In this document: positions 1 to 64,000 of the stretch, piece by piece
Numbering within the stretch: the stretch's first letter is position 1
Layout of the letters: every line of letters starts with the position of its first letter
From: Nitrospirota bacterium
GTDB lineage: Bacteria > Nitrospirota > Thermodesulfovibrionia > Thermodesulfovibrionales > Dissulfurispiraceae
Direction: 5' to 3'
Assembly (NCBI GenBank): GCA_040754455.1
Contig: JBFMCP010000003.1
Span: forward strand, 65,115 to 129,114
DNA: 64,000 nucleotides
Notes under the pieces: generated by a model
The model's input: only the letters and a program-made list of their open reading frames with translations
The model's database searches: none
Told to the model about the DNA's origin: nothing
Translations under genes and position numbers: made by a program

Positions 1-507
1 ACTGAGGCCAATGCACAGGAGAAGTTCTATGCATTGAAAGACAACCGCACATCCACTTACAACATTAATGATCTTGAGAATATCACCACCGGCGTTTTCA
101 CTGCTCAGAAGCCCGGCTGGTATATCAACCTTTCGGGCTCCGGGGAAAAGATCCTCGGCGATCCGCTCGTATTCGGCGGGGTCGTTTATTTCACCACGTA
201 TACGCCGACGCAGAGCAACAACAATCCTTGCAGCCAGTCAGGCTCAGGCAGCCTCTATGGCGTTAAATATACTACCGGCAGTGGCGCTCTCGATGGGAAC
301 TCAAGAAACATGCAATTGGGCGCAGGGATCCCTTCCGCGCCGCTCATTTCACTAAAGCCGGGTGACGGCACTCCTGCAGCAGACCTCTATGTCACCGTGA
401 GCGGCGGCGCAGGAACTAATGCTTCTACGCAAAGAGTTCCTTTCAATCCTCCTTTCGTCATCAACAAAACAAATATGCTTTACTGGAAAGATAGGAGAGT
501 CCAATAG
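1..507 (+). CDS. PilY1/PilC type IV pilus adhesin, C-terminal part (5'-truncated by window)
   Basis: Frame open from base 1; GWYINL..GEKI..P.VFGGVVYFTTYTP..NPC..G.G.LY and the terminal YWKDRR motif resemble the PilY1 beta-propeller C-terminus. Confidence 0.8.
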   Translation, partial: TEANAQEKFYALKDNRTSTYNINDLENITTGVFTAQKPGWYINLSGSGEKILGDPLVFGGVVYFTTYTPTQSNNNPCSQSGSGSLYGVKYTTGSGALDGNSRNMQLGAGIPSAPLISLKPGDGTPAADLYVTVSGGAGTNASTQRVPFNPPFVINKTNMLYWKDRRVQ

Positions 508-524
508 CAGCGCCCAGCAAAGAA

Positions 525-560
525 AAGAAAGTGAGAGATCGTCCTTTCCCGAGGCGATCT
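525..560 (+). terminator. hairpin after pilY1, likely terminator
   Basis: GAGAGATCG...CGATCTCTC inverted repeat downstream of the stop codon; coordinates approximate. Confidence 0.4.
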
Positions 561-953
561 CTCTTCTATTGCGCCCTGGTGCTTGGTTCATTACTTTTTA
601 TTTTCCATGGCATCTCAGGAAAGCATGCGACACCACCAAGCAGAGAGCTTGCAGCCCGTCCGCTTACTCCACTCTAGCTGATCAACCATCCATCATCGCC
701 GCCTCAGAAGGTGGAGCATAACACTGCCACTATTTCTCTATCAAGCATCCTTTAGCTCCGTTTGCTCATGGAGTGAATCGTCCCTCTCATCCCCTGCTAA
801 ACCATGGTTTTTTTCAAATTCACTTGTGGTATACTAACCGTCAATATCCGCAGGAATACACCCTATATATACAGGTTGTAAGGTGTGAAGCGGCGCCGGA
901 CGGGCTTTTGCGCGATAATTGAGATTTTTTGAAGGAGGCTTCGAGGAGACGGT

Positions 954-3212
954 ATGAGGACAACACGCATCGTTTCATGTATTATTTTAGTAGTAGTAGC
1001 CGCCCTGCTGTTCGGGATTGCCCATTCCGAGGAACTCCCCATTGTCACCGCCCTTGAAGTAAAAGGCTTAAAGCGCATCGAAGAGGGGGCGCTCAAGCCC
1101 AAAATTTCCCAGAAGATCGGCGAGCCGCTCTCCAACGAGAGGGTCTCGGAAGACATAAAGGCAATATACCGTATGGGGTATTTTGACGACGTGAGAGTCG
1201 ACATCGATCCTTTCGAAGGAGGGCTTAAGGTCACCTATGTCGTCAAGGAGAAGCCGACGATTGTCAAAGTCGACTTTCAGGGGAACAAGAAGCTCGAAAC
1301 CGACAAGCTTAAGGAAAAGGCTACTCTCATCCCCGGAACCATTGCGGATGTAACGCTTATCAACGATAACGCCGCGAAGTTAAGGGCCTTTTATGAAGAC
1401 GAAGGCTACTATCTCGCCAGGATTGTGCCTGTCGTCAGAAGGCTGGACGAAGGTGAGGTCGCCGTTACCTACCAGATCGACGAGGGCGAAAAGGTAAAGA
1501 TCAAGAATATCCAGATCGAAGGCAACAAAGCGATCTCCGCAAAAAAAATAAAGAAAGCCATGAAGACGAAGGAACGAGGACTGCTCTCCTTTATCTTCGG
1601 CACCGGCTACTATAAAAAGGATGAAATGAGGGCCGACGTCGAGCGGATAAAAGACGTCTACTACAATGAGGGCTATATAAAAGTCGCCGTCGGAACCCCC
1701 AGGGTCCAGCTGACCCAGGACAAGAAGGGGATGAACATCACCATTCCCCTCTCCGAAGGTGATCAGTTCAAAGTATCCTCTATCGAGATTACCGGGAACA
1801 AGGTGTTTAAGGAAGAGGAACTGAAAAAGCTGCTCAAGGTCTCCCCTAATAAGGTATTCAGCAAAGAGGTCTTTACCAAGGATATCGCGGCCCTGACGGA
1901 CAAATATGCCAATAACGGCTATGCCCTGGTCACGATTGTCCCTGATCTTGTCCCCGATGAGCAGAAAAAAGAGACCAAGGTGGTGTACCAGATCAGCGAG
2001 GGCGACAAGTACAGGATCGGCCGTATCGAAATCTCGGGAAACACCAAGACGAGGGATAAGGTCATCCGGAGAGAGATACGGCTCGATGAAGGTGATACTT
2101 TTGATGCCTCAAAACTGAAACGGAGCTATGAAAGGATCAACAACCTTCAGTTCTTCGAAAACGTGGATATCGCACCGAAGCCGAAGCCTGAGGAAAAACT
2201 GGTTGACCTCGATGTAACAGTGAAAGAGAAGCCGACCGGCTTCCTGAGCGTCGGTGGAGGGTACAGCTCGGTAGATCAATTTGTTGCAATGGTAGATGTG
2301 ACTCAGGGCAATCTGTTCGGCAAGGGGCAGTATATAAAGCTGCGCGGAGAGCTCGGCGGCAAGAGCAGCTTCTATGAGCTCTCCTTCCGGGACCCCTGGT
2401 TCCTCGACAAACCCCTTTCTTTTGGCGCAAGCATCTACAAGACCGAAAGAGAATACGCCAACTTTGACAGAAAAGCGACCGGATTCGAGCTCTCTTTGGG
2501 AAAGAGCTTCTGGGAGTACTGGAGCGGCTCCGTGGCCTATAACTTCGAGAGGGCAACGGTCTTCAACATCGATGAAAACGCCTCTCAAACAATAAAAGAG
2601 CAGGAGGGGACGCGCACCACCAGCAGCGTCAGTTTTGCCCTGGCAAAAGACACGCGGGATAACTACCTCGATCCTTTACGCGGGTCGCGGAATGCGGGAT
2701 ACCTGACCTTCGCAGGACTGGGGGGCACCAACGCCTTCATTAAAATGCTCTATGATTCGAGCTGGTATTTCCCCATGTTTGATGTGACCACCATCCACCT
2801 GCGCGGCAGGCTCGGCTATTCGACCGGACTGTTCGGCAAAAGTCTACCGCTCTACGAGCGGTACTATGTCGGCGGCATCTATACCGTGCGAGGCCTCGGC
2901 TACGGAGAGGCTGGACCGAAAGACAAAAACAATGATGAACCCATCGGCGGCGAGAAGCAGCTGATCTTCAATGCCGAGTACATCTTCCCTATTGTTTCGG
3001 AATACAAATTCAAAGGCCTCGTCTTTTTCGATGCAGGCCGGGCATATGACAGGGGCGAGACCTTCGGCACCGATTTGCGGTATACCACAGGTCTCGGTAT
3101 CCGGTGGATATCGCCGATGGGTCCGATACGGATCGAGTGGGGCTATAATCTGAGCAAGAAAGAGGGCGAGTCGGGAAGTAAAGTTGAGTTTACCTTTGGA
3201 TCATTCTTTTAA
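954..3212 (+). CDS. bamA: outer membrane protein assembly factor BamA
   Basis: Signal peptide, POTRA repeats (GNTKTRDKVIRRE), VRG motif, C-terminal Phe; followed by skp-lpxD. Confidence 0.97.
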   Translation: MRTTRIVSCIILVVVAALLFGIAHSEELPIVTALEVKGLKRIEEGALKPKISQKIGEPLSNERVSEDIKAIYRMGYFDDVRVDIDPFEGGLKVTYVVKEKPTIVKVDFQGNKKLETDKLKEKATLIPGTIADVTLINDNAAKLRAFYEDEGYYLARIVPVVRRLDEGEVAVTYQIDEGEKVKIKNIQIEGNKAISAKKIKKAMKTKERGLLSFIFGTGYYKKDEMRADVERIKDVYYNEGYIKVAVGTPRVQLTQDKKGMNITIPLSEGDQFKVSSIEITGNKVFKEEELKKLLKVSPNKVFSKEVFTKDIAALTDKYANNGYALVTIVPDLVPDEQKKETKVVYQISEGDKYRIGRIEISGNTKTRDKVIRREIRLDEGDTFDASKLKRSYERINNLQFFENVDIAPKPKPEEKLVDLDVTVKEKPTGFLSVGGGYSSVDQFVAMVDVTQGNLFGKGQYIKLRGELGGKSSFYELSFRDPWFLDKPLSFGASIYKTEREYANFDRKATGFELSLGKSFWEYWSGSVAYNFERATVFNIDENASQTIKEQEGTRTTSSVSFALAKDTRDNYLDPLRGSRNAGYLTFAGLGGTNAFIKMLYDSSWYFPMFDVTTIHLRGRLGYSTGLFGKSLPLYERYYVGGIYTVRGLGYGEAGPKDKNNDEPIGGEKQLIFNAEYIFPIVSEYKFKGLVFFDAGRAYDRGETFGTDLRYTTGLGIRWISPMGPIRIEWGYNLSKKEGESGSKVEFTFGSFF

Positions 3213-3324
3213 AAACCCGTGTGTGTGAAAGATAACAGTAGCGGGTCCTCAGCGGTATCCCTTATAATACAGTGATGGGCATTTACTGCGCATTGTACGC
3301 TACGCATTATCAAGGAGGAGAGAA

Positions 3325-3870
3325 ATGAAGAAGACCATTGCACTTATCGTTGCGGGGCTTTGCCTTATGCTCGCCGGCGTGGTTTCCCCGCTGCAGGCTG
3401 AAACAAAAATAGGATTCGTCGACATCGACAAGGCCGCCAACGATTCCGAAGAGGGGAAAAAGGCGGTCGCCAGCCTGAAAGACTATATGACCGGCAAGCA
3501 ATCCCAGATCAATGAAAAAGGCAAGGCCATCGAGAAGATGAAGGCCGACCTCGAAAAGCAGGGCTCGGTGATATCGGCTGAAGCACGAAAATCGAAGATC
3601 GAAGAGATCGAACGGGCCGAACGGGACTTCCAGAGAATGCTCACCGACGTCAATCAGGAGCTCGAGAAAAAGCGCAGGGAGTTGACCGAATCGGTGTACA
3701 AGGAGATCATCAGAGTTATCGAACAGATAGGACAGGAGGGCAAGTATTCGGTCATATTGCCCAACCAGTCGCTCCTCTATGGCGACAAGACCCTCGACAT
3801 TACCAATGAAGTCATTCAGAAATACAATGAAATGAAGGCAGCCAAGGCTGCTACCCCCAAGAAAAAGTAA
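3325..3870 (+). CDS. skp: OmpH/Skp periplasmic chaperone
   Basis: Signal peptide, KIGFVD, coiled coil, DITNEVI; lies between bamA and lpxD. Confidence 0.92.
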   Translation: MKKTIALIVAGLCLMLAGVVSPLQAETKIGFVDIDKAANDSEEGKKAVASLKDYMTGKQSQINEKGKAIEKMKADLEKQGSVISAEARKSKIEEIERAERDFQRMLTDVNQELEKKRRELTESVYKEIIRVIEQIGQEGKYSVILPNQSLLYGDKTLDITNEVIQKYNEMKAAKAATPKKK

Positions 3871-3912
3871 TTTCCTGTAGGTAGCTCCGGCAGAGAGGAA
3901 TAAGCGCTACAC

Positions 3913-4935
3913 ATGAAGTTGCAGGCACTTGCAGAACTCCTTGGTGGTGAACTTCGCGGTAACGGTAACACCGAGATATGGGGCGTCTCCGGCGCATCGG
4001 ATGCGAAAGAGGGAGACATAACCTTTCTTGCGGGTATGAAGTGGCTCAAGGAGGTAAAAGGCAGCAGCGCCTCTGCAGTCCTCGTTAAGGAGTTTGTTGA
4101 TGAGATCGCAAAGCCACAGCTGAAAACAGGCAACCCACAGTATGCCTTTGCCAAACTGCTCTCCCATTTCTATGTCAGACCCCATCCCTGCAAAGGGATA
4201 AGCAGCAGGGCTTTTATCTCTGAAAAAGCGTCGATCGGACAGGATGTAACGATCTATGATTTCGCTTACATTGCGGACGGCGTGCGCATCGGGGCGAAGA
4301 GCGTTGTTTATCCCGGGGTCTTTATCGGCGAGGACAGCACGGTCGGAGAGGGATGTACGATTCATCCGAACACAACGATCCGCGAGAGGGTTACCATTGG
4401 GAGCAATGTAGTTATCCATTCAGGCGCCGTCATCGGTGCCGACGGCTTCGGCTACGTCTTCGAGGGCGGCGTGCACCACAAGATACCCCAGGTCGGAACA
4501 GTCGTCATCGAAGATGATGTGGAAATCGGCGCCGGCGTCACCATCGACAGGGCGACCACCGGTACTACCCGTATCGGTAGGGGTACGAAAATAGACAACC
4601 TCGTCCAGGTCGGGCACAACGTCCAAGTCGGCAGGAATGTTATATTAGTAGCTCAGATCGGCATCGGCGGAAGCTCGCATATCGGTGACCACACCATCAT
4701 CGGTGGGCAGGCGGGCATCGCAGACCATACTACTATTGCACCCGGCACCATGATCGGTGCGCAATCAGGAGTGCTCGGTGAGGTACAACGCGGCATCTAT
4801 TCCGGGTCTCCGATAATGCCCCACAGGGACTGGCTCAAGGCGAGCGCAGTGTTTGCCCGATTGCCGGAGCTGAAGAAAAAGATAGAGGAGCTCGAAAAGA
4901 GCATTCGCACCATACAATCTCCGGAGGAACAATGA
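3913..4935 (+). CDS. lpxD: UDP-3-O-acylglucosamine N-acyltransferase
   Basis: Hexapeptide repeats, [18 protein letters not shown]. Confidence 0.97.
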
Positions 4936-5363
4936 TCGATATCAAAGAAATACAATCCATACTGCCGCACCGCTATCCCTTTCTGCTCGTCGATAAGGTC
5001 ATCGAATTGGAGCCGGGCGTAAAGGCAGTAGGGATCAAGAACGTTACTATCAACGAGCCGTTTTTTCAGGGCCATTTCCCAGGCAATCCCGTCATGCCGG
5101 GGGTGCTTATTATTGAAGCGCTGGCACAGGTTGCGGGAATCCTGGCATTCAAATCGGGCACACAGGGAAAGGCCGTGTATTTCATGAGCATCGACAAGGT
5201 AAAGTTCAGGAAGATTGTTGCTCCGGGTGACCAGTTAAGCCTTGTGGTCCAGGTGCTCCACAAACGGGGGAATGTCTGGAAATTCTCAGGCAATGCCTTT
5301 GCCGAAAGTAAATTGATGGCCGAGGCTGAATTCACCGCCATGGTCTCCAATAAAGACCTTTAG
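4932..5363 (+). CDS. fabZ: 3-hydroxyacyl-ACP dehydratase
   Basis: [29 protein letters not shown]. Confidence 0.98.
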
Positions 5364-5371
5364 GAGGAGCA

Positions 5372-6151
5372 ATGCCAAAAGATATCCACAAATCGGCAAT
5401 CGTCAGCTCCAAAGCAGAAATCGCGGACAATGTTGTCATAGGACCCTACTGCACCATCGGAGAGGGTGTCGTTATAAAAGAAGGGACCAAGCTCATCTCC
5501 AATGTCGTTGTCGAAGGGAACTCCGAGATCGGTGAGGAGTGCACGGTCTATCCCTTTGCGACCATCGGGCTTCCGCCACAGGATCTGAAATACAAGAATG
5601 AGAAGACCGGCGTGAAGATCGGGAAGAAGAACATCATCAGGGAATACGCCTCGATCCACAGGGCTTCCGTCGGCGGAAGCGGACTTACCGAGATCGGGAA
5701 TTCGAATTTTCTTATGGCTTATGTCCATGTTGCCCATGACTGCAAAATCGGCAATTCCAATATTATGGCAAATGCCGCAACCCTTGCCGGACATGTAAAA
5801 ATCCAGGACTTTACCGTAATCGGCGGTCTGGTGGCAATTCATCAATATACCCGTATCGGCTCCTATGCCATGGTGGGCGGCTTCAGCGGCATAGGGCAGG
5901 ACATCCCGCCGTATACCATGGCATCGGGCGCCCGGGCCAAGCTCTACGGGCTCAACTCCATCGGGCTCAAGCGACACGGCTTTTCCGATGAGACGATCAA
6001 TGTCCTGAAAAAAGCGTACAAGATCCTTTTCAGGGAAAAGAGGACGCTCAAAGAGGCCCTGAAGAAGATCAAGACAGACTTTCCCGATACGAAAGAGATC
6101 AAACACCTCATTGAATTCATCGAGGAAAATACCAGAGGAATATGCAGGTAA
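5372..6151 (+). CDS. lpxA: acyl-ACP--UDP-N-acetylglucosamine O-acyltransferase
   Basis: PQDLKY, HVAHDC, LAGHV, HQYTRIG, GLNSIGLKR. Confidence 0.97.
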   Translation: MPKDIHKSAIVSSKAEIADNVVIGPYCTIGEGVVIKEGTKLISNVVVEGNSEIGEECTVYPFATIGLPPQDLKYKNEKTGVKIGKKNIIREYASIHRASVGGSGLTEIGNSNFLMAYVHVAHDCKIGNSNIMANAATLAGHVKIQDFTVIGGLVAIHQYTRIGSYAMVGGFSGIGQDIPPYTMASGARAKLYGLNSIGLKRHGFSDETINVLKKAYKILFREKRTLKEALKKIKTDFPDTKEIKHLIEFIEENTRGICR

Positions 6152-6154
6152 CAT

Positions 6155-6232
6155 CAAAGAGCAAAGAGCAAAGAGCAAAATTATGGGATAAAAAACTCCT
6201 TAATTTTTCATTTTGCATTTTTCATTTTGCAT
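6155..6232. repeat. heptamer-periodic inverted-repeat hairpin
   Basis: (CAAAGAG)x3 CAAAA ... TTTTTCA TTTTGCA TTTTTCA TTTTGCA. Confidence 0.75.
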
Positions 6233-6233
6233 T

Positions 6234-7049
6234 ATGAAAATAATAGGTATCATTGCCGGCACCGGCGAACTCCCCATAATCATCGCCAAAGATGCGAAGA
6301 AGCGCGGCTACAGGGTTATCACCATAGCACTCGAGAACCTCGCTACGCCCGACATCGAAGAATGTTCGGACGAATTCCAGTGGATCAATGTGGGCAAGCT
6401 GGGAGAGCTGATCGACACCCTGAAGCGTTTCCAGGTGAAAGAGGCGATCATGGCAGGCAAAGTACCCAAATCTTTGCTCTATAAGTCAAAGATAACCCCT
6501 GACCTCAGGGCCATGAAGCTGCTCTTTACCCTCAAGGACAAAAGTGATGATGCCATCCTCAATGCCCTCACCAACGAGCTCGCAAAAGAGGGAATCGCGG
6601 TTGTCGACACAGCGAGTCTGAGCCCCAACCTGCTCACTCCTGAGGGTGTATTGACGGACGATGCCCCTTCCAAAGAGGAATGGAAAGATATCGAGTTCGG
6701 CTGGAAGATCGCAAAGGAGGTCGGCAGACTGGATATAGGACAGACCGTCGTCGTAAAGGGACAGGCGGTGATGGCGGTCGAGGCGATCGAAGGGACGGAT
6801 GAGGCGATTCTGCGGGGAGGCAAATGGGCGGGAGACGGCGCTGTCGTCGTCAAGGTGAGCAAGCCCCAGCAGGACATGCGGCTCGATGTCCCGGTGATCG
6901 GGCTGACAACCCTCGATTCCATGATCAAGGTCGCCGCCCGCGTCCTGGCAGTCGAAGCCCACAGGAGCATCATCGTGAACAGAGAGCAACTGGTCAAGGA
7001 GGCCGAAGAGGCCGGCATATCAATCGTAGGGTTTACAGGAAAGCGATAG
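6234..7049 (+). CDS. lpxI: UDP-2,3-diacylglucosamine diphosphatase LpxI
   Basis: IGIIAG.G.LP, LDIGQTVVV, AVEAIEGTD, KPQQDMRLDVP; ATG at 6234. Confidence 0.95.
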   Translation: MKIIGIIAGTGELPIIIAKDAKKRGYRVITIALENLATPDIEECSDEFQWINVGKLGELIDTLKRFQVKEAIMAGKVPKSLLYKSKITPDLRAMKLLFTLKDKSDDAILNALTNELAKEGIAVVDTASLSPNLLTPEGVLTDDAPSKEEWKDIEFGWKIAKEVGRLDIGQTVVVKGQAVMAVEAIEGTDEAILRGGKWAGDGAVVVKVSKPQQDMRLDVPVIGLTTLDSMIKVAARVLAVEAHRSIIVNREQLVKEAEEAGISIVGFTGKR

Positions 7050-7050
7050 C

Positions 7051-8058
7051 ATGGCGTACATTCCATTCATTAAAGATGGCATACGCACTGTCCACAAAAA
7101 CTGGCAGCTGATTTTCGTTCACCTGGTATCGCTGATCCTCAGTTGTATAAGCTTCTTTATCATCGTCGGCATCCCGATCGCCATCGCCTTTATCATGTTC
7201 GGCCTCGATCTTACCGAGATATTGCGGCTGAAAGACATCGTCAGCGCCTTTAAGGGATCCGCCGAGCTGCTGAACAAATACTTCGGAATGGCGCTGGTCG
7301 TCCTGCTCAGCCTCTTTATCTATCTTACCTGCATCCTCGTCCTCTGGATATTTACGCTCGGCGGGACGATCGGCATTCTCTCGAAGTCGATCACCAATCA
7401 GATCGAGCGCTTCAGCCTCTCCGCCTTTTTTGCCGAGGGCAAGGCCTTCTTTGTTCCTGCCTTTGCCTTTTCGAGCATCATCGGTATCATTTTCATAGTG
7501 CTCGCTTTTATTCTTGGCCTTATGGGGGGAGGGGCATCGGCTATTATAGAAACGGCAAAAGGGTATGAGGCAACGCTCGGGCTCTTCCTCGGAATCTTTT
7601 TCTCCCTTGCAATCCTCTCGATCGGGTTCCTTCTGATTCTCGTTACGCTTTCAGCAACGGTGTATGGAGCGGCGCACCTGGTATTCACCCGGTCGCGGGC
7701 ATGGGATGCGCTCAAGGAGAGTGTACGCTATCTCTATGCGCATCCTTCCTCTCTCTGCTTCTATGGGGGCCTTCTCCTCAGCTACATGCTGATCGGGTTT
7801 GTGGTGATCGTCATAGGCTCGCCGCTTGCGCTGATCCCGCTGATCGGCCCCATTCTCTCGATGCCTTACCAGCTTGTTTCATACATTATCCAGGGGTATG
7901 TCAGCCTGATCATGCTCGCTTCGGCATTTCAGTATTACTACAAGACCCGGCTCTCCCCGACGCCCCCTCAGTCCATTGCCGGTCCTGATACTTCTCCAGC
8001 AGAAGCCCCTGAGCAAGGGCCTGCTCCTGAGGAGACAGAGGAACATCAGCAAGGGTAA
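7051..8058 (+). CDS. multi-pass membrane protein, unknown function
   Basis: About 6 hydrophobic segments; starts 1 nt after the lpxI stop. Confidence 0.8.
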   Translation: MAYIPFIKDGIRTVHKNWQLIFVHLVSLILSCISFFIIVGIPIAIAFIMFGLDLTEILRLKDIVSAFKGSAELLNKYFGMALVVLLSLFIYLTCILVLWIFTLGGTIGILSKSITNQIERFSLSAFFAEGKAFFVPAFAFSSIIGIIFIVLAFILGLMGGGASAIIETAKGYEATLGLFLGIFFSLAILSIGFLLILVTLSATVYGAAHLVFTRSRAWDALKESVRYLYAHPSSLCFYGGLLLSYMLIGFVVIVIGSPLALIPLIGPILSMPYQLVSYIIQGYVSLIMLASAFQYYYKTRLSPTPPQSIAGPDTSPAEAPEQGPAPEETEEHQQG

Positions 8059-8782
8059 TACCAAAGGAGCGTTCGAAAGACCGCCTCAGGCATGCCTTGA
8101 ATTCTTCCTGATTAAAACCGGGAATTAATTCTTTGAGACCCACCATAGCGGACGGCCGTGACGCGTAATGCGTGACACGTGATGCGCTTTCGGAATTTAC
8201 TTTGCTCCTTACTTTGAATACTGCTTCAAGCTGCTCACAATCTATTGAATAGGGAATCGATCCCTGCTGGAGGAAGCCGTCCTGCCACCGTTTCTGTGCC
8301 GAGCCGATGAGTTTTTTCCCTTTCACGCTGATCTCGCCGAATGAGGTTGACTGGAAGCAGAGCGGACTGCGTGTCGGATTCCTCCCCGGTTCCCGCTCCC
8401 TCTTTACTTCCACTTCAAGGCCGAGCATTGAAAGAGCTGATGAAAACGCCTTGCTGATCTCGCGATAGGTATCGAGCAGCCCTCTCGAGAAGGGATACTC
8501 GTTTTTCGCCGAAAAGCTATAGGTGAGCTCATCGCCATGGAGAATCCCCCTGCCGCCGGTAGGCCTTCTCACAATCGGAATTCGGCAGAGGGTGCAATAG
8601 GGCACATTGATATCAGTAATCTTTTGAAAGGAGCCGAGGCTTACCGAGGGACGGCACCAGCCGTACAATCTCAAGGTAGGAGGAGCTTCACCTTTCCGTA
8701 CCGACAGGGCGATAGCCTCATCGAGCGCCATATTGCAGGCTGCATCACAAGGACCGGAATCGATAAAACGCCAGGTGATCAT
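7910..8782 (-). CDS. lipoate-protein ligase / octanoyltransferase (LplA/LipM family)
   Basis: NMALDEA, PTLRLYGW, VRRPTGGRGILH, GKKLIGSAQ, LQQGSI. Confidence 0.92.
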   Translation of the reverse strand: MITWRFIDSGPCDAACNMALDEAIALSVRKGEAPPTLRLYGWCRPSVSLGSFQKITDINVPYCTLCRIPIVRRPTGGRGILHGDELTYSFSAKNEYPFSRGLLDTYREISKAFSSALSMLGLEVEVKREREPGRNPTRSPLCFQSTSFGEISVKGKKLIGSAQKRWQDGFLQQGSIPYSIDCEQLEAVFKVRSKVNSESASRVTHYASRPSAMVGLKELIPGFNQEEFKACLRRSFERSFGITLADVPLSPQEQALAQGLLLEKYQDRQWTEGASGRAGSCSNTEMPKRA

Positions 8783-8788
8783 ACTGTT

Positions 8789-8872
8789 GAAATCCGAAAT
8801 CCTAAATTCGAAATTCTATGGTCATCTGCATTTTCGGTGCGTTTAGGCTTTAGTGCTTGGAATTTCGGGTTT
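8789..8872. repeat. heptamer-periodic inverted-repeat hairpin (GAAATYC type)
   Basis: GAAATCC GAAATCC TAAATTC GAAATTC ... GCTTTAG TGCTTGG AATTTCG GGTTT. Confidence 0.75.
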
Positions 8873-8877
8873 GCCTT

Positions 8878-10065
8878 TTACTCAAAGTCGGCGTACATCT
8901 CACCGAATTTTATGCCGCCGATGACCTTCTGCTGATACTTATCACTAAGGAGCCTTCTGCCCTCTTCAAGCTCATTCGATTTAATGCCGTTCTCCCGTGC
9001 AAGGTAGGTCTCGAGAAATGCCGCAAGGTCATCCGTTGCTTTTACGATCTCACCGTCTCTCGGATTGAATTCATCCCGGTTAAAGTCTCTGCTTATCTCA
9101 TCGGAGGTCTTCACAATTCTCTGCCCTTTCATCGTGATGAGGCCTGAAAACTCGTCCTCGGTAAACATCCTCATTTCCGCATGCCATTCCTTCGGCAGTA
9201 ATGCATAGACCTCCCGCTCCATCTGGTCCTTTTCGTACTCCTTGATCAGGACTTCAAGTCCCTCAACCGACCGCTTGACCGGCGAGATAATATCACGGGT
9301 CAGGACTTCGGGGAGGTCGTGAAAGAGACCGGTAAAATAGTTATTGATGCTCCGCCTGCTGCAGGCATTGAGCTCAAGGGAAAAGAGATAGGAGAGCACC
9401 GCCACAATAAGCATATGCCCGAGCACTGAGGTCCTCGGCACCCGGTGGATATGGCTCCACCGCAGCTGGAAGCGCAGCTGCCCGCAGAGGTCGACGAAAT
9501 TCCTGAGCTTTGAATAGAGCGCAAGCTGCTCTATTCCCTTCAGGCCGTAGTGCTTTTCCTGCTGGTTCTGGAGATTCTTTTTTATCTCCGGGATCTCGTA
9601 CCCATCGGGATTCGCCCGTTCAATAATATCGAATTCCCATTTCGTGGCATAGAAGTGGGCCGCTCTGAGGATCTGTCTATTTATCGTATCTTCCCTATCG
9701 GAAAAATACTCTCTAAAGCGCCTTGAAAAATCCTCGCCCAGAGAGGAGATAGAAGGGGCCAGACGCTTATAGACCCAGTCGTTCAATTGTTTGTACTTAT
9801 CCCTGTCCTCTTTGATTTTATAGAAGATCTGGGGCTTGAGGTCAGTGATGATGAGCCGCTGGAGAAACTCGAAAATGCCGCCTTCAATAACCTCTATCCA
9901 GTTGAACCCGGGCTGGTCTTCCTCAAACTTTCCGATGACATAGGCGATGATCATCTTATGGGCCTGCTTGTCCAGCTCCCGCAACTCAACGGGACGAATC
10001 TTGTCGTTCCACCGCTGCATATTGGCAGCATCGAAGATTTTTAAGAGCAACGCCTTTCTGATCAT
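8878..10065 (-). CDS. HD-domain phosphohydrolase (tandem YfbR-like domains)
   Basis: MQRWND..ELDKQAH, then RWS..SVLGH..FHDLPE..D; ATG 10065 preferred. Confidence 0.85.
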   Translation of the reverse strand: MIRKALLLKIFDAANMQRWNDKIRPVELRELDKQAHKMIIAYVIGKFEEDQPGFNWIEVIEGGIFEFLQRLIITDLKPQIFYKIKEDRDKYKQLNDWVYKRLAPSISSLGEDFSRRFREYFSDREDTINRQILRAAHFYATKWEFDIIERANPDGYEIPEIKKNLQNQQEKHYGLKGIEQLALYSKLRNFVDLCGQLRFQLRWSHIHRVPRTSVLGHMLIVAVLSYLFSLELNACSRRSINNYFTGLFHDLPEVLTRDIISPVKRSVEGLEVLIKEYEKDQMEREVYALLPKEWHAEMRMFTEDEFSGLITMKGQRIVKTSDEISRDFNRDEFNPRDGEIVKATDDLAAFLETYLARENGIKSNELEEGRRLLSDKYQQKVIGGIKFGEMYADFE

Positions 10066-10089
10066 AACAGTAATGATAAACGCCAAATC

Positions 10090-10161
10090 ATGAGCACGAA
10101 ACTCTAAACAAAATTTTGTATTTTGAACATTCGAATTTGTTTAGAATTTCGGATTTAGGAT
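10090..10161. repeat. heptamer-periodic hairpin (GAAATYC type)
   Basis: GAGCAC GAAACTC TAAACAA ... TTGTTTA GAATTTC GGATTTA GGA. Confidence 0.7.
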
Positions 10162-10349
10162 TTTTTCCCCTCCAGGATGATTCTGTGTCGTAAAAGCGAT
10201 ATTTCTTTGATTTGACCTTCAAAGGTCTTCTGTTCACCGAACAGATTCTTGAGGTAAATTTTGTTGCCTTCCGGCACCATTACATCAACATTCTCCAGAT
10301 AGAGATCCTCTTTGCCGTCTTTCAGAATATAGGCATTTGCTTCACACAT
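10155..10349 (-). CDS. CooT family nickel-binding protein
   Basis: MCEANAY...ENVD...LKNLFGEQK..I..ISLL.H.IIL. Confidence 0.85.
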   Translation of the reverse strand: MCEANAYILKDGKEDLYLENVDVMVPEGNKIYLKNLFGEQKTFEGQIKEISLLRHRIILEGKKS

Positions 10350-10758
10350 CCGAAACCTCCTTGATACGTTCTACTAATTTCTCAATGAGATGGGGCAGGG
10401 GCTCCCTGGTGGTCCCCAGCACCTCCACATCCTCCTGGATTAAAGGGATAAGGAATTTTTTTGCCGATGACGAGGCAATGGCCTCAGCCATCCTGGGCGT
10501 AAGCTCCCCCAGCATGCCGTTGGCCAGGACAATGCTTAAGGGACCGGTGATAATGTCAACCCTGCCGGTGTTCCACTGTATCGCGTTTTCGCCGGTCGCA
10601 CCCTTGTTCGCCCGTGCCTTCATCATCGCTGTCGTTGCAGTAGAGTTGGTTCCGAGGGCAATGATTTCGACCCTGTCCCCCAGCTCCTCCCTGAGTCTCT
10701 TTATAATGAGACTGCCGATTCCGCCCCCCTGCCCGTCTATCACGGCAATTTTTCTCAT
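10342..10758 (-). CDS. DUF3842 family protein
   Basis: IAVIDGQGGGIG, ALGTNS.AT.AM.KA.A..GATGENA, GELTP.MA.AI. Confidence 0.88.
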   Translation of the reverse strand: MRKIAVIDGQGGGIGSLIIKRLREELGDRVEIIALGTNSTATTAMMKARANKGATGENAIQWNTGRVDIITGPLSIVLANGMLGELTPRMAEAIASSSAKKFLIPLIQEDVEVLGTTREPLPHLIEKLVERIKEVSDV

Positions 10759-10810
10759 AAATTTAAGTATACCTTAAACCTATCAACCTGCGGAAGTAGG
10801 GGCAGAAGAT

Positions 10811-10952
10811 AGCCATCAGCGCTCAACTGTCGGGTTTCCGACTCTCTGTTGGAGTGACGGAAACAAGCTCAAAACATGGCAGTGCGGAAGGAAGGGATTT
10901 TATTTGATACTTTTTTTGCTGATTGCTGGGGGCTGATGGCTGACCGCCGGCT
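10811..10952. repeat. heptamer-periodic hairpin (AGCNNTC/GCTGANN type)
   Basis: AGCCATC AGCGCTC AACTGTC ... GCTGATT GCTGGGG GCTGATG GCTGACC GCCGGCT. Confidence 0.7.
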
Positions 10953-10983
10953 CCTGTCCGTTGTCCCCGTGGTATAATTGCAG

Positions 10984-12204
10984 ATGCTCGATATTTTGAA
11001 AGTCTCTCTGGTTTTTGCTTCTATCCTCCTGCTCCTCAGATTGAAATTAAACGTCGGCTACGTGCTTATTATCTCTTCGAGCCTCCTCGCGGCCCTCTAT
11101 CTCATGCCATTGCCCACTATAGCAGCCACGATCAAAGCAGCCCTCATCGATCCGGTGACCATAAAGCTGTTCCTTGCCCTGACCCTGATAAAGGTGCTGG
11201 AGGTGATTTTAAGAGAGCAGAAGGTTTTGGCACGGATGATGGAGACCTCCCGTACGCTTCTGAAGAAGAAGAGAGCGGTCATCATTTCAATGCCGCTGCT
11301 GATCGGCCTTCTCCCTTCCATGGGAGGCGCTTATTTTTCTGCCCCGATGGTCGATGAATCCTCGAAGGGCCTCCGCATGACTCCTGAGGAAAAGGGGTTC
11401 GTCAACTACTGGTTCCGGCATCCATGGGAATACGTGCTTCCCCTCTACCCCGGAATACTCCTCGCCTCAGCCCTGAGTGGAATAGAACTGAGAAGGTTAA
11501 TTGCGGCAAATGCTGCCTATGCCCTCATGATTTTTATCACCGGCTTCATATTCAGCATGAGAAAGATAGATGGAAAATTTGAAAGGAGGGAGAAAGTAAA
11601 ACACTTCACCGGTTCGCCTATTCACCGATTCACCCATTCACCACTCTTGAGCTTCCTGCCCGTCACGCTCATTTTGGTCATGGTGATGATCTTCCATATC
11701 GAGCTTTACTACGCCCTGGGGGCAACGATCGTCCTTTTATTTGCCTACTACAAACTTCCACCTAAGGAAATGTTCAGGATACTCAGGGAGGGATTCACGA
11801 CCGACGTGATCATCCTGATCTTCGGCGCCATGCTTTTCAAGTTCACCATGGAGAATTCAGGAGCAGTGGGGCACCTGAGCCGGTATTTTACAGAAACAGG
11901 AATACCGCTGCTGCCTGTTCTCTTCGTGCTCCCCTTTATCAGCGGACTCCTCACCGGCCTCACCGTCGGCTTCGTAGGCGGCACCTTCCCCCTCATCCTC
12001 AGCCTCGCCGGAGGCGCCCACCTCAATCAGATCACCTTTGCTTTTGCCTCGGGCTTTGCGGGAGTGCTTCTTTCGCCGGTGCACCTCTGCCTCGTCCTCA
12101 CCAGAGAGTACTTCAAGGCAGATATGTGGGGCATCTACAAAAAAACAATCCCCGCCACAGTGATTATCATGGCGGGGGCGTTGGTGGAATACTTTATTTT
12201 ATAG
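10984..12204 (+). CDS. DUF401 family membrane protein (putative transporter)
   Basis: LIGLLP.MGGA.FSAPMV, NYWFRHPWEY..PLYPG, LLSPVHLCL.LT.EYF. Confidence 0.85.
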   Translation: MLDILKVSLVFASILLLLRLKLNVGYVLIISSSLLAALYLMPLPTIAATIKAALIDPVTIKLFLALTLIKVLEVILREQKVLARMMETSRTLLKKKRAVIISMPLLIGLLPSMGGAYFSAPMVDESSKGLRMTPEEKGFVNYWFRHPWEYVLPLYPGILLASALSGIELRRLIAANAAYALMIFITGFIFSMRKIDGKFERREKVKHFTGSPIHRFTHSPLLSFLPVTLILVMVMIFHIELYYALGATIVLLFAYYKLPPKEMFRILREGFTTDVIILIFGAMLFKFTMENSGAVGHLSRYFTETGIPLLPVLFVLPFISGLLTGLTVGFVGGTFPLILSLAGGAHLNQITFAFASGFAGVLLSPVHLCLVLTREYFKADMWGIYKKTIPATVIIMAGALVEYFIL

Positions 12205-12247
12205 TTCCTACTTACAATGCTGATTTTTTTTATTAAAAGTTATAACT

Positions 12248-13522
<1,275 letters not shown>

Positions 13523-13590
13523 TCATTTCATTTTTTTGCGAAAATCCCGAAAAAAACTAAGAATTACTTACTGATATAATAGACCGGCAT

Positions 13591-15132
13591 ATGATTAATT
13601 TCAAGATAACGAACGTCGGCGACGGTTTCCTTACCGTCGGCAAAGCCGATGGTCAGTCCGTACTGCTCAAGCCCGGTGAAACCGTGCGGGCGGAGGTCCT
13701 TGAGATACTGCCTGATGGAGGAGTGATTCTGAAGGTCAAGGGGAACCTGCTGACTGCGCGGACCGAAGTCCCCTTTGAGAAAGGCGCAACCGCTTTCTTC
13801 CGAGTAGCAGATACACAACAACCCGGAAAAGAGCTTAAACTGCAATTCGCAGGGTATGCAGAAATCTCTCCCCAAGACGCCCCCGCCAGGAGCTTCATGA
13901 ATACCCCTGAGGGGCAGGCATTAACCAGTCTCATCCATGAATTGTCCTCTGCAATCGCAAAGGATATCGAAAAAGCCCTTACGGGCGGTACCGGGAGGCA
14001 GGGCGCAGAAAATATCTCCGGAAGGCCGCTCTCGAGCAACCTCTCTCCCGACACACTGGAGCGCCTTATCAAAGCACTGCCTGCCGACATGACCGTATTG
14101 CCCAAAGAGGTAAAATTGCAACTCCAGGAGCTCTTGACCGCAAGTCTTAAAACAACAGGACAGAGTATCCAGACGAGGCTCGATACGCTCTTGCATCAGT
14201 TGCCCGAGGCGATCAAAAACTCACCCCTCATTACGGTCTTGAAAAATGAGCTGCTCGTCAATATGGAAAAGCTCCTCCCTGCGCCTTTGAAGACCGCCCT
14301 GCTGAATACCGGTGTCGCCTTCGAGGCAAAACTGAAGACAGTCGTGGCAACGCTGCAGCACCGGCAGACAGAAGAGGGCTTCGATCCAGCAGTAGTCCCC
14401 TCCCCGGACACCACCTTCGAGAAGGAGCTGACCTCAGCCCTCATAAAGGAGATCGTGAAACAGGCCAAGGAGTCCGCAGGCGAACTCCGCCCCGCACTGC
14501 CGTCCGACAGTACGGAGAAAGCACCTGCACCAAAGGGCGCCCTGTCTTCCGAATTCTCACCCCTCAAGAACGATCTGAAGGCTGCACTCCTTGAATTAAA
14601 ATATGCGCTGAACGACAAAGAGCTTATCGAAGCCCTCTCTTCAAAAGAAACCGCCCCGGCAAAGGATGCGAAGCAGGAACCCCACCTGCTGAAAACTGCT
14701 CAGGTAACCATAGAAGGACTTCTTAAAGATATCGAGACCTTTCAGGCGCTCTCAAGGACGACTGATTCCTTCTATACCTTTCTCCCGCTGAACTGGAAAG
14801 AGCTGCGGGACGGCGAGATCGCCTTCAAAGGGGGGAAACGTGATACCGGAGACACTGCGACCTTCTCCTGCAGGATTAATCTTGATCTCGAGCAGTACGG
14901 CACGCTTTCAGTGCTGGTGCTCATGCAGAACAGGGAGTTCTTCGTATCCTTCAAAGCCGATCAGCCGCAGTTGCAGGAGACCCTCTCTGCCCATCTCGAT
15001 AGCCTGAAAACGTCATTCAGAGAGAAAGGATTAACGCTCAAGGCGGCAAACATGCTGGACAGGAACGATACCTCTCTGGAACATCTCGAGAAGCTCGAGT
15101 CCTTTGAGCGCATCGTAAGCATCAAGGCATAG
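13591..15132 (+). CDS. FliK-like (flagellar hook-length control C-terminal domain) protein
   Basis: Long low-complexity helical body; C-terminal INLDLEQYG.L.V....F.ADQ..LQ..L..HLD.L..SF; adjacent to FlhB-C-like gene. Confidence 0.7.
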   Translation: MINFKITNVGDGFLTVGKADGQSVLLKPGETVRAEVLEILPDGGVILKVKGNLLTARTEVPFEKGATAFFRVADTQQPGKELKLQFAGYAEISPQDAPARSFMNTPEGQALTSLIHELSSAIAKDIEKALTGGTGRQGAENISGRPLSSNLSPDTLERLIKALPADMTVLPKEVKLQLQELLTASLKTTGQSIQTRLDTLLHQLPEAIKNSPLITVLKNELLVNMEKLLPAPLKTALLNTGVAFEAKLKTVVATLQHRQTEEGFDPAVVPSPDTTFEKELTSALIKEIVKQAKESAGELRPALPSDSTEKAPAPKGALSSEFSPLKNDLKAALLELKYALNDKELIEALSSKETAPAKDAKQEPHLLKTAQVTIEGLLKDIETFQALSRTTDSFYTFLPLNWKELRDGEIAFKGGKRDTGDTATFSCRINLDLEQYGTLSVLVLMQNREFFVSFKADQPQLQETLSAHLDSLKTSFREKGLTLKAANMLDRNDTSLEHLEKLESFERIVSIKA

Positions 15133-15135
15133 GCC

Positions 15136-15405
15136 ATGTCTGATAAACGTAAGAAAGCGGCAGCACTGCGGTATACCCCTCAAAAGGATGCGGCGCCGAA
15201 GGTGGTGGCCAAAGGCAGCGGCGCCATAGCGGAAAAGATACTGCAGATAGCGAAGGAGCACAATATTCCGCTCAAGGATGATCCCCAGCTCGTGGAAGTG
15301 CTCTCAGCCCTCGACCTCTACCAGGAGATCCCTCCCGAACTCTACCGGGCCGTTGCCGAGATCCTCGCCTTTATCTACAAAACGACAAAGAAGGCTCCAA
15401 AGTAA
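15136..15405 (+). CDS. EscU/YscU/FlhB C-terminal-like small protein
   Basis: [37 protein letters not shown]. Confidence 0.92.
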
Positions 15406-15528
15406 AATTCGGAACCCTGAGCACGAGATCCTAAACAAATACAAACATCCAAATCCAAAATGACCTCATGTATTTGACTTTTGATTTTTGAATTCGTTTA
15501 GAATTTAGATATTGGGATTTCGAGCTTT
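15405..15528. repeat. heptamer-periodic hairpin (GAAATYC type)
   Basis: AAATTCG GAACCCT GAGCAC GAGATCC TAAACAA ... TCGTTTA GAATTTA GATATTG GGATTTC GAGCTTT. Confidence 0.75.
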
Positions 15529-15551
15529 AACCTTCGCACAAGGTCGGCATA

Positions 15552-16193
15552 GTGAATACAAAGAGAGTTCTTCATCGTATATACGATAGGCTTTACACCC
15601 ACTTCGGTCCCCAGCACTGGTGGCCGGGCGACACTCCTTTTGAAATTGCCGTCGGAGCAATCCTCACCCAGAACACGAACTGGTCGAATGTGGAAAAGGC
15701 GATCGGGAACCTGAAGGAAGCACGGGTCCTGTCTGCAAAAGCGCTGTATAACCTTCCGTCGGAAAGGCTCGCTTCCCTGATACGCCCTGCGGGATACTTT
15801 AATATCAAGGCAAAGCGGCTGAAGTCTTTCCTGCACTTCCTCAACAAATATTACCGGGGCAGCATGAAACGCATGGGAAGGAAAGATTTGATCACGTTGC
15901 GGCAGGAACTTCTGAATGTTAACGGGATCGGACCTGAAACCGCGGACTCCATACTCCTCTACGCTCTCGACAAACCGATTTTTGTCATTGATGCCTATAC
16001 CAGGCGTGTACTCTCGCGTCACAAGGTGATGGACCATGCTGCCTCCTATGATGAATACCAGCAGTTGTTCCATAACACCTTCGCTACGGATGTGCAGCTC
16101 TTCAATGAGTACCATGCGCTCTTTGTCATGGCGGGGAAAAACTACTGTAAACCAGCGCCCAGGTGCGGGGAGTGCCCCCTGCAGCACCTCTAA
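15552..16193 (+). CDS. HhH-GPD endonuclease III-related DNA glycosylase
   Basis: WWPG.TPFE..VGAILTQNTNW, GIGPETADSILLYA, VIDAYT.R, C-terminal Cys cluster. Confidence 0.93.
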   Translation: MNTKRVLHRIYDRLYTHFGPQHWWPGDTPFEIAVGAILTQNTNWSNVEKAIGNLKEARVLSAKALYNLPSERLASLIRPAGYFNIKAKRLKSFLHFLNKYYRGSMKRMGRKDLITLRQELLNVNGIGPETADSILLYALDKPIFVIDAYTRRVLSRHKVMDHAASYDEYQQLFHNTFATDVQLFNEYHALFVMAGKNYCKPAPRCGECPLQHL

Positions 16194-16282
16194 CAGCGTA
16201 TGATTATCCTCTTTTATATGGTATTATCCTATTCATTGATCCTCCACGTGCCCCGATATTCCGGAGATATGCTGAAATCACG

Positions 16283-17200
16283 ATGTCGACAGCGCGACGC
16301 ATATTCTTCATTATTATTATAATTTCACTATCGATCCCGTTCCGGCAGAGCACTCTGCATGCCGCAGACCACGTCCGCGCACAGGAAAAGGCACTCCACA
16401 AAAAGTATCATGAAATCGAAAAAAGGCTTTCAAAGAATCAATTCGGCATCCCCCTCCATATAGAATCTTATGAGGAAAGCAACGCTCTCCGCGTCGATAT
16501 CTACGGCATTTTTGGATATCCTTACGATTATATGAGGAGCACCCTCCAATCTCCAGAAAACTGGTGCGATATCGCCCTGCTCCATCTCAACGTCAAAGCC
16601 TGCACTCATCACACCCTGAACGGCGACACGCTCCTGACTTTTTACAGCGGTCGCAAATTCTATCAGCGTCTTGAAGAAACGTATCAACTGAGCTACCGCT
16701 ATCACCTCTTTGCGGCTCATCCCGAATATCTCAATATCGCCCTTGCTGCAGATGAAGGCCCCCTGCATACCAAAGATCACCGCCTCAGACTCGAGGCCGT
16801 ACCGCTCGAAAAAGAAAGCACCTTTGTACATTTCAGCTATGCCTATAGCTATAACTTCCTTGGAGAGATCACCATAAAAGGCTATTTCGCCACTATCGGC
16901 CGTGACAAGGTCGGGTTCAGCATCATCGACACTGACAGTCAGGGCAATCCGGTATATATCGGCGGGGTGCGGGGCGCCATCGAACGCAATGCCGTCCGTT
17001 ACTATCTGGCGATTCAGGCGTACCTCGATACCGTGCATCTCCCGGAAGAACAGCGCTTCGAGCGGCGTCTCAGCCGGTGGTACGATCTGACGGACCGCTA
17101 CCGCTTGCAGCTTTTCGAAGTGGAAAAGGAAGAGTATATCAAAAACAAGAAACGTGAGTACCAGAATCAGATAATGCTTCAGAAGAAGCTGCTCCCTTAA
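16283..17200 (+). CDS. exported hypothetical protein
   Basis: N-terminal signal-peptide-like segment from ATG 16283; long ORF; no family recognised with certainty. Confidence 0.7.
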   Translation: MSTARRIFFIIIIISLSIPFRQSTLHAADHVRAQEKALHKKYHEIEKRLSKNQFGIPLHIESYEESNALRVDIYGIFGYPYDYMRSTLQSPENWCDIALLHLNVKACTHHTLNGDTLLTFYSGRKFYQRLEETYQLSYRYHLFAAHPEYLNIALAADEGPLHTKDHRLRLEAVPLEKESTFVHFSYAYSYNFLGEITIKGYFATIGRDKVGFSIIDTDSQGNPVYIGGVRGAIERNAVRYYLAIQAYLDTVHLPEEQRFERRLSRWYDLTDRYRLQLFEVEKEEYIKNKKREYQNQIMLQKKLLP

Positions 17201-17289
17201 TTTCGTTGCACTACCCACGGGCCGTAGATTGAGCCCCTTTTTTCTGTTACCATACTATTAGGAGCTAGAACTCTCATCGGAGCCGGCAA

Positions 17290-18342
17290 ATGGATGGTGA
17301 AATCAATAGTTCGATCCGGAATACCTTGAGGCTTATCAACGGTTATGGAGTTGAAATCGGTGAAGAGCGTCGTGAGGTAAAGCCTTCTGAAACAGCCGAC
17401 GTCGAGCTTCTCGATGCCTATTCACGGGCAGTCATCAAAGTGGTGGACACCGTTGGTCCGGCAGTCGTCGGCATCGCCATCGGCAAGGACTCGGCACACT
17501 ATGGCCCCGAGCAGGTCGGTGCAGGGTCAGGGGTCATCATAGCTCCTGACGGCTATATCCTCACGAATGACCATGTCGTGCACAACGCAGATGTCGTCCT
17601 GGCGGTTCTTGCCGACGGCACACGCCTTGCCACTTCCCTCGTCGGCACCGACCCAGCAACCGATCTCGCGGTGCTCCGCGCCAACAGCGCTTCCACCCTG
17701 CCCTATGCTCCCTTTGGTGATTCCGCACAGCTGCATGCCGGGCAGCTCGTTATCGCCATAGGGAATCCCTTCGGCTTTCAGTCCACTGTCTCTACCGGTG
17801 TGGTGAGCGCCCTCGGCAGGGCCCTGCGGAGTCAGGAAGGCCGGCTTATCGAAAACATCATCCAGCACACGGCGCCGCTCAATCCCGGGAATTCCGGCGG
17901 CCCGCTCGTCGATTCCCGCGGGAGGATTATCGGCATCAACACCGCCATTATCATGATGGCGCAGGGGATCGGCTTTTCGATTCCTTCGAATACCGCCAAG
18001 TGGGTCGTATCGCAAATCCTCACCTACGGCCGGGTACGCCGCGGCTATCTGGGCATCGCAGGCAGACAGCGGATGCTCGATCCCCGTCTGGCGCGTTTCC
18101 ACAATGTCGCCAACGAGCTTGCCGTCGAGGTCATCTCTGTCGATCCCTACGGCCCGGCAGGACAGGCAGGAATGCTGCAGGGCGACCTGATTGTCGCAGT
18201 CAACAAACATAGGGTGTCCGGCATCGACGATATTCACCGCTACCTCTCCGAATGGCCTATCGGACAGCCTATTGTCCTCACCATCATCAGGGGCAGAGAA
18301 CGCATAGAGCTTGACGTTGTCCCTATTGAAGCAGCCTCGTAA
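17290..18342 (+). CDS. HtrA/DegP-like trypsin serine protease with PDZ domain
   Basis: GSGVI, TNDHVV, DLAV, NPGNSGGPL, C-terminal PDZ (RGYLGI). Confidence 0.95.
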   Translation: MDGEINSSIRNTLRLINGYGVEIGEERREVKPSETADVELLDAYSRAVIKVVDTVGPAVVGIAIGKDSAHYGPEQVGAGSGVIIAPDGYILTNDHVVHNADVVLAVLADGTRLATSLVGTDPATDLAVLRANSASTLPYAPFGDSAQLHAGQLVIAIGNPFGFQSTVSTGVVSALGRALRSQEGRLIENIIQHTAPLNPGNSGGPLVDSRGRIIGINTAIIMMAQGIGFSIPSNTAKWVVSQILTYGRVRRGYLGIAGRQRMLDPRLARFHNVANELAVEVISVDPYGPAGQAGMLQGDLIVAVNKHRVSGIDDIHRYLSEWPIGQPIVLTIIRGRERIELDVVPIEAAS

Positions 18343-18589
18343 CTCTTCAAAGACCCCTGGTCACCAAACACGTTATCAGTATGCCGTGTAAGCCTTTTGA
18401 TCGAACGACCTCCCCATCGGGAGTTGCTTGTCTTGACGGTCGCTGAGACACTTCATTCATACCATATAGAGTATACCAACCCTACCGGGAAGGCCATATT
18501 TAGTTTTGCCACCCGGATTAAAGAGATTCTGCCCAGCGACGATATTTAAAGTACTTTAAAAAACAAAAAGTTATATTTACACCAACGCA

Positions 18590-19648
18590 ATGGGAACGCA
18601 TACCTCTATAATACACCGGCTGCAATCGATGCTCGACCAGGAAAAAGGCAGGCACGCTGCCCGCGCGGTGTCAGTTGCGATCCGGATCGAAACGGTTTCG
18701 ATCGCAAGTGTATTGTCCCGCGAGGACTACAAAGAGAAACCGCCCTTTGACCTGCACGCCCGCTTTCTCGTTTACAACATTTCCAAAACCTTTACAGCCG
18801 CTGCCGTGCTCAGGCTTGCGGCAGCCGAACGATTGCATCTCGATGATCCTTTGTCCCGCCGGCTGCCGGATATCCCGAACGCCTCACGCATCACCATTCG
18901 CCATTGCCTGCAGCATACGAGCGGTCTGCCGGACTACGGCGCACTGCCGGAATATCACGCTGCAGTCCGCAGAGGAGACAGGCCATGGTCGTTTGAGGAA
19001 TTTATGGAACGGACCAATGCCGGTGAGCTGCTCTTTGCTCCCGGCCAGGGCTGGAGCTATTCCACTATCGGCTACATGGTGCTGCGCCGGCTCCTTGAGA
19101 CAGCATGCGGTACGAGCTTTGCTAACCTTCTCCGGTCAGAAATCTTCGAACCGCTCAATCTGAAGAGCACATCGGTGCCTGCACGCCGTGCCGATCTGCA
19201 GGATATTACCTTCGGCCCCAGCGTTTACCTCGGCGGCAATGCGGCCCCGTTAGCGGTGTCCGAAATCTACGACCCGGCATGGCTCCCCGCAGGCGTCATC
19301 GCCTCGACAGCAGCTGAAACCGCTCAATTCTATGATGCCCTCCTTGCGGGCAAACTCTTTCCCCGCGAATTTCTTAATCAGATGTGTGCAGCAGTCCGTG
19401 CTGCTGATGCTCCGGGCCACCCCTCGTTTTATAATCCCGGCTACGGTCTCGGATTGATGATAACAGATTCACCCTGCGGCATGATCTACGGCCATACTGG
19501 TTCAGGTCCCGGCTGCTCTGCCGCTGCGTTTCATTTCAAGAAGAATGGAACATCGATCACGGTCACCATCCTCTCCGATGGCGAGAATGTCTTCCAAACA
19601 GAGCACATGGCGATACTCGCCTGTACCATGCTCGCTGAGTCGGACTAA
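18590..19648 (+). CDS. beta-lactamase/D-Ala-D-Ala carboxypeptidase family serine hydrolase, catalytic motifs altered
   Basis: LQHTSGLPDY, F.PG.GWSYS..GY, YGLGL, GHTG; SxxK reads NISK and YxN reads YST. Confidence 0.8.
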   Translation: MGTHTSIIHRLQSMLDQEKGRHAARAVSVAIRIETVSIASVLSREDYKEKPPFDLHARFLVYNISKTFTAAAVLRLAAAERLHLDDPLSRRLPDIPNASRITIRHCLQHTSGLPDYGALPEYHAAVRRGDRPWSFEEFMERTNAGELLFAPGQGWSYSTIGYMVLRRLLETACGTSFANLLRSEIFEPLNLKSTSVPARRADLQDITFGPSVYLGGNAAPLAVSEIYDPAWLPAGVIASTAAETAQFYDALLAGKLFPREFLNQMCAAVRAADAPGHPSFYNPGYGLGLMITDSPCGMIYGHTGSGPGCSAAAFHFKKNGTSITVTILSDGENVFQTEHMAILACTMLAESD

Positions 19649-19686
19649 GCAGGACCTGCGCACCGTTCGCTTCTACTGAGCAGCAG

Positions 19687-19773
19687 TAAGGCAAGGAGAT
19701 CAATGATAAGCGTCTGCATCCTGTTGATACCGTCCAACATATCGGCAATGATCTCATCTGCATCAGAAGGTAG
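19687..19773 (-). pseudogene. histidine kinase HisKA (DHp helix 2) remnant
   Basis: Translates as LPSDADEIIADMLDGINRMQTLIIDLLAL; resembles DADEFI...DG..RMQ.LI.DLL. Confidence 0.55.
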
Positions 19774-20449
19774 CCTGAACAACAACAGGGTCTATTCACT
19801 TTGTACTTAGGTTTTTCGTTTATCTGAAGAGGGCATTCAAAGAAAAAAATTCAAAATCGACTTGAAACATGCATACGCCATTATCGCCATACAAGATCAT
19901 TTATCAATTATGCATGACAACAACTCCGCCTTCCTCAAAACAGTTCGAAATCGAACTGAAAGATCTCGCTCATCAGACAGTTCATGATTGCAAGACCGGC
20001 GCCGGAGATCTCGTCGACCACCTCATCGGCCGAACCAATCAGAGCGAGGGGTGTGACACAACCTATGCTTTCGATCGCGCCTTAAAAAATAGTTCTCTTT
20101 TTTTTCATTGCTTTAATACAGGCATGAAGATCAGAAAACGACTGGTCAGCTTCTGTGATATGGACGTAATGATTTGCCGTTGGAAAAGGGACGCAAAAGT
20201 TGCGCTGCGGCAGACAGTAAATCCCAGTGATAAAAATTGGTGGCAGTGCAGGGAGACGTATGTACCACTTTGTGCCTACTCCAGCTCACGGTAACACTTT
20301 GATTCTTATACCACTGACTCTCGTTCCAACTGTGAGTACGGCCAAATTTGTGATACAAACTGTGTCACAGTTTTTTTCAGTTTAACCGGTTACACCGCCA
20401 CCGTGTTAAGAGGCCGCTGCGACCTGTTTGACAACCTGCTTACCGCAGA

Positions 20450-20478
20450 TTGAAAATTATAACGTTATGAGTTATACT
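20450..20478 (+). promoter_or_regulatory. higBA sigma70 promoter with overlapping operator palindrome
   Basis: TTGAAA-17nt-TATACT; TATAAC-N7-GTTATA at 20458-20476. Confidence 0.65.
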
Positions 20479-20485
20479 GTAACTG

Positions 20486-20767
20486 ATGATAGCGACCTTC
20501 GGAGACAAGGAAACGGAGCATCTTTATGTTACCGGTAAAAGCAGAAGGTTTCCTACTGCGGTATGTAAAGCAGGGCTACGGAAGCTCGATTATCTTAACT
20601 CGGCAACGCGCTTGGAAGATCTGAGGGTTCCACCAGGCAATTGTCTGGAAGCATTGAAAGGCAGCTATAAGGGATTTTACAGCATCAGAATCAACGACCA
20701 GTTCAGGATCGTCTTTCGGTTTGAGAATGCTGATGCTTACGATGTAAAAATCGAGGATTCTCATTAA
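20486..20767 (+). CDS. higB: HigB family (RelE-like) toxin
   Basis: MI.TF.DKETE, DLRVPPGN.LE.LKG, YSIRINDQFRI.F. Confidence 0.92.
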   Translation: MIATFGDKETEHLYVTGKSRRFPTAVCKAGLRKLDYLNSATRLEDLRVPPGNCLEALKGSYKGFYSIRINDQFRIVFRFENADAYDVKIEDSH

Positions 20768-20780
20768 ACGCGAGGGCATT

Positions 20781-21098
20781 ATGATTGAAATCAAGAGAGA
20801 GCCGACGCATCCGGGGGAAATTCTTCAGGAGGAGTTCATCGCCCCTCTCGGGCTGACCCAGGCAGGACTTGCGGAAAAACTTAAGACTACCTTCAGGACA
20901 GTCAACGAGATCGTTAACAAAAAGCGAAGCGTGAGCCCTGAAATGGCATTGAAGCTTGCAAAGCTCTTTGGAACATCACCGGAACTATGGCTCAATCTTC
21001 AGAGCCAATATGACCTCTGGAAAGCAAAAGAAAAAGAGAAAGCCATTCTAGCCTCTATAAAGCCGCTAAAGCAGAGCGTTGCGACGTGCCGAAATTAA
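20781..21098 (+). CDS. higA: HigA antitoxin (HTH)
   Basis: PTHPGEIL.EEF, NEIVN.KR.VSPEMAL.LA..FGTSPE.WLNLQ..YDL. Confidence 0.95.
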   Translation: MIEIKREPTHPGEILQEEFIAPLGLTQAGLAEKLKTTFRTVNEIVNKKRSVSPEMALKLAKLFGTSPELWLNLQSQYDLWKAKEKEKAILASIKPLKQSVATCRN

Positions 21099-21220
21099 AG
21101 TCACTTCCTGTTGTCATGATGTCCGGAAAGCCAGGAGTTCGCCTCTTACGGGCAACTAAGCGGTTGGGAGCCCTTTATTTCCTTGTGAAACCATTCAGCA
21201 CAGACGAGTTTCTTACTTAA
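21089..21220 (+). pseudogene. response-regulator receiver domain C-terminal remnant
   Basis: PKLKSLPVVMMSG...ATKRLGALYFLVKPFSTDEFLT*; no N-terminal half. Confidence 0.65.
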
Positions 21221-21470
21221 TGAATGACCTTGAAGTGAGCGAATTTATGATCAGGCCTCAATTTGGCGTACCAGGTAGATTCCATGAGGGACTGACGGCG
21301 GTTGGTTGGAGGGATAACAGAACATCCTCGCCTGCAATTCATCCCAAAGAAATGCGAGCATTATCCTTTAGAGGAAGTCGAAGAGCCTAGGTACAGAAGG
21401 CTTTAGCTATCTCAAAAGGAAGCATAAGCTGTGCGAAGCGGCCAACTTATGGGTGGAGTGACACAAAAAT

Positions 21471-21547
21471 TGGTGGCGGTGCAGGGAATCGAACCCCGGA
21501 CACTGCGAATATGAGTCGCATGCTCTAACCAGCTGAGCTACACCGCC
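21471..21547 (-). tRNA. tRNA-Met (CAT), probably elongator
   Basis: GGCGGTGTAGCTCAGCTGGTTAGAGCA-TGCGA-CTCATAT-TCGCA...GGTTCGATTCC...ACCA cloverleaf, 77 nt. Confidence 0.95.
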
Positions 21548-21631
21548 TCGATAGCCGTTCTGAACTTATTATTATAGCAGACCGGCAAAAACGATAGCAA
21601 TAATGGCAAGGAGCCAGACAGAAGACAGATA

Positions 21632-22396
21632 TCAGTAATGGCCGCTGATGAGCACGGCCTTCACCGAGCCGACGGCGACCTTGGTCTTGAGCATAACGGG
21701 AATGCGCCGCTTGTCGTCGGTAAGCCAGATAAGGATATCGCCTCGTCGGGAAAAAGTGCCTTCCGATTTGATGAGCGGCTTTATGAGAATAGTGTTGACC
21801 GCTCCTGCCGGCGTTTCGACGACCTCCTTCCTCAGGACCTGAATCTCTGTCTTATAGATCTTTTTACTGTCCACCACGTCAATGTAGACCGGCTTGCCCA
21901 CCTCGAGGGGGAGCGTCCTTATATAATAAAAGCTCGAGAGCGGGTCCAGCACCTGGCCTTTCAGTGAGTACTGCCTTTTCTCCTTGTCGAGGTGGTTTAT
22001 ATAGGTCACTTTCTTTGCCGACTGGTCGATGATAAGCTCCTTGTCCCTGCGGTACCTCCCTTCTCTCAGTCTGATCCTGTAATTGTAGGGGACTCCTACA
22101 AAATGCTTGAATATCCCTGCAGAAGGCCCCTGCGTGAGCGTACTTACCACGAGATCATCCACTTTGTAAAAGAGAGAGACCCAGCCCGCGGAGCTTGCCT
22201 TTGATATGAATTGAAGAGCGGTGCCGCTGTTTTTTATTTCCAGAACAGCTTCTCCGGCCTTGATGCCTCCCCAGGTAAGGTCATAGCGCAGCACTTCGGG
22301 CACGGTAAGGGCATGGGAGGCGGAAACGGTGAGAACAAATGCTGCAACGGTGGCAATGCCGATGGCTTTACCGATTATCGAATGGTATTTGCTCAT
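21632..22396 (-). CDS. DUF3108 family exported protein
   Basis: E.L.Y.L.W.GI.AG.A, DPLS.FY, WLTDD.RRIPV..K.KV.VGS; start codon uncertain. Confidence 0.8.
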   Translation of the reverse strand: MSKYHSIIGKAIGIATVAAFVLTVSASHALTVPEVLRYDLTWGGIKAGEAVLEIKNSGTALQFISKASSAGWVSLFYKVDDLVVSTLTQGPSAGIFKHFVGVPYNYRIRLREGRYRRDKELIIDQSAKKVTYINHLDKEKRQYSLKGQVLDPLSSFYYIRTLPLEVGKPVYIDVVDSKKIYKTEIQVLRKEVVETPAGAVNTILIKPLIKSEGTFSRRGDILIWLTDDKRRIPVMLKTKVAVGSVKAVLISGHY

Positions 22397-22459
22397 TATA
22401 GTGCATAAAAGAGAGGGCTTTTTCTCGTCGACCGCTCTTTCATTATGTTATATTAATCT

Positions 22460-23182
22460 ATGTTGGTAATTCCAGCCATAGACCTGAAGGGCGGCCTGTG
22501 TGTCAGGCTCCTCCAGGGGAGGAAGGAAGACGCTACCGTCTATTCCGATGACCCCGCCGCAACCGCCCGGAAGTGGGAATCCTACGGAGCAAAGCTCCTG
22601 CACGTGGTCGACCTCGACGGCGCCTTTACCGGAGATCAGAAGAATCTCGAGAGCATCCAGAGGATCAGAGGGGCTGTGTCAATGGGAATTGAAGTGGGCG
22701 GCGGCATACGGGATATGCAGCGGATCGATACGCTTATCGGGCTCGGCATCGATAGAGTAATCCTCGGCACCGTCGCCGTCGAGAATCCCGAGCTGGTGCA
22801 GATGGCCTGCACAAAATATCCCGGGAGGGTGCTGGTCGGCATTGATGCGAAGAACGGCCTCGTCGCAGTAAAGGGATGGGTTGAGGTTACCCAGGTCTCG
22901 GCAAAGGAACTTGCCCTCAGGATGCAGGGATATGGCGCCGCAGGAATCATTTACACCGATATTGCAAAAGACGGCATGATGACCGGGCCGAATATCGAGG
23001 GCACCCGCGAGATGGTTGAGACCCTCCGCATTCCTGTTATCGCGTCAGGCGGAATTTCATCCCTCGATGATATTAAAAAACTGTTGCAAATACAGGGGCT
23101 GTGGGGCGCGATTACCGGCAAGGCGCTCTACTCGGGCTCACTCGACTTAGGCGAAGCAATAAAGCTCACGACAGGCGGTTAG
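22460..23182 (+). CDS. hisA: ProFAR isomerase HisA
   Basis: [40 protein letters not shown]. Confidence 0.98.
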
Positions 23183-23186
23183 TAGT

Positions 23187-24044
23187 ATGTTGGCGAAAAG
23201 AATTATTCCCTGCCTCGATGTGCGGGACGGCCGTGTGGTGAAGGGCGTCAATTTCGTGAATATCAGGGATGCGGGAGATCCGGTCGAGAATGCCATCTAC
23301 TATGACGAGCAGGGCGCTGACGAGCTGGTGTTCCTCGATATCACCGCTTCCCATGAAAAGAGAAAGATCATCCTCGATGTTGTGGAGAAGACGGCAACCG
23401 ACGTCTTCATGCCCTTGACCGTAGGCGGCGGTATTAAAGGCCTCGATGATATCAGGGATCTGCTCAATGCCGGATGCGACAAGGTCTCTATCAATACCAC
23501 GGCGGTGAACGATCCTGAATTCATCAGAAGAGGGGCCGAACGTTTCGGCAGCCAGTGTATCGTGGTTGCCATCGATGCAAAACGAGTCCATGATTCGCGA
23601 TTCGAAATCGACCGGTCGCGAGAAGTGCCCCCGTGGCTTAAAGATGCTCGGAATGCGCTCAAGGAGCGGCTGCTGATCACCGATCCATCCCGAAAATCCT
23701 GGGAGGTTTATACGCATGGCGGCAGGAAACCAAAGGGAATCAACGCGGTACAGTGGGCGCGGTACATGGAAGAGCTGGGAGCCGGCGAAATTCTCCTTAC
23801 GAGCATGGACAGGGACGGCACAAAGGACGGCTACGATCTGGAGCTTACCAGGGCGATCTCCGAAGCGGTCTCGATCCCGGTGATCGCCTCCGGGGGTGTC
23901 GGTAATCTCGAGCACCTCTATGAAGGCATTGTTGAAGGAAAGGCGGATGCAGCTCTGGCTGCCTCGATCTTCCACTACCGGGAATATACCATCAGAGAGG
24001 CGAAGGAGTATCTCAGGTCAAAGGGCGTACCGGTCAGGCTTTAG
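23187..24044 (+). CDS. hisF: imidazole glycerol phosphate synthase cyclase subunit, with internal insertion
   Basis: [40 protein letters not shown]. Confidence 0.98.
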
Positions 24045-24427
24045 AGCTTCAATACTGCCTTTATCTTGCTGCTCAGCAGATCAATCGTGAGCGGCTTTAT
24101 GACGTAATCAGTGACTCCCAGCTCCTTGGCCTCGAGAATCGCTTCCCTCTCTCTCTTTGCCGTCACCATTATGAAAGGCATTGCGCTTATGGCAGAGGAG
24201 TGGTGATTTCTCATCCAGCGCAGCAGCTCGTTGCCCTTGATATCGGGCATCTCCCAGTCGCAGAGGATAAGATCAGGGGGAGCAATCTCCATCTTCTTTT
24301 GAGCATCCGCACCGTTGTTCGCAACATCTACCTCGATATCTGGAAAAATCTTTCTAATAAAGCTTACAATCATATCTCTCATAAAGAGCATGTCTTCAAC
24401 AACGAGAACTCTATACTTCTTTTTCAT
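24041..24427 (-). CDS. single-domain response regulator (CheY-like)
   Basis: [29 protein letters not shown]. Confidence 0.93.
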
Positions 24428-24465
24428 CCCTCTCCTCCCGGTCCATGTCGCACTTCATTATGAGA

Positions 24466-27063
24466 TCACTGTTTCAGAATCGATTGTATCCCCTGCTCAA
24501 CTTCTTTGAGAGCGACTGAAAATGATTCATAAAGCACCTTGGCGTTATCCCACTCCCCTGCTTTGGCTGCCTGCTCAATCTGCATGCTTATGTGCGCTGC
24601 TCTGTCGGCAGCTATGTTGGCGCTCGCCCCTTTGATCGAATGGGCCCGTGCTGCCGCTGTCACGCTGTCACGCCGCTCAAGGGCATCCTCCATTTCTTTG
24701 CACAGGGGAAGGACTGAAGATAAATAGAGCTGCAGGAGTCGCTGTATAAGCTCCCTGTCGCTCCCGAACATCTCGTACAGCTGATCGGTATTAATGGGTC
24801 GCCCTGCAGGGCTGCCGGGGATCTGTTCATTTTTTGCGGCACACGGCTTTTTCTCATGCTGTCCTGCTGCAGCAGTCCTCTGTTTGGTCCAGCGACTAAT
24901 GACTTCTCTCAAGCGATCAGGGTGGACCGGTTTGCTGATGTAGTCATCCATCCCGGCAGCAAGGCATCGCTCACGGTCGCCTTGCAGGGCATGAGCCGTC
25001 ATTGCGATGACGGGAACACGGCGGCCTCCGACGCCTTCAGCTGCTCGAATCGCTTTCGTAGCCTCAAACCCGTCCATCTCGGGCATCTGACAATCCATAA
25101 GGACGATGTCATAGGACTTTTTCTGTAATTCATCGAGCGCCTCCTTTCCGTTGGCTGCAATGACGACCGTACAGCCGAGGGTCTCCAGTATGTGGCGCGC
25201 CACTTCCTGATTGACGAGATTGTCTTCGGCAACAAGCACCCTGAGAGGAGCGACAGTTGTCCCCCGCAGTTCTCCCTGGAGCATATGCCCTTCTGCCTGT
25301 CCGTCGTTCTCCACCACATCGGTAGTGGCGAGCGCCTGATAAAGCTGCCGCAGGCGGAGCGGCTTATAGAGATAGCTCGCAATAGTGCCGCTCTGGCGCA
25401 GCTGTTTACAGCGGTCAAAAGAGCTCGACGAGGCCAACAGTATCACCTTAACAGGGGAGAGAAGAGGGTCTGATGTGATAAGGTCGACCAGCTCGAAGCC
25501 GCTCATATCCTGCATTTGTGCATCAATGATCGCATAATCGTACCGCTTGCCGCTCTGTCCGGCTTTTCGCAGCAGCTCCAATCCCTGACGTCCGCTCTCT
25601 GCACTCTCGGCTATAGCCCCCTGCGAGGTCACCGCAGTGCGCAGCAGGGCACACAGCGCTGCATTGTCGTCGACAATCAGCAGACGCTTCCCTTTTGGCA
25701 GAGAGGGAAAGGCCGGCGGTTCCTTCGGCTGTTTTTCGAGACGGACGGTAAACCAGACGGTAGTTCCCTTGCCGGGCTCACTCTCCATGCCGATCTTCCC
25801 CCCGAACATCTCGACAAGCTGCTTTGAAATGGTGAGACCCAATCCCGTTCCTCCGTATTTCCGCGTCGTTGAACCGTCTGCCTGGGTAAAGGGCTGGAAC
25901 AGCTTGCTGCATTTCTCCGGGGCAATACCGATGCCCGTGTCAGCAATCTCACACCGCAGAAGAACGGACCGTTCGGTTTCTTCAGCACGGCTTACCACAA
26001 TCGTAACCTCTCCCCGCTCGGTAAACTTGATCGCATTGCTCACAAGATTGGTGATGATCTGCTGCAGGCGCACGGGGTCGCCGCACAGCGCTGTCGGAAC
26101 ATCGGGCGGAATGTAGTACAGCAGATCGAGGTTCTTCTTGCTCACCAGTTCGGTAAAAATATCGGCGATATTCTCCATAATCACATGCAGGTCGAAATCA
26201 ATATGCTCAAGCTTGAGCTTGCCTGCCTCGATCTTCGAAAAATCGAGTATGTCGTTGATGATCTCGAGGAGTACCTCGCCGGAAGTGCGAATCGTCATCG
26301 CGAAGTTCTGCTGAATATCGGAAAGCTCCGTGTTCATCAGCAAATGGGTCATGCCGATAATGCCGTTCAACGGTGTTCGTATCTCATGGCTCATATTGGC
26401 AAGAAATTGGGACTTTGCTTCATTCGCAACCTCTGCTTGCTCTCTCGCCTTTTGAAGCTCCTGCGTCCGCTTCTGGACCTCCCGCTCGAGGTCCAGATTT
26501 TGATTCCGCAGAAGTCCGTACAGCTCCGAGCTCTCGATCAGATAGGCGACATTGCGGAGCGTTATGGAGAGGATGTACAGGGAGGGATCATTGACCCGGA
26601 ATTCACTATCTTTCACAATGCCGCAGAACATTCCCCTGATCCTCAATTTTGTCGAGATCACATGAAGCACCAGCGAGCAGCCGGGGCGTTGTGAGGGGAC
26701 AATGACCGGACGGTTCTGGTTCAGCGCCCAGGCAAAGGTCCCGTCCTTGATTTTAGCGTCCACCTCTTCCTGAACAGACGCCTTTTCCGATGCAGGAATG
26801 CAGTCCGCCATAGCAAAATCGGAGCTCGTCTCGTCGAGGGTAAAAAAGGCAATGGTCTGGAAGGGAAGGACCCTCAGCAACTGTTCGTGCGCTGCCTTGA
26901 TAATAGAGGGGATATCGCTGTCCTGCGCAATGCCCGACTGAAAATCACCGCTCGAGGTGATCATCTCGAGGGCATCGAGCAGGCGGCGGTTCACTGCTTC
27001 AAGGTGATCGCAGCGGGTCCGGAGGACCTCCATATGGCTCATATCATTCGGGATATCGCTCAT
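24466..27063 (-). CDS. hybrid sensor histidine kinase (GAF-like, HisKA, HATPase, REC, REC, Hpt)
   Basis: [34 protein letters not shown], two REC domains, AHSIKGAS; start coupled to the upstream stop (ATGA). Confidence 0.95.
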
Positions 27064-27917
27064 TGTTGCGGCTCTGTATGGATGAGTTGGATTGCGGCGA
27101 CAAACTGCCTCTCCGCCTGATCGATCGTAGGGGCCAACTGGCTCGGAGAGAGGGCAAGCTTCTCCCATGCTTTTGCATCGAGCGGCGGCATGCTTGCCTC
27201 TCCGCTGCTCCCCAGTTGAAGGGCGTGCGCAATAATATCAGCAACATGCACCGCTGCCGCTTCTGCAGGGAAATGTTTTGCACGTGATGGTGCATGGTGC
27301 GTAGCGACCATTTCGATCAGACTGAGCGGCAGTTTCCATTCTTTCAACAAGTGCTCTCCCACATCAGCATGATCAAATCCTATGACCTCACGCTCTGCCT
27401 TGTAAAGAATCTCTTTGCGCTCCTTGCAGCGAACCAGCGCCTCCCGTGCGGCATCGGGGAGCTTGGTATAAATGACCAGTCGCCCGATATCATGCAGGAT
27501 GCCGGCCACAAAGAAGCGCTCCACATTCGCTTCGCGCCGGTAAATGGCCAGTATGCGGGCGATGACGCCGGAGGCAATGCTGTGGTACCAGAACGCTTCC
27601 ATGGTGATGAGGTCTTTGGGTATGCCCTTGAACATGTTCATGACCGATGTTGCCAGGACAAGGTCGAGGATCTGCTGGGTCCCGATGACGGTTACCGCTT
27701 TGGTAATGGTCTCTATTTTCGAGGGGAAGGCGTAAAACGGGCTGTTTGCCAATCTGAGCAGGCGCGCTGTCAGACCCTGGTCCTCGCCGATGATCTTTCC
27801 AATATCCATAACGGAACTGTATGGATTGTTCACCACCTCGTTCAATCTCAAGGCAACCATCGGCAGCGACGAGACCTGAACATCCCCTTTTACAAGATCA
27901 GCGGGCTTCGCTGTCAT
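27060..27917 (-). CDS. HDOD domain protein
   Basis: [39 protein letters not shown]. Confidence 0.93.
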
Positions 27918-28261
27918 TGGCCTCCCTTTCCGGCGAGGCGGCGGATTTTCCTCAGCGTACAGAAACGGAACAGCTCTTTGATGGCGGGGTGATGGCGATC
28001 ATTATGGCGGAAGAGATCATTGAGCTCGACATCTATATTTCGGAGGACCTGAGGGTCGACATTTTCAGTAGGATCCGGGACGACTTGCTCTTCGGTGATG
28101 CCGTGAATATCGACCTCGGTAATCCCCCACGTCCTGAAAATATGGAGATGCCTCTCTGTAATTTCGATGCCTGCGTTCAACAGGAGCCGGCCGTTGCGAT
28201 CCTTGACATCGCTGTTGAGCTTCATCCCGGGCTTCACATAATCGATACCGATAGTCGCCAT
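27914..28261 (-). CDS. small hypothetical protein (KPGM.L..DV...GR.LL type domain often fused to HD-GYP/HDOD proteins)
   Basis: VKPGMKLNSDVKDRNGRLLLNAG..ITERHL.IFRTWGI; coupled to the HDOD gene. Confidence 0.75.
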   Translation of the reverse strand: MATIGIDYVKPGMKLNSDVKDRNGRLLLNAGIEITERHLHIFRTWGITEVDIHGITEEQVVPDPTENVDPQVLRNIDVELNDLFRHNDRHHPAIKELFRFCTLRKIRRLAGKGGQ

Positions 28262-28394
28262 TTTTAATATCGTTGGATTTCAACACGCCTCTTCCACAAA
28301 GTTGCCCTGTCATACAGAGGGAGTGGAAGTTTTTTACTTTTTATCGGATTTTTTCGGAAAAACTATAGAGCGGGTAAGAACTACACGTGCGCAC

Positions 28395-29405
28395 TTATCT
28401 GGAGGGCACGATCATGGTATGGCTGCAATCCAGGGCCATAGCAGGATGCACAGTGATGGTGAAGGTCGCTCCGTCTTTAGCAACAGAGACATCGACCGAA
28501 TCCAGCGTTTTTGCATCGGAATAGCGGGCGCACAACGTGGCAGCACGTGTCAACGCCTCATCCGACACTTCTCCATAGATGAGCGTCAGCGGGCTCCCGT
28601 GCCCCTCGACCCACAGGAGATAGTCACCGCTTCCGGCGAGTGACTCAATCGCCCTATTTTCGATATCGTTCCTGCCTACTACCGCCTTGCACCTCTCCGA
28701 GAGTCTGAAGTGGCGTCCGACACGCAGGAGCTGTATCTCCCGGAGAGGAGGAGAGGGAGTGTGCTGCAGCAGTTCTCTCAATCTAAGGGAGTAGATCGGG
28801 TCCGTCAAAAGGCAGCCTCCGGCAGGGGGGGGATAATCGGTCAGGCCGAACTCCCGTGCCAGGGCAATCTGGGGCTTCCTCGATCGGCCATGAAAATTGC
28901 AAAGCTGCTCTCTATCCACAAGCCCCTGTTGTTCGGGAATGGTCGGTTTGAGCAGTTTGGCGCTGAGCGGTCTCAGGATGTAGCCTTCGAGCCCCGCTTC
29001 CTTATCGATCCTGGGGAAGGTATCTTTCCTCTGGCTCATGGGCCGCTGCCCCAGCACCTCGCCGGTGATAATGAAATCTGCACTGCGCATACGCATGAGC
29101 TCTTTTGCCTCTCTCAGCATCAGTATCCTGCAATCCATGCAGGGGTTCATGTTCTTGCCGTGGCCGAACTTCGGATGCTTTACGATCTCGATGAATTTGT
29201 CGGCGAGATGGCAGAGCTTCACCTCGAACCCGAACTGCGCTGCGGCGGCAAAAGGATTTTTCGAGCAGGATGACCGGTCGGACGTATCGCAGCCGAAATG
29301 GGTCAGAAAGGTGACGGCCGTCACCTCGATCCCCTGCCGCATGGCAACGAGGATAGCGAGGGTGCTGTCGAGGCCGCCTGAATATAATGCAATCGCTTGA
29401 GCCAT
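28395..29405 (-). CDS. PP-loop tRNA thiolation enzyme (ThiI/MnmA-like)
   Basis: SGGLDS, NPC.DCR, TGEVLGQRPMSQ, GRSRK.Q, PAGGCLLT, GRHFRL. Confidence 0.85.
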   Translation of the reverse strand: MAQAIALYSGGLDSTLAILVAMRQGIEVTAVTFLTHFGCDTSDRSSCSKNPFAAAAQFGFEVKLCHLADKFIEIVKHPKFGHGKNMNPCMDCRILMLREAKELMRMRSADFIITGEVLGQRPMSQRKDTFPRIDKEAGLEGYILRPLSAKLLKPTIPEQQGLVDREQLCNFHGRSRKPQIALAREFGLTDYPPPAGGCLLTDPIYSLRLRELLQHTPSPPLREIQLLRVGRHFRLSERCKAVVGRNDIENRAIESLAGSGDYLLWVEGHGSPLTLIYGEVSDEALTRAATLCARYSDAKTLDSVDVSVAKDGATFTITVHPAMALDCSHTMIVPSR

Positions 29406-29419
29406 ATTATTTATACTAC

Positions 29420-29547
29420 CAAATTCCAAATTCAACATCTCAAACTATAAACACATTCAGGAATAAAGATGTTTTGCATTTTTAAGCATTCGAGCTTGTT
29501 TGGATTTTAGAATTTTGTGTTTGTTTGAGATTTGAGATTTGGAATTT
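29420..29547. repeat. heptamer-periodic hairpin (CAAATYY type)
   Basis: CAAATTC CAAATTC AACATCT CAAAC ... TTTGAGA TTTGAGA TTTGGAA TTT. Confidence 0.75.
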
Positions 29548-30535
29548 ACGTGCGTTTGCTTTCTGTAAGTGATCGTAACAGCAAATCGGGAGTTGCGACG
29601 GCCGTCCCCACCTCACCGACGACAATGCCGGCTGCATGGTTCGCCATGATCGCCGCATTCTTGTGCGATGCCCCGGCGGTATGGGCAAGGGTGAATGTTG
29701 CAATAACCGTGTCGCCCGCTCCGGTGACATCGAAGACCTTCTTTGCGACCGTCGGGATATGCGTTATCATGACCTCCTTCGCCCTGCCCCGCTCGAAAAG
29801 ACTCATGCCTTCTTCACCGCGGGTGATGAGCACCGATTTGCACGAGAGCCTGCTCAGCAGTGTCTTTCCTGCCTTTATCAGGCTCTCCTCACTCTTGATC
29901 TCGATGCCCGATCCCTGGGATGCCTCCATGAGGTTCGGCGTAATAAGCGAGACCTTTTTATACAAATGGAAATGCCCCACCTTGGGGTCAACGGCAATAA
30001 AGGTAGTATTCTGGCGGGCCGCGTTGACAAGCACTCGAATCAGCTCAGCTGAGACGACCCCCTTTTTATAATCAGACACGATAACCGCGTCATGCTCCTT
30101 TATCGCCTTCTTAACGAACTCGAGGAGCTGCGTAAGGCTTTTCCCCTCGAGCTTCCTCTTATCCTCCCTATCAAATCTCACGACCTGCTGATGGTGGGCA
30201 ATGACCCGCGCCTTTACTGTTGTGGGACGTTTGTCCTCGATCACGCCGTCGATGGCAACCCGCTTCTCTTCCAGCAATTCCTTCAGAATCCTTCCCGCAG
30301 TATCTTTGCCGACAATCCCTGCAATCGATGCCGTTCCGCCCAGGGCAATAACATTATTGGCTACATTTGTGGCGCCGCCCAGGAGGAAGGTCTCGTTCAC
30401 CACATCGACGACCGGCACAGGCGCCTCGGGAGAAATTCTGCTGACCTTGCCGAAGATATACCGGTCGAGGATCAGATCGCCGATGATGAGTATCTTTTTA
30501 TTCCTGAAGGAATTGATAATGCCAGCAAAGCCCAT
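29546..30535 (-). CDS. rfaE1: D-glycero-beta-D-manno-heptose-7-phosphate kinase (RfaE domain I)
   Basis: GDLILD, RISPEAPVPVV, SDY.KG, VDPK, TPN..EA, DVTGAGDT. Confidence 0.95.
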   Translation of the reverse strand: MGFAGIINSFRNKKILIIGDLILDRYIFGKVSRISPEAPVPVVDVVNETFLLGGATNVANNVIALGGTASIAGIVGKDTAGRILKELLEEKRVAIDGVIEDKRPTTVKARVIAHHQQVVRFDREDKRKLEGKSLTQLLEFVKKAIKEHDAVIVSDYKKGVVSAELIRVLVNAARQNTTFIAVDPKVGHFHLYKKVSLITPNLMEASQGSGIEIKSEESLIKAGKTLLSRLSCKSVLITRGEEGMSLFERGRAKEVMITHIPTVAKKVFDVTGAGDTVIATFTLAHTAGASHKNAAIMANHAAGIVVGEVGTAVATPDLLLRSLTESKRT

Positions 30536-30637
30536 CTAACAAAATAACTTATAGCGCGAACCGGTTGCAAGTAGGGAGGCTGCAAGGTGTCGTAAATTTG
30601 ACTTTTGCCGGCGGGATTGTATAATCTTTATAGAATT

Positions 30638-31258
30638 ATGGAGTATTCAGCGTTTCAGTTAATTCTTCAAGCAGGATATGTTGTCAAGGCAGTCTTAGCG
30701 ATCCTCTTCCTCTTTTCCGTCGTATCGTGGGCGATCATTTTTCACAAATGGCGCCACTTTGCGAAGGCGGACCAGGAGACCCATGATTTTCTGAGGGCCT
30801 ACGAGGCGACGCAGCATCCAAAAGATCTCTTTGCACCGGCAAAAAAATATCTGGTCAGTCCGCTTGCAAGCCTCTTCAAATCAGTTTACTCGGAAAAAAC
30901 CTACACTGACCGTGAGGAGCTGAAGAGAATGCTCAGGCGCTACTCCACTCTCGAAGCGACCAAGCTGCAACGCTACCTCAACTTCCTCGCCACCACCGGC
31001 TCGACAACGCCATTCATAGGACTCTTCGGAACGGTCTGGGGCATCATGAACGCCTTCAGGGGAATCGGAAGCGCCGGCTCCGCCTCGCTCGCGGTGGTCG
31101 CTCCCGGCATTGCCGAAGCGTTGATCACCACTGCCGTCGGCCTCGCTGCAGCGATTCCTGCGGTTATCGCCTACAACTACTACCTGAGCAGGTCCAATCG
31201 CATGATCATCGATATGGAAGACTTTTCAGAAGAACTCGTCGACTACATTATCAAATAG
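30638..31258 (+). CDS. tolQ: TolQ
   Basis: FLATTGSTTPFIGLFGTVWGIM, VAPGIAEAL..TA.GL.AAIPA. Confidence 0.93.
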   Translation: MEYSAFQLILQAGYVVKAVLAILFLFSVVSWAIIFHKWRHFAKADQETHDFLRAYEATQHPKDLFAPAKKYLVSPLASLFKSVYSEKTYTDREELKRMLRRYSTLEATKLQRYLNFLATTGSTTPFIGLFGTVWGIMNAFRGIGSAGSASLAVVAPGIAEALITTAVGLAAAIPAVIAYNYYLSRSNRMIIDMEDFSEELVDYIIK

Positions 31259-31266
31259 CATCAGGA

Positions 31267-31668
31267 ATGAAACTCAACCGAAATAGGACGGTTCTCTCGG
31301 AGATCAATGTCACTCCGCTCGTCGACGTCATGCTCGTGCTGCTCATCATCTTCATGGTTACCGCGCCTCTGCTCCAGCAGGGCGTTGATGTGAATCTGCC
31401 CAAAGCAAAGGGCAAGGACCTGCCGCCGGAAGAGAGAGTCTCTATTGTGCTCAAAAAAGGCGGCTCGATCTTCATGAACGATACGCCCGTCACCATGGCG
31501 GAGCTGACGAAAAAGCTCTCGGCGATCAGCAAGCTCAACCCCAATGTCTTTCTCAAGGCGGACAAAGACGTCCCCTACGGGATGGTCGTAGAAGTAATGG
31601 GTGAAATTAAGGAGGCAGGCATTGAAAAGCTCGGCATGATCACCGAGCCGAAGATCGCACTGCCATGA
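31267..31668 (+). CDS. tolR: TolR
   Basis: EINVTPLVDVMLVLLIIFMVTAP, LKADK.VPYG. Confidence 0.93.
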   Translation: MKLNRNRTVLSEINVTPLVDVMLVLLIIFMVTAPLLQQGVDVNLPKAKGKDLPPEERVSIVLKKGGSIFMNDTPVTMAELTKKLSAISKLNPNVFLKADKDVPYGMVVEVMGEIKEAGIEKLGMITEPKIALP

Positions 31669-32378
31669 AGAGCTCCGGTATTCAGGCGGACCTTCTCTAT
31701 TCTCTCCTTTTTCATATCCTCTCTCTCGTTATCGCAATCATTATTGCAAAAAACACCTTCACCATGAGAGCATCCGCTCCCTATGTGGTATCGCTTATTG
31801 ACAGCGCCACCCTTTCTGCGCCGGGCGGTGTCCGGGAGGAGAATGCATCGACCTCTGATGCATCTCCACAAAATAATGTCGAGCAGTCGGCTCCTGAAAC
31901 TACCCGTGTTGTCACCGAAGCCCCAAAAAAATTATCCAAGAAGGAGGACGACGCCCTGGTGAGCGACCGCATTGCCGCGCTCCGTGCAAAGAAAAAAATA
32001 GAACGGATGGCAGCCCTCAGGAAAATCGTTGACATCGGGGGTGCCCGGAAGAGTGTTTCCTCCAGGGCGACTTCAGCAGCCTCCGGTGCAAAAGCCGGCA
32101 GCACGGATACCGGAAGCGTGACGGGCGGCGGCGATTACTATTCGTTGGTGCAGAGCAAAATCCGTCAGCAGTGGGTATTTCCCGAAACCATCGAAAGGGA
32201 TATGGAAACCGTCATCTCGATTAAAATAGCAAGAGATGGAAAAGTTACCATCGACAGAATCGAAAAAAGCTCCGGGAATCCGCTCTTCGACCGATCTGTC
32301 GTCAGGGCGATCATGAATGCAAGCCCCCTCCCGCAACCGTTTCACGATATGGAAATAGGAGTGAGATTCAGACCATGA
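31665..32378 (+). CDS. tolA: TolA/TonB-C domain protein
   Basis: N-terminal TM, linker, Y...KIRQQW, SSGN.LFD.SV.RAI..ASPLP. Confidence 0.8.
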   Translation: MKSSGIQADLLYSLLFHILSLVIAIIIAKNTFTMRASAPYVVSLIDSATLSAPGGVREENASTSDASPQNNVEQSAPETTRVVTEAPKKLSKKEDDALVSDRIAALRAKKKIERMAALRKIVDIGGARKSVSSRATSAASGAKAGSTDTGSVTGGGDYYSLVQSKIRQQWVFPETIERDMETVISIKIARDGKVTIDRIEKSSGNPLFDRSVVRAIMNASPLPQPFHDMEIGVRFRP

Positions 32379-33694
32379 GAATCAGAATCCAGAATCCAGG
32401 AGTCAGAATTCAGAATGCAAGTAAAAGATATTTTGCTTTTTTATTTTTTCTTTTGGTTTTCATTCTGGCTTCTGACTCCTGGATTCTGGATTCTGCCTTT
32501 GCTAAGGTATATATCGACATCACGTCTCCTGGTCTCAGCAGGCTTCCTATCGCCGTCCAGAGCTTCAGCGACGGAAAGGAAATATCGGATATTGTAAGGG
32601 ATGATCTCACCTTCACCGGTCTTTTTGCCTGTATCGATGAGACTGCGCAGATCGAGCGGCCTGATCAGCCCTTTAGCCCTGCAAACTGGAGAGGGCTCGG
32701 TGCCGAGCTTGTGGTCAAAGGAAGGGTCACCTCTCCCCCGGGCAGAAAGACAATGACTGTTGTGGTTTCCGCCCATGACGTCACCTCAGGAAGTGAAGTC
32801 CTGAAAAAGGAATATTCCGCATCATCGGACCTCCTGAGACTGCTTGCACACTCCATAGCAAACGATATTTATACACTCCTTACCGCTCAGCAAGGGGTCT
32901 TCAAGACCAAGATCGCCTTTGTCGGCGAAAAGGGCGGCAAAAAAGAGCTCTACCTCATGGACTGGGACGGACACCGCTTGCGAGGATTGGGAGTCAACGG
33001 CGGCGTGTTGCTGACGCCGCGCTGGTCATCGGATGGTACAAGATTGCTCTATTCTGCCGAACGGCAGCGGCAGTGGGGATTCTATCTGCTCGATATGAAC
33101 ACGATGCGGGAGAGAAGTATTGCTTTTCTCAAGGGGCTCAATATGGCTGGAAACTTCTTCCCCGGCAACAGGGAATTTGTCTTTTCCTCATCGAAGGACG
33201 GTAATTCCGATATCTTCACAACGGACATAAACGGTGCGCATGATAGAAAGATCATTTCTTCTCCATGGATTGATGTATCGCCGGTGGTCTCGCAGGACGG
33301 CAGTTCCATAGCCTTTGTTTCCAACAGGTCAGGGAATCCTCATATCTATGTCGCGGACAAAGACGGCTATGGCGTGAGGAGATTGACCTTCGAGGGCACC
33401 TATAACACCTCTCCTGCATGGTCGCCTCTGGGCGACCGGATCGCCTTTGTTGGTCGCGCCGGAGGAAGGAACCACATTTTCATAATAAAAACCGATGGCT
33501 CGGCATTGACCCAGCTGACCCAGAAGGGCAATAACGAGGATCCTTCCTTCTCTCCCGATGGCAGATATCTCGTCTTTACTTCCGACAGAGATGGTTCAAA
33601 GGGGCTCTATATCATGAGGATCAATGGCGAAGGGGAGAGGCGTATCACACCGAAAGGACTCAAAGCCTCAAGCCCGAGTTGGTCACCCTACTAA
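32375..33694 (+). CDS. tolB: Tol-Pal beta-propeller protein TolB
   Basis: YIDI, PD40 repeats (P.WS.DG, SPAWSP.G, PSFSPDG). Confidence 0.93.
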   Translation: MRIRIQNPGVRIQNASKRYFAFLFFLLVFILASDSWILDSAFAKVYIDITSPGLSRLPIAVQSFSDGKEISDIVRDDLTFTGLFACIDETAQIERPDQPFSPANWRGLGAELVVKGRVTSPPGRKTMTVVVSAHDVTSGSEVLKKEYSASSDLLRLLAHSIANDIYTLLTAQQGVFKTKIAFVGEKGGKKELYLMDWDGHRLRGLGVNGGVLLTPRWSSDGTRLLYSAERQRQWGFYLLDMNTMRERSIAFLKGLNMAGNFFPGNREFVFSSSKDGNSDIFTTDINGAHDRKIISSPWIDVSPVVSQDGSSIAFVSNRSGNPHIYVADKDGYGVRRLTFEGTYNTSPAWSPLGDRIAFVGRAGGRNHIFIIKTDGSALTQLTQKGNNEDPSFSPDGRYLVFTSDRDGSKGLYIMRINGEGERRITPKGLKASSPSWSPY

Positions 33695-33733
33695 AAACCC
33701 GTCCCGGCGTCGAGCGCGCAGCTTAACGCGTTT

Positions 33734-35551
33734 TTACATTTCTACCCTTGTAATAACGCCGTGCAGTTTATCCGGCGGGAGTTTATAGAACTGGACATAG
33801 GCAGGGGTCAATCGCTTGAAGATCGAGAAGAGTTTCCAGATAATGTTTCTGGTCGAGATATCCTCAAGCCCGTAGAATATAGCCTTTTCGTCAATGCCCG
33901 CCTCCTTGAGTATCTCCTCAATGTCCACCACTTCCATATAGCCGAGCTGTATCTCGAACGTGCGCAGGCCCTCGGCATAGCAGGCTTTGAAAAAGCCGGT
34001 AACGCCGAAAGGGTCGTCGCGCCTGATAATGGATACGACAATATTATCCTCGTATATAATGCCGTTATTGAACATGGTATTTACAATGTAGGGGGGAATC
34101 CACTGTATATCACGTGCGAAAAAGAGCGCAGTCCCTTTGATTTTACTCGCACCCTTATAAAGCTGATTGTATTTTTCCAGAAAGGTCGCGAGGTCCATAG
34201 GCCGAAGCGCGCGGTAGAGCCTCTTTTGTCCCCTGGTATAGATTATAATGATGCAGAAAGGAATGAGTGCGATGATAATTGACCAATAGCCACCGTGAGG
34301 GATCTTGTACATGTTTGAGGTGAGATAAGCGATATCGACAAACGTCACCAGCAGGGAGATGCCTGCCTTCACGAGGTGATTCCTCAAATAAAATATCCAG
34401 GTCATCATAATGCCGGTGAGCGTCATTGTCCCCGTGACCGCAAGTCCGTATGCTGCTGCAAGGCGATGCGACTCACGGAACTCAACCATGATAAACAGTA
34501 CCGAGATGAGCAGGAACCAGTTCACAAAGCCGATATAGATCTGTGACCTCAGCTCGGTGGAGGTGTAATCCACTTTGAAGAGCGGCATGATATGGGTAGT
34601 GATTGCCTGGTAAAAGATCGAGAACATGCCGCTGATCATCGCCTGGGAGGCGATCACCGTAGCAATAATGCTGAGGATAAGGAAAGGCACATAGAGGATT
34701 TGCGCCTCATGGAATATCATCTCGAAGAGAATATTCTTTGCGCCGGGGTGCAGGATGAGGAATGCTCCCTGGCCGAAATAGTTGATGACCAACGCAATGA
34801 AAACGAAATACCATGCCCTGATGATCGGCCAACGCCCGAGATGTCCCATGTCCGCATACAGTGCCTCGCCGCCGGTTGCACAAAGTATGACCTCAGAAAG
34901 TACAAAGAATCCCGCTATGCTGTTCTCTGCAAGGAAATTAACAGCATAGTAAGGATTCACAGCCCTGATCACCGAGGGGACCTGGAGTATTGAAACAATC
35001 CCCGAAATAAACAACGCCGAAAACCACACAATCATCATGGGCCCGAAGGCGCCGGCGACTTTCTCTGTTCCTTTACGCTGAATGGCAAAGAGGGCTATCG
35101 CAATAGCGCCCGCTACCAGGATGAGTGTTTCCTGTCCCGTCCTTTCAAAGCCGGGGATAAGCAGAACTCCCTCGACGGCACTGAGAATGCTTATGGCCGG
35201 GGTGATGACCCCATCGCCGACGAGCAGCGATATGCCGATAAAAGAGAGGAGCGTGACAAATGCCGCTTTCCTGCCCGACTTGAGCAGAGGCACCAATATC
35301 TCCTTGAGCACTATGGTGCCGCCCTCACCCTTCTTCCCGAGGCTCATGGCGAGCCAGGCATACTCAATGGAAACCAATATCATCATGGTCCAGAAGATAA
35401 GAGAAAGCACGCCGATAACATGCGCCTCGGTAGGCTTAAGGAGCAGGAAAACTACAGTGATGGTGTAGATGGGGCTGGTGCCTATATCGCCGAAGACAAG
35501 GCCCAACGATCGAATGATCCCCTTGATCGAGGACTCTTTCTCGAGTGTCAC
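33734..35551 (-). CDS. kup: KUP/HAK/KT potassium transporter (downstream copy)
   Basis: LGLVFGDIGTSPIY, GEGG, GDGVITPAISILSAVEG, TGGEALYADMGH, AAAYGLAV. Confidence 0.96.
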   Translation of the reverse strand: MTLEKESSIKGIIRSLGLVFGDIGTSPIYTITVVFLLLKPTEAHVIGVLSLIFWTMMILVSIEYAWLAMSLGKKGEGGTIVLKEILVPLLKSGRKAAFVTLLSFIGISLLVGDGVITPAISILSAVEGVLLIPGFERTGQETLILVAGAIAIALFAIQRKGTEKVAGAFGPMMIVWFSALFISGIVSILQVPSVIRAVNPYYAVNFLAENSIAGFFVLSEVILCATGGEALYADMGHLGRWPIIRAWYFVFIALVINYFGQGAFLILHPGAKNILFEMIFHEAQILYVPFLILSIIATVIASQAMISGMFSIFYQAITTHIMPLFKVDYTSTELRSQIYIGFVNWFLLISVLFIMVEFRESHRLAAAYGLAVTGTMTLTGIMMTWIFYLRNHLVKAGISLLVTFVDIAYLTSNMYKIPHGGYWSIIIALIPFCIIIIYTRGQKRLYRALRPMDLATFLEKYNQLYKGASKIKGTALFFARDIQWIPPYIVNTMFNNGIIYEDNIVVSIIRRDDPFGVTGFFKACYAEGLRTFEIQLGYMEVVDIEEILKEAGIDEKAIFYGLEDISTRNIIWKLFSIFKRLTPAYVQFYKLPPDKLHGVITRVEM

Positions 35552-35593
35552 GATGATACTTCCTCCTTCAAAGGGGCAAGGAAAGGAGAAAAT

Positions 35594-35619
35594 AAAAAAA
35601 CCGCTGGCATGTCAGCGGT
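35594..35619 (-). terminator. intrinsic terminator, riboswitch expression platform
   Basis: Minus strand ACCGCTG-ACATGC-CAGCGGT followed by a T-run. Confidence 0.85.
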
Positions 35620-35633
35620 CCTCATCTCTGACC

Positions 35634-35771
35634 TTTGCCCTTCCATATGCCTACGAGGTTAGCTGCCGGGCTCGGGCCTGGAAGTGCCCTATCCCCGAGA
35701 AAACCTCGGGGAATACGCCCCCTTGTCGTGGGTCCCCCGCATCCGCCTCTGGCGGATTTCGGCTGCAAACG
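35634..35771 (-). ncRNA. c-di-AMP (ydaO/yuaA) riboswitch
   Basis: Minus strand GCCGAAATCC..GCGGGGGACCCA..GGGGCGTAT..TAGGG..CCCGAGCCCGGCAGCTAACCTCGTAGGC; upstream of kup. Confidence 0.93.
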
Positions 35772-35784
35772 ACTATTTTGAAGT

Positions 35785-35813
35785 ACTTTAATACTTTAGC
35801 TGCTACGTGTCAA
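35785..35813 (-). promoter_or_regulatory. sigma70-type promoter for riboswitch-kup
   Basis: TTGACA-17nt-TAAAGT on the minus strand. Confidence 0.6.
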
Positions 35814-35863
35814 GTGTACCGAGTGTCTCTTACATGCCCCGAGAGAGTGTGCCCGTAGGGCAC

Positions 35864-37678
35864 CTACATTTCTACCCTTGTAATAACACCGTGCAGCTTA
35901 AATGAGGGGAGCTTATGGAATTGTACATATGATGGGGTCAGCTTTTTGATGAGCGCAAAGATCTTCCAAATAATATTTTTTGTCGATATATCCTCAAGTC
36001 CGTAAAATATCACTGTCTCATCGATACCCGCCTCTTTCAGTATCTCCTCGATCTCGACTACCTCCATATACCCGAGTTGTATCTCGAAAGCGCGCAATCC
36101 CGCGGCATAGCTTCCTTTAAAAAAGCCCGTCACCCCGAAGGGGTCGTCACGTCGCACGATGGAAACGATGATATTATCGGTGTAGATAATTCTGTTGATG
36201 AACATTGTCTGGACAATATAAGGAGGAATTTTGCTTATATCCCTCGCAAAAAAGAGGGCGGTTCCTCTGATGCTTCGTTCACTGTTATACATCTCCTTAT
36301 ACTTCTCGAGAAAGACGCCGAGGTCCATTGGTTGGAGCGAGCGGTACAACCTTTTCTGGCCTCTGGTATAGACCATAATGATGCTGAAGGGAACAGCGGC
36401 AATGATAAGCGACCAATAGCCGCCGTGCGGGATCTTGTAGGTGTTCGAGAGGAGATACGCAGCATCGACGAGGACGACAATCAGCGCAACGGCAGCCTTC
36501 AGGCGGTGCTTTCTCAGCATAAATATCATGGTCATCAAGATGCCGGTTATTGTCATATCAACGGTAACCGCCAGGCCGTATGCTGCAGCGAGATTATGGG
36601 ATGCTCTGAAACGCACCATGATAAACAGTACCGAGATGAGCAGGAACCAGTTTACAAAGCCGATATAGATCTGTGATCTCAACTCGGTGGAGGTGTAATC
36701 CACTTTGAAGAGCGGCATGATATGGGTGGTGATTGCCTGGTAAAAGATCGAGAACATGCCGCTGATCATCGCCTGGGAGGCGATAATCGTAGCTATAATG
36801 CTGAGGATCAGAAATGGTATATAGAGGAAAGAGGCCTGATGGAATATCATCTCAAAGAGTACATTCTTTGCTTCAGGATGCCGGAGAAGAAAGACCCCCT
36901 GGCCGAAGTAGTTCAGGAGAAGTGCCGTAAATACAAATACCCATGCTCGTATAATAGGCATACGTCCAAGATGCCCCATATCGGCGTAAAGGGCCTCGCC
37001 GCCGGTTGCGCAGAGGATCACTTCAGAGAGGACGAAAAAGCCCGCGATCCCGTTGTCAGCCATAAATTTGAACGCATAGTAGGGATTGATCGCTTTCAGT
37101 AAAAAGGGTGCGTGGACAAGGGAAGCAATCCCTGATAAAGAGAGCGAGGCAAACCATACGACCATGAGAGGGCCGAAGGCGCCGGCGACTCTCTCCGTCC
37201 CCTTGCGCTGAACAGCGAAGAGGGCAATAGCAATGAGCCCGGCGATTGTGATAAGTGTATTCTGCCCCGTCTTTTCGAGCCCGGGAATGAGGAGCATACC
37301 TTCGACGGCACTGAGAATGCTTATGGCCGGGGTGATGACCCCATCGCCGACGAGCAGCGATATGCCGATAAAAGAGAGGAGCGTGACAAATGCCGCTTTC
37401 CTGCCCGACTTGAGCAGAGGCACCAATATCTCCTTGAGCACTATGGTGCCGCCCTCACCCTTCTTCCCGAGGCTCATGGCGAGCCAGGCATACTCAATGG
37501 TCACCAGTATAATCAGGGTCCAGACAATAAGTGAAAGGACACCGATGATATTGGCTTCAGCAGGCTTCGTGAGGAGGAAGATAACGGAAAGGGTATAAAT
37601 AGGGCTGGTGCCTATATCGCCGAAAACAAGTCCGAGGGATTTGATGATTCCTTTTACATGAGATTCTTTCTCAGGCAT
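35864..37678 (-). CDS. kup: KUP/HAK/KT potassium transporter (upstream copy)
   Basis: Same motifs as 33734-35551; tandem paralog. Confidence 0.96.
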   Translation of the reverse strand: MPEKESHVKGIIKSLGLVFGDIGTSPIYTLSVIFLLTKPAEANIIGVLSLIVWTLIILVTIEYAWLAMSLGKKGEGGTIVLKEILVPLLKSGRKAAFVTLLSFIGISLLVGDGVITPAISILSAVEGMLLIPGLEKTGQNTLITIAGLIAIALFAVQRKGTERVAGAFGPLMVVWFASLSLSGIASLVHAPFLLKAINPYYAFKFMADNGIAGFFVLSEVILCATGGEALYADMGHLGRMPIIRAWVFVFTALLLNYFGQGVFLLRHPEAKNVLFEMIFHQASFLYIPFLILSIIATIIASQAMISGMFSIFYQAITTHIMPLFKVDYTSTELRSQIYIGFVNWFLLISVLFIMVRFRASHNLAAAYGLAVTVDMTITGILMTMIFMLRKHRLKAAVALIVVLVDAAYLLSNTYKIPHGGYWSLIIAAVPFSIIMVYTRGQKRLYRSLQPMDLGVFLEKYKEMYNSERSIRGTALFFARDISKIPPYIVQTMFINRIIYTDNIIVSIVRRDDPFGVTGFFKGSYAAGLRAFEIQLGYMEVVEIEEILKEAGIDETVIFYGLEDISTKNIIWKIFALIKKLTPSYVQFHKLPSFKLHGVITRVEM

Positions 37679-37870
37679 GAGGGTCTTTCATTATGAACAG
37701 GCATATTTTGTAAATCGATAGCATAAACTTTAATGGTTTACACCTTTCCTGTCAAGCCGTCCGGATATACTGCTCCGGAACATTGATCGCCATAGAGAAA
37801 GCTCATTGTTTTCAACTGGCCACTTCGATTAGAATGAAAGTAAATTTGAACAAGTGGAGTACCTATATCA

Positions 37871-38389
37871 ATGAAGCTTACCCATTTCGATGATGAAGGA
37901 AAGGCGCGGATGGTCGATATCTCGGAAAAAGCCCCCACCTGTCGTGAAGCAGTAGTGACCGGCTCCGTTACAATGAAGCCGGAAACGCTTAAATTGATCA
38001 AGAAAGGACAGATCGCTAAGGGAGATGTCCTCGCGGTTGCGCGGATCGCGGGGATAATGGCTGCAAAGAGGACCCCTGATCTGATACCCCTTTGTCACCC
38101 CCTGAATATATCTTCGGTGACCATTGATTTCGACATCGACGAGAACGCCCATAAGGTCAATATTAAAACAACCGTAAAGATCACCGGTCAGACCGGCGTG
38201 GAGATGGAAGCACTTACCGCAACCTCTGTAGCGGCCCTTACTATTTATGATATGTGCAAAGCAGTTGATAAAGAAATGGTCATTTCCGATATCATGCTGC
38301 TCGAGAAACGCGGGGGAAAGAGCGGAATATTCAAAAGAGGACAGAATTCAGGAGCCAGGAGCCAGGAGCCAGGAGGCAAGAAGAAATAG
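37871..38389 (+). CDS. moaC: cyclic pyranopterin monophosphate synthase
   Basis: [47 protein letters not shown]. Confidence 0.97.
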
Positions 38390-38434
38390 TCTTTGTCTTT
38401 CTTCTGGATTCTGGATTCTGACCCCTGCCTTCTA
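38342..38434. repeat. heptamer-periodic hairpin (CAGRAKY type) between convergent genes
   Basis: CAGAATT (CAGGAGC)x3 CAGGAGG ... TTCTG GATTCTG GATTCTG ACCCCTG. Confidence 0.8.
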
Positions 38435-38941
38435 TTTATATCTTTTCACTTCAAACCGGAATATCTCAACGTCACTGTCAGCGGGATGAATGCCGGCCTT
38501 CAGCTTGGTGATCCTCAACTGCTCGTCAACGGTATCGACTCCTTCGAGATCAGGCAGGAGCAATCCTTTATGATAGCCCTTCACAACGATCACCCCGTAT
38601 TTCTTCGGATCGAGCTCTGAGAGATCGTTGACCTTTTCAGGGGGTGAAAGGACGTCAACGGTGTAGTCGACATCGGCAAGCTCATCTGCCTGCAGAGGAT
38701 AAAACCGGGGGTCTTCGGTTGCGGCAGCGATGGCATTTTTTACGATCTCCTGATAGATATTTTCACACGTCGGCAAAAACGTGCCGATGCAGCCGCGGAG
38801 CTCTCCATGCCGCTTAAGGCAGACAAACACCCCTGCCCGCTGCCGCAGCTCCTCGGGAAGTTCTTCAGGGACAGAGAGGACCTTTCGAGAGGTGATATAT
38901 TCCTCGACCGCTTTCCGGGCGAGTGCAGCATAGTGGTGCAT
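38432..38941 (-). CDS. amrA: AMMECR1 domain protein (AmmeMemoRadiSam protein A)
   Basis: GVFV.L...G.LRGCIGT, AA..DPRF, GLLLPDLEGV. Confidence 0.9.
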   Translation of the reverse strand: MHHYAALARKAVEEYITSRKVLSVPEELPEELRQRAGVFVCLKRHGELRGCIGTFLPTCENIYQEIVKNAIAAATEDPRFYPLQADELADVDYTVDVLSPPEKVNDLSELDPKKYGVIVVKGYHKGLLLPDLEGVDTVDEQLRITKLKAGIHPADSDVEIFRFEVKRYK

Positions 38942-38943
38942 AG

Positions 38944-39924
38944 CTATTCCTTGCGCTGCATTGCATATTCAGCGAGGACGAGGAGCGCCTCTTTTTCCGC
39001 TGAAGCAGGGAACACATCCAATTCTGCTTTTGCCTCTTCGATGAGATTTTGGGCTATCTTTAACGATTCGTCAATGGCATGATATTTCGAAAAGAGCTGC
39101 ATGATCCGGTCAAGGTGGCCGCTGCTGCCGTTGGTCCTCTCCTTTATGATATCTCTGATCTCGTCCTGCTCGGCGGCAGTGGCGGTCTTGAGCAGATAAA
39201 TGAGCGGCATGGTAATCTTACCCTCTTCGAGGTCCTTGCCGAGCCTCTTGCCGAGATCCTGTTGTTTCGCCACATAATCGAGCACATCATCGGCAAGCTG
39301 GAAGGCGATGCCCGCCTTCATGCCGAACCGGGCCAATGCCATTTCCTTGTCCTCCGGCTGTTCAGCGAGGATACCGCCGATCCTGCAGGCTGCGGAGATC
39401 AGCACGCCTGTCTTGGCGGCAATGATCTCAAAATATTCCTCTTTCGTTATTTCAGGGTCGCCGATTTTATGCAGCTGCAGGATCTCTCCTTCGGTCATCC
39501 TAGTAGTCGCCTCGGAGAGCGCCTCCATGATCTTCTGCTTTTTCTGGTCAACAGCGATCTTCAATGCCTTGGAATAGAGGTAGTCGCCTACCAGTATGAC
39601 CACCTGGTTTCCCCAGAGTGCATGCGCTGCAGGCCTGCCCCGTCGGGTATCGGCACCGTCGATCACGTCGTCATGCAGCAGCGATGCTGTGTGGATCGCC
39701 TCGATGATCGCAGCCAGAAGATCTCGGTCTTTCCCTTTATAGCCGCAGAGATCGGCGCTGAGTAGGAGGAAGAGCGGCCGCATTCTCTTCCCGCCGCTGC
39801 CCATAATATGTTTTCCGATCATGGGAATGAGGAAAACGTTGCTGCTGAAGATGCCCAGGAGCTCCTGCTCGACAGACTTCAGCTCCCCGGCATACTGCGT
39901 GAAAATATCTTTAACATTGATCAT
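38944..39924 (-). CDS. long-chain polyprenyl diphosphate synthase (IspB-like)
   Basis: GGKRMRP, LLHDDVID...RRG, FQLADDVLD, GKDLEEGK.T. Confidence 0.93.
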   Translation of the reverse strand: MINVKDIFTQYAGELKSVEQELLGIFSSNVFLIPMIGKHIMGSGGKRMRPLFLLLSADLCGYKGKDRDLLAAIIEAIHTASLLHDDVIDGADTRRGRPAAHALWGNQVVILVGDYLYSKALKIAVDQKKQKIMEALSEATTRMTEGEILQLHKIGDPEITKEEYFEIIAAKTGVLISAACRIGGILAEQPEDKEMALARFGMKAGIAFQLADDVLDYVAKQQDLGKRLGKDLEEGKITMPLIYLLKTATAAEQDEIRDIIKERTNGSSGHLDRIMQLFSKYHAIDESLKIAQNLIEEAKAELDVFPASAEKEALLVLAEYAMQRKE

Positions 39925-39941
39925 ATCCTTCGTCCCTGCAG

Positions 39942-41006
39942 CTACGGTTTCAACCGTATCGTCTCGATGTCGACCTCTGCCCGCGATAATTTCTTGAGGT
40001 CATGTGGCCTGAACGCGCCCTTCTCGGTAAACAGAGCAGTGACATACCGGGCCGGGGTCACATCAAAGGCTAAGTTTATTACATTGACGCCTTCCGGCGC
40101 AACACGGTGTCCCCAGACCGTGGTCACCTCATCGGCATGGCGCTCTTCAATAGGAATGAGATCACCCGAATCCATGGAAAAGTCGATGCTGCTCAAAGGC
40201 GCCGCTACATAGAAGGGAATCCCATGCTCCCTGCACAGGACGGCTACGGTATACGTGCCTATTTTGTTTGCCACATCGCCGTTCCGTGTGGTCCTGTCAG
40301 TACCCACGATAGCGAGATCGATCATCCCCTTCTTCATCAGGGCCCCTGCGGTGTTGTCCGTAATCAGCGTCACCGGAATTCCCGCCTGCATCAACTCCCA
40401 TGAGGTCAGCCGTGCACCCTGCAGCACCGGCCTCGTCTCATCGGCAATGACCTGAATCCTCTTCCCCTGCTCTTTTGCTGCTATCAGCATCGGCGCCGTT
40501 GCCGTACCATAACCCCCTGTGGCAAGACTTCCCGCATTACAGTGGGTGAGTATGGTATCGCCGTCCTTGATGAAGTGGGAGCCCCACTTACCGATCATTT
40601 TATTGATTTCGATATCCTCTTCGAGAATTTTTTGCGACTCATCGATGAGCAGCTGCTTGAGCGTGCTGACCGATTCCCCTCGGTGCGCTGCGAGGAGCCT
40701 TCGTATTCTTTCTACCGCCCATTTTATATTTACTGCCGTAGGCCGTGTGGCGAGGATGGTCTGCATGACCGGCTCGAGCCGCTCCAGAAAATCATCGGTG
40801 CTTCCAGCCTTTATATCCTGCGCTCCAAGAGCGATCCCCATGGCTGCGGCAATGCCTATGGCAGGAGCGCCCCGTATCCAGAGCTTCTTGATCCCTTCAG
40901 CGACTTTCTGGTAGTCGGTACATTCCACATACGTCACCTCAAGGGGAAGTCTGCTCTGATCGAGCATCATGACCTTGCCCTCTTTCCATTCTATCGTGCT
41001 GACCAT
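39942..41006 (-). CDS. mtnA: S-methyl-5-thioribose-1-phosphate isomerase
   Basis: RGAPAIG, RPTAVN, THCNAGSLAT, ETRP.LQGARLT, NKIGTY; ATG 41006. Confidence 0.95.
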   Translation of the reverse strand: MVSTIEWKEGKVMMLDQSRLPLEVTYVECTDYQKVAEGIKKLWIRGAPAIGIAAAMGIALGAQDIKAGSTDDFLERLEPVMQTILATRPTAVNIKWAVERIRRLLAAHRGESVSTLKQLLIDESQKILEEDIEINKMIGKWGSHFIKDGDTILTHCNAGSLATGGYGTATAPMLIAAKEQGKRIQVIADETRPVLQGARLTSWELMQAGIPVTLITDNTAGALMKKGMIDLAIVGTDRTTRNGDVANKIGTYTVAVLCREHGIPFYVAAPLSSIDFSMDSGDLIPIEERHADEVTTVWGHRVAPEGVNVINLAFDVTPARYVTALFTEKGAFRPHDLKKLSRAEVDIETIRLKP

Positions 41007-42247
41007 TAAATCCTTCCTCCCGCTGGGATCACCGTCGTGACCATCAGAAGCCCGGTAAGGCAGATGATAACAATGACAGTCCCCCACGCAACATAGTTAT
41101 AACCTTTGGGATTTACATGCTCTCCCATCAGCTTCTTGTCGTTTATGAGTAAAATGGCGTACACAAGAACAAAAGGCAGGAGCAACCCGTTGATCACTGA
41201 AGAAAGCACCATGAGGAACACCAAAGGAGCCCCCGGCGATAAAATAACAAGCGCCGCCAATACGATGATAAGCGTATAAATCCACATGAATTGCGGAGCC
41301 TCCCTGAAGGTCTTGTTGATGCCCGCCTCCCATCCCATCGCCTCACAGATATAGTAGGCGGTTGCCAGCGGGACGATGATGGCACCGAGCAGCGAAGCAT
41401 TAGCAAGGCTCAGAGCGAATATGAGCGATGCATAATCTCCAGCAAGGGGCTTGAGCGCCGCCGCCGCCTCTGAGGCCTCATTGATTCTGATTCCGTTCGG
41501 AAACAAAAGCGTACCGCAGGTGACAATGATAAAAAAACTTATGATATCGGTAATGAAACATCCAATGGTCACATCCAGCTTCGAAGCGCGGTAATCCTCT
41601 TTTTTGATTCCTTTTTCGGCAATGGATGACTGGAGATAGAACTGCATCCAGGGGGTTATCGTTGTCCCGATTATTGCAATACTCAATATTATATATTCGG
41701 AATCCCATATGATTTTGGGAACTACCGTACTTTTCAGGACAGGGCCCCACTCTGGTTTCGCCATAAAGCCTGAAATCACATAACCGAAATAGATGAGACA
41801 GGCGGCAAGCAGGATCCGCTCTACAATTCTGTAGCTCCCTTTCGTAACGAGAAGCCAGATGGAAATGGCTCCTATGGGGACCATAATGTATTTGCTCAGG
41901 CCGAGTATCTCCATGCTGGCTGCCCACCCGGCGAAATTGGCAACGGTAGTCCCGAAATTGGCTATGAGGAGCCCGACCATCAGGTAAAAGGCCGTTTTAA
42001 CTCCATAGTGCTCGCGGATAAGGTCGGAGAGCCCCTTCCCTGTCACCACCCCCATGCGCGCCACCATCTCCTGGATCACAATAAGGGCGATGGTCGTCGG
42101 GATCAGCGTCCAGAGCAGGCTGTAGCCGAAACGGGCGCCGGCTACCGAATAGGTGGTGATGCCGCTGGCATCGTTATCGATATTGGCGGTAATGATGCCC
42201 GGTCCCATGATCGCAAGGAAGAGGAGGAATCTTTTCCAGCGCGTCAC
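41006..42247 (-). CDS. Nramp-related divalent metal transporter (probable Mg2+ type)
   Basis: GPGIITANIDNDASGITTYS, QEM.AR.G.VTG.GL, GTTITPWM. Confidence 0.88.
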   Translation of the reverse strand: MTRWKRFLLFLAIMGPGIITANIDNDASGITTYSVAGARFGYSLLWTLIPTTIALIVIQEMVARMGVVTGKGLSDLIREHYGVKTAFYLMVGLLIANFGTTVANFAGWAASMEILGLSKYIMVPIGAISIWLLVTKGSYRIVERILLAACLIYFGYVISGFMAKPEWGPVLKSTVVPKIIWDSEYIILSIAIIGTTITPWMQFYLQSSIAEKGIKKEDYRASKLDVTIGCFITDIISFFIIVTCGTLLFPNGIRINEASEAAAALKPLAGDYASLIFALSLANASLLGAIIVPLATAYYICEAMGWEAGINKTFREAPQFMWIYTLIIVLAALVILSPGAPLVFLMVLSSVINGLLLPFVLVYAILLINDKKLMGEHVNPKGYNYVAWGTVIVIICLTGLLMVTTVIPAGGRI

Positions 42248-43506
42248 ACCTTTCTCCTCTTCCGCTTTGCTGCAGGGGGGAGTATCCTGTCGATGATATC
42301 ATCAACCGCGACGATGCCGAGCAGATAGCCTTCATTGTCGACAACCGGCAGCGCGACGAGATTGTATTTCGAGATGATCTCGGCGACGACCATTTCATCC
42401 GCCTCAGGAGTGACCGTCTTCAACTTGGTCTCCATGATCTCGGAGAGCCTGCTTGTAGGCTCAGCCAGGAGCAACTCCCGGAAGGAGGTGACACCCACCA
42501 GTTTCTCCTGATCATCGATGACGTAAACGTAGTAGACCGACTCTATCTCTTCGGCATCATGCCTGAGGCGCTCTATCGCCTCTGCTACGGTCGTCTCGGG
42601 TGAATAGGCGAGAAATTCATTTGTCATGATGCCGCCTGCGGTGTCTTCCTCATGCCCGAGGAGTTCCTGAATGTCCTCTGCTTCCTCCTTTTCTATGTGC
42701 TCGAGAATTTCCTTTGCCTTTTCGGTAGGCAGATCGCTCAGGACGTCGGCAGCCTCGTCAGGCGGCATCTCCTCGATAATATCTGCCGCCTTTTCAGGCT
42801 CCATGGCGTTGATCAGCTGCGCCTGCATCTCGGGTTTCAGCTCGGACAGGGCCTCGGCAGCGGTCTCAACATCGAGATCCTTGAAGAGGTGAGCGCCCTC
42901 TTCCTGTGATACCTGGCTTATCAAATCAGCGATATCAGCAGGATGGAGCTCGGACATCATCTGCCGCGGAACAGTGAGGGCAATGGTCCTCAGCTTCGGC
43001 TTGAGCGGCTGGAGATAGTTCCAGCTTATGAGATTAGAGGGCAAAGAGATACCGAAGAGCTTGAAGAACTCCTCGCTCCCGTGCTCCATGCCAAGCCTCC
43101 GCAGGATTCCCCTCATCCCGACGTCAACGGCAACAAGGATGGCTTCCCCCTCGTATCCTTCGAGCTTTATGTCATTCGCCCGTACGACTTTTGCACCGTT
43201 CGCATCAACGATCTGCTTGTCGAGAATATCCCGAACAGCAAGGAGATCCTCTTCACCCGCTTCGTAGGTCTCGATGGTACCGGCATGCAGGTAGGTCGAG
43301 ATGATTCTTCTGTTAAATATATTGATGTCTTCCCAGCGGATCCGGTAGAGATGCTTCTTCCGCTCCACGATCAGAGCAGAGACTCTGGGGAGCGGATCTC
43401 CTTTGACGACAATGGTATCCCTCAGCCTTCCTATGACCTCGCCCTTGGGGTCAAAGACCGGCTGCTTGATGACGTCGCTGAGGAACAATTCACCGAATAA
43501 TGGCAT
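42244..43506 (-). CDS. soluble PRC-barrel/MgtE-N/CBS protein
   Basis: LHPADIAD, MPPDEAAD, EDTAGGIM, CBS pair; no MgtE membrane domain. Confidence 0.88.
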   Translation of the reverse strand: MPLFGELFLSDVIKQPVFDPKGEVIGRLRDTIVVKGDPLPRVSALIVERKKHLYRIRWEDINIFNRRIISTYLHAGTIETYEAGEEDLLAVRDILDKQIVDANGAKVVRANDIKLEGYEGEAILVAVDVGMRGILRRLGMEHGSEEFFKLFGISLPSNLISWNYLQPLKPKLRTIALTVPRQMMSELHPADIADLISQVSQEEGAHLFKDLDVETAAEALSELKPEMQAQLINAMEPEKAADIIEEMPPDEAADVLSDLPTEKAKEILEHIEKEEAEDIQELLGHEEDTAGGIMTNEFLAYSPETTVAEAIERLRHDAEEIESVYYVYVIDDQEKLVGVTSFRELLLAEPTSRLSEIMETKLKTVTPEADEMVVAEIISKYNLVALPVVDNEGYLLGIVAVDDIIDRILPPAAKRKRRKV

Positions 43507-43625
43507 AACTCAATTAGTATACCTCAATTGCACCCTTTTTAGCCCCTTAAAAAGGCTTGTAAAGCATACACAAAAGAAAGGGCGCAGCAGCGAGAAAAGA
43601 GAGAAATGAGCGAGGCAAGAAGGAA

Positions 43626-43714
<89 letters not shown>

Positions 43715-43745
43715 TTATTAATATATCAACAAACAGGCAATGTTT

Positions 43746-44447
43746 TCAAGTGTTCTGCTTCGGCATTGACCGGGCCAGGGCAACAACCGTCACGCTCCGC
43801 GCGCCGGCGTCCCGGAGCGTTTTGGCGCATTCGCGGACCGTAGCCCCGGTCGTGATGACGTCATCGACGAGCAGCAGGTCCTGTCCCGTGACCTTGCCGC
43901 AAGTGCTGAAGGCATTCCGTATATTCTTCAGCCGCTCCTTTCCGGTGACTTCAGTCTGCGGAGGGGTTTCCCTGTGCTTTTTGAGCATATCCAGCAGGAG
44001 GGGAACATGCAATGCTTTCGACAGCCAGCGGCTTATATTCGCCGTCTGGTTAAAGCCGCGCTCCCGCAACCTTCTTTTCTGGATGGGAACGGGAACAATC
44101 CCATCGACTACCGGGAGCGGGAGCTCATAGAGGAGCAGTCCGAGGGGCTTTGACAATCTTTTCACCTTTCCAAACTTTAGGAGGTGAATCGCCTCTTTTA
44201 ACGCTCCCGCATAGATGCCATAATAGAGGATCCGTGTGAACGGCGGTTTCTTGCACATGCATCTCTCACAGAGTGTCGCAGCCGGAGAAACGGTGGGAAT
44301 GCCGCATATACCGCATGCCGGGCCGGTATATCGTTCGATGCTCCGCCAGCAGGAGGTGCAGAGCGGATTATACAACTGATAATCGGAGTGCCCTCCGCAT
44401 ACCGGGCATCGTGAGGGAAACAGAAAGTTCAGTATGCTGGAGAGCAT
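43746..44447 (-). CDS. comF: ComF family protein (double zinc ribbon + PRTase)
   Basis: CxxC pairs, RGFNQ, LLVDDVITTGAT. Confidence 0.92.
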   Translation of the reverse strand: MLSSILNFLFPSRCPVCGGHSDYQLYNPLCTSCWRSIERYTGPACGICGIPTVSPAATLCERCMCKKPPFTRILYYGIYAGALKEAIHLLKFGKVKRLSKPLGLLLYELPLPVVDGIVPVPIQKRRLRERGFNQTANISRWLSKALHVPLLLDMLKKHRETPPQTEVTGKERLKNIRNAFSTCGKVTGQDLLLVDDVITTGATVRECAKTLRDAGARSVTVVALARSMPKQNT

Positions 44448-44458
44448 TTGAAGACATA

Positions 44459-44543
44459 CAGGAATCCAGGAGTCAGGAGCCAGAACCCAGAATAAAGAAC
44501 TGCTCCTCTCTTCTGAATTCTGACTTCTGGATTCTGCATTCTA
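44459..44543. repeat. heptamer-periodic hairpin (CAGRAKY type)
   Basis: GGAATC CAGGAGT CAGGAGC CAGAACC CAGAAT ... TTCTGAA TTCTGAC TTCTGGA TTCTGCA TTCT. Confidence 0.8.
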
Positions 44544-44546
44544 ACT

Positions 44547-45842
<1,296 letters not shown>

Positions 45843-45855
45843 TCACACGTTATTC

Positions 45856-45925
45856 GTAATCAGTAAACAGCAAAAAGTGATGAGTGAGAAGAAACAGTTC
45901 CCTCTCACTCATCACCCGTCTCACC
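45856..45925. repeat. heptamer-periodic hairpin (GTRATGA type)
   Basis: GTAATCA GTAAACA GCAAAAA GTGATGA GTGAGAA ... CTCTCAC TCATCAC CCGTCTC AC. Confidence 0.6.
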
Positions 45926-45932
45926 TTATATT

Positions 45933-47510
45933 TTACAGATTTATGACTTTGACATCCAGGATATTAGGGAGATTTTTTATCTCCTCCAAAACCTTATCAG
46001 ACGCCGGTGAATCAATATTGACCACCGAGATCGCCATGCCCCCTGCCTTTTCCCTGCCGAAATGCATCCGGGCGATATTGATATTGTTCTTCCCCATGAG
46101 CATGCCGATGTTGCCGATCACTCCAGGCTTATCATTGTTGTACATAAACAGCATACTGCCTTCGGGCACGATTTCAACAATAAAATTGTCCACTTTCACG
46201 ATCCTGGGGTCCTTCTTGCTGAAGAGCGTGCCATGTACCTGGAGCTCTTTCTTCGGGGATTTCACCCTGAGGACGATCATGCTCTGGTAATTGCCGGCAT
46301 CGCGGCTCTTGGTCTCTTTCACCTCAATGCCGCGCTCCTTTGCAATGAAGGGCGCATTCACAAAGTTCACCGTCTCGAGGAGAATGGGGTCCAGGAGGCC
46401 CTTCAACGCAGCGATCGTTACCGGTGAAGTATTCAATGTCGAAGCCTCGCCCCTGTACTCGAGCGTCACCTCGGTAATGGCTCCCTCGAAGATCTGGGCA
46501 GCGAAGCCGCCGAGCTTCTCTGCAAGCGTGATATACGGCTGCAGCACCGCCACCTGGTCAGCAGGGATGGACGGGAAGTTTACCGCGTTCCTGATGGTGC
46601 CGTGCATAAGATAATCTACGATCTGCTCTGCAACAGCAAGGGCGACGTTCTCCTGTGCCTCCTGCGTCGAGGCGCCAAGGTGAGGTGTACAGACAACCTT
46701 GTCATGCCCGACCAGAGGATTGTTCTCCGGCGGTTCCTTTTCGAAGACGTCAAGTGCAGCGCCGGCGACCTTGCCGCTCTCGAGCGCATCGAAAAGGTCC
46801 TTTTCATTGATAATGCCGCCGCGGGCACAGTTGACGATGTAGACACCATCTTTCATGGTCTTTATCGTATCTTTATTGATAAGGTTCTTCGTTTCATTCG
46901 TCAACGGCGTATGGATGGTGATGAAATCAGCGCGCTTTATGAGCTCGGCGACCTCCATCTTCTCGATGCCCATCTCTGCAGCCTTCTCTTCGCTCAGGAA
47001 CGGATCATAGGCAATGACGTTCATGCCGAGGCACTGAGCCCTCCGTGCGACCTCTCCGCCGATATTGCCGAGCCCGACAATGCCGAGGGTCTTCTGGAAA
47101 AGCTCCGTTCCCATGAACTTCTTCTTTTCCCATAATCCTTTTGTCATGGAGGCGTTGGCCTGGGGTATCTTCCTCGCGACCGCAAAGATCATGGCAATGG
47201 TATGCTCTGCAGTGGTGACGGTATTGCCGCCGGGCGTATTCATCACGACGATACCCCGCTTTGACGCAGCAGCCTTGTCGACGTTGTCCAACCCCGAGCC
47301 CGCACGTCCGATCACTTTGAGGTTCTTAGCCGCCTCGATAATATCGGCGGTCGCCTTGGTAGCGCTCCGGACAACCAGCGCATGGTACTCTCCGATGATC
47401 GACTTCAGCTCGTCAGGCTTCAACCCCGTTTTTACGTCAACCTCAAGTCCCGCGTTTCTCAAAATCTCGACGCCCTTTGATGAAATGTTGTCGCTTACCA
47501 AAACCTTCAT
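45933..47510 (-). CDS. serA: D-3-phosphoglycerate dehydrogenase (long form, ASB+ACT)
   Basis: RAGSGLDNVD, GLGNIG, NCARGG, TPHLGAST.EAQ, NDKPGVIG. Confidence 0.97.
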   Translation of the reverse strand: MKVLVSDNISSKGVEILRNAGLEVDVKTGLKPDELKSIIGEYHALVVRSATKATADIIEAAKNLKVIGRAGSGLDNVDKAAASKRGIVVMNTPGGNTVTTAEHTIAMIFAVARKIPQANASMTKGLWEKKKFMGTELFQKTLGIVGLGNIGGEVARRAQCLGMNVIAYDPFLSEEKAAEMGIEKMEVAELIKRADFITIHTPLTNETKNLINKDTIKTMKDGVYIVNCARGGIINEKDLFDALESGKVAGAALDVFEKEPPENNPLVGHDKVVCTPHLGASTQEAQENVALAVAEQIVDYLMHGTIRNAVNFPSIPADQVAVLQPYITLAEKLGGFAAQIFEGAITEVTLEYRGEASTLNTSPVTIAALKGLLDPILLETVNFVNAPFIAKERGIEVKETKSRDAGNYQSMIVLRVKSPKKELQVHGTLFSKKDPRIVKVDNFIVEIVPEGSMLFMYNNDKPGVIGNIGMLMGKNNINIARMHFGREKAGGMAISVVNIDSPASDKVLEEIKNLPNILDVKVINL

Positions 47511-47637
47511 GCCAACTACCTCCTTTTTTTATAGCTCCTCATCATAGAGTGAGCGGTATAGCACAACAAGTAAGAAATTAGGAAGCGAGAGTAAGAAGGA
47601 TTTCTTTCCCTACTACTTCTTAATTCTCACTTCTTAT

Positions 47638-48777
47638 TTACTTCATTAAAAGTTCCTGGGCCTTTGCAACACCGGTGCCCAGTTGCACATTGTAGCCGAG
47701 TTCCTTCAGCACCATCTCGATCGCAGCGATACCGGTGATCACATCAAAGGTGTCGGCATAGCCGAGGTGGGCGAGCCTGAAGATCTTTCCCTTGGCCCTG
47801 TCCTGTCCGCCAGCGCCGGTGATGCCGTATTTCTCCCTCAGATTCTTATAGATTGCCTGGCCGTCGACTCCGGCAGGGGCTTCGATGGCGGTAACCGAGT
47901 TGCTCGGTGATTCCTTTGAGTAGAGGCCGAGACCGATCGCCTTTACCGCCTCTCTCGTTGCATGGGCAAGCCGCGCATGTCTCCTGAAGACATTTTCGAG
48001 CCCTTCCTTCTGAAGGATCTTTATCGCTTCGTTGAGGCCGATGATCAGCGTGACTGCCGAGGTAAAGAGCGTCTGGTTCTTTGCGAGGTTCTCCCGCTCC
48101 TTCTTGAAATTGAAATAGAACCGGGGCATCTTCGACGTTTCGTTCTTCTTCCATGCCTTGTCACTGACGCTGACAAAAGCAAGGCCGGGCGGCAGCATCA
48201 AACCTTTTTGTGAGCCACCAACCATTATATCTATGCCCCACTCGTCGGTCTTCAGATCCTGCGCAACGAGGGCACTGATAGCATCGACAACGAACAGGGT
48301 GTTTTCATACTTCTTGATAACCTTTCCGAGACCTTCGATGTCGTGGTATACGCCGGTTGAGGTCTCGGTTGCCTGAACAAATACGCCCTTGATCTCGGGA
48401 TCCTTCTTCAGGGCAGCTTCTACCGCATCGGGTTTTATGGAATAGCCCCACTCGACCACGATCTCTTCCACTTTGAGGCCGTATGCCTGTGCGATCTTCG
48501 TCCAACGCTCTCCGAACTTTCCGCCGTTGACGACGAGGACCTTTTCTCCGGGATTGAAGAAGTTATTTACCGAGCCGACCATACCTCCCGTACCGGTGGA
48601 GGTGAGGATGAGCACATCGTTCTTGGTCTGGAACAGCCATTGCAGCCCTTTTTTAGCAGAATCGAGTATAGGCAGGAAATCAGGAGCCCTGTGGTGGATC
48701 ATGGGCATTGCCATTGAGAGAAGCACCTCTGGCGGCACCGGGGTAGGACCCGGGGCCAAAAGATATCTTTTCAGCAT
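47638..48777 (-). CDS. class V PLP aminotransferase (alanine-glyoxylate/serine-pyruvate family; likely phosphoserine aminotransferase role)
   Basis: PGPTPVP, ETSTGV, VDAIS, GSQKG.MLPPGL; upstream of serA. Confidence 0.9.
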   Translation of the reverse strand: MLKRYLLAPGPTPVPPEVLLSMAMPMIHHRAPDFLPILDSAKKGLQWLFQTKNDVLILTSTGTGGMVGSVNNFFNPGEKVLVVNGGKFGERWTKIAQAYGLKVEEIVVEWGYSIKPDAVEAALKKDPEIKGVFVQATETSTGVYHDIEGLGKVIKKYENTLFVVDAISALVAQDLKTDEWGIDIMVGGSQKGLMLPPGLAFVSVSDKAWKKNETSKMPRFYFNFKKERENLAKNQTLFTSAVTLIIGLNEAIKILQKEGLENVFRRHARLAHATREAVKAIGLGLYSKESPSNSVTAIEAPAGVDGQAIYKNLREKYGITGAGGQDRAKGKIFRLAHLGYADTFDVITGIAAIEMVLKELGYNVQLGTGVAKAQELLMK

Positions 48778-48970
48778 ACAACCTCCCGAGAAATCTTTTT
48801 GTTTTTTGTTGCAGCATGATGAGGGTCATTTAAGGCCCGTCCATCAGCCGCCGAAAAGGAATAAAGCCGAGCATGTATAATAATATAAACTCTCCACCTT
48901 TGAAAAGCCTTTATTTGAAAGGGTAAAATAGAACCATGTCGAAGTACTTACGCGAAAAGGGAGAGCAAGA

Positions 48971-50374
48971 ATGAATAAACAGCAGCTCCTAGCCTCTCTG
49001 CCGTCGGTTGATGAGATCCTCAAGTCCGAAAAAGGAGCAAAATGGCAAAAAACATTCCCCCGCCGTTATGTGCTCCAGTCGATACGCGACACCATCGATG
49101 ACTACCGCCAGTCAATACTGAAGGACAGCCGCAAAGAGTTTTCCCTCGAAGAAATGCTCGTCGATGTACAGCGGCATATCGAAAAACGTTCGGAGCTCAG
49201 CCTTAAGCCCGTCATCAATGCTACCGGCATCGTAATACATACCAATCTTGGAAGATCTGTGCTCTCTGAAAGAGTGCTCGAGAATGTAAAAAGAATCGCC
49301 TGCAGTTACTCCAATCTTGAATACGAGCTCGAACAAGGCACGCGGGGCAAACGCTATTCCCATGTTCAGAGATTGTTGAATGATATTACCGGCGCAGAGA
49401 GCAGCCTCATTGTGAACAACAATGCTGCGGCAGTGTTCGTCTGTCTCGCAGCACTGGCGAAGGGCAAGGAGGTGATCGTCTCCCGCGGTGAACTCGTTGA
49501 GATCGGCGGCTCCTTCAGAATACCCGATGTCATGAGCAGCAGCGGCGCCGTTCTGAAGGAGGTAGGTACGACGAATAAGACCCATCTCCGCGACTATGAA
49601 AACGCAATAAATGAAAATACCGGCCTGCTGCTGAAAGTCCATCAGTCCAATTTCCGCATTGTCGGCTTTACGAAGGAGGTCGGGATTGAGGAGCTGGCAA
49701 CACTGGGGAAAAAGCATAACATCCCGGTCATGTTCGATCTCGGCAGCGGCTGCCTCGTCGATCTTAAACCCTATGGTGTCCATATCGAGCCGACGGTGCA
49801 AGACATTGTGAAAGCCGGGACGGACATTGTTACCTTCAGCGGTGACAAGCTCCTCGGCGGCCCTCAGGGTGGTATCATTGTCGGCAAGTCAGAACTAATT
49901 GACATTATTGCTAAAAATCCTCTCATGAGAGCGGTGAGAATCGATAAAATGACCCTTGCTGCCTTTGAAGCAATCCTTATGAGCTACCTTGATGAAGAGA
50001 CGGCAAAGAAAAATATCCCGACCGTCAGAATGCTTTTGCAGGATATCGAGGAGATACACGCCAGGGCAAAGAAGATAGCTGCCCAGCTTAAGAAAGACCT
50101 GGGCGCTGCTCATGAGGAGGCCGCTTCGGTTGCGGTTGTAGAGGACGCCTCTCAGTCAGGAGGAGGAGCACTGGCCGAGGTAGAGTTCAAAACATATGCT
50201 GTGGCGGTAAAACCTGTCCAATTATCGGCAAATAAGCTCGAAGAGCGGTTGCGTCTAGGAAAGCCGCCGGTTATCGCCAGGATCAAAGAGGACGCGCTGA
50301 TACTAGATGCACGGACTATCAGAGACAATGAAATTGCCGATCTGGTAAAGGGCATACGAGCTGCTTTACTTTAA
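48971..50374 (+). CDS. selA: L-seryl-tRNA(Sec) selenium transferase
   Basis: INATG.V.HTNLGR, SRGELVEIGGSFRIPD, FSGDKLLGGPQ. Confidence 0.97.
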   Translation: MNKQQLLASLPSVDEILKSEKGAKWQKTFPRRYVLQSIRDTIDDYRQSILKDSRKEFSLEEMLVDVQRHIEKRSELSLKPVINATGIVIHTNLGRSVLSERVLENVKRIACSYSNLEYELEQGTRGKRYSHVQRLLNDITGAESSLIVNNNAAAVFVCLAALAKGKEVIVSRGELVEIGGSFRIPDVMSSSGAVLKEVGTTNKTHLRDYENAINENTGLLLKVHQSNFRIVGFTKEVGIEELATLGKKHNIPVMFDLGSGCLVDLKPYGVHIEPTVQDIVKAGTDIVTFSGDKLLGGPQGGIIVGKSELIDIIAKNPLMRAVRIDKMTLAAFEAILMSYLDEETAKKNIPTVRMLLQDIEEIHARAKKIAAQLKKDLGAAHEEAASVAVVEDASQSGGGALAEVEFKTYAVAVKPVQLSANKLEERLRLGKPPVIARIKEDALILDARTIRDNEIADLVKGIRAALL

Positions 50375-50434
50375 ATGGTTGCTTTTGTTGTTATGCTATA
50401 AAATAAAAAAATAAGCTAAAGAGAGGTGAAGCAA

Positions 50435-50659
50435 ATGTCATATAAGGTCAGCATCGTAATTGAAAAGGATGAAAATGGCTACTATGCCTTCAGCCCCGAA
50501 CTTGAAGGCTGCCAATCGCAAGGTGATTCTTTGGAGGAAGTCATCGCAAATATAAAAGAAGCAATTGAATTGTATTTAGAGACGTTATCGGAAGACGAAA
50601 TAAAAGCATCCCTGAGCAAAGAGATTCTCACAACTACGCTTGAGGTGCAAGTTGCCTAA
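50435..50659 (+). CDS. hicB: HicB family antitoxin
   Basis: IEKDE.GY.A..PELEGCQSQG.SLEE..ANIKEAIELYLE. Confidence 0.9.
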   Translation: MSYKVSIVIEKDENGYYAFSPELEGCQSQGDSLEEVIANIKEAIELYLETLSEDEIKASLSKEILTTTLEVQVA

Positions 50660-50852
50660 GCTGCCGCGTCTCTCTCCTCAGGATGCGGAAGCCTTGCTTT
50701 TGAAAAATGGTTTTGAACTGTTAAGGAGCAAAGGCAGCCATCGGATATACCTAAAAAACAATATACGAATTGTCGTTCCCTTCCATGCCGGCAAAATACT
50801 TCATCCTAAAATAATCAAGCAGATATTTAAGGCAGTAGAGAATGCTGGATAA
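50652..50852 (+). CDS. hicA: HicA family toxin
   Basis: TTG start after GAGGTG; PKLP...GF...RSKGSH..Y...VVP.H. Confidence 0.88.
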   Translation: MPKLPRLSPQDAEALLLKNGFELLRSKGSHRIYLKNNIRIVVPFHAGKILHPKIIKQIFKAVENAG

Positions 50853-50879
50853 TTGTCCCTCTTTACTTGTAAGCAAGCT

Positions 50880-51920
50880 ATGATGACGATCCGCGAGCGG
50901 ACAGAAGAAATAGAGAGACAGGTCCTCCACCCGAAGGCATGCCTGAGCTCAGAGAGCAGAGGCAGGGTCAGGCAAGAGAAAGAGGATGACCTCAGGACCT
51001 GCTTTCAAAGGGATAGGGACAGAATTATTCATTCAAAGGCATTCAGGCGCCTTAAGCATAAAACCCAGGTCTTTCTCGCTCCCAAAGGCGACCATTACCG
51101 CACGCGCCTCACCCACGTACTCGAAGTCTCCCAGATAGCACGGACCATCGCGCGTGCATTGCGGCTGAACGAGGACCTCGTCGAAGCAATAGCGCTAGGG
51201 CATGATTTGGGGCATACGCCCTTTGGTCACGCTGGCGAATCTTTGCTGAATGAAATTCATCCCGGTGGATTCGATCACTACAAGCAGAGTCTCAGAGTAG
51301 TCGATTTTCTCGAAAGCAACGGACAGGGATTAAATCTCACTTATGAAGTGCGCGACGGAATTGTCAAACACTCAAAAGGTAAGGGAGAAATCATCTCTGA
51401 TAATCCAAGAGAAAGGCCTTCGACGCTTGAGGGCGTAATAGTAAGAATCTCGGATGTTATTGCTTATGTGAATCACGATATCGATGATGCAATAAGAGCC
51501 GGGGTGTTAAAAAGATCCGAGCTCCCCAAAGAGGTGACAAAAGTAATCGGCGAGGCGTATGCCAAGAGAATAGATTCCATGGTGCGGGCTGTCATCAAAA
51601 CTACTATCGCAGCTGATTATAATTACGTAGGGATGAGCAATGAGATTTCCGATGCCGTTTACAAATTAAGAGCGTTCCTCTTTGAGCGCGTCTATGTGAG
51701 CGAGGGCATACGGCGCGAGCTTGAAAAGGCCAAAGGAATACTCAAAGCTCTTTACGAATACTATCTCGTCAACCTGGACGAAGTCTTCAGCGATATCCCC
51801 CCCGAGAAAAAGCTTGATAAGCACCGAATGGTCTGCGACTTCATTGCCGGCATGACCGATAGATTTGCCCTGATGACCTATGAACGCCTTTTCTTCCCCC
51901 AGCGCTGGACGATTATCTGA
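50880..51920 (+). CDS. dgt: deoxyguanosinetriphosphate triphosphohydrolase-like protein
   Basis: [50 protein letters not shown]. Confidence 0.95.
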
Positions 51921-51936
51921 TGTTCCACGTGGAACG
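51921..51936. promoter_or_regulatory. parS site
   Basis: TGTTCCACGTGGAACG, matching the parS consensus TGTTNCACGTGNAACA at all but the last base. Confidence 0.8.
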
Positions 51937-51944
51937 AAAAAAAT

Positions 51945-52047
51945 CTGGATTCCCGCAAGCGATGCGTGTCGGGAATCTTTCTTAAAGAGAGATGCCGGAC
52001 AAGCCGGAACAACAGACAAAAACGTCATGGTATTTGCCGGAGTAATA
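51945..52047. repeat. REP/MITE-like palindromic element
   Basis: GATTCCCG-N14-CGGGAATC plus GATGCCGGACAAGCCGGAAC hairpins. Confidence 0.5.
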
Positions 52048-52144
52048 GAAATCTATTCTAAGGCATGGGTACCTCTTATCCCTCTATAAGAGTTTCGTTC
52101 TTTGCAATTGTTAACAATTCAGAGTTTCGTTCGCTATGCAACGA

Positions 52145-53344
52145 TCAATAAACCGAAAGATACCCATCAGGGGCCAGACTGGTTGCCAGCATCACCATAT
52201 TGATATTACGATGCGTCATCCAACTGCTCGATTCTCTGTTGGTGCGCTCAAGCCAAAACGTCTCGATTGCCTCATTCAGAGGAGTATACCGCTTCAGGCG
52301 TTCCAAACATGCGTGCAGAGGAAGCTTCTTGTTGAAGACGTCCCGGTTTTGCTCAATTAATCCCTGCATTCTCTCAACAGCATGCAGTCCGATTGACAAT
52401 CCCAGTTCCCGAAATGCCAGACGGTACTCAGCAGGGAGCTTCAGAGGCGCTGTTCGTGCATAGTACTCCAAACCCGCAAGGGAATCATCCAAAACATTCT
52501 CCAACTTGACAGCCAATAGATCAGATTGAGCAAAATCGTCTGCAGCAATCAACTGCGCCATTTTATAAGCGCCGATCAAAAGACCGCCGATGCCGAGGGG
52601 ATCGTCGGTGGTCCAGCTTTTCCCCTCGCACATTTCGGCCAGGTCGGCGATTTCTGCAGAAATATCCGGCAAATCTGATTGCTCTGAATATTTCCGCGCA
52701 GCAGCCTGGAGCTCGCTATAGGTGATCAACCCGTCAAGAGGATCATGGTGTCCCGTAGATGGTACGAGAGGATACGAGAGATCTATGCTCATTTTCCAGT
52801 ACATGCGCCTTTCTCTCCCGTCTGAAGTGGTGTAGGTAAACCTGTCATGCGCTGTTTTCGCCAGCTCTAAGGCCCACCTGTTATAGTTTGCATCTCCGGT
52901 GATCCGGCTAATACGATTGAGGGCGTGCATCCACTGGGTCAGGTAATGATAGTACTGTCCATCCCGCTCCCATTCCAAATGCTCGTCAAAGGGCTCCTCC
53001 GGTCTCCGCTCATTCAATTCTTTCCCGATCCTCAGTCCTCCTATTGCGGGGTGTTTCGCGCCTTCCTGCTCGTCAAGGCCACTGATCCAGCCTGTCCGCT
53101 GGTCATCCGCACGGTGCCGGCCGAGTATTGCATGCACCTGGTCGACAAGGAGCACAGCAAGATGCTTGTAGTGTTCGTCATTCATGTGACAATAAAGCTC
53201 GAGGAAGTTGCAAACAGCAAAGGCGTCAGTCCATAAATAGCGCTGAGGAGCCGCTTCAGCCGGAGAAAGCCCGGTCAAGCGGGCAAACTCGTTCATAATC
53301 TCGCGTACTAAAGAGACCACAGTGTTAGTAGTGCTTTGTTTCAT
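52145..53344 (-). CDS. conserved hypothetical protein (possible alpha/alpha-barrel fold)
   Basis: 399-aa ORF with RYLWTDAFAV, DGQYYHYLTQWMHAL, MYWKMSIDLS, LAFRELGL motifs; fold is a guess. Confidence 0.75.
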   Translation of the reverse strand: MKQSTTNTVVSLVREIMNEFARLTGLSPAEAAPQRYLWTDAFAVCNFLELYCHMNDEHYKHLAVLLVDQVHAILGRHRADDQRTGWISGLDEQEGAKHPAIGGLRIGKELNERRPEEPFDEHLEWERDGQYYHYLTQWMHALNRISRITGDANYNRWALELAKTAHDRFTYTTSDGRERRMYWKMSIDLSYPLVPSTGHHDPLDGLITYSELQAAARKYSEQSDLPDISAEIADLAEMCEGKSWTTDDPLGIGGLLIGAYKMAQLIAADDFAQSDLLAVKLENVLDDSLAGLEYYARTAPLKLPAEYRLAFRELGLSIGLHAVERMQGLIEQNRDVFNKKLPLHACLERLKRYTPLNEAIETFWLERTNRESSSWMTHRNINMVMLATSLAPDGYLSVY

Positions 53345-53561
53345 CTTTTCTCCAGGGCTCGTTCTTTTATAATGCTAAAGGCGCCTCCACTGTTTTCAGC
53401 TCAGTCATACTATTCATATATCAGAGGACGAGCGCATTGACAACTTTCATTCGACAATATTGTCGATTTTCCTCAACATCGTGCCTACTGCCGCAGCACC
53501 GCATGCACTATGGTAAGATTAAACATACTGCCTTACAAATGTTATTCCAGAGGAGGACATA

Positions 53562-54095
53562 ATGAATTTCTACCGGTGCCTGATCTGCGGTGATCCCTAC
53601 GGGGGAAAAGAAAAACCTTCACACTGTCCTTTCTGCGGCGCAAAGAGCGAGTATATTGTTTCTGCTGCCGAGTGGATTGATGAGAATACCAGCATCGCTA
53701 CACTCTCCAATATTTCACGGAAGAATCTCGAAAGGACGCTCCAACTCGAGGTAAACAATACCGCCTTTTACCGCGATGCAATGGGAAGGACAAAAGATAT
53801 CGAACTGCAGGGGATATTCAAATATCTCTCCAAAGTTGAGGGAGAGCATGCTTCAGTGGTGAAGAAGATCCTGAAATGCGAAGCGCCAAATCCTGAACCG
53901 GGAAAAGAGGTCGCCTCTGATAATGATCACGAGAATTTGAAAAGAGCACAGGAGCTGGAGAAGTTTGCTGCGAAATTTTATAGCCAGGCTGCAGGTGAAG
54001 CCGTGGAGCCGAGAGTGAAAAAGGTGTTCATTGCACTCTCTACTATAGAATCAGAGCATATACGCATCGAAGGGGAACTCTTAACACGCAAGTAG
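53562..54095 (+). CDS. rubredoxin-like + ferritin-like (reverse rubrerythrin type) protein
   Basis: N-terminal CLICG..CPFCG; diiron ExxH motifs (EGEH, ESEH); RBS GAGGAGG. Confidence 0.88.
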   Translation: MNFYRCLICGDPYGGKEKPSHCPFCGAKSEYIVSAAEWIDENTSIATLSNISRKNLERTLQLEVNNTAFYRDAMGRTKDIELQGIFKYLSKVEGEHASVVKKILKCEAPNPEPGKEVASDNDHENLKRAQELEKFAAKFYSQAAGEAVEPRVKKVFIALSTIESEHIRIEGELLTRK

Positions 54096-54136
54096 GATTT
54101 CTATGCTGCTGCGCTGGATGGTCTTTGAGAAGGCTA

Positions 54137-54152
54137 TGTTCCACGTGGAACA
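54137..54152. promoter_or_regulatory. parS site
   Basis: Perfect palindrome TGTTCCACGTGGAACA. Confidence 0.88.
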
Positions 54153-54171
54153 TGGCCTAATTAGCGCAATG

Positions 54172-54329
54172 CAGTCAGGAATGGGTGCGGGAAAGAGCTT
54201 TCCAGCGCTTCCTCATACCTCCACCAGGGCTGCCAATTCTTGATAACCGCTCTTGAATAGAGAAATGAGGCATTTCTGTTCTAATAAATTGCGCATTAGA
54301 AAGCTCCTTGTAGTACCCATTCCTGACTG
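54172..54329. mobile_element. putative MITE / internally deleted IS (158 bp)
   Basis: Terminal inverted repeats CAGTCAGGAATGGGT-N8-GAGCTTTC at both ends. Confidence 0.55.
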
Positions 54330-54448
54330 ACTGCCCGCCCTCTTCTGAATTTCAAAAGCATTCGCAATGCGCCAGACTTCAAATTAAAAATACAAAAAGT
54401 TTTTTCGCAGGCATGTATAATAAAGAACCAATCACAAAGGAGTTAACG

Positions 54449-54883
54449 ATGGCGACAGTAAAAAAAGGCGATACAATCAGGATTCATTATACAGGCAAGC
54501 TCGAGGACGGCTCTGTCTTCGATTCCTCTGAAGGAGGTAACCCCCTGGAATTCACTGTGGGAGAGGGAGAGCTCATTCCCGGCCTTGAGCAGGGCGTTAT
54601 CGGCATGGCAGAGGGAGAGACCAGAACGATCACCATCTCTCCAGAACTCGGCTACGGTCCTTATATAAAAGAGAAGATATTCGAGCTTGAGCGTGCAAAA
54701 ATCCCTCTCGACTATAATCTCGAAATCGGTGATCCCCTGCAGCTCTATCGAGCTGACGGCATGCCTGTTATGGCAAAAATCATCGGAATATCAGAAAAAA
54801 CATATACTATGGACTGCAATCACCCCCTGGCCGGCAAGACGCTGCTCTTTGAAACAGCAATAGTCGAGATCAAAACGGCATAA
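54449..54883 (+). CDS. FKBP-type peptidyl-prolyl isomerase (SlyD/SlpA-like)
   Basis: HYTGKLEDG.VFDSS, LIPGLE, YG, D.NHPLAGK.L.F. Confidence 0.93.
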   Translation: MATVKKGDTIRIHYTGKLEDGSVFDSSEGGNPLEFTVGEGELIPGLEQGVIGMAEGETRTITISPELGYGPYIKEKIFELERAKIPLDYNLEIGDPLQLYRADGMPVMAKIIGISEKTYTMDCNHPLAGKTLLFETAIVEIKTA

Positions 54884-55062
54884 AGATAATAAAAGCAAGG
54901 AATAATGATTTAAGTAATTGTTTTTATTGATTTTTTAACAATACACTTATTGTGTACTTTTGCTTGCTTTTCTTCACTCTTTGCTTCTTTTCACTAAAAG
55001 AGCGTTAAAATACACCCCTGTGGTAACATATCATCTATTGCTATAAGAGCCACTGAATTATT

Positions 55063-57216
55063 ATGGATATTTTCGCGTTTGACAGCAAATTATTCCTCCT
55101 TATCAATCATGGCACCGCAAATGCCTTTTTCGATGTCGTGATGCCTTTCCTCTCTGCAAGGGGCTATTTCCTGCTACTGCCGTATATAGGGTATCTTGTC
55201 TGGACAGTCTATCGGGAGCCATGGAAGAGCAGCTTCACAGGGTTCGATCCGCGCCTCCTCCTCTGGACACTTATGATCCCCTTCTGCGTCTTTCTCGTGA
55301 GTGATTGGCTGTCATATGAGATAAAAAACGTCGTTATGAGAGAGCGCCCTTTCACTATCTTTGCAGATGCGCGGGTCCTCGTAGGCAGAGGAAAGGCCTT
55401 TTCTATGCCTTCAAGTCATGCGACCAACTACTTTGCCGTTGCTGTCGCACTCTACTATTTCACACGGAACCGTATTCCGCATCTCCTGAGTATCTGCCCT
55501 TTTATCCTGGCAACGCTCGTCGCTTTTTCGAGGATATACGTCGGAGTCCATTTTCCTACCGACGTCATCGCTGGCGCGCTCTTCGGTGCTGTCATTGCTT
55601 TGCTGCTCATCTTCTTATTCAACGCTACACGCAAGCGCTATCACACAAAGCCTTATACAACGCTCCTCCTGGCAGGATTGGTTGTTCTCAGCATCTTTCG
55701 CATTTACTACACCCTCCACGGGCCTCTGGATCTCAGCCCCGATGAGGCGCACTACTGGGAGTGGTCGAGAAGGCTCGATCTGAGTTACTACTCGAAAGGG
55801 CCGATGATCGCCTATCTTATTTATTTAGGCACTGCACTCTTCGGCGATACGGTGTTCGGCATCAGAATCATGGCGGTGATCTTCTCTGCATTAAGCAGTA
55901 TCGTTCTCTTCAAACTGGTTGAGCGCATGTACCAGGGGAAAAACGCGATAGGTTCAGGGGAACCTGCATCGTCCCTCCCGGGAAGAGACCTGGGAGCACT
56001 GGCTGCGCTGCTCTTTCAGATCATTCCACTTTTTGCGACTTTCGGAGTGGTCTTTACCATTGATGCACCTTTCGTGTTTTTCTGGATACTCTCTCTTTTC
56101 CTGTTTTACGCTGCTATCACCTCTGAACAGAAAAATAGACAGTGGATGTATTGGCTTTTAACAGGAATAGCCGTCGGGCTCGGGCTGCTCACCAAGTACA
56201 CCATGGCGCTCTTTTATATTTGTGCATTCCTGCTCCTCCTCTCTGATAAACGGCATTTCCTGAAAACAGCCAGGCCTTATGTTGCGCTCCTTATCAGTCT
56301 TACCGTCTTCAGCCCCGTCATTGTCTGGAATATACAGCACAACTGGGTAACGGTTCGGCATACTGCAGGACAGGCCCACGTTGCTGAAGGGTTTACGCTC
56401 TCTCTCACGAGCTTTCTCGAATTCCTCGGTTCGCAAATAGGCATTATCACTCCGCTCCTCTTCGGCATGATGCTCTACGCAATCGTTAAACTTAAGGTAT
56501 CGGTAAACGACCTCCAATCGAAATTCCTCTTCTATTTTTCGGTTCCGGTGATCGGATTCTTTTTAGTAAAGAGTCTGCAGGGCAAGGTGCAGGCCAACTG
56601 GGCAATGACTGGCTATATCACCGGCCTCATAGCTTTCACGAGATATTTCCTTTCTCACCATCCGGCGTATCATACCTCACGCATTATGCGCTACGGCGTT
56701 TATAGCGGTGTTGCCCTTGCACTCTTTTTCACTGCAATCAGCCACTACCCTTCCCTCCTTAACCTGCCTCCGAAGATGGATCCCTCCGCACGGCTGCGGG
56801 GATGGAAAGAATTAGGGGCAGAAGTAAGTGCGCTCCGTGGCTCTCTGGCACAAGAAGGGGCTGTCTATATTTTCTCCGATAAATACCAGGTAGCGAGCGC
56901 GCTTGCGTTCTATGTCAAGGGGCATCCCAGGACCTATTCCATCAATCTGGGCAGAAGAATGAACCAGTACGATCTTTGGCCTGACATGAACAGCGATGCC
57001 GTGTTGATGAGGGAGAGAGCGCCCTCTGCAAAAATACACGGCATCTTTGTCACGACGGGCAATAAGAACCTCGCTCCCGACATTGCAGCATCCTTTGATC
57101 ATACCGTCAAAAAGGTCCTGCAGGTGTATGAGGGGAAACGGCTTCTGAGGGAATATTCTATCTTTATTTGTTATAATTTCAGATCACTAAAAACAAAATC
57201 ACCCGAAACATTTTAG
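55063..57216 (+). CDS. PAP2 phosphatase fused to ArnT/PMT-like (GT83/GT39) glycosyltransferase
   Basis: Kx6RP, PSSH, SRIYVGVHFPTD; then DEAHYWEWS..L..SYYSKGP, GLLTKY. Confidence 0.9.
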   Translation: MDIFAFDSKLFLLINHGTANAFFDVVMPFLSARGYFLLLPYIGYLVWTVYREPWKSSFTGFDPRLLLWTLMIPFCVFLVSDWLSYEIKNVVMRERPFTIFADARVLVGRGKAFSMPSSHATNYFAVAVALYYFTRNRIPHLLSICPFILATLVAFSRIYVGVHFPTDVIAGALFGAVIALLLIFLFNATRKRYHTKPYTTLLLAGLVVLSIFRIYYTLHGPLDLSPDEAHYWEWSRRLDLSYYSKGPMIAYLIYLGTALFGDTVFGIRIMAVIFSALSSIVLFKLVERMYQGKNAIGSGEPASSLPGRDLGALAALLFQIIPLFATFGVVFTIDAPFVFFWILSLFLFYAAITSEQKNRQWMYWLLTGIAVGLGLLTKYTMALFYICAFLLLLSDKRHFLKTARPYVALLISLTVFSPVIVWNIQHNWVTVRHTAGQAHVAEGFTLSLTSFLEFLGSQIGIITPLLFGMMLYAIVKLKVSVNDLQSKFLFYFSVPVIGFFLVKSLQGKVQANWAMTGYITGLIAFTRYFLSHHPAYHTSRIMRYGVYSGVALALFFTAISHYPSLLNLPPKMDPSARLRGWKELGAEVSALRGSLAQEGAVYIFSDKYQVASALAFYVKGHPRTYSINLGRRMNQYDLWPDMNSDAVLMRERAPSAKIHGIFVTTGNKNLAPDIAASFDHTVKKVLQVYEGKRLLREYSIFICYNFRSLKTKSPETF

Positions 57217-57236
57217 GAGAGCGAGGATAGTATAGG

Positions 57237-58181
57237 ATGGATGTATCGATTGTGATTCCCTTGTACAACGAGGAGGACAACGTAGAAGTCCTCCATGAGC
57301 GATTGAAGGATGTCCTCCTCAAACACAGCATCGATTACGAGATCATCTATGTCGATGACGGCAGTAATGACAAAACCCTGCCGCTCCTCGAAGAAATACA
57401 GAAGAAGGATAAAAATATATTGATCCTCAGCCTGAGGAGGAACTTCGGCCAGACCGCAGCCTTTGCCGCCGGCTTCGACTTCGCACGGGGCGACATCGTC
57501 GTCACCATGGACGGCGACCTCCAGAATGATCCGCAGGATATTCCGCGGCTCCTCGAAGAGATCAAGGAGTACGATCTGGTGAGCGGCTGGAGAAAGAAGC
57601 GGAAAGATCCCTTTATCAGCAGGCGACTGCCCTCGATGATCGCAAACTGGCTGATCAGCAGAGTCACCGGCGTCAGGCTCCACGATTACGGCTGCTCACT
57701 CAAGGCATACCGGCGCGACGTCGTAAAGAACTTGCGGCTCTATGGCGAGATGCACCGCTTCATCCCCGCCGTAGCAAGCTGGTACGGAGTCAGGATCTCG
57801 GAGATAGAGACGACCCATCATCCGCGGCTCAGAGGCAAGTCAAAATACGGCATCTCCAGGACAATCAAGGTGCTGCTCGATCTTATTACCGTAAAATTCC
57901 TGCAGAGCTTTTCCACCAAGCCGATGCAGTTCTTCGGCCCTATGGGCGTACTCTTCGGCCTCTCCGGTGTTGCCATCTCGCTCTACCTCTCTCTCGACAA
58001 GCTGTTTCGAGGAGTCAACATCGGCGGCAGACCACTCCTCCTCCTCGGTGTGCTCTTGATCATCGTTGGTGTCCAGTTCGTCGGTATGGGGCTGCTCGGA
58101 GAAATGCTGGTGCGTGTCTACCATGAAAGCCAGAAGAAGCCTATCTATGCCATAAAAAAAATCTTCGGTCCCGGCAGGTAA
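57237..58181 (+). CDS. GT2 polyprenol-phosphate glycosyltransferase (ArnC/GtrB-like)
   Basis: IPLYNEE, VDDGS.D, RNFGQTAA, MDGDLQNDP, two C-terminal TMs. Confidence 0.93.
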   Translation: MDVSIVIPLYNEEDNVEVLHERLKDVLLKHSIDYEIIYVDDGSNDKTLPLLEEIQKKDKNILILSLRRNFGQTAAFAAGFDFARGDIVVTMDGDLQNDPQDIPRLLEEIKEYDLVSGWRKKRKDPFISRRLPSMIANWLISRVTGVRLHDYGCSLKAYRRDVVKNLRLYGEMHRFIPAVASWYGVRISEIETTHHPRLRGKSKYGISRTIKVLLDLITVKFLQSFSTKPMQFFGPMGVLFGLSGVAISLYLSLDKLFRGVNIGGRPLLLLGVLLIIVGVQFVGMGLLGEMLVRVYHESQKKPIYAIKKIFGPGR

Positions 58182-58187
58182 CCATGG

Positions 58188-58248
58188 CGGTCATTGATCG
58201 GTAGTCATAAGAAAAGACCGATGACCAACGACTGATGACCAATGACTA
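58188..58248. repeat. heptamer-periodic hairpin (TGACYRA type)
   Basis: GGTCATT GATCGGT AGTCAT ... TGACCAA CGACTGA TGACCAA TGACTAA. Confidence 0.65.
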
Positions 58249-59222
58249 AACTCGTCAAACAGTACGTGTTACTGCTCTTCAAGCTCGCCGTCAGCTCATC
58301 CCTGCTCTATCTTCTCATTTCGAAAATCGGCGGGACCGCCATACTCAACAATATTCGACTTCTGGATCCTTTCGCCTTCCTCACCGCGGTGGGGCTCTAT
58401 TTGCTCGCCTCATATCTTTCTACACGGCGCTGGAAGCTTCTCGTCCCGTGCGCTGTCGGTACGAGAAGGCTCTTCAGTATGTATATGATCGGCTCTTTTT
58501 TCAATAGCTATCTGCCAGGTGGAATCGGAGGAGATGCGGTAAAGGCATACTATTTGAGCAGAGAGATGATCGGCAGGCACACAAGCGGGGATGACAAAGA
58601 ATGCCCGAAGACAGATGCTCCATTGACCATAGCCATTGCATCGGTGTTCATGGACAGGTATATAGGATTCGGCGCTCTATTGTGTATCAGCATGGCCGTA
58701 TTTCCTTTCGGGATCGCTACCCTTGAGAGGGCGTCTGCCACGATTCCGGTGCTTTGGGTTATCCCTTCTCTTCTTGTTCTTTTTCTCACAACAAGTGTAG
58801 CCATTTTCAAATTCAGAATCGGGCGGCAATTGCAGTTTCTCTACAGCGCATACCAATACTTTCACCTCTATGCAGCAAAGCGGGACACCTTGGTCAAAAC
58901 TTTCCTTTATTCGATAGCGCTCCAGCTGTTGGGTATCGTATCGATTTATATTCTGTCGAAAGGCCTCTTGCTGAGCATTCCGTTCCTCTCGCTTCTTATC
59001 TTTGTCCCGATCATCATCGTGTTTTCCATGATCCCGGTCTCGATATCAGGGATAGGGCTGCGCGAAGGCGCCTTTGTCTTTCTCCTGGGTGCGATCGGTG
59101 TCCCCCCCGAAAAATCATTCGCCTTGTCGCTCGTCTGGTTCTTCTCGGTATTTACGGCAGGGTTATGGGGATTGTTCGAGTATCTACGATTTAAGACGGT
59201 GCTTGGCGGAAAGAAAGAATAG
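58242..59222 (+). CDS. lysylphosphatidylglycerol-synthase-TM / flippase-like membrane protein
   Basis: RW..L, G.FFN..LP..IGGD..KA.YL, S..MDR, P.SI.G.G.REG. Confidence 0.88.
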   Translation: MTKLVKQYVLLLFKLAVSSSLLYLLISKIGGTAILNNIRLLDPFAFLTAVGLYLLASYLSTRRWKLLVPCAVGTRRLFSMYMIGSFFNSYLPGGIGGDAVKAYYLSREMIGRHTSGDDKECPKTDAPLTIAIASVFMDRYIGFGALLCISMAVFPFGIATLERASATIPVLWVIPSLLVLFLTTSVAIFKFRIGRQLQFLYSAYQYFHLYAAKRDTLVKTFLYSIALQLLGIVSIYILSKGLLLSIPFLSLLIFVPIIIVFSMIPVSISGIGLREGAFVFLLGAIGVPPEKSFALSLVWFFSVFTAGLWGLFEYLRFKTVLGGKKE

Positions 59223-60764
59223 GAGCTTCTTCAGGTCCCTCAGGTTGTCGGAGAACTCCTGTGTCGCATAGTAATCCTTCAGGCCGAGGCGAAGCGCCTC
59301 ATCGTTCAAATCGAGACCATACTTTTCCAGAATGCTGTCGGCGATAAATTCAATGTCCTCCCGCCGCTCTCGCAACGGGGGAATATGCAGACTTACCGGT
59401 TTGAGGACATTCAGTAGCCGGGGAGAGAACCTCCCCGCCTTCGCCTCCTCAATGATATTTTTTCGCGATGTCATCATTACTCTGATATCAAATGAGGCGG
59501 AGCGCGTCTCGCCAATCTTATAGAACTCATCCTTCGAGAATATCTCAGCGAGCTTGTCCTGCAGCATTAACGGTATATTATCGATATCCTTGAGCAGGAT
59601 CGTTCCCCCATTTGCCAGCTCCAGCACGCCTTTATGCTTCTCGAGCCCGAGGAATCCTCCCTTCGCACCGAAGAGCTCCATCTCAAAGGTCTCGCTGTCC
59701 AAGCAGGCGCAGTGAACCGATAGAAAGGGCTTTGCCCTCCGCGGATTATCGGGGTGGCGGTGGAGCGCTATTGCCAGCAGCCTCTTCCCCACACTGCTCG
59801 CTCCATAGAGAAGAATGTTCTTATCCTCACGGTTCGCAGCAAAGAGCGCCTCGAGTTTTTTCTGCAGAGTCGCTGATTTGGTGAGGAAGGTGATCCCCGG
59901 TGAGCGATATTCTTCGGCACGGGCGATAAATTGCTCGGACATCTGCTCGACATTAAACTCACGGCAGACCTCCTCAAACCGTTCGAGGATCTCTGCCAGT
60001 ATCTCTTCGATCTCGCTTTCGGGAATTTTGAAGTACATTTTGCATAGTTCCCTGAATTTTTCCTGGGCCTCGATAACGGCGGGGAAAAGGAGTGTACGGG
60101 CAGCGGTCTCGGCAATATCGATAAGCCTGAACAGTTGAAACGCTTTATGTGCGACCGAGAGCTTTGAGGGATGCTCAAGATTGTTTCTCCGATGGCCCTC
60201 TTTCGAGAAGACCATACTCATCAGACTTATGATGTCTTTATAAATTTTTGGTGAAGCAATAGCATGGTCCAGCTGGATGATATGATTCGTCTTATAAAGT
60301 CCCTCTTCGATGAACACCCGCTGCTCTATCGGTATCTTCAGTATCAAATCCAGAATCTTCTGATAGCTGGCATGGGTCTCGAGCATGAGGAGCATGCCGA
60401 CGCAGGGCAGAATCCCGGCAAAAAACGCCTCATCCTCTTCTGCGATCTCCGCTCTCTCGTTAATCAATGCAGCGGTCTCTCCGGCGATGACCGAATAGCA
60501 CCAGACGAGAAGATTGCTCTCATCGAGATAGTAGTCCTGCTCGAGGATAAAGCGCTCGCTCCCCTCTGCTCCGATCAGGGATATTGCCTGTGAGACAGAA
60601 GTGATGTCGTTCCTTTTATCGGATGAGTTGATATACCGGAGAAGCGAGAAATAAAGTCCGGGATCGTACTTGATGAGGTGGGAGATTTTCTGGAGGGGCT
60701 CATTCTCGTTTTGTATCACCGCACGCAGCGCTGCCACGGTATGTTCGAAAACAGCGATATTCAT
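59184..60764 (-). CDS. HDOD + degenerate sigma54-interaction AAA+ domain protein, no HTH
   Basis: I..DPGL..SLLRYINS; PF..VHCA, ELFG, ANGGT, PPLRER.EDI; ends without an HTH. Confidence 0.85.
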   Translation of the reverse strand: MNIAVFEHTVAALRAVIQNENEPLQKISHLIKYDPGLYFSLLRYINSSDKRNDITSVSQAISLIGAEGSERFILEQDYYLDESNLLVWCYSVIAGETAALINERAEIAEEDEAFFAGILPCVGMLLMLETHASYQKILDLILKIPIEQRVFIEEGLYKTNHIIQLDHAIASPKIYKDIISLMSMVFSKEGHRRNNLEHPSKLSVAHKAFQLFRLIDIAETAARTLLFPAVIEAQEKFRELCKMYFKIPESEIEEILAEILERFEEVCREFNVEQMSEQFIARAEEYRSPGITFLTKSATLQKKLEALFAANREDKNILLYGASSVGKRLLAIALHRHPDNPRRAKPFLSVHCACLDSETFEMELFGAKGGFLGLEKHKGVLELANGGTILLKDIDNIPLMLQDKLAEIFSKDEFYKIGETRSASFDIRVMMTSRKNIIEEAKAGRFSPRLLNVLKPVSLHIPPLRERREDIEFIADSILEKYGLDLNDEALRLGLKDYYATQEFSDNLRDLKKLLFFLSAKHRLKS

Positions 60765-60785
60765 TAGTGGTATAATAATAAATTA

Positions 60786-62672
60786 ATGTTTAAAGAGCAA
60801 GACTACGAGGTAATTGTCATTGGCGCCGGCCATGCCGGCTGCGAGGCAGCGCTCGCTGCAGCGCGCCTCGGACTGCACACCTGTCTGTTTACCATCAATA
60901 TCGATACAATTGCGCATCTCTCCTGCAATCCCGCCATCGGCGGGCTCGCAAAGGGACACCTTGTGCGTGAAATCGATGCGCTCGGCGGCGAAATGGCAAA
61001 GGTAAGCGATAAATCGGGAATACAGTTCAGAATGCTCAACCTCTCCAAAGGCCCCGCAGTCTGGTCTTTGAGGGCCCAGGCCGACAGAGGGCTCTACAAG
61101 CTCCATATGAGGCAGGCGCTTGAGCAGCAGAGAGGCCTTACGATAAAGCAGGGGACTGTAGAAAAAATTGCAGTAGAAAACGGCAGGGTCACCGGTGTCC
61201 ATACCTCACTCGGTGTTTTCTATGGCGCAAAGGCAATTGTGGTGACAACCGGCACGTTTCTCAAGGGGCTTATTCACATCGGTCTCGAAAGTTTCCAGGC
61301 CGGGAGAGCGGGAGAATTTCCCTCCATCGGCCTTTCCGAATCATTGAGCTCCCTCGGGTTGAAACTGGGGAGACTCAAGACAGGCACCCCGCCGCGGCTC
61401 GATGCCAGAAGCATCGACTTTTCGAAGACGACTCCCCAGTGGGGAGACGATCCGCCCCCACCTTTTTCCTATTCGACAGAAAAGATCACCAATCCCCAGC
61501 TACCGTGCTACATCACCTATACGAATCAGAAAACCCACGAAATCATTAAAGGGAATCTCGACCGGTCCCCCCTCTACGGAGGGAAGATCAAGGGGGTCGG
61601 TCCGCGTTACTGTCCCTCAATAGAAGACAAGGTCGTGCGGTTCTCGGAAAAAGAGCGGCATCAGGTCTTTCTTGAGCCCGAGGGACTCGCGACTACGGAA
61701 TATTATGCGAACGGTATTTCGACGAGTCTCCCCTATGACGTGCAAATTAAGCTCGTCAGGAGCATCGAGGGACTTGAGCATGCCGAAATTATGAGGCCGG
61801 CGTATGCAATCGAATATGACTTTGTCTATCCGACACAGCTACGCCACAGTCTCGAAGTCAAAGGGATAGAGGGACTCTTCCTCGGAGGCCAGATCAACGG
61901 CACATCCGGCTACGAAGAAGCCGCTGCCCAGGGGTTAATGGCGGGAATCAATGCAGCGCTCAAGATCAAAAATCAGCCGCCGCTTGTCCTGGACCGTGAT
62001 GAGGCGTATATCGGGGTGCTTATTGACGACCTCGTCACCAAAGGCACCAAAGAGCCCTACCGTATGTTCACTTCCCGGGCAGAATACCGTCTGCTCCTCA
62101 GGCACGACAATGCTGACTTCAGACTCAGCGAGAAAGGATATCAGATCGGCCTCGTGACTGAAGAGGCCTTTGAGCGGTTTCATGCAAAGAAGAGCGCTAT
62201 GGAGAAAGAAATTTCCCGTCTCAGAAAGGAGCGGATCAAGCCCTCTGCCGAAATCAACGAAGCACTTACGGCTCTTGGCACCTCTGCGATCACCGAGGAT
62301 ACCGCTCTGGATAAGCTCTTAAAGAGACCGGAGGTCAAATATGCTCTCATCAAGCAATTCTCTTCATCGTCTGACCATTTGTCCGCCGAAGTCGAGTCGC
62401 TTGTCGAGATCAACGTAAAATACGAAGGGTATGTACGGAAGCAGGCGGAGCTCGCCGAGAGATCGAAAAAATTCGAGCACAAGAGGATACCGGCAGCGTT
62501 CAGTTACCAGTCGGTTCCCGGCTTATCGCGGGAGGTCATCGAAAAGCTGAAGGAAGTTGAGCCTGAGACTGTCGGACAGGCGAGCAGGATTCCCGGCATC
62601 ACCCCGGCTGCCATATCAATACTCCTTGTCGCAGTGGAGCGCTATTGGAGACAGTCCAGAAACTCCTCATAG
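60786..62672 (+). CDS. mnmG: tRNA uridine-5-carboxymethylaminomethyl(34) synthesis enzyme MnmG
   Basis: GAGHAGCEAA, SCNPAIGG, RLKTGTPPR, GPRYCPSIEDK, GQINGTSGYEEAAAQG. Confidence 0.99.
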   Translation: MFKEQDYEVIVIGAGHAGCEAALAAARLGLHTCLFTINIDTIAHLSCNPAIGGLAKGHLVREIDALGGEMAKVSDKSGIQFRMLNLSKGPAVWSLRAQADRGLYKLHMRQALEQQRGLTIKQGTVEKIAVENGRVTGVHTSLGVFYGAKAIVVTTGTFLKGLIHIGLESFQAGRAGEFPSIGLSESLSSLGLKLGRLKTGTPPRLDARSIDFSKTTPQWGDDPPPPFSYSTEKITNPQLPCYITYTNQKTHEIIKGNLDRSPLYGGKIKGVGPRYCPSIEDKVVRFSEKERHQVFLEPEGLATTEYYANGISTSLPYDVQIKLVRSIEGLEHAEIMRPAYAIEYDFVYPTQLRHSLEVKGIEGLFLGGQINGTSGYEEAAAQGLMAGINAALKIKNQPPLVLDRDEAYIGVLIDDLVTKGTKEPYRMFTSRAEYRLLLRHDNADFRLSEKGYQIGLVTEEAFERFHAKKSAMEKEISRLRKERIKPSAEINEALTALGTSAITEDTALDKLLKRPEVKYALIKQFSSSSDHLSAEVESLVEINVKYEGYVRKQAELAERSKKFEHKRIPAAFSYQSVPGLSREVIEKLKEVEPETVGQASRIPGITPAAISILLVAVERYWRQSRNSS

Positions 62673-63271
62673 AAGGGCTCCGGGAATTAGGGCTGGAGAC
62701 CTCGGATATCCTTGTTTCCAAGTTTATTACCTACCTGAAGGAACTCAAGAAGTGGAACCGGGCCTATAATCTTACTGCCCTCAAAGAGGACAGAGAGATC
62801 GTCATCAAACATTTCCTGGACTCCCTTCTTTATCTTAAGGCTATTCCGGAAGGAGCGTGGAACATCTGTGATGTCGGCAGCGGCGCTGGCTTTCCCGGTG
62901 TGCCCCTCGCCCTTGTCAGACCGGACCTCAGCTTCACACTTGTAGAGCCCTCCCGAAAGAAGACCGCCTTTCTTAGAAATATAAAACGCGTCCTCTCTCT
63001 TAATAATGTGGACGTGCTCGAAGCAAGAATAGAGGATGTGCGGGAAAAGAAATTCGATATTGCTGTGACGCGGGCTCTCTTCAGCATTGGAGACTTTATT
63101 AAGAATGCCGGACATGCTGTTAAAACGAGAGGCCTTTTCATAATGAATAAAGGGCCGAAGTTCGAAGAAGAAATCAAGGGAGCCCCTGCCTCTACCCACA
63201 TCGAGGTGCTGCAAGCTGCTCTGCCTCAATCCGGGATACAAAGAAGCATAGTGAAAATAGTAAGATCCTAA
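62645..63271 (+). CDS. rsmG: 16S rRNA m7G527 methyltransferase RsmG
   Basis: KWN..YNLT, HFLDSL, DVGSGAGFPG, TRA; follows mnmG. Confidence 0.96.
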   Translation: METVQKLLIEGLRELGLETSDILVSKFITYLKELKKWNRAYNLTALKEDREIVIKHFLDSLLYLKAIPEGAWNICDVGSGAGFPGVPLALVRPDLSFTLVEPSRKKTAFLRNIKRVLSLNNVDVLEARIEDVREKKFDIAVTRALFSIGDFIKNAGHAVKTRGLFIMNKGPKFEEEIKGAPASTHIEVLQAALPQSGIQRSIVKIVRS

Positions 63272-63429
63272 TACAGCGCTAAAGAAGGTCCTCTTTGCCT
63301 TAAATTGCGCATTAAAATATAAGACTTTGATTTTTAATATTTTAAGTGACTACGAATCCGAACCCCTCATAGTGCTCAGCTTGCTTTTTATTTTTATAAG
63401 CCATTGTCTTTTTTTGTAAATTTTACTTG

Positions 63430-63458
63430 TTGACATATCAATAAAGTTTTGCTATTAT
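63430..63458 (+). promoter_or_regulatory. rrn P1-like promoter
   Basis: AT-rich UP region, TTGACA-17nt-TATTAT, boxA-like GCTCTTTGA at 63471. Confidence 0.75.
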
Positions 63459-63577
63459 AACAATTCACTCGCTCTTTGATTTATTTAGTACATAATCCTC
63501 GCACAGGGGAGCTCAAAAGAGCAGGGCTTATCCAGCGGTTCGTTAATTTTTGTTTAATTCCAAAAGATTGCGTCGTG

Positions 63578-63606
63578 TTGACTTGTCTAACCACTTTTGT
63601 TATTAT
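63578..63606 (+). promoter_or_regulatory. rrn P2-like promoter
   Basis: TTGACT-17nt-TATTAT, boxA-like GTTCTTTGA at 63618. Confidence 0.7.
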
Positions 63607-63650
63607 TGATTAAAGGCGTTCTTTGAGTTGTAAACTTGATTTATGTAAAT

Positions 63651-63821
63651 TCTCTGCAGTGCCTGTTGGTTCTAGCGAACTGAGGGAACATCAAGAGAAC
63701 GGGAGTAGGAGTTGATGTGGTGATGCAAGCCCCGGCAAGGCGCGGGGTAGCCTAAACATCAACCGAAGCACCCACTTAGATTGAAGCCTCTGTAAGTTCG
63801 GAATCAACGGCGCTGTGGGGA
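63651..63821 (+). ncRNA. ssrS: 6S RNA (SsrS)-like structure
   Basis: 171-nt rod with a 13-bp terminal stem (including G-U pairs), central bubble, GGGAG (63701), GCACCCAC (63768) and 3' AACGGCGC, as in Bacillus-type 6S RNAs. Confidence 0.72.
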
Positions 63822-63884
63822 TTTTTGTTCTTTGAAAACTAAAGGTAGATTTTGCCAAAGCTTTGTGAGAGTTTTCAGGAAAAG

Positions 63885-64000
63885 ACATTTGAGAGTTTGA
63901 TCCTGGCTCAGAACGAACGCTGGCGGCGTGCTTAACACATGCAAGTCGGACGGAGTTAGACGGCAGCACTCAGCAGTTAGCATTCAGCGATCAGCAAAGA
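63885..64000 (+). rRNA. rrs: 16S rRNA, 5' end (truncated by window)
   Basis: AGAGTTTGATCCTGGCTCAGAACGAACGCTGGCGGCGTGCTTAACACATGCAAGTCG. Confidence 0.98.

Follow-up and report, generated by a model that had tools for sequence, protein, structure and literature searches.

One of the two ribosomal RNA (rrn) operons of a Nitrospirota bacterium carries in its leader, between tandem promoters and the 5' end of the 16S rRNA, a 178-nt rod that covariance-model matches and a covarying fold identify as a homologue of 6S RNA. 6S, the classic example of an RNA that regulates bacterial RNA polymerase, binds and silences the enzyme; in model organisms it has its own gene and accumulates once growth stops. 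The rod described here is a paralogue of the canonical 6S gene found elsewhere in the same genome, and it is in all likelihood carried physically within pre-rRNA, the synthesis of which is what marks fast growth. The RNA is of a known kind; to the extent of our checks, the novelty lies in its placement, in the biogenesis that this placement implies and in the finding that the rrn operons are not equivalent. The production of a 6S-type regulator is probably tied directly to rRNA synthesis in this bacterium.

Layout of the locus and fold of the rod

The features listed in Table 1 were located in a window of 64,000 nucleotides, by which we mean the whole stretch of contig JBFMCP010000003.1 that was analysed. 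The genome to which the window belongs is called G000 below; other G numbers designate relatives and L numbers designate extracted loci. The gap between rod and 16S rRNA measures 59 nt, and the nearer promoter-like site, P2, sits 70 nt ahead of the rod. Extra sequence is seen in the first variable helix of the 16S 5' domain (window 63945-64000), where the Rfam alignment is poor, and the 16S genes of the relative G008 span 1603 nt as compared to a model of 1533 positions. A protein-coding reading of the region, a 92-aa ORF on the minus strand (63691-63969) that overlaps both the rod and the 16S, was rejected as almost certainly spurious.

Table 1. Features of the rod-bearing rrn leader, its upstream context and other RNA elements of the window
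Feature	Position in window	Strand	Evidence
tRNA gene (RF00005)	21474-21547	-	67.7 bits
c-di-AMP riboswitch (RF00379)	35633-35774	-	84.8 bits
tRNA gene (RF00005)	43629-43710	-	51.3 bits
mnmG (gidA), upstream context gene	60786..62672	+	PF01134 GIDA, E = 1.6e-175
rsmG (gidB), 16S rRNA methyltransferase G; final gene ahead of the rrn leader	62645..63271	+	PF02527 GidB, E = 1.3e-49
Promoter-like site P1, TTGACA-17-TATTAT, TG-extended	63430..63458	+	11/12 consensus matches
boxA-like motif 1, GCTCTTTGA, directly after P1	63471..63479	+	motif match
Promoter-like site P2, TTGACT-17-TATTAT, TG-extended	63578..63606	+	10/12 consensus matches
boxA-like motif 2, GTTCTTTGA, between P2 and rod	63618..63626	+	motif match
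6S-type RNA rod (leader-type 6S paralogue), 178 nt	63648..63825	+	RF00013 47.5 bits; model R1 150 bits; MFE z = -4.48; covariation
Closing stem, 5' strand (partner ~63797-63821)	63651..63676	+	MFE structure
Central bubble, 5' strand, GAACAUCAAGAGAAC	63686..63700	+	Rfam alignment and MFE structure
Core in common with canonical 6S	63701..63777	+	consensus comparison, 41 leader-type and 30 canonical sequences
Core: GGGAG	63701-63705	+
Core: inner stem	63711-63718/63756-63763	+
Core: apical GC hairpin		+
Core: GCCUAA		+
Core: CACCCACUU	63769-63777	+
boxA-like motif 3, GTTCTTTGA, abutting the rod 3' end	63827..63835	+	motif match
Ordinary 16S 5' leader, ~50 nt	63836..63884	+	homology with G008
Presumed 5' strand of the 16S processing stalk, GGTAGATTTTGCC	63844-63856	+	homology with G008
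16S rRNA 5' end, cut by the contig end at 64000	63885..64000	+	RF00177 model positions 1-111

The earlier note on this DNA had placed a rod at 63651..63821 ahead of the 16S, and the rod is real, with slightly wider limits. The outer pairing that the note proposed, of TCTCTGCAGTGCC (63651-63663) with GGCGCTGTGGGGA (63809-63821), occurs in the predicted fold with four G-U pairs, as does the inner pairing of GTTGATGT with ACATCAAC (inner stem, Table 1), and the central bubble with its GGGAG-type motifs is likewise present and aligns to the Rfam 6S consensus. The 178-nt stretch folds into a single rod with a minimum free energy (MFE) of -73 kcal/mol, as compared to -54.05 +/- 4.23 for the folds of shuffled rods (z = -4.48), and 0/200 shuffles were as stable as the rod itself.

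Four matches, namely 6S, a c-di-AMP riboswitch and two tRNAs, passed the gathering thresholds when both strands of the whole 64-kb window were searched with the 4227 families of Rfam 15. The 6S identity, for which a search with Rfam RF00013 had been recommended as the check, was borne out by a score of 47.5 bits (curated gathering score 46.4; E = 2.1e-6) over model positions 1-187, which is the full length of the model. The parts of the rod that align to RF00013 are the closing stem, the CuGAgCCgA region (GAGG-GAAC in the rod), GGGAG, the inner stem, the GC-rich apical hairpin, GCCUAA and CACCCAC; the mid-stem aligns poorly. GAGG (63682-63685) pairs with CCUC (63787-63790) directly 5' of the bubble strand, and GAGGGAACA of the bubble falls in the alignment opposite the conserved CuGAgCCgA in the Rfam consensus. 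When RF00013 was scored on 28 rods, all 28 matched at full length (1-187) with 28.3-48.8 bits and no rival Rfam family, although only 6/28 reached the gathering score and the margin of the window copy is 1.1 bits. These matches, together with the covariation described below, establish the rod as a homologue of 6S RNA.

A hairpin in the 3' strand serves as a release switch in 6S. A possible counterpart, (G)AGCC-loop-GGCU(C) at <= -5 kcal/mol, occurs in 26/41 rods with a mean z of only -0.9 and is a candidate only; it was not found in the window copy when the 3' strand was folded alone.

Selection on the structure

To assess the conservation of the fold, 41 distinct rods were aligned with MAFFT, without fitting to any structure (alignment A3). 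The 30 scorable pairs of this alignment, which leave out the middle part of the closing stem, show standard pairing in 96.0% of cells, and when the 3' partner is slid by 1-3 columns the pairing falls to 35.9-47.6%. Double changes occur in 21/30 pairs, as compared to 10.0 +/- 1.5 in shuffles, and 0/500 shuffles reached as high a number; both the closing stem (9/12 scored pairs) and the inner stem (5/5) covary. The GGG/CCC at the flanks of the bubble is invariant in A3, and 31 columns are invariant across the 41 rods and hence, by definition, intact in the window copy; in 33/41 sequences the invariance of three motifs follows from the retrieval pattern described below. Judged by these patterns of substitution, a 6S-type rod with a central bubble is kept under purifying selection.

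The canonical 6S gene of the same genome

The strongest RF00013 match in G000 is not the rod. It lies on another contig (G000:C6:31147-31329) and scores 78.1 bits, between a gene for an ABC-transporter ATPase and rny (RNase Y), directly upstream of the latter. The earlier note had named two circumstances that would together speak against its reading of the rod, namely a genuine 6S gene elsewhere and no 6S match at the rod; the genuine gene is indeed present, yet the rod match is still significant. Since a stronger 6S gene exists elsewhere, the rod is not ssrS moved to a new place but a diverged second paralogue. In the first sample of genomes, consisting of G000 and 40 relatives, a 6S match was obtained in 41/41, and a second, weaker one, often beside a contig end, in 13/41 including G000.

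A tree places 41/41 leader-type sequences apart from 30 canonical 6S sequences of the order, with a support of 1.0. The two consensus sequences have in common GGGAGC, GGTG-tGCA-G-C, CCTAAg and GGCACCCAC, which correspond in the RNA to GGGAG, GGUG-GCA, GCCUAA and CACCCAC; three of these shared motifs were forced by the retrieval pattern in 33/41 rods, but the 8 rods that were retrieved by the Rfam model alone also carry them, and GAGGGA-C-A is invariant among those 8. The consensus of the closing stem is TTCTCTGC...GCGGGGA in the rods versus CCTGCCCTG...CAGGGnGGG in canonical 6S, and that of the 5' bubble strand is CTGAGGGAACA versus TTgATCCngCAAaTTaGAT. The tree and the consensus comparison distinguish the rod from the canonical 6S gene as a separate, conserved paralogue.

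Several other 6S-like elements and features occur in these genomes. A long perfect hairpin follows the canonical 6S gene of G000 (L001 1501-1683). Some canonical-type matches of 230-260 nt occur in other families of the order (L039 1710-1969 in G030; G097:C32:24915-25148; G164:C122:42033-42274), a length that suggests insertions in the canonical rod. The relatives also contain a third class of 6S-like RNAs of ~154-188 nt, which are located away from 16S and have a promoter-like site each (L062 1501-1654; L073 1501-1654; L068 1501-1655, minus strand; L043 1416-1603). In 4/4 of these loci the downstream 250 nt open with (G)GAGCCAUnC, followed later by the matching AUGGCU(C/U)U and then a U-rich tract, and where RF00013 matches them at all it is in the central and apical part only. 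Matches to the rod model R1 (see below) number up to 9 per genome (G106). No element of this third class was found in G000, where a family scan returned only the two known 6S-type loci.

Distribution of the rod and its fixed position before 16S

In seven relatives of the first sample the weaker 6S match shares the strand of the 16S gene and precedes the 5' end of that gene by 37-63 nt. An alignment of these with the window copy (A1), which shows compensatory changes in 17/54 predicted pairs, served to build the covariance model R1, on which the window copy scores 150 bits. Independently of any rRNA sequence, the pattern GAGGGARC-N55-85-CCTAARYA-N8-18-CCCACTT was derived from the core of the rod and found at 42 loci in 185,579 species genomes, 38 of which are followed by a 16S 5' end within 90-204 nt. 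True rods, as judged from a match to R1, account for 39/42 (one of these is cut by a contig end); the 3/42 that fail R1, with the titles Rhizobiales, Anaerobacterium and 'uncultured bacterium', were set aside as chance hits. All 39 true rods come from metagenome-assembled genomes, and 36 are titled Nitrospirota, Nitrospirae, Nitrospiraceae, Nitrospira or Thermodesulfovibrio(-nales, -nia), the remainder being two of 'uncultured bacterium' and one of 'Chloroflexota'.

An even sample of the window's order (151 genomes) contains 50 with a strong R1 match, defined as >=86 bits. Hand comparison with the positions of 16S 5' motifs put at least 35 of the 50 at 44-175 nt before a 16S start on the same strand; 12 had no 16S position among the matches listed, 3 had no assembled 16S 5' end, and none was placed elsewhere. 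Seven weaker R1 matches (57-80 bits) in this sample also adjoin 16S. Rods occur in eight families of the order (f1, f3, f5, f6, f8, f9, f11 and f12), and no leader-type match was found among the genomes searched in 5/13 (f2, f4, f7, f10 and f13). In a phylum sample, 0/124 genomes from families outside the order match R1 at E <= 1e-18.

The earlier note had suggested that the order rsmG-promoter-rod-16S be looked for in relatives. The promoter-rod-16S part of it recurs widely, but rsmG is kept at its head only within the family, where it precedes the rod in 5 distinct relatives (8/52 loci when duplicates are included). The layout of promoter(s), boxA, rod, boxA, 16S stalk and 16S is fixed.

Despite its wide retention, the module can evidently be lost. 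In the sister species G001 an insert of 101 nt with no 6S core occupies an identical leader frame (P1-boxA-P2-boxA-insert-boxA-stalk). The leader of G009 has kept the closing stem and GAGCTGAGG, while everything from GGGAG to CACCCAC is gone; that of G021 has an unrelated insert of 146 nt; and G060 has a shortened rod of 154 nt, 60 nt ahead of 16S. The sequences of these leaders indicate that the rod is dispensable in evolution. In G009 the closing stem has outlasted the core, a hint that some portion of the rod may be of use to pre-rRNA itself.

Two rrn operons and the 16S processing stalk

Whether other rrn copies carry the rod, a question raised in the earlier note, can be answered for three genomes, in each of which (G000, G008 and G020) only one of two leaders does so. 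The second leader of G000, at the end of contig C8 (G000:C8:90085-90330), consists of a promoter, a boxA and ~75 nt to 16S, with no rod, and the visible 5' parts of 16S are identical in both copies. G008 and G020 each have one rod-bearing and one rod-less operon. The 16S-23S spacer of the rod-bearing operons in these two genomes is ~85-95 nt long, and ~94 nt in G008, with no tRNA match, and that of the rod-less operon of G008 contains genes for tRNA-Ile and tRNA-Ala, as read by eye. Among the matches listed (at least ~57 bits), 25 strong-rod genomes of the order sample have two 16S starts with an R1 match at one of them. Judged by leaders and spacers, each of these genomes has a pair of non-equivalent rrn operons.

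The possibility that the rod is the ordinary leader-trailer stalk of 16S was considered in the earlier note and was examined in the complete genome G008, where both strands of the stalk are available; the spacer with the 3' partner is unassembled in G000. The stalk of G008 is formed by the segment that follows the rod. The post-rod leader sequence GGTAGATTCTGTC pairs with GACAGAATCTACC, just 3' of 16S in the 16S-23S spacer, in a duplex of 13 contiguous pairs (-34.9 kcal/mol). The rod of G008 makes only scattered pairs with the spacer (-39.1 kcal/mol over ~190 nt; the window's rod folded on itself reaches about -73) and was accordingly rejected as the stalk.

Promoters, boxA motifs and transcription through the rod

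The tandem rrn-type promoters that had been read at the head of the leader are near-consensus sigma-70-type sites, and the boxA-like motif reported on both sides of the rod is the same GTTCTTTGA in both places, with the third such motif, GCTCTTTGA, farther upstream (Table 1). We take the motif GYTCTTTGA to be boxA, following the literature on rrn antitermination. The window contains 7 boxA-like sites, as compared to 1.36 expected, and 0/100 shuffles reach 7. A regular-expression scan for the first motif after the rod found it to start within 0-2 nt of the rod end in 17/41 leaders.

No promoter-like site was found in the rod-16S interval of the window, and no terminator-like site in positions 63250-64000. 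Only one of the 41 leaders (L084) has a promoter-like site in the rod-16S interval, and the pattern TTGAC(A/T)-16/17-TATnnT occurs <=260 nt upstream of the rod in 38; one of the three leaders that lack it had only 19 nt of upstream sequence. UUUUU (63822-63826) comes directly after the closing stem of the window copy, but the last four columns of A3 vary, so that the U-run is not conserved. As a promoter-like site between rod and 16S is confined to 1/41 leaders, we strongly infer that the rod is co-transcribed with pre-rRNA, and to this extent the earlier note's supposition of a joint transcript stands. Recognisable promoters lie only upstream of the rod and terminators were not found, so each 16S transcript of the operon would begin with the rod; the layout thus argues strongly that the 16S of the rod-bearing operon is transcribed through it.

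A proposed mechanism and its rivals

The reading that we favour, and regard as moderately probable, is that a divergent second member of the 6S family has become established in one rrn leader, is borne on pre-rRNA, is released from it and acts on the polymerase holoenzyme as 6S does, with a supply that tracks the rrn promoters. The rod would make up the 5' part of the pre-rRNA from one operon. The boxA sites on its flanks very probably load the Nus antitermination complex, by virtue of which RNA polymerase would read through the rod structure. RNase III might then cleave the 16S leader-trailer stalk just downstream of the rod and free a 5' fragment, the trimming of which would yield a stable rod of ~180 nt. 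In the manner of 6S, this RNA would mimic an open promoter and occupy the active site of the holoenzyme that contains the housekeeping sigma factor. When nucleotides are plentiful, its release might come about through synthesis of a short product RNA for which the invariant GAGGGAACA would be the template, a role that we assign to this sequence as a guess from its alignment against CuGAgCCgA. The supply of polymerase-sequestering rod would follow rRNA promoter activity one-to-one, and this might amount to an inherent feedback, or to a memory of rRNA synthesis in the recent past, beside the independently transcribed canonical 6S.

The main rival to a released regulator is that the rod acts solely in cis on pre-rRNA and is never a free, trans-acting RNA. 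Close to the rrn promoters it might tether free holoenzyme to the growing transcript; other conceivable tasks are to set the pace of the antitermination complex or to help order the processing of the 5' leader. The boxA motifs on either side of the rod, the second of which abuts it, would fit such a role, as would the confinement of the rod to one type of rrn operon, that with the short spacer of ~90 nt without a tRNA match, and the retention of the closing stem in G009 after the loss of the 6S core. Against it stands the production of the same 16S by the other rrn operon without any rod. In addition, the rod agrees with canonical 6S in the nucleotides conserved at its unpaired sites and beside the bubble, which argues for recognition by polymerase and against a generic scaffold. 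We consider an exclusively cis-acting rod unlikely. A functionless relic, that is, a duplicated 6S gene decaying in a tolerant slot of the rrn leader, could account for the lost core in G001, the truncation in G009, the replacement in G021 and the 154 nt of G060. It is difficult to reconcile with the maintenance of the rod in at least eight families of the order, with compensatory changes in 21/30 pairs and invariant bubble motifs, or with a window copy in which the 31 invariant columns are intact and R1 still returns 150 bits, and we hold it to be improbable.

An independent 6S gene with P2 as its own promoter and with its own 3' end, from which 16S would be transcribed by incidental read-through, is suggested by the position of P2 70 nt upstream of the rod and by the UUUUU after the closing stem. 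The variability of this U-run among the 41 rods and the lack of terminator-like sites in 63250-64000 led us to reject a free-standing sRNA gene with an intrinsic terminator, and in 40/41 leaders there is no other promoter from which 16S could be transcribed; an independent gene is therefore very improbable. Least of all do we expect that the rod resembles 6S by chance or is an ordinary 16S leader-trailer helix, for which there is hardly any room. The Rfam score of the window copy is just 1.1 bits over the threshold, but 28/28 scored homologues match the 6S family at full length, their structure covaries, and the 13 contiguous pairs of the G008 stalk belong to a different segment.

Relationship to known systems

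The rod resembles canonical 6S/SsrS (RF00013) in its length of ~180 nt, in the succession of closing stem, large central bubble and apical stem, in the GGGAG and CACCCAC that flank the inner stem, in the GCCUAA near the apex and in its full-length match to the model. It differs in its score (47.5 bits versus 78.1 for the genome's own canonical copy), in its closing stem, in the 5' bubble strand (GAGGGAACA versus GAUCCNGCAAAUUAGAU) and in having no transcription unit of its own, being situated in the leader of an rRNA operon. The 6S of E. coli is cut by nucleases out of a longer ssrS-ygfA transcript, and the present arrangement is similar in that a longer transcript continues into a downstream gene; here, in contrast, the downstream gene is 16S rRNA and the promoters are of the rrn type with boxA signals. 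Leaders of rrn operons generally contain boxA signals for Nus antitermination and one strand of an RNase III leader-trailer stalk of 16S. The rod-bearing leader conforms to this plan in its tandem strong promoters, its boxA-like GYTCTTTGA and the segment that pairs with the 16S 3' flank, but has an extra 6S-like domain of ~180 nt upstream of the stalk and between two boxA copies, whereas the other leader of G000 is plain. The 3'ETS-leuZ of E. coli, a base-pairing sponge from the trailer of a tRNA operon, offers a further parallel: a by-product of stable-RNA processing acts as a regulator, with a supply that follows stable-RNA transcription, as is proposed for the rod. The rod differs from it as a putative RNA of the polymerase-mimic type in the 5' leader of an rRNA operon.

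Two divergent 6S-type RNAs in one genome are also known from Bacillus subtilis, in which 6S-1 and 6S-2 constitute paired paralogues (PMC8414754, PMC10578484, PMC4793215). A division of labour is plausible where a genome has two such divergent RNAs. The genes for 6S-1 and 6S-2 are both free-standing, unlike the present pair, in which one paralogue belongs to pre-rRNA. The earlier note knew of no account of such an arrangement, in agreement with our own survey for 6S-type RNAs located in rRNA leaders. No published description was found in the full-text literature as represented by listings and abstracts, a coverage outside which the broad surveys of Wehner et al. 2014 and Barrick et al. 2005 fall, and the portions seen of PMC8414754 and PMC11077062 do not mention the arrangement. 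That the lineage is known almost solely from metagenome-assembled genomes may explain why the rod was missed.

Implications for the biology of these bacteria

The placement of the rod implies a new route of biogenesis for a 6S-type RNA, which would arise as a by-product of rRNA processing, and a new regulatory logic, by which the supply of an inhibitor would be proportional to the activity of the rrn promoters. Within the family, natural controls for these proposals are offered by species in which the rod is complete, shortened, decayed or missing. A broader suggestion, to which we would grant slightly less than an even chance, is that the Thermodesulfovibrionales maintain two kinds of rrn operon, one of which makes one polymerase-binding 6S-type RNA per pre-rRNA and thereby meters its own inhibitor or reservoir. 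If true, this would couple ribosome synthesis to global transcription by a hard-wired feedback, for which no description is known from any bacterium.

Follow-up and report, generated by a model that had tools for sequence, protein, structure and literature searches.

The window, i.e., the whole 64,000-nucleotide stretch of DNA that was analysed, ends inside a 16S rRNA gene, and the question raised by this locus is what has become of the tip of helix 6 (the V1 “spur” hairpin), where a tandem array of heptamers is read up to the last bases of the sequence. The gene begins at about position 63,885; its first ~110 bases lie inside the window, and its 3′ part is cut by the window end. The assignment to 16S rRNA, which had been proposed in a first-pass annotation of this DNA, was upheld by an Rfam search, in which 63885–64000 matched positions 1–111 of the bacterial SSU model, with the match cut at its 3′ end, an E-value of 2.6e-12, and 47.0 bits, slightly below the gathering score of 50. 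Infernal placed the 16S tail on this model with low posterior probabilities only. In an alignment of nine 16S 5′ ends, consisting of the window and eight related loci, the columns up to GTCG.ACGG were near-invariant. The locus is the true 16S start of a Thermodesulfovibrionia-like Nitrospirota bacterium, and the following features were mapped in and ahead of it:

63430..63458 (+), promoter-like site 1 of the rRNA operon (TTGACA, 17 nt, TATTAT), with 11 of 12 hexamer matches and TG ahead of the second hexamer
63578..63606 (+), promoter-like site 2 (TTGACT, 17 nt, TATTAT), with 10 of 12 hexamer matches
63648..63825 (+), 6S-RNA-like, rod-shaped structured RNA in the rRNA leader (RF00013, 47.5 bits; gathering threshold 46.4)
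63826..63839 (+), boxA-like leader motif TGTTCTTTGAAAAC, invariant in the window and in the relatives L004, L005, and L007
63885..64000 (+), 5′ end of the 16S rRNA gene, cut by the window end (Rfam SSU model 1–111; alignment)
63945..63963 (+), 5′ basal strand of helix 6 (GTCGGACGGAGTTAGACGG), resembling the basal strand of relatives with a normal V1
63964..63998 (+), CAG-phased array of five heptamers, taken as the putative 5′ strand of a lengthened helix 6 (sequence, TRF, pattern match, and shuffles)
63965..63973 (+), 9-mer AGCACTCAG, one mismatch from AGCACTGAG, common to four aberrant V1s

Upstream of the 16S gene, mnmG (60786–62672) and rsmG (62645–63271) are followed by the two promoter-like sites, both of them strong, and the conserved leader. 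Relatives were drawn from 80 loci recovered by an MnmG scan (L001–L080), among which L001–L045 are nearly all Nitrospirota and L046–L080 belong to other phyla. The second-best protein match of the window MnmG showed 82% identity, behind one 100% match that NCBI assigns to a Nitrospirota MAG. The mnmG–rsmG–16S order was also found in L001, L003, L004, L005, L007, L008, and L022; in L009, the 16S gene lies on the other side. The boxA-like motif at 63826..63839 belongs to a part of the leader that was also matched in L001, L003, L006, L008, L009, and L022. The 6S-like RNA lies 3′ of both promoter-like sites and immediately 5′ of the boxA-like motif, and a 6S gene co-transcribed with rRNA would be an unusual arrangement. 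The element is 73% identical in L004, L005, and L007, and of its 59 predicted pairs, 7 have changed on both sides; an Rfam scan of seven relatives' loci gave no 6S match at the gathering score.

The window ends 106 nt past GTTTGATC. The contigs of L001, L003, L004, L005, L007, and L022, all of them short-read assemblies, end 79–121 nt past the same sequence, and since these relatives (6/6) stop so early in the same 16S gene, whether their V1 is normal or aberrant, position 64000 is very probably the end of the source contig. An exact 23-mer spanning the junction of 16S and insert gave no match in the searched genome contigs. Genome bins of this clade often retain no rRNA sequence other than the initial ~100 nt of the 16S gene, V1 included.

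In helix 6, GCAAGTCGGACGG ends at 63953, AGTTAGACGG comes next, and five 7-nt units follow. Read in the CAG phase, the units are CAGCACT, CAGCAGT, TAGCATT, CAGCGAT, and CAGCAAA, so that four of the five open with CAG and one with TAG, and two bases are left after 63998. The first-pass annotation had phased the same units on AGC (63965–63999), one base later, and its letters and coordinates for all five were found to be correct when the sequence was re-read. The segment 63964–63994 matches CAGNNNN ×4 in two registers with one mismatch, and the array was reported by TRF as 63964–63996, with a period of 14 and a score of 38. The period is not due to chance. Within 63954–64000, matches at a lag of seven numbered 24 of 40, a level reached by none of 200,000 shuffles, and the same level at any lag from 3 to 14 was reached by five of 200,000; a trinucleotide at five phases of seven was seen in one of 200,000.

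Helix 6 of this 16S gene is over-long. From the helix-opening GTC, the sequence runs for 56 nt (63945–64000) without turning back, which is about the length of an entire normal helix. A search of 63800–64000 for inverted repeats found none, and thus no closing strand lies within the window, as had been remarked at first reading. A 33-amino-acid open frame across the insert (63901–63999) gave no match among protein representatives.

The normal form of the helix was defined from the relatives with a complete V1 (L003, L004, L008, and L009) or a partial one (L007). Their consensus fold consists of 21 pairs, five of which show compensatory changes, and the variable part spans 34 alignment columns with a GCAA loop inside GTAGCAATAC, in keeping with the figure of about 30 nt that had been quoted earlier for the normal helix-6 insert. 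When aligned with these sequences, the window keeps the basal strand and then diverges at the position of the apical GTAGCAATAC, which places the insert site within the 16S gene, at the top of helix 6. In Rfam scans of six and seven loci, complete 16S genes of normal length were found only in L008 and L009, and lowering the threshold did not bring out any period-7 array in the rRNA operon of L008. L008 is a long-read relative; its 16S–23S spacer (14221–14306) is 84 nt long and gave no tRNA match in Rfam at the gathering score; the 23S gene spans 3029 nt, compared with 2925 for the model, and may carry an insert of its own.

Among the nine 16S 5′ ends, four have an aberrant V1 at the same spot, namely the window, L001, L005, and L022 (three of the eight relatives). 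All four are at contig ends, and none of them shows a second arm, the 3′ side of helix 6, or the remainder of the gene. Allowing one mismatch, AGCACTGAG was found in every one of them (4/4), starting 19–20 nt after the G of GTCG. Across the 1.25 Mb of loci, the background rate of this pattern is ~6e-5 per base per strand, and in the window as a whole it occurs at chance level (14 matches versus 13.5 expected). Past the 9-mer, all four sequences differ: CAG heptamers follow it in the window and in L022, and no heptamer array follows it in L001 and L005. The 9-mer itself contains two triplets that are 7 nt apart, CAG and then CAG or GAG, and would thus be a natural seed for slippage.

The distribution of the aberrant form was followed on an MnmG tree of 17 rows (the window, L001–L012, L015, L022, L032, and L036), the rest of the 80 loci being left out. 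L005, with an aberrant V1, was sister to L004 and L007, with normal ones (support 100/99), and L001, also aberrant, was sister to the normal L003 (100/100). The window was placed beside L008, L006, and L009 with weak support (81/70); V1 is normal in L008 and L009, and the L006 locus is without a 16S gene. L005, L004, and L007 have almost the same leader, while their V1s differ completely. Taken together, the distribution on the tree, the near-identical leaders, and the shared 9-mer indicate that the aberrant V1 is a labile trait of sporadic occurrence and is homologous at its start.

Arrays with a period of seven were also abundant in the rest of the window. Period-7 tandem runs numbered seven, compared with a mean of 0.05 in 20 shuffles, and in the same scan a single run was seen at period 8, with periods 4–6 and 9–12 giving none. 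Sixteen of the 33 TRF rows had a period of 7, and five more a period of 14. CAG and CTG were the leading phased trinucleotides at period 7, with 10 each; the totals at periods 5, 6, and 8–11 were 0 to 6. CAGNNNN ×4, with up to one mismatch, was matched 22 times versus 0.34 expected, a number that none of 100 shuffles reached, and the matches fall in five places (10919–10956, 32383–32495, 38335–38434, 44467–44543, and the 16S tail). These counts agree with the initial suggestion that the 16S array is of the same kind as the periodic hairpins of this genome. The 16S array lies in an rRNA gene and is not intergenic; the other CAG arrays lie between ORFs. The four intergenic CAG-array places are hairpins of the form 5′-(CAGNNNN)n-loop-(NNNNCTG)n-3′, and they belong to a wider set:

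6155–6233, 8789–8874, 10811–10956, 29419–29547, 32383–32495, 38335–38434, and 44462–44543, intergenic hairpins in which both arms are tandem heptamer arrays

A repeat search detected complementary arms for five of the seven intergenic regions tested, and the other two pair through G:U in RNAfold. In the best hairpin, two 38-nt arms (32383–32420 and 32458–32495) are 92% complementary, and the order of the variant units within 32383–32495 is mirrored between the arms. Every hairpin locus has its own units, and window hairpins other than the CAG-phased ones are built of CAAAGAG, GAAATCC, and CCAAATT. The hairpins sit between co-directional, convergent, or divergent genes. The G:U pairs had been considered as a sign of an RNA-level role, and this idea was dropped because the window hairpins fold about equally on both strands, whatever the gene direction, and show no link to it.

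With up to two mismatches, AGCNNTCAGCNNTCAGC was matched nine times in the window versus 2.07 expected, and none of 100 shuffles reached nine; four of these matches are in the 16S tail, four in 10811–10948, and one at 31514. The first-pass claim that the AGCNNTC unit of the hairpin at 10811–10952 recurs in the 16S gene is partly borne out by these matches. The longest word that the 16S tail shares with the rest of the window is 11 nt. No transposase or other mobility gene was found beside the examined arrays, the neighbours of which encode HD-domain, DUF401, lipoate ligase, TonB, MoaC, and AMMECR1 proteins. The arrays at 8789–8816 and 10128–10165 were considered as the two ends of a mobile cassette and rejected as such, as the gene that they enclose encodes an ordinary HD-domain protein and 8789–8816 has a local partner arm of its own.

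Several further observations were made on repeats and structured RNAs in the window. At 38342–38389 (+), the MoaC ORF (37871–38389) enters the array for ~16 codons, and the C-terminal tail of the protein is thus encoded by the repeat; of the 172 residues, the Pfam MoaC match extends to residue 149. At 58216–58247, an array of GACCAAT and GACTGAT units, without a partner arm, is flanked by a family 2 glycosyltransferase gene and a gene for a lysylphosphatidylglycerol synthase TM region (PF03706); its unit resembles a cyanobacterial heptanucleotide repeat. A c-di-AMP riboswitch (RF00379, 84.8 bits) lies at 35633–35774 (−), upstream of a Kup-type potassium transporter gene (33734–35551), a common and expected combination of riboswitch and gene.

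In the comparison set, period-7 arrays were present at 12 loci of L001–L045 and at two of L046–L080. Exact CAGNNNN ×4 occurred in six of the 80 loci, all of them Nitrospirota, with one occurrence inside the V1 of L022. When four distinct array loci of the relatives were folded, a clear partner arm was seen in one (L040); L002, L032, and the locus of L004, L005, and L007 were without one.

The best explanation, to which we assign a probability of about one half, is that the locus carries an insert at the tip of helix 6, i.e., an intervening sequence or an expansion segment, in which a heptamer repeat has expanded in place. According to this mechanism, the tip of the helix would have been replaced by a longer insert, of a type that opens with the conserved 9-mer and, like rRNA intervening sequences and expansion segments, has a sporadic distribution in related genomes. 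In a lineage that is strongly prone to forming CAG-phased heptamer arrays, the repeat would then have grown in place from the 9-mer, presumably by slippage. Expansion in place is favoured because the tail shares at most 11 nt with sequence elsewhere and because the 9-mer is also present in the V1 of relatives that have no array.

By analogy with the intergenic elements, the array is probably the 5′ arm of a hairpin. Every complete hairpin in the window has the form 5′-(CAGNNNN)n-loop-(NNNNCTG)n-3′, which makes a complementary arm past 64000 a fair prediction; since L040 is the only one of the four folded relative loci with a clear partner, the second arm is likely rather than certain. The remainder of the predicted structure, namely the mirror-image arm, the 3′ strand at the base of helix 6, and the conserved GGCGGACGGGTGAG block, would be located past the contig end, and the resulting insert would be roughly 80–150 nt long. 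Long, near-perfect RNA duplexes are substrates of RNase III, and cleavage would be expected if the insert forms a duplex like that of the 38-nt arms at 32383–32495. Such a duplex in the 16S insert would probably be cut out, and the mature rRNA may lack it.

A bolder version of in-place expansion is put forward tentatively, as a speculation that is more apt to fail than to hold. Here, the spur tip in Thermodesulfovibrionia-like Nitrospirota would house an exchangeable V1 cassette that is marked by the 9-mer, turns over between sister genomes, and seeds CAG-phased hairpins. The length of a 16S helix would then slip in the manner of a contingency locus, by a process, undescribed so far, that would also shape many of the intergenic hairpins.

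Two alternatives are considered unlikely. According to the first, the last 40–50 nt are an assembly artefact, i.e., a chimeric or erroneous contig tip that came, for example, from the 16S gene of a co-occurring relative. That the array occupies the last 37 nt of the window, and that six short-read contigs of relatives stop in the same part of the gene, would fit an artefact, as would the scatter of the aberrant V1s on the tree, since sporadic artefacts would be scattered too; contigs that end within heptamer repeat regions are also noted in the available part of PMC4679880. However, four assemblies with different record names share the 9-mer at one offset, with a background of ~6e-5 per base, and the basal strand ahead of it is typical of the clade. 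Furthermore, CAG-phased heptamers are native to the Nitrospirota genomes compared, and the search for a shared k-mer by which a misjoin could have arisen gave none.

According to the second, and with an equally low probability, the tail belongs to the left edge of an insertion of far greater size, such as an intron, an insertion sequence (with or without a homing endonuclease), or other foreign DNA, or else this 16S copy is a disrupted pseudogene. The missing closure is what would be seen at the edge of such an insertion, the tail of L005 enters two more small hairpins that are unrelated to 16S, and kilobase-scale inserts at the tops of rRNA stem-loops are documented for CPR bacteria in the part of PMC11270868 that was accessible. 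This reading is countered by the promoter-like sites, the conserved leader, and the perfect 5′ domain of 16S, all of which are intact, and the sequences after the 9-mer differ in the four genomes, unlike the ends of one mobile family. No intron family was found by Rfam at E-values up to 1 in 63300–64000, where the 47 nt available from the insert are too little for an intron test.

That a ready-made periodic hairpin element was moved or copied into the 16S gene as a unit, as the first-pass annotation had it when it wrote of an element that “entered” 16S, is now very doubtful. The unit type is indeed the same as in the hairpin at 10811–10956, and the window contains several loci of this family. 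Against it, the tail and the rest of the window share no word above 11 nt, every window hairpin has units of its own, and the examined arrays have no mobility gene beside them. The array, moreover, grows from a 9-mer that is also carried by relatives without arrays (L001 and L005), and on these grounds entry fits less well than expansion in place.

It is likewise very improbable that the array remains single-stranded, lacks a partner arm, and serves on the surface of the spur as a series of binding sites for a protein or RNA, since the CAG-phased arrays of the window are all paired with partner arms and nucleases would have access to any long stretch of rRNA insert left unpaired, despite the three of four distinct heptamer loci that folded without a partner arm in the relatives.

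Published 16S inserts are known from helix 6. Insertional heterogeneity of 16S genes is described for Desulfitobacterium dichloroeliminans, Desulfallas, Thermoanaerobacterium, and Thermoanaerobacter in the accessible text of PMC7812874, in which inserts that are retained are termed expansion segments and those that are excised, intervening sequences. The insert described here resembles the known rRNA intervening sequences and expansion segments (16S V1/helix 6; 23S helices 25/45) in that it is placed at the tip of a surface stem-loop, occurs sporadically, and leaves the rRNA core untouched. It differs from the published ones in that its interior is a tandem heptamer array and its host a member of the Nitrospirota, and it is known here from its 5′ part alone. 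No description of a heptamer array inside an rRNA insert was found in the literature searched. According to the portion of PMC11270868 available, 1.1% of non-CPR 16S genes have insertions, with the inserts at the tops of stem-loops, and the rRNA insertions and introns of CPR bacteria are similarly located at stem-loop tops or bases and scattered across the host phylogeny. The CPR insertions are mostly group I/II introns or endonuclease-bearing, at other named sites, whereas nothing of this sort is detectable in the 47 nt of the insert that the window contains.

Intergenic heptameric repeats are known from several other bacteria, including GGGAATC in Xanthomonas, GGGGA(T/C)T in Nostoc, TAACTGA in Beggiatoaceae and cyanobacteria, the heptanucleotides of Calothrix, and those of Bacteroidetes, and slippage of the polymerase has been proposed as their cause (PMC4692102 and PMC4679880, in the sections at hand). 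As described there, they share with the present arrays the period of seven, heterogeneous units with few fixed positions, mostly two to six units, an intergenic location, high variability between close relatives with rapid change, and, in some cases, inverted repeats that form stem-loops. The TAACTGA direct repeats were proposed as regulator binding sites in the part of PMC4679880 consulted, which lends the idea of a single-stranded platform some support. In the window, by contrast, the fixed positions are CAG, most arrays are paired hairpins, and one lies in an rRNA gene. Nitrospirota are not mentioned in the accessible sections of these two papers, and the string “nitrospir” has 0 occurrences in those of PMC4679880.

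Supplements aside, the literature searched yielded no report of either heptamer hairpins or 16S inserts from Nitrospirota. The combination of an insert at the tip of an rRNA helix with a heptamer repeat is new; each of the two kinds is already known. The compared genomes are strongly prone to CAG-phased heptamer hairpins between genes, of which no printed description was found. A real and complete insert would place a tandem-repeat hairpin in a helix of ribosomal RNA, and it would also represent a sporadic V1 variant in poorly known, sulfur-cycling Nitrospirota. Such inserts lengthen and diversify V1 and would disturb V1-based primers, probes, and amplicon length filters, and they may add to the loss of 16S genes from the genome bins of this clade.
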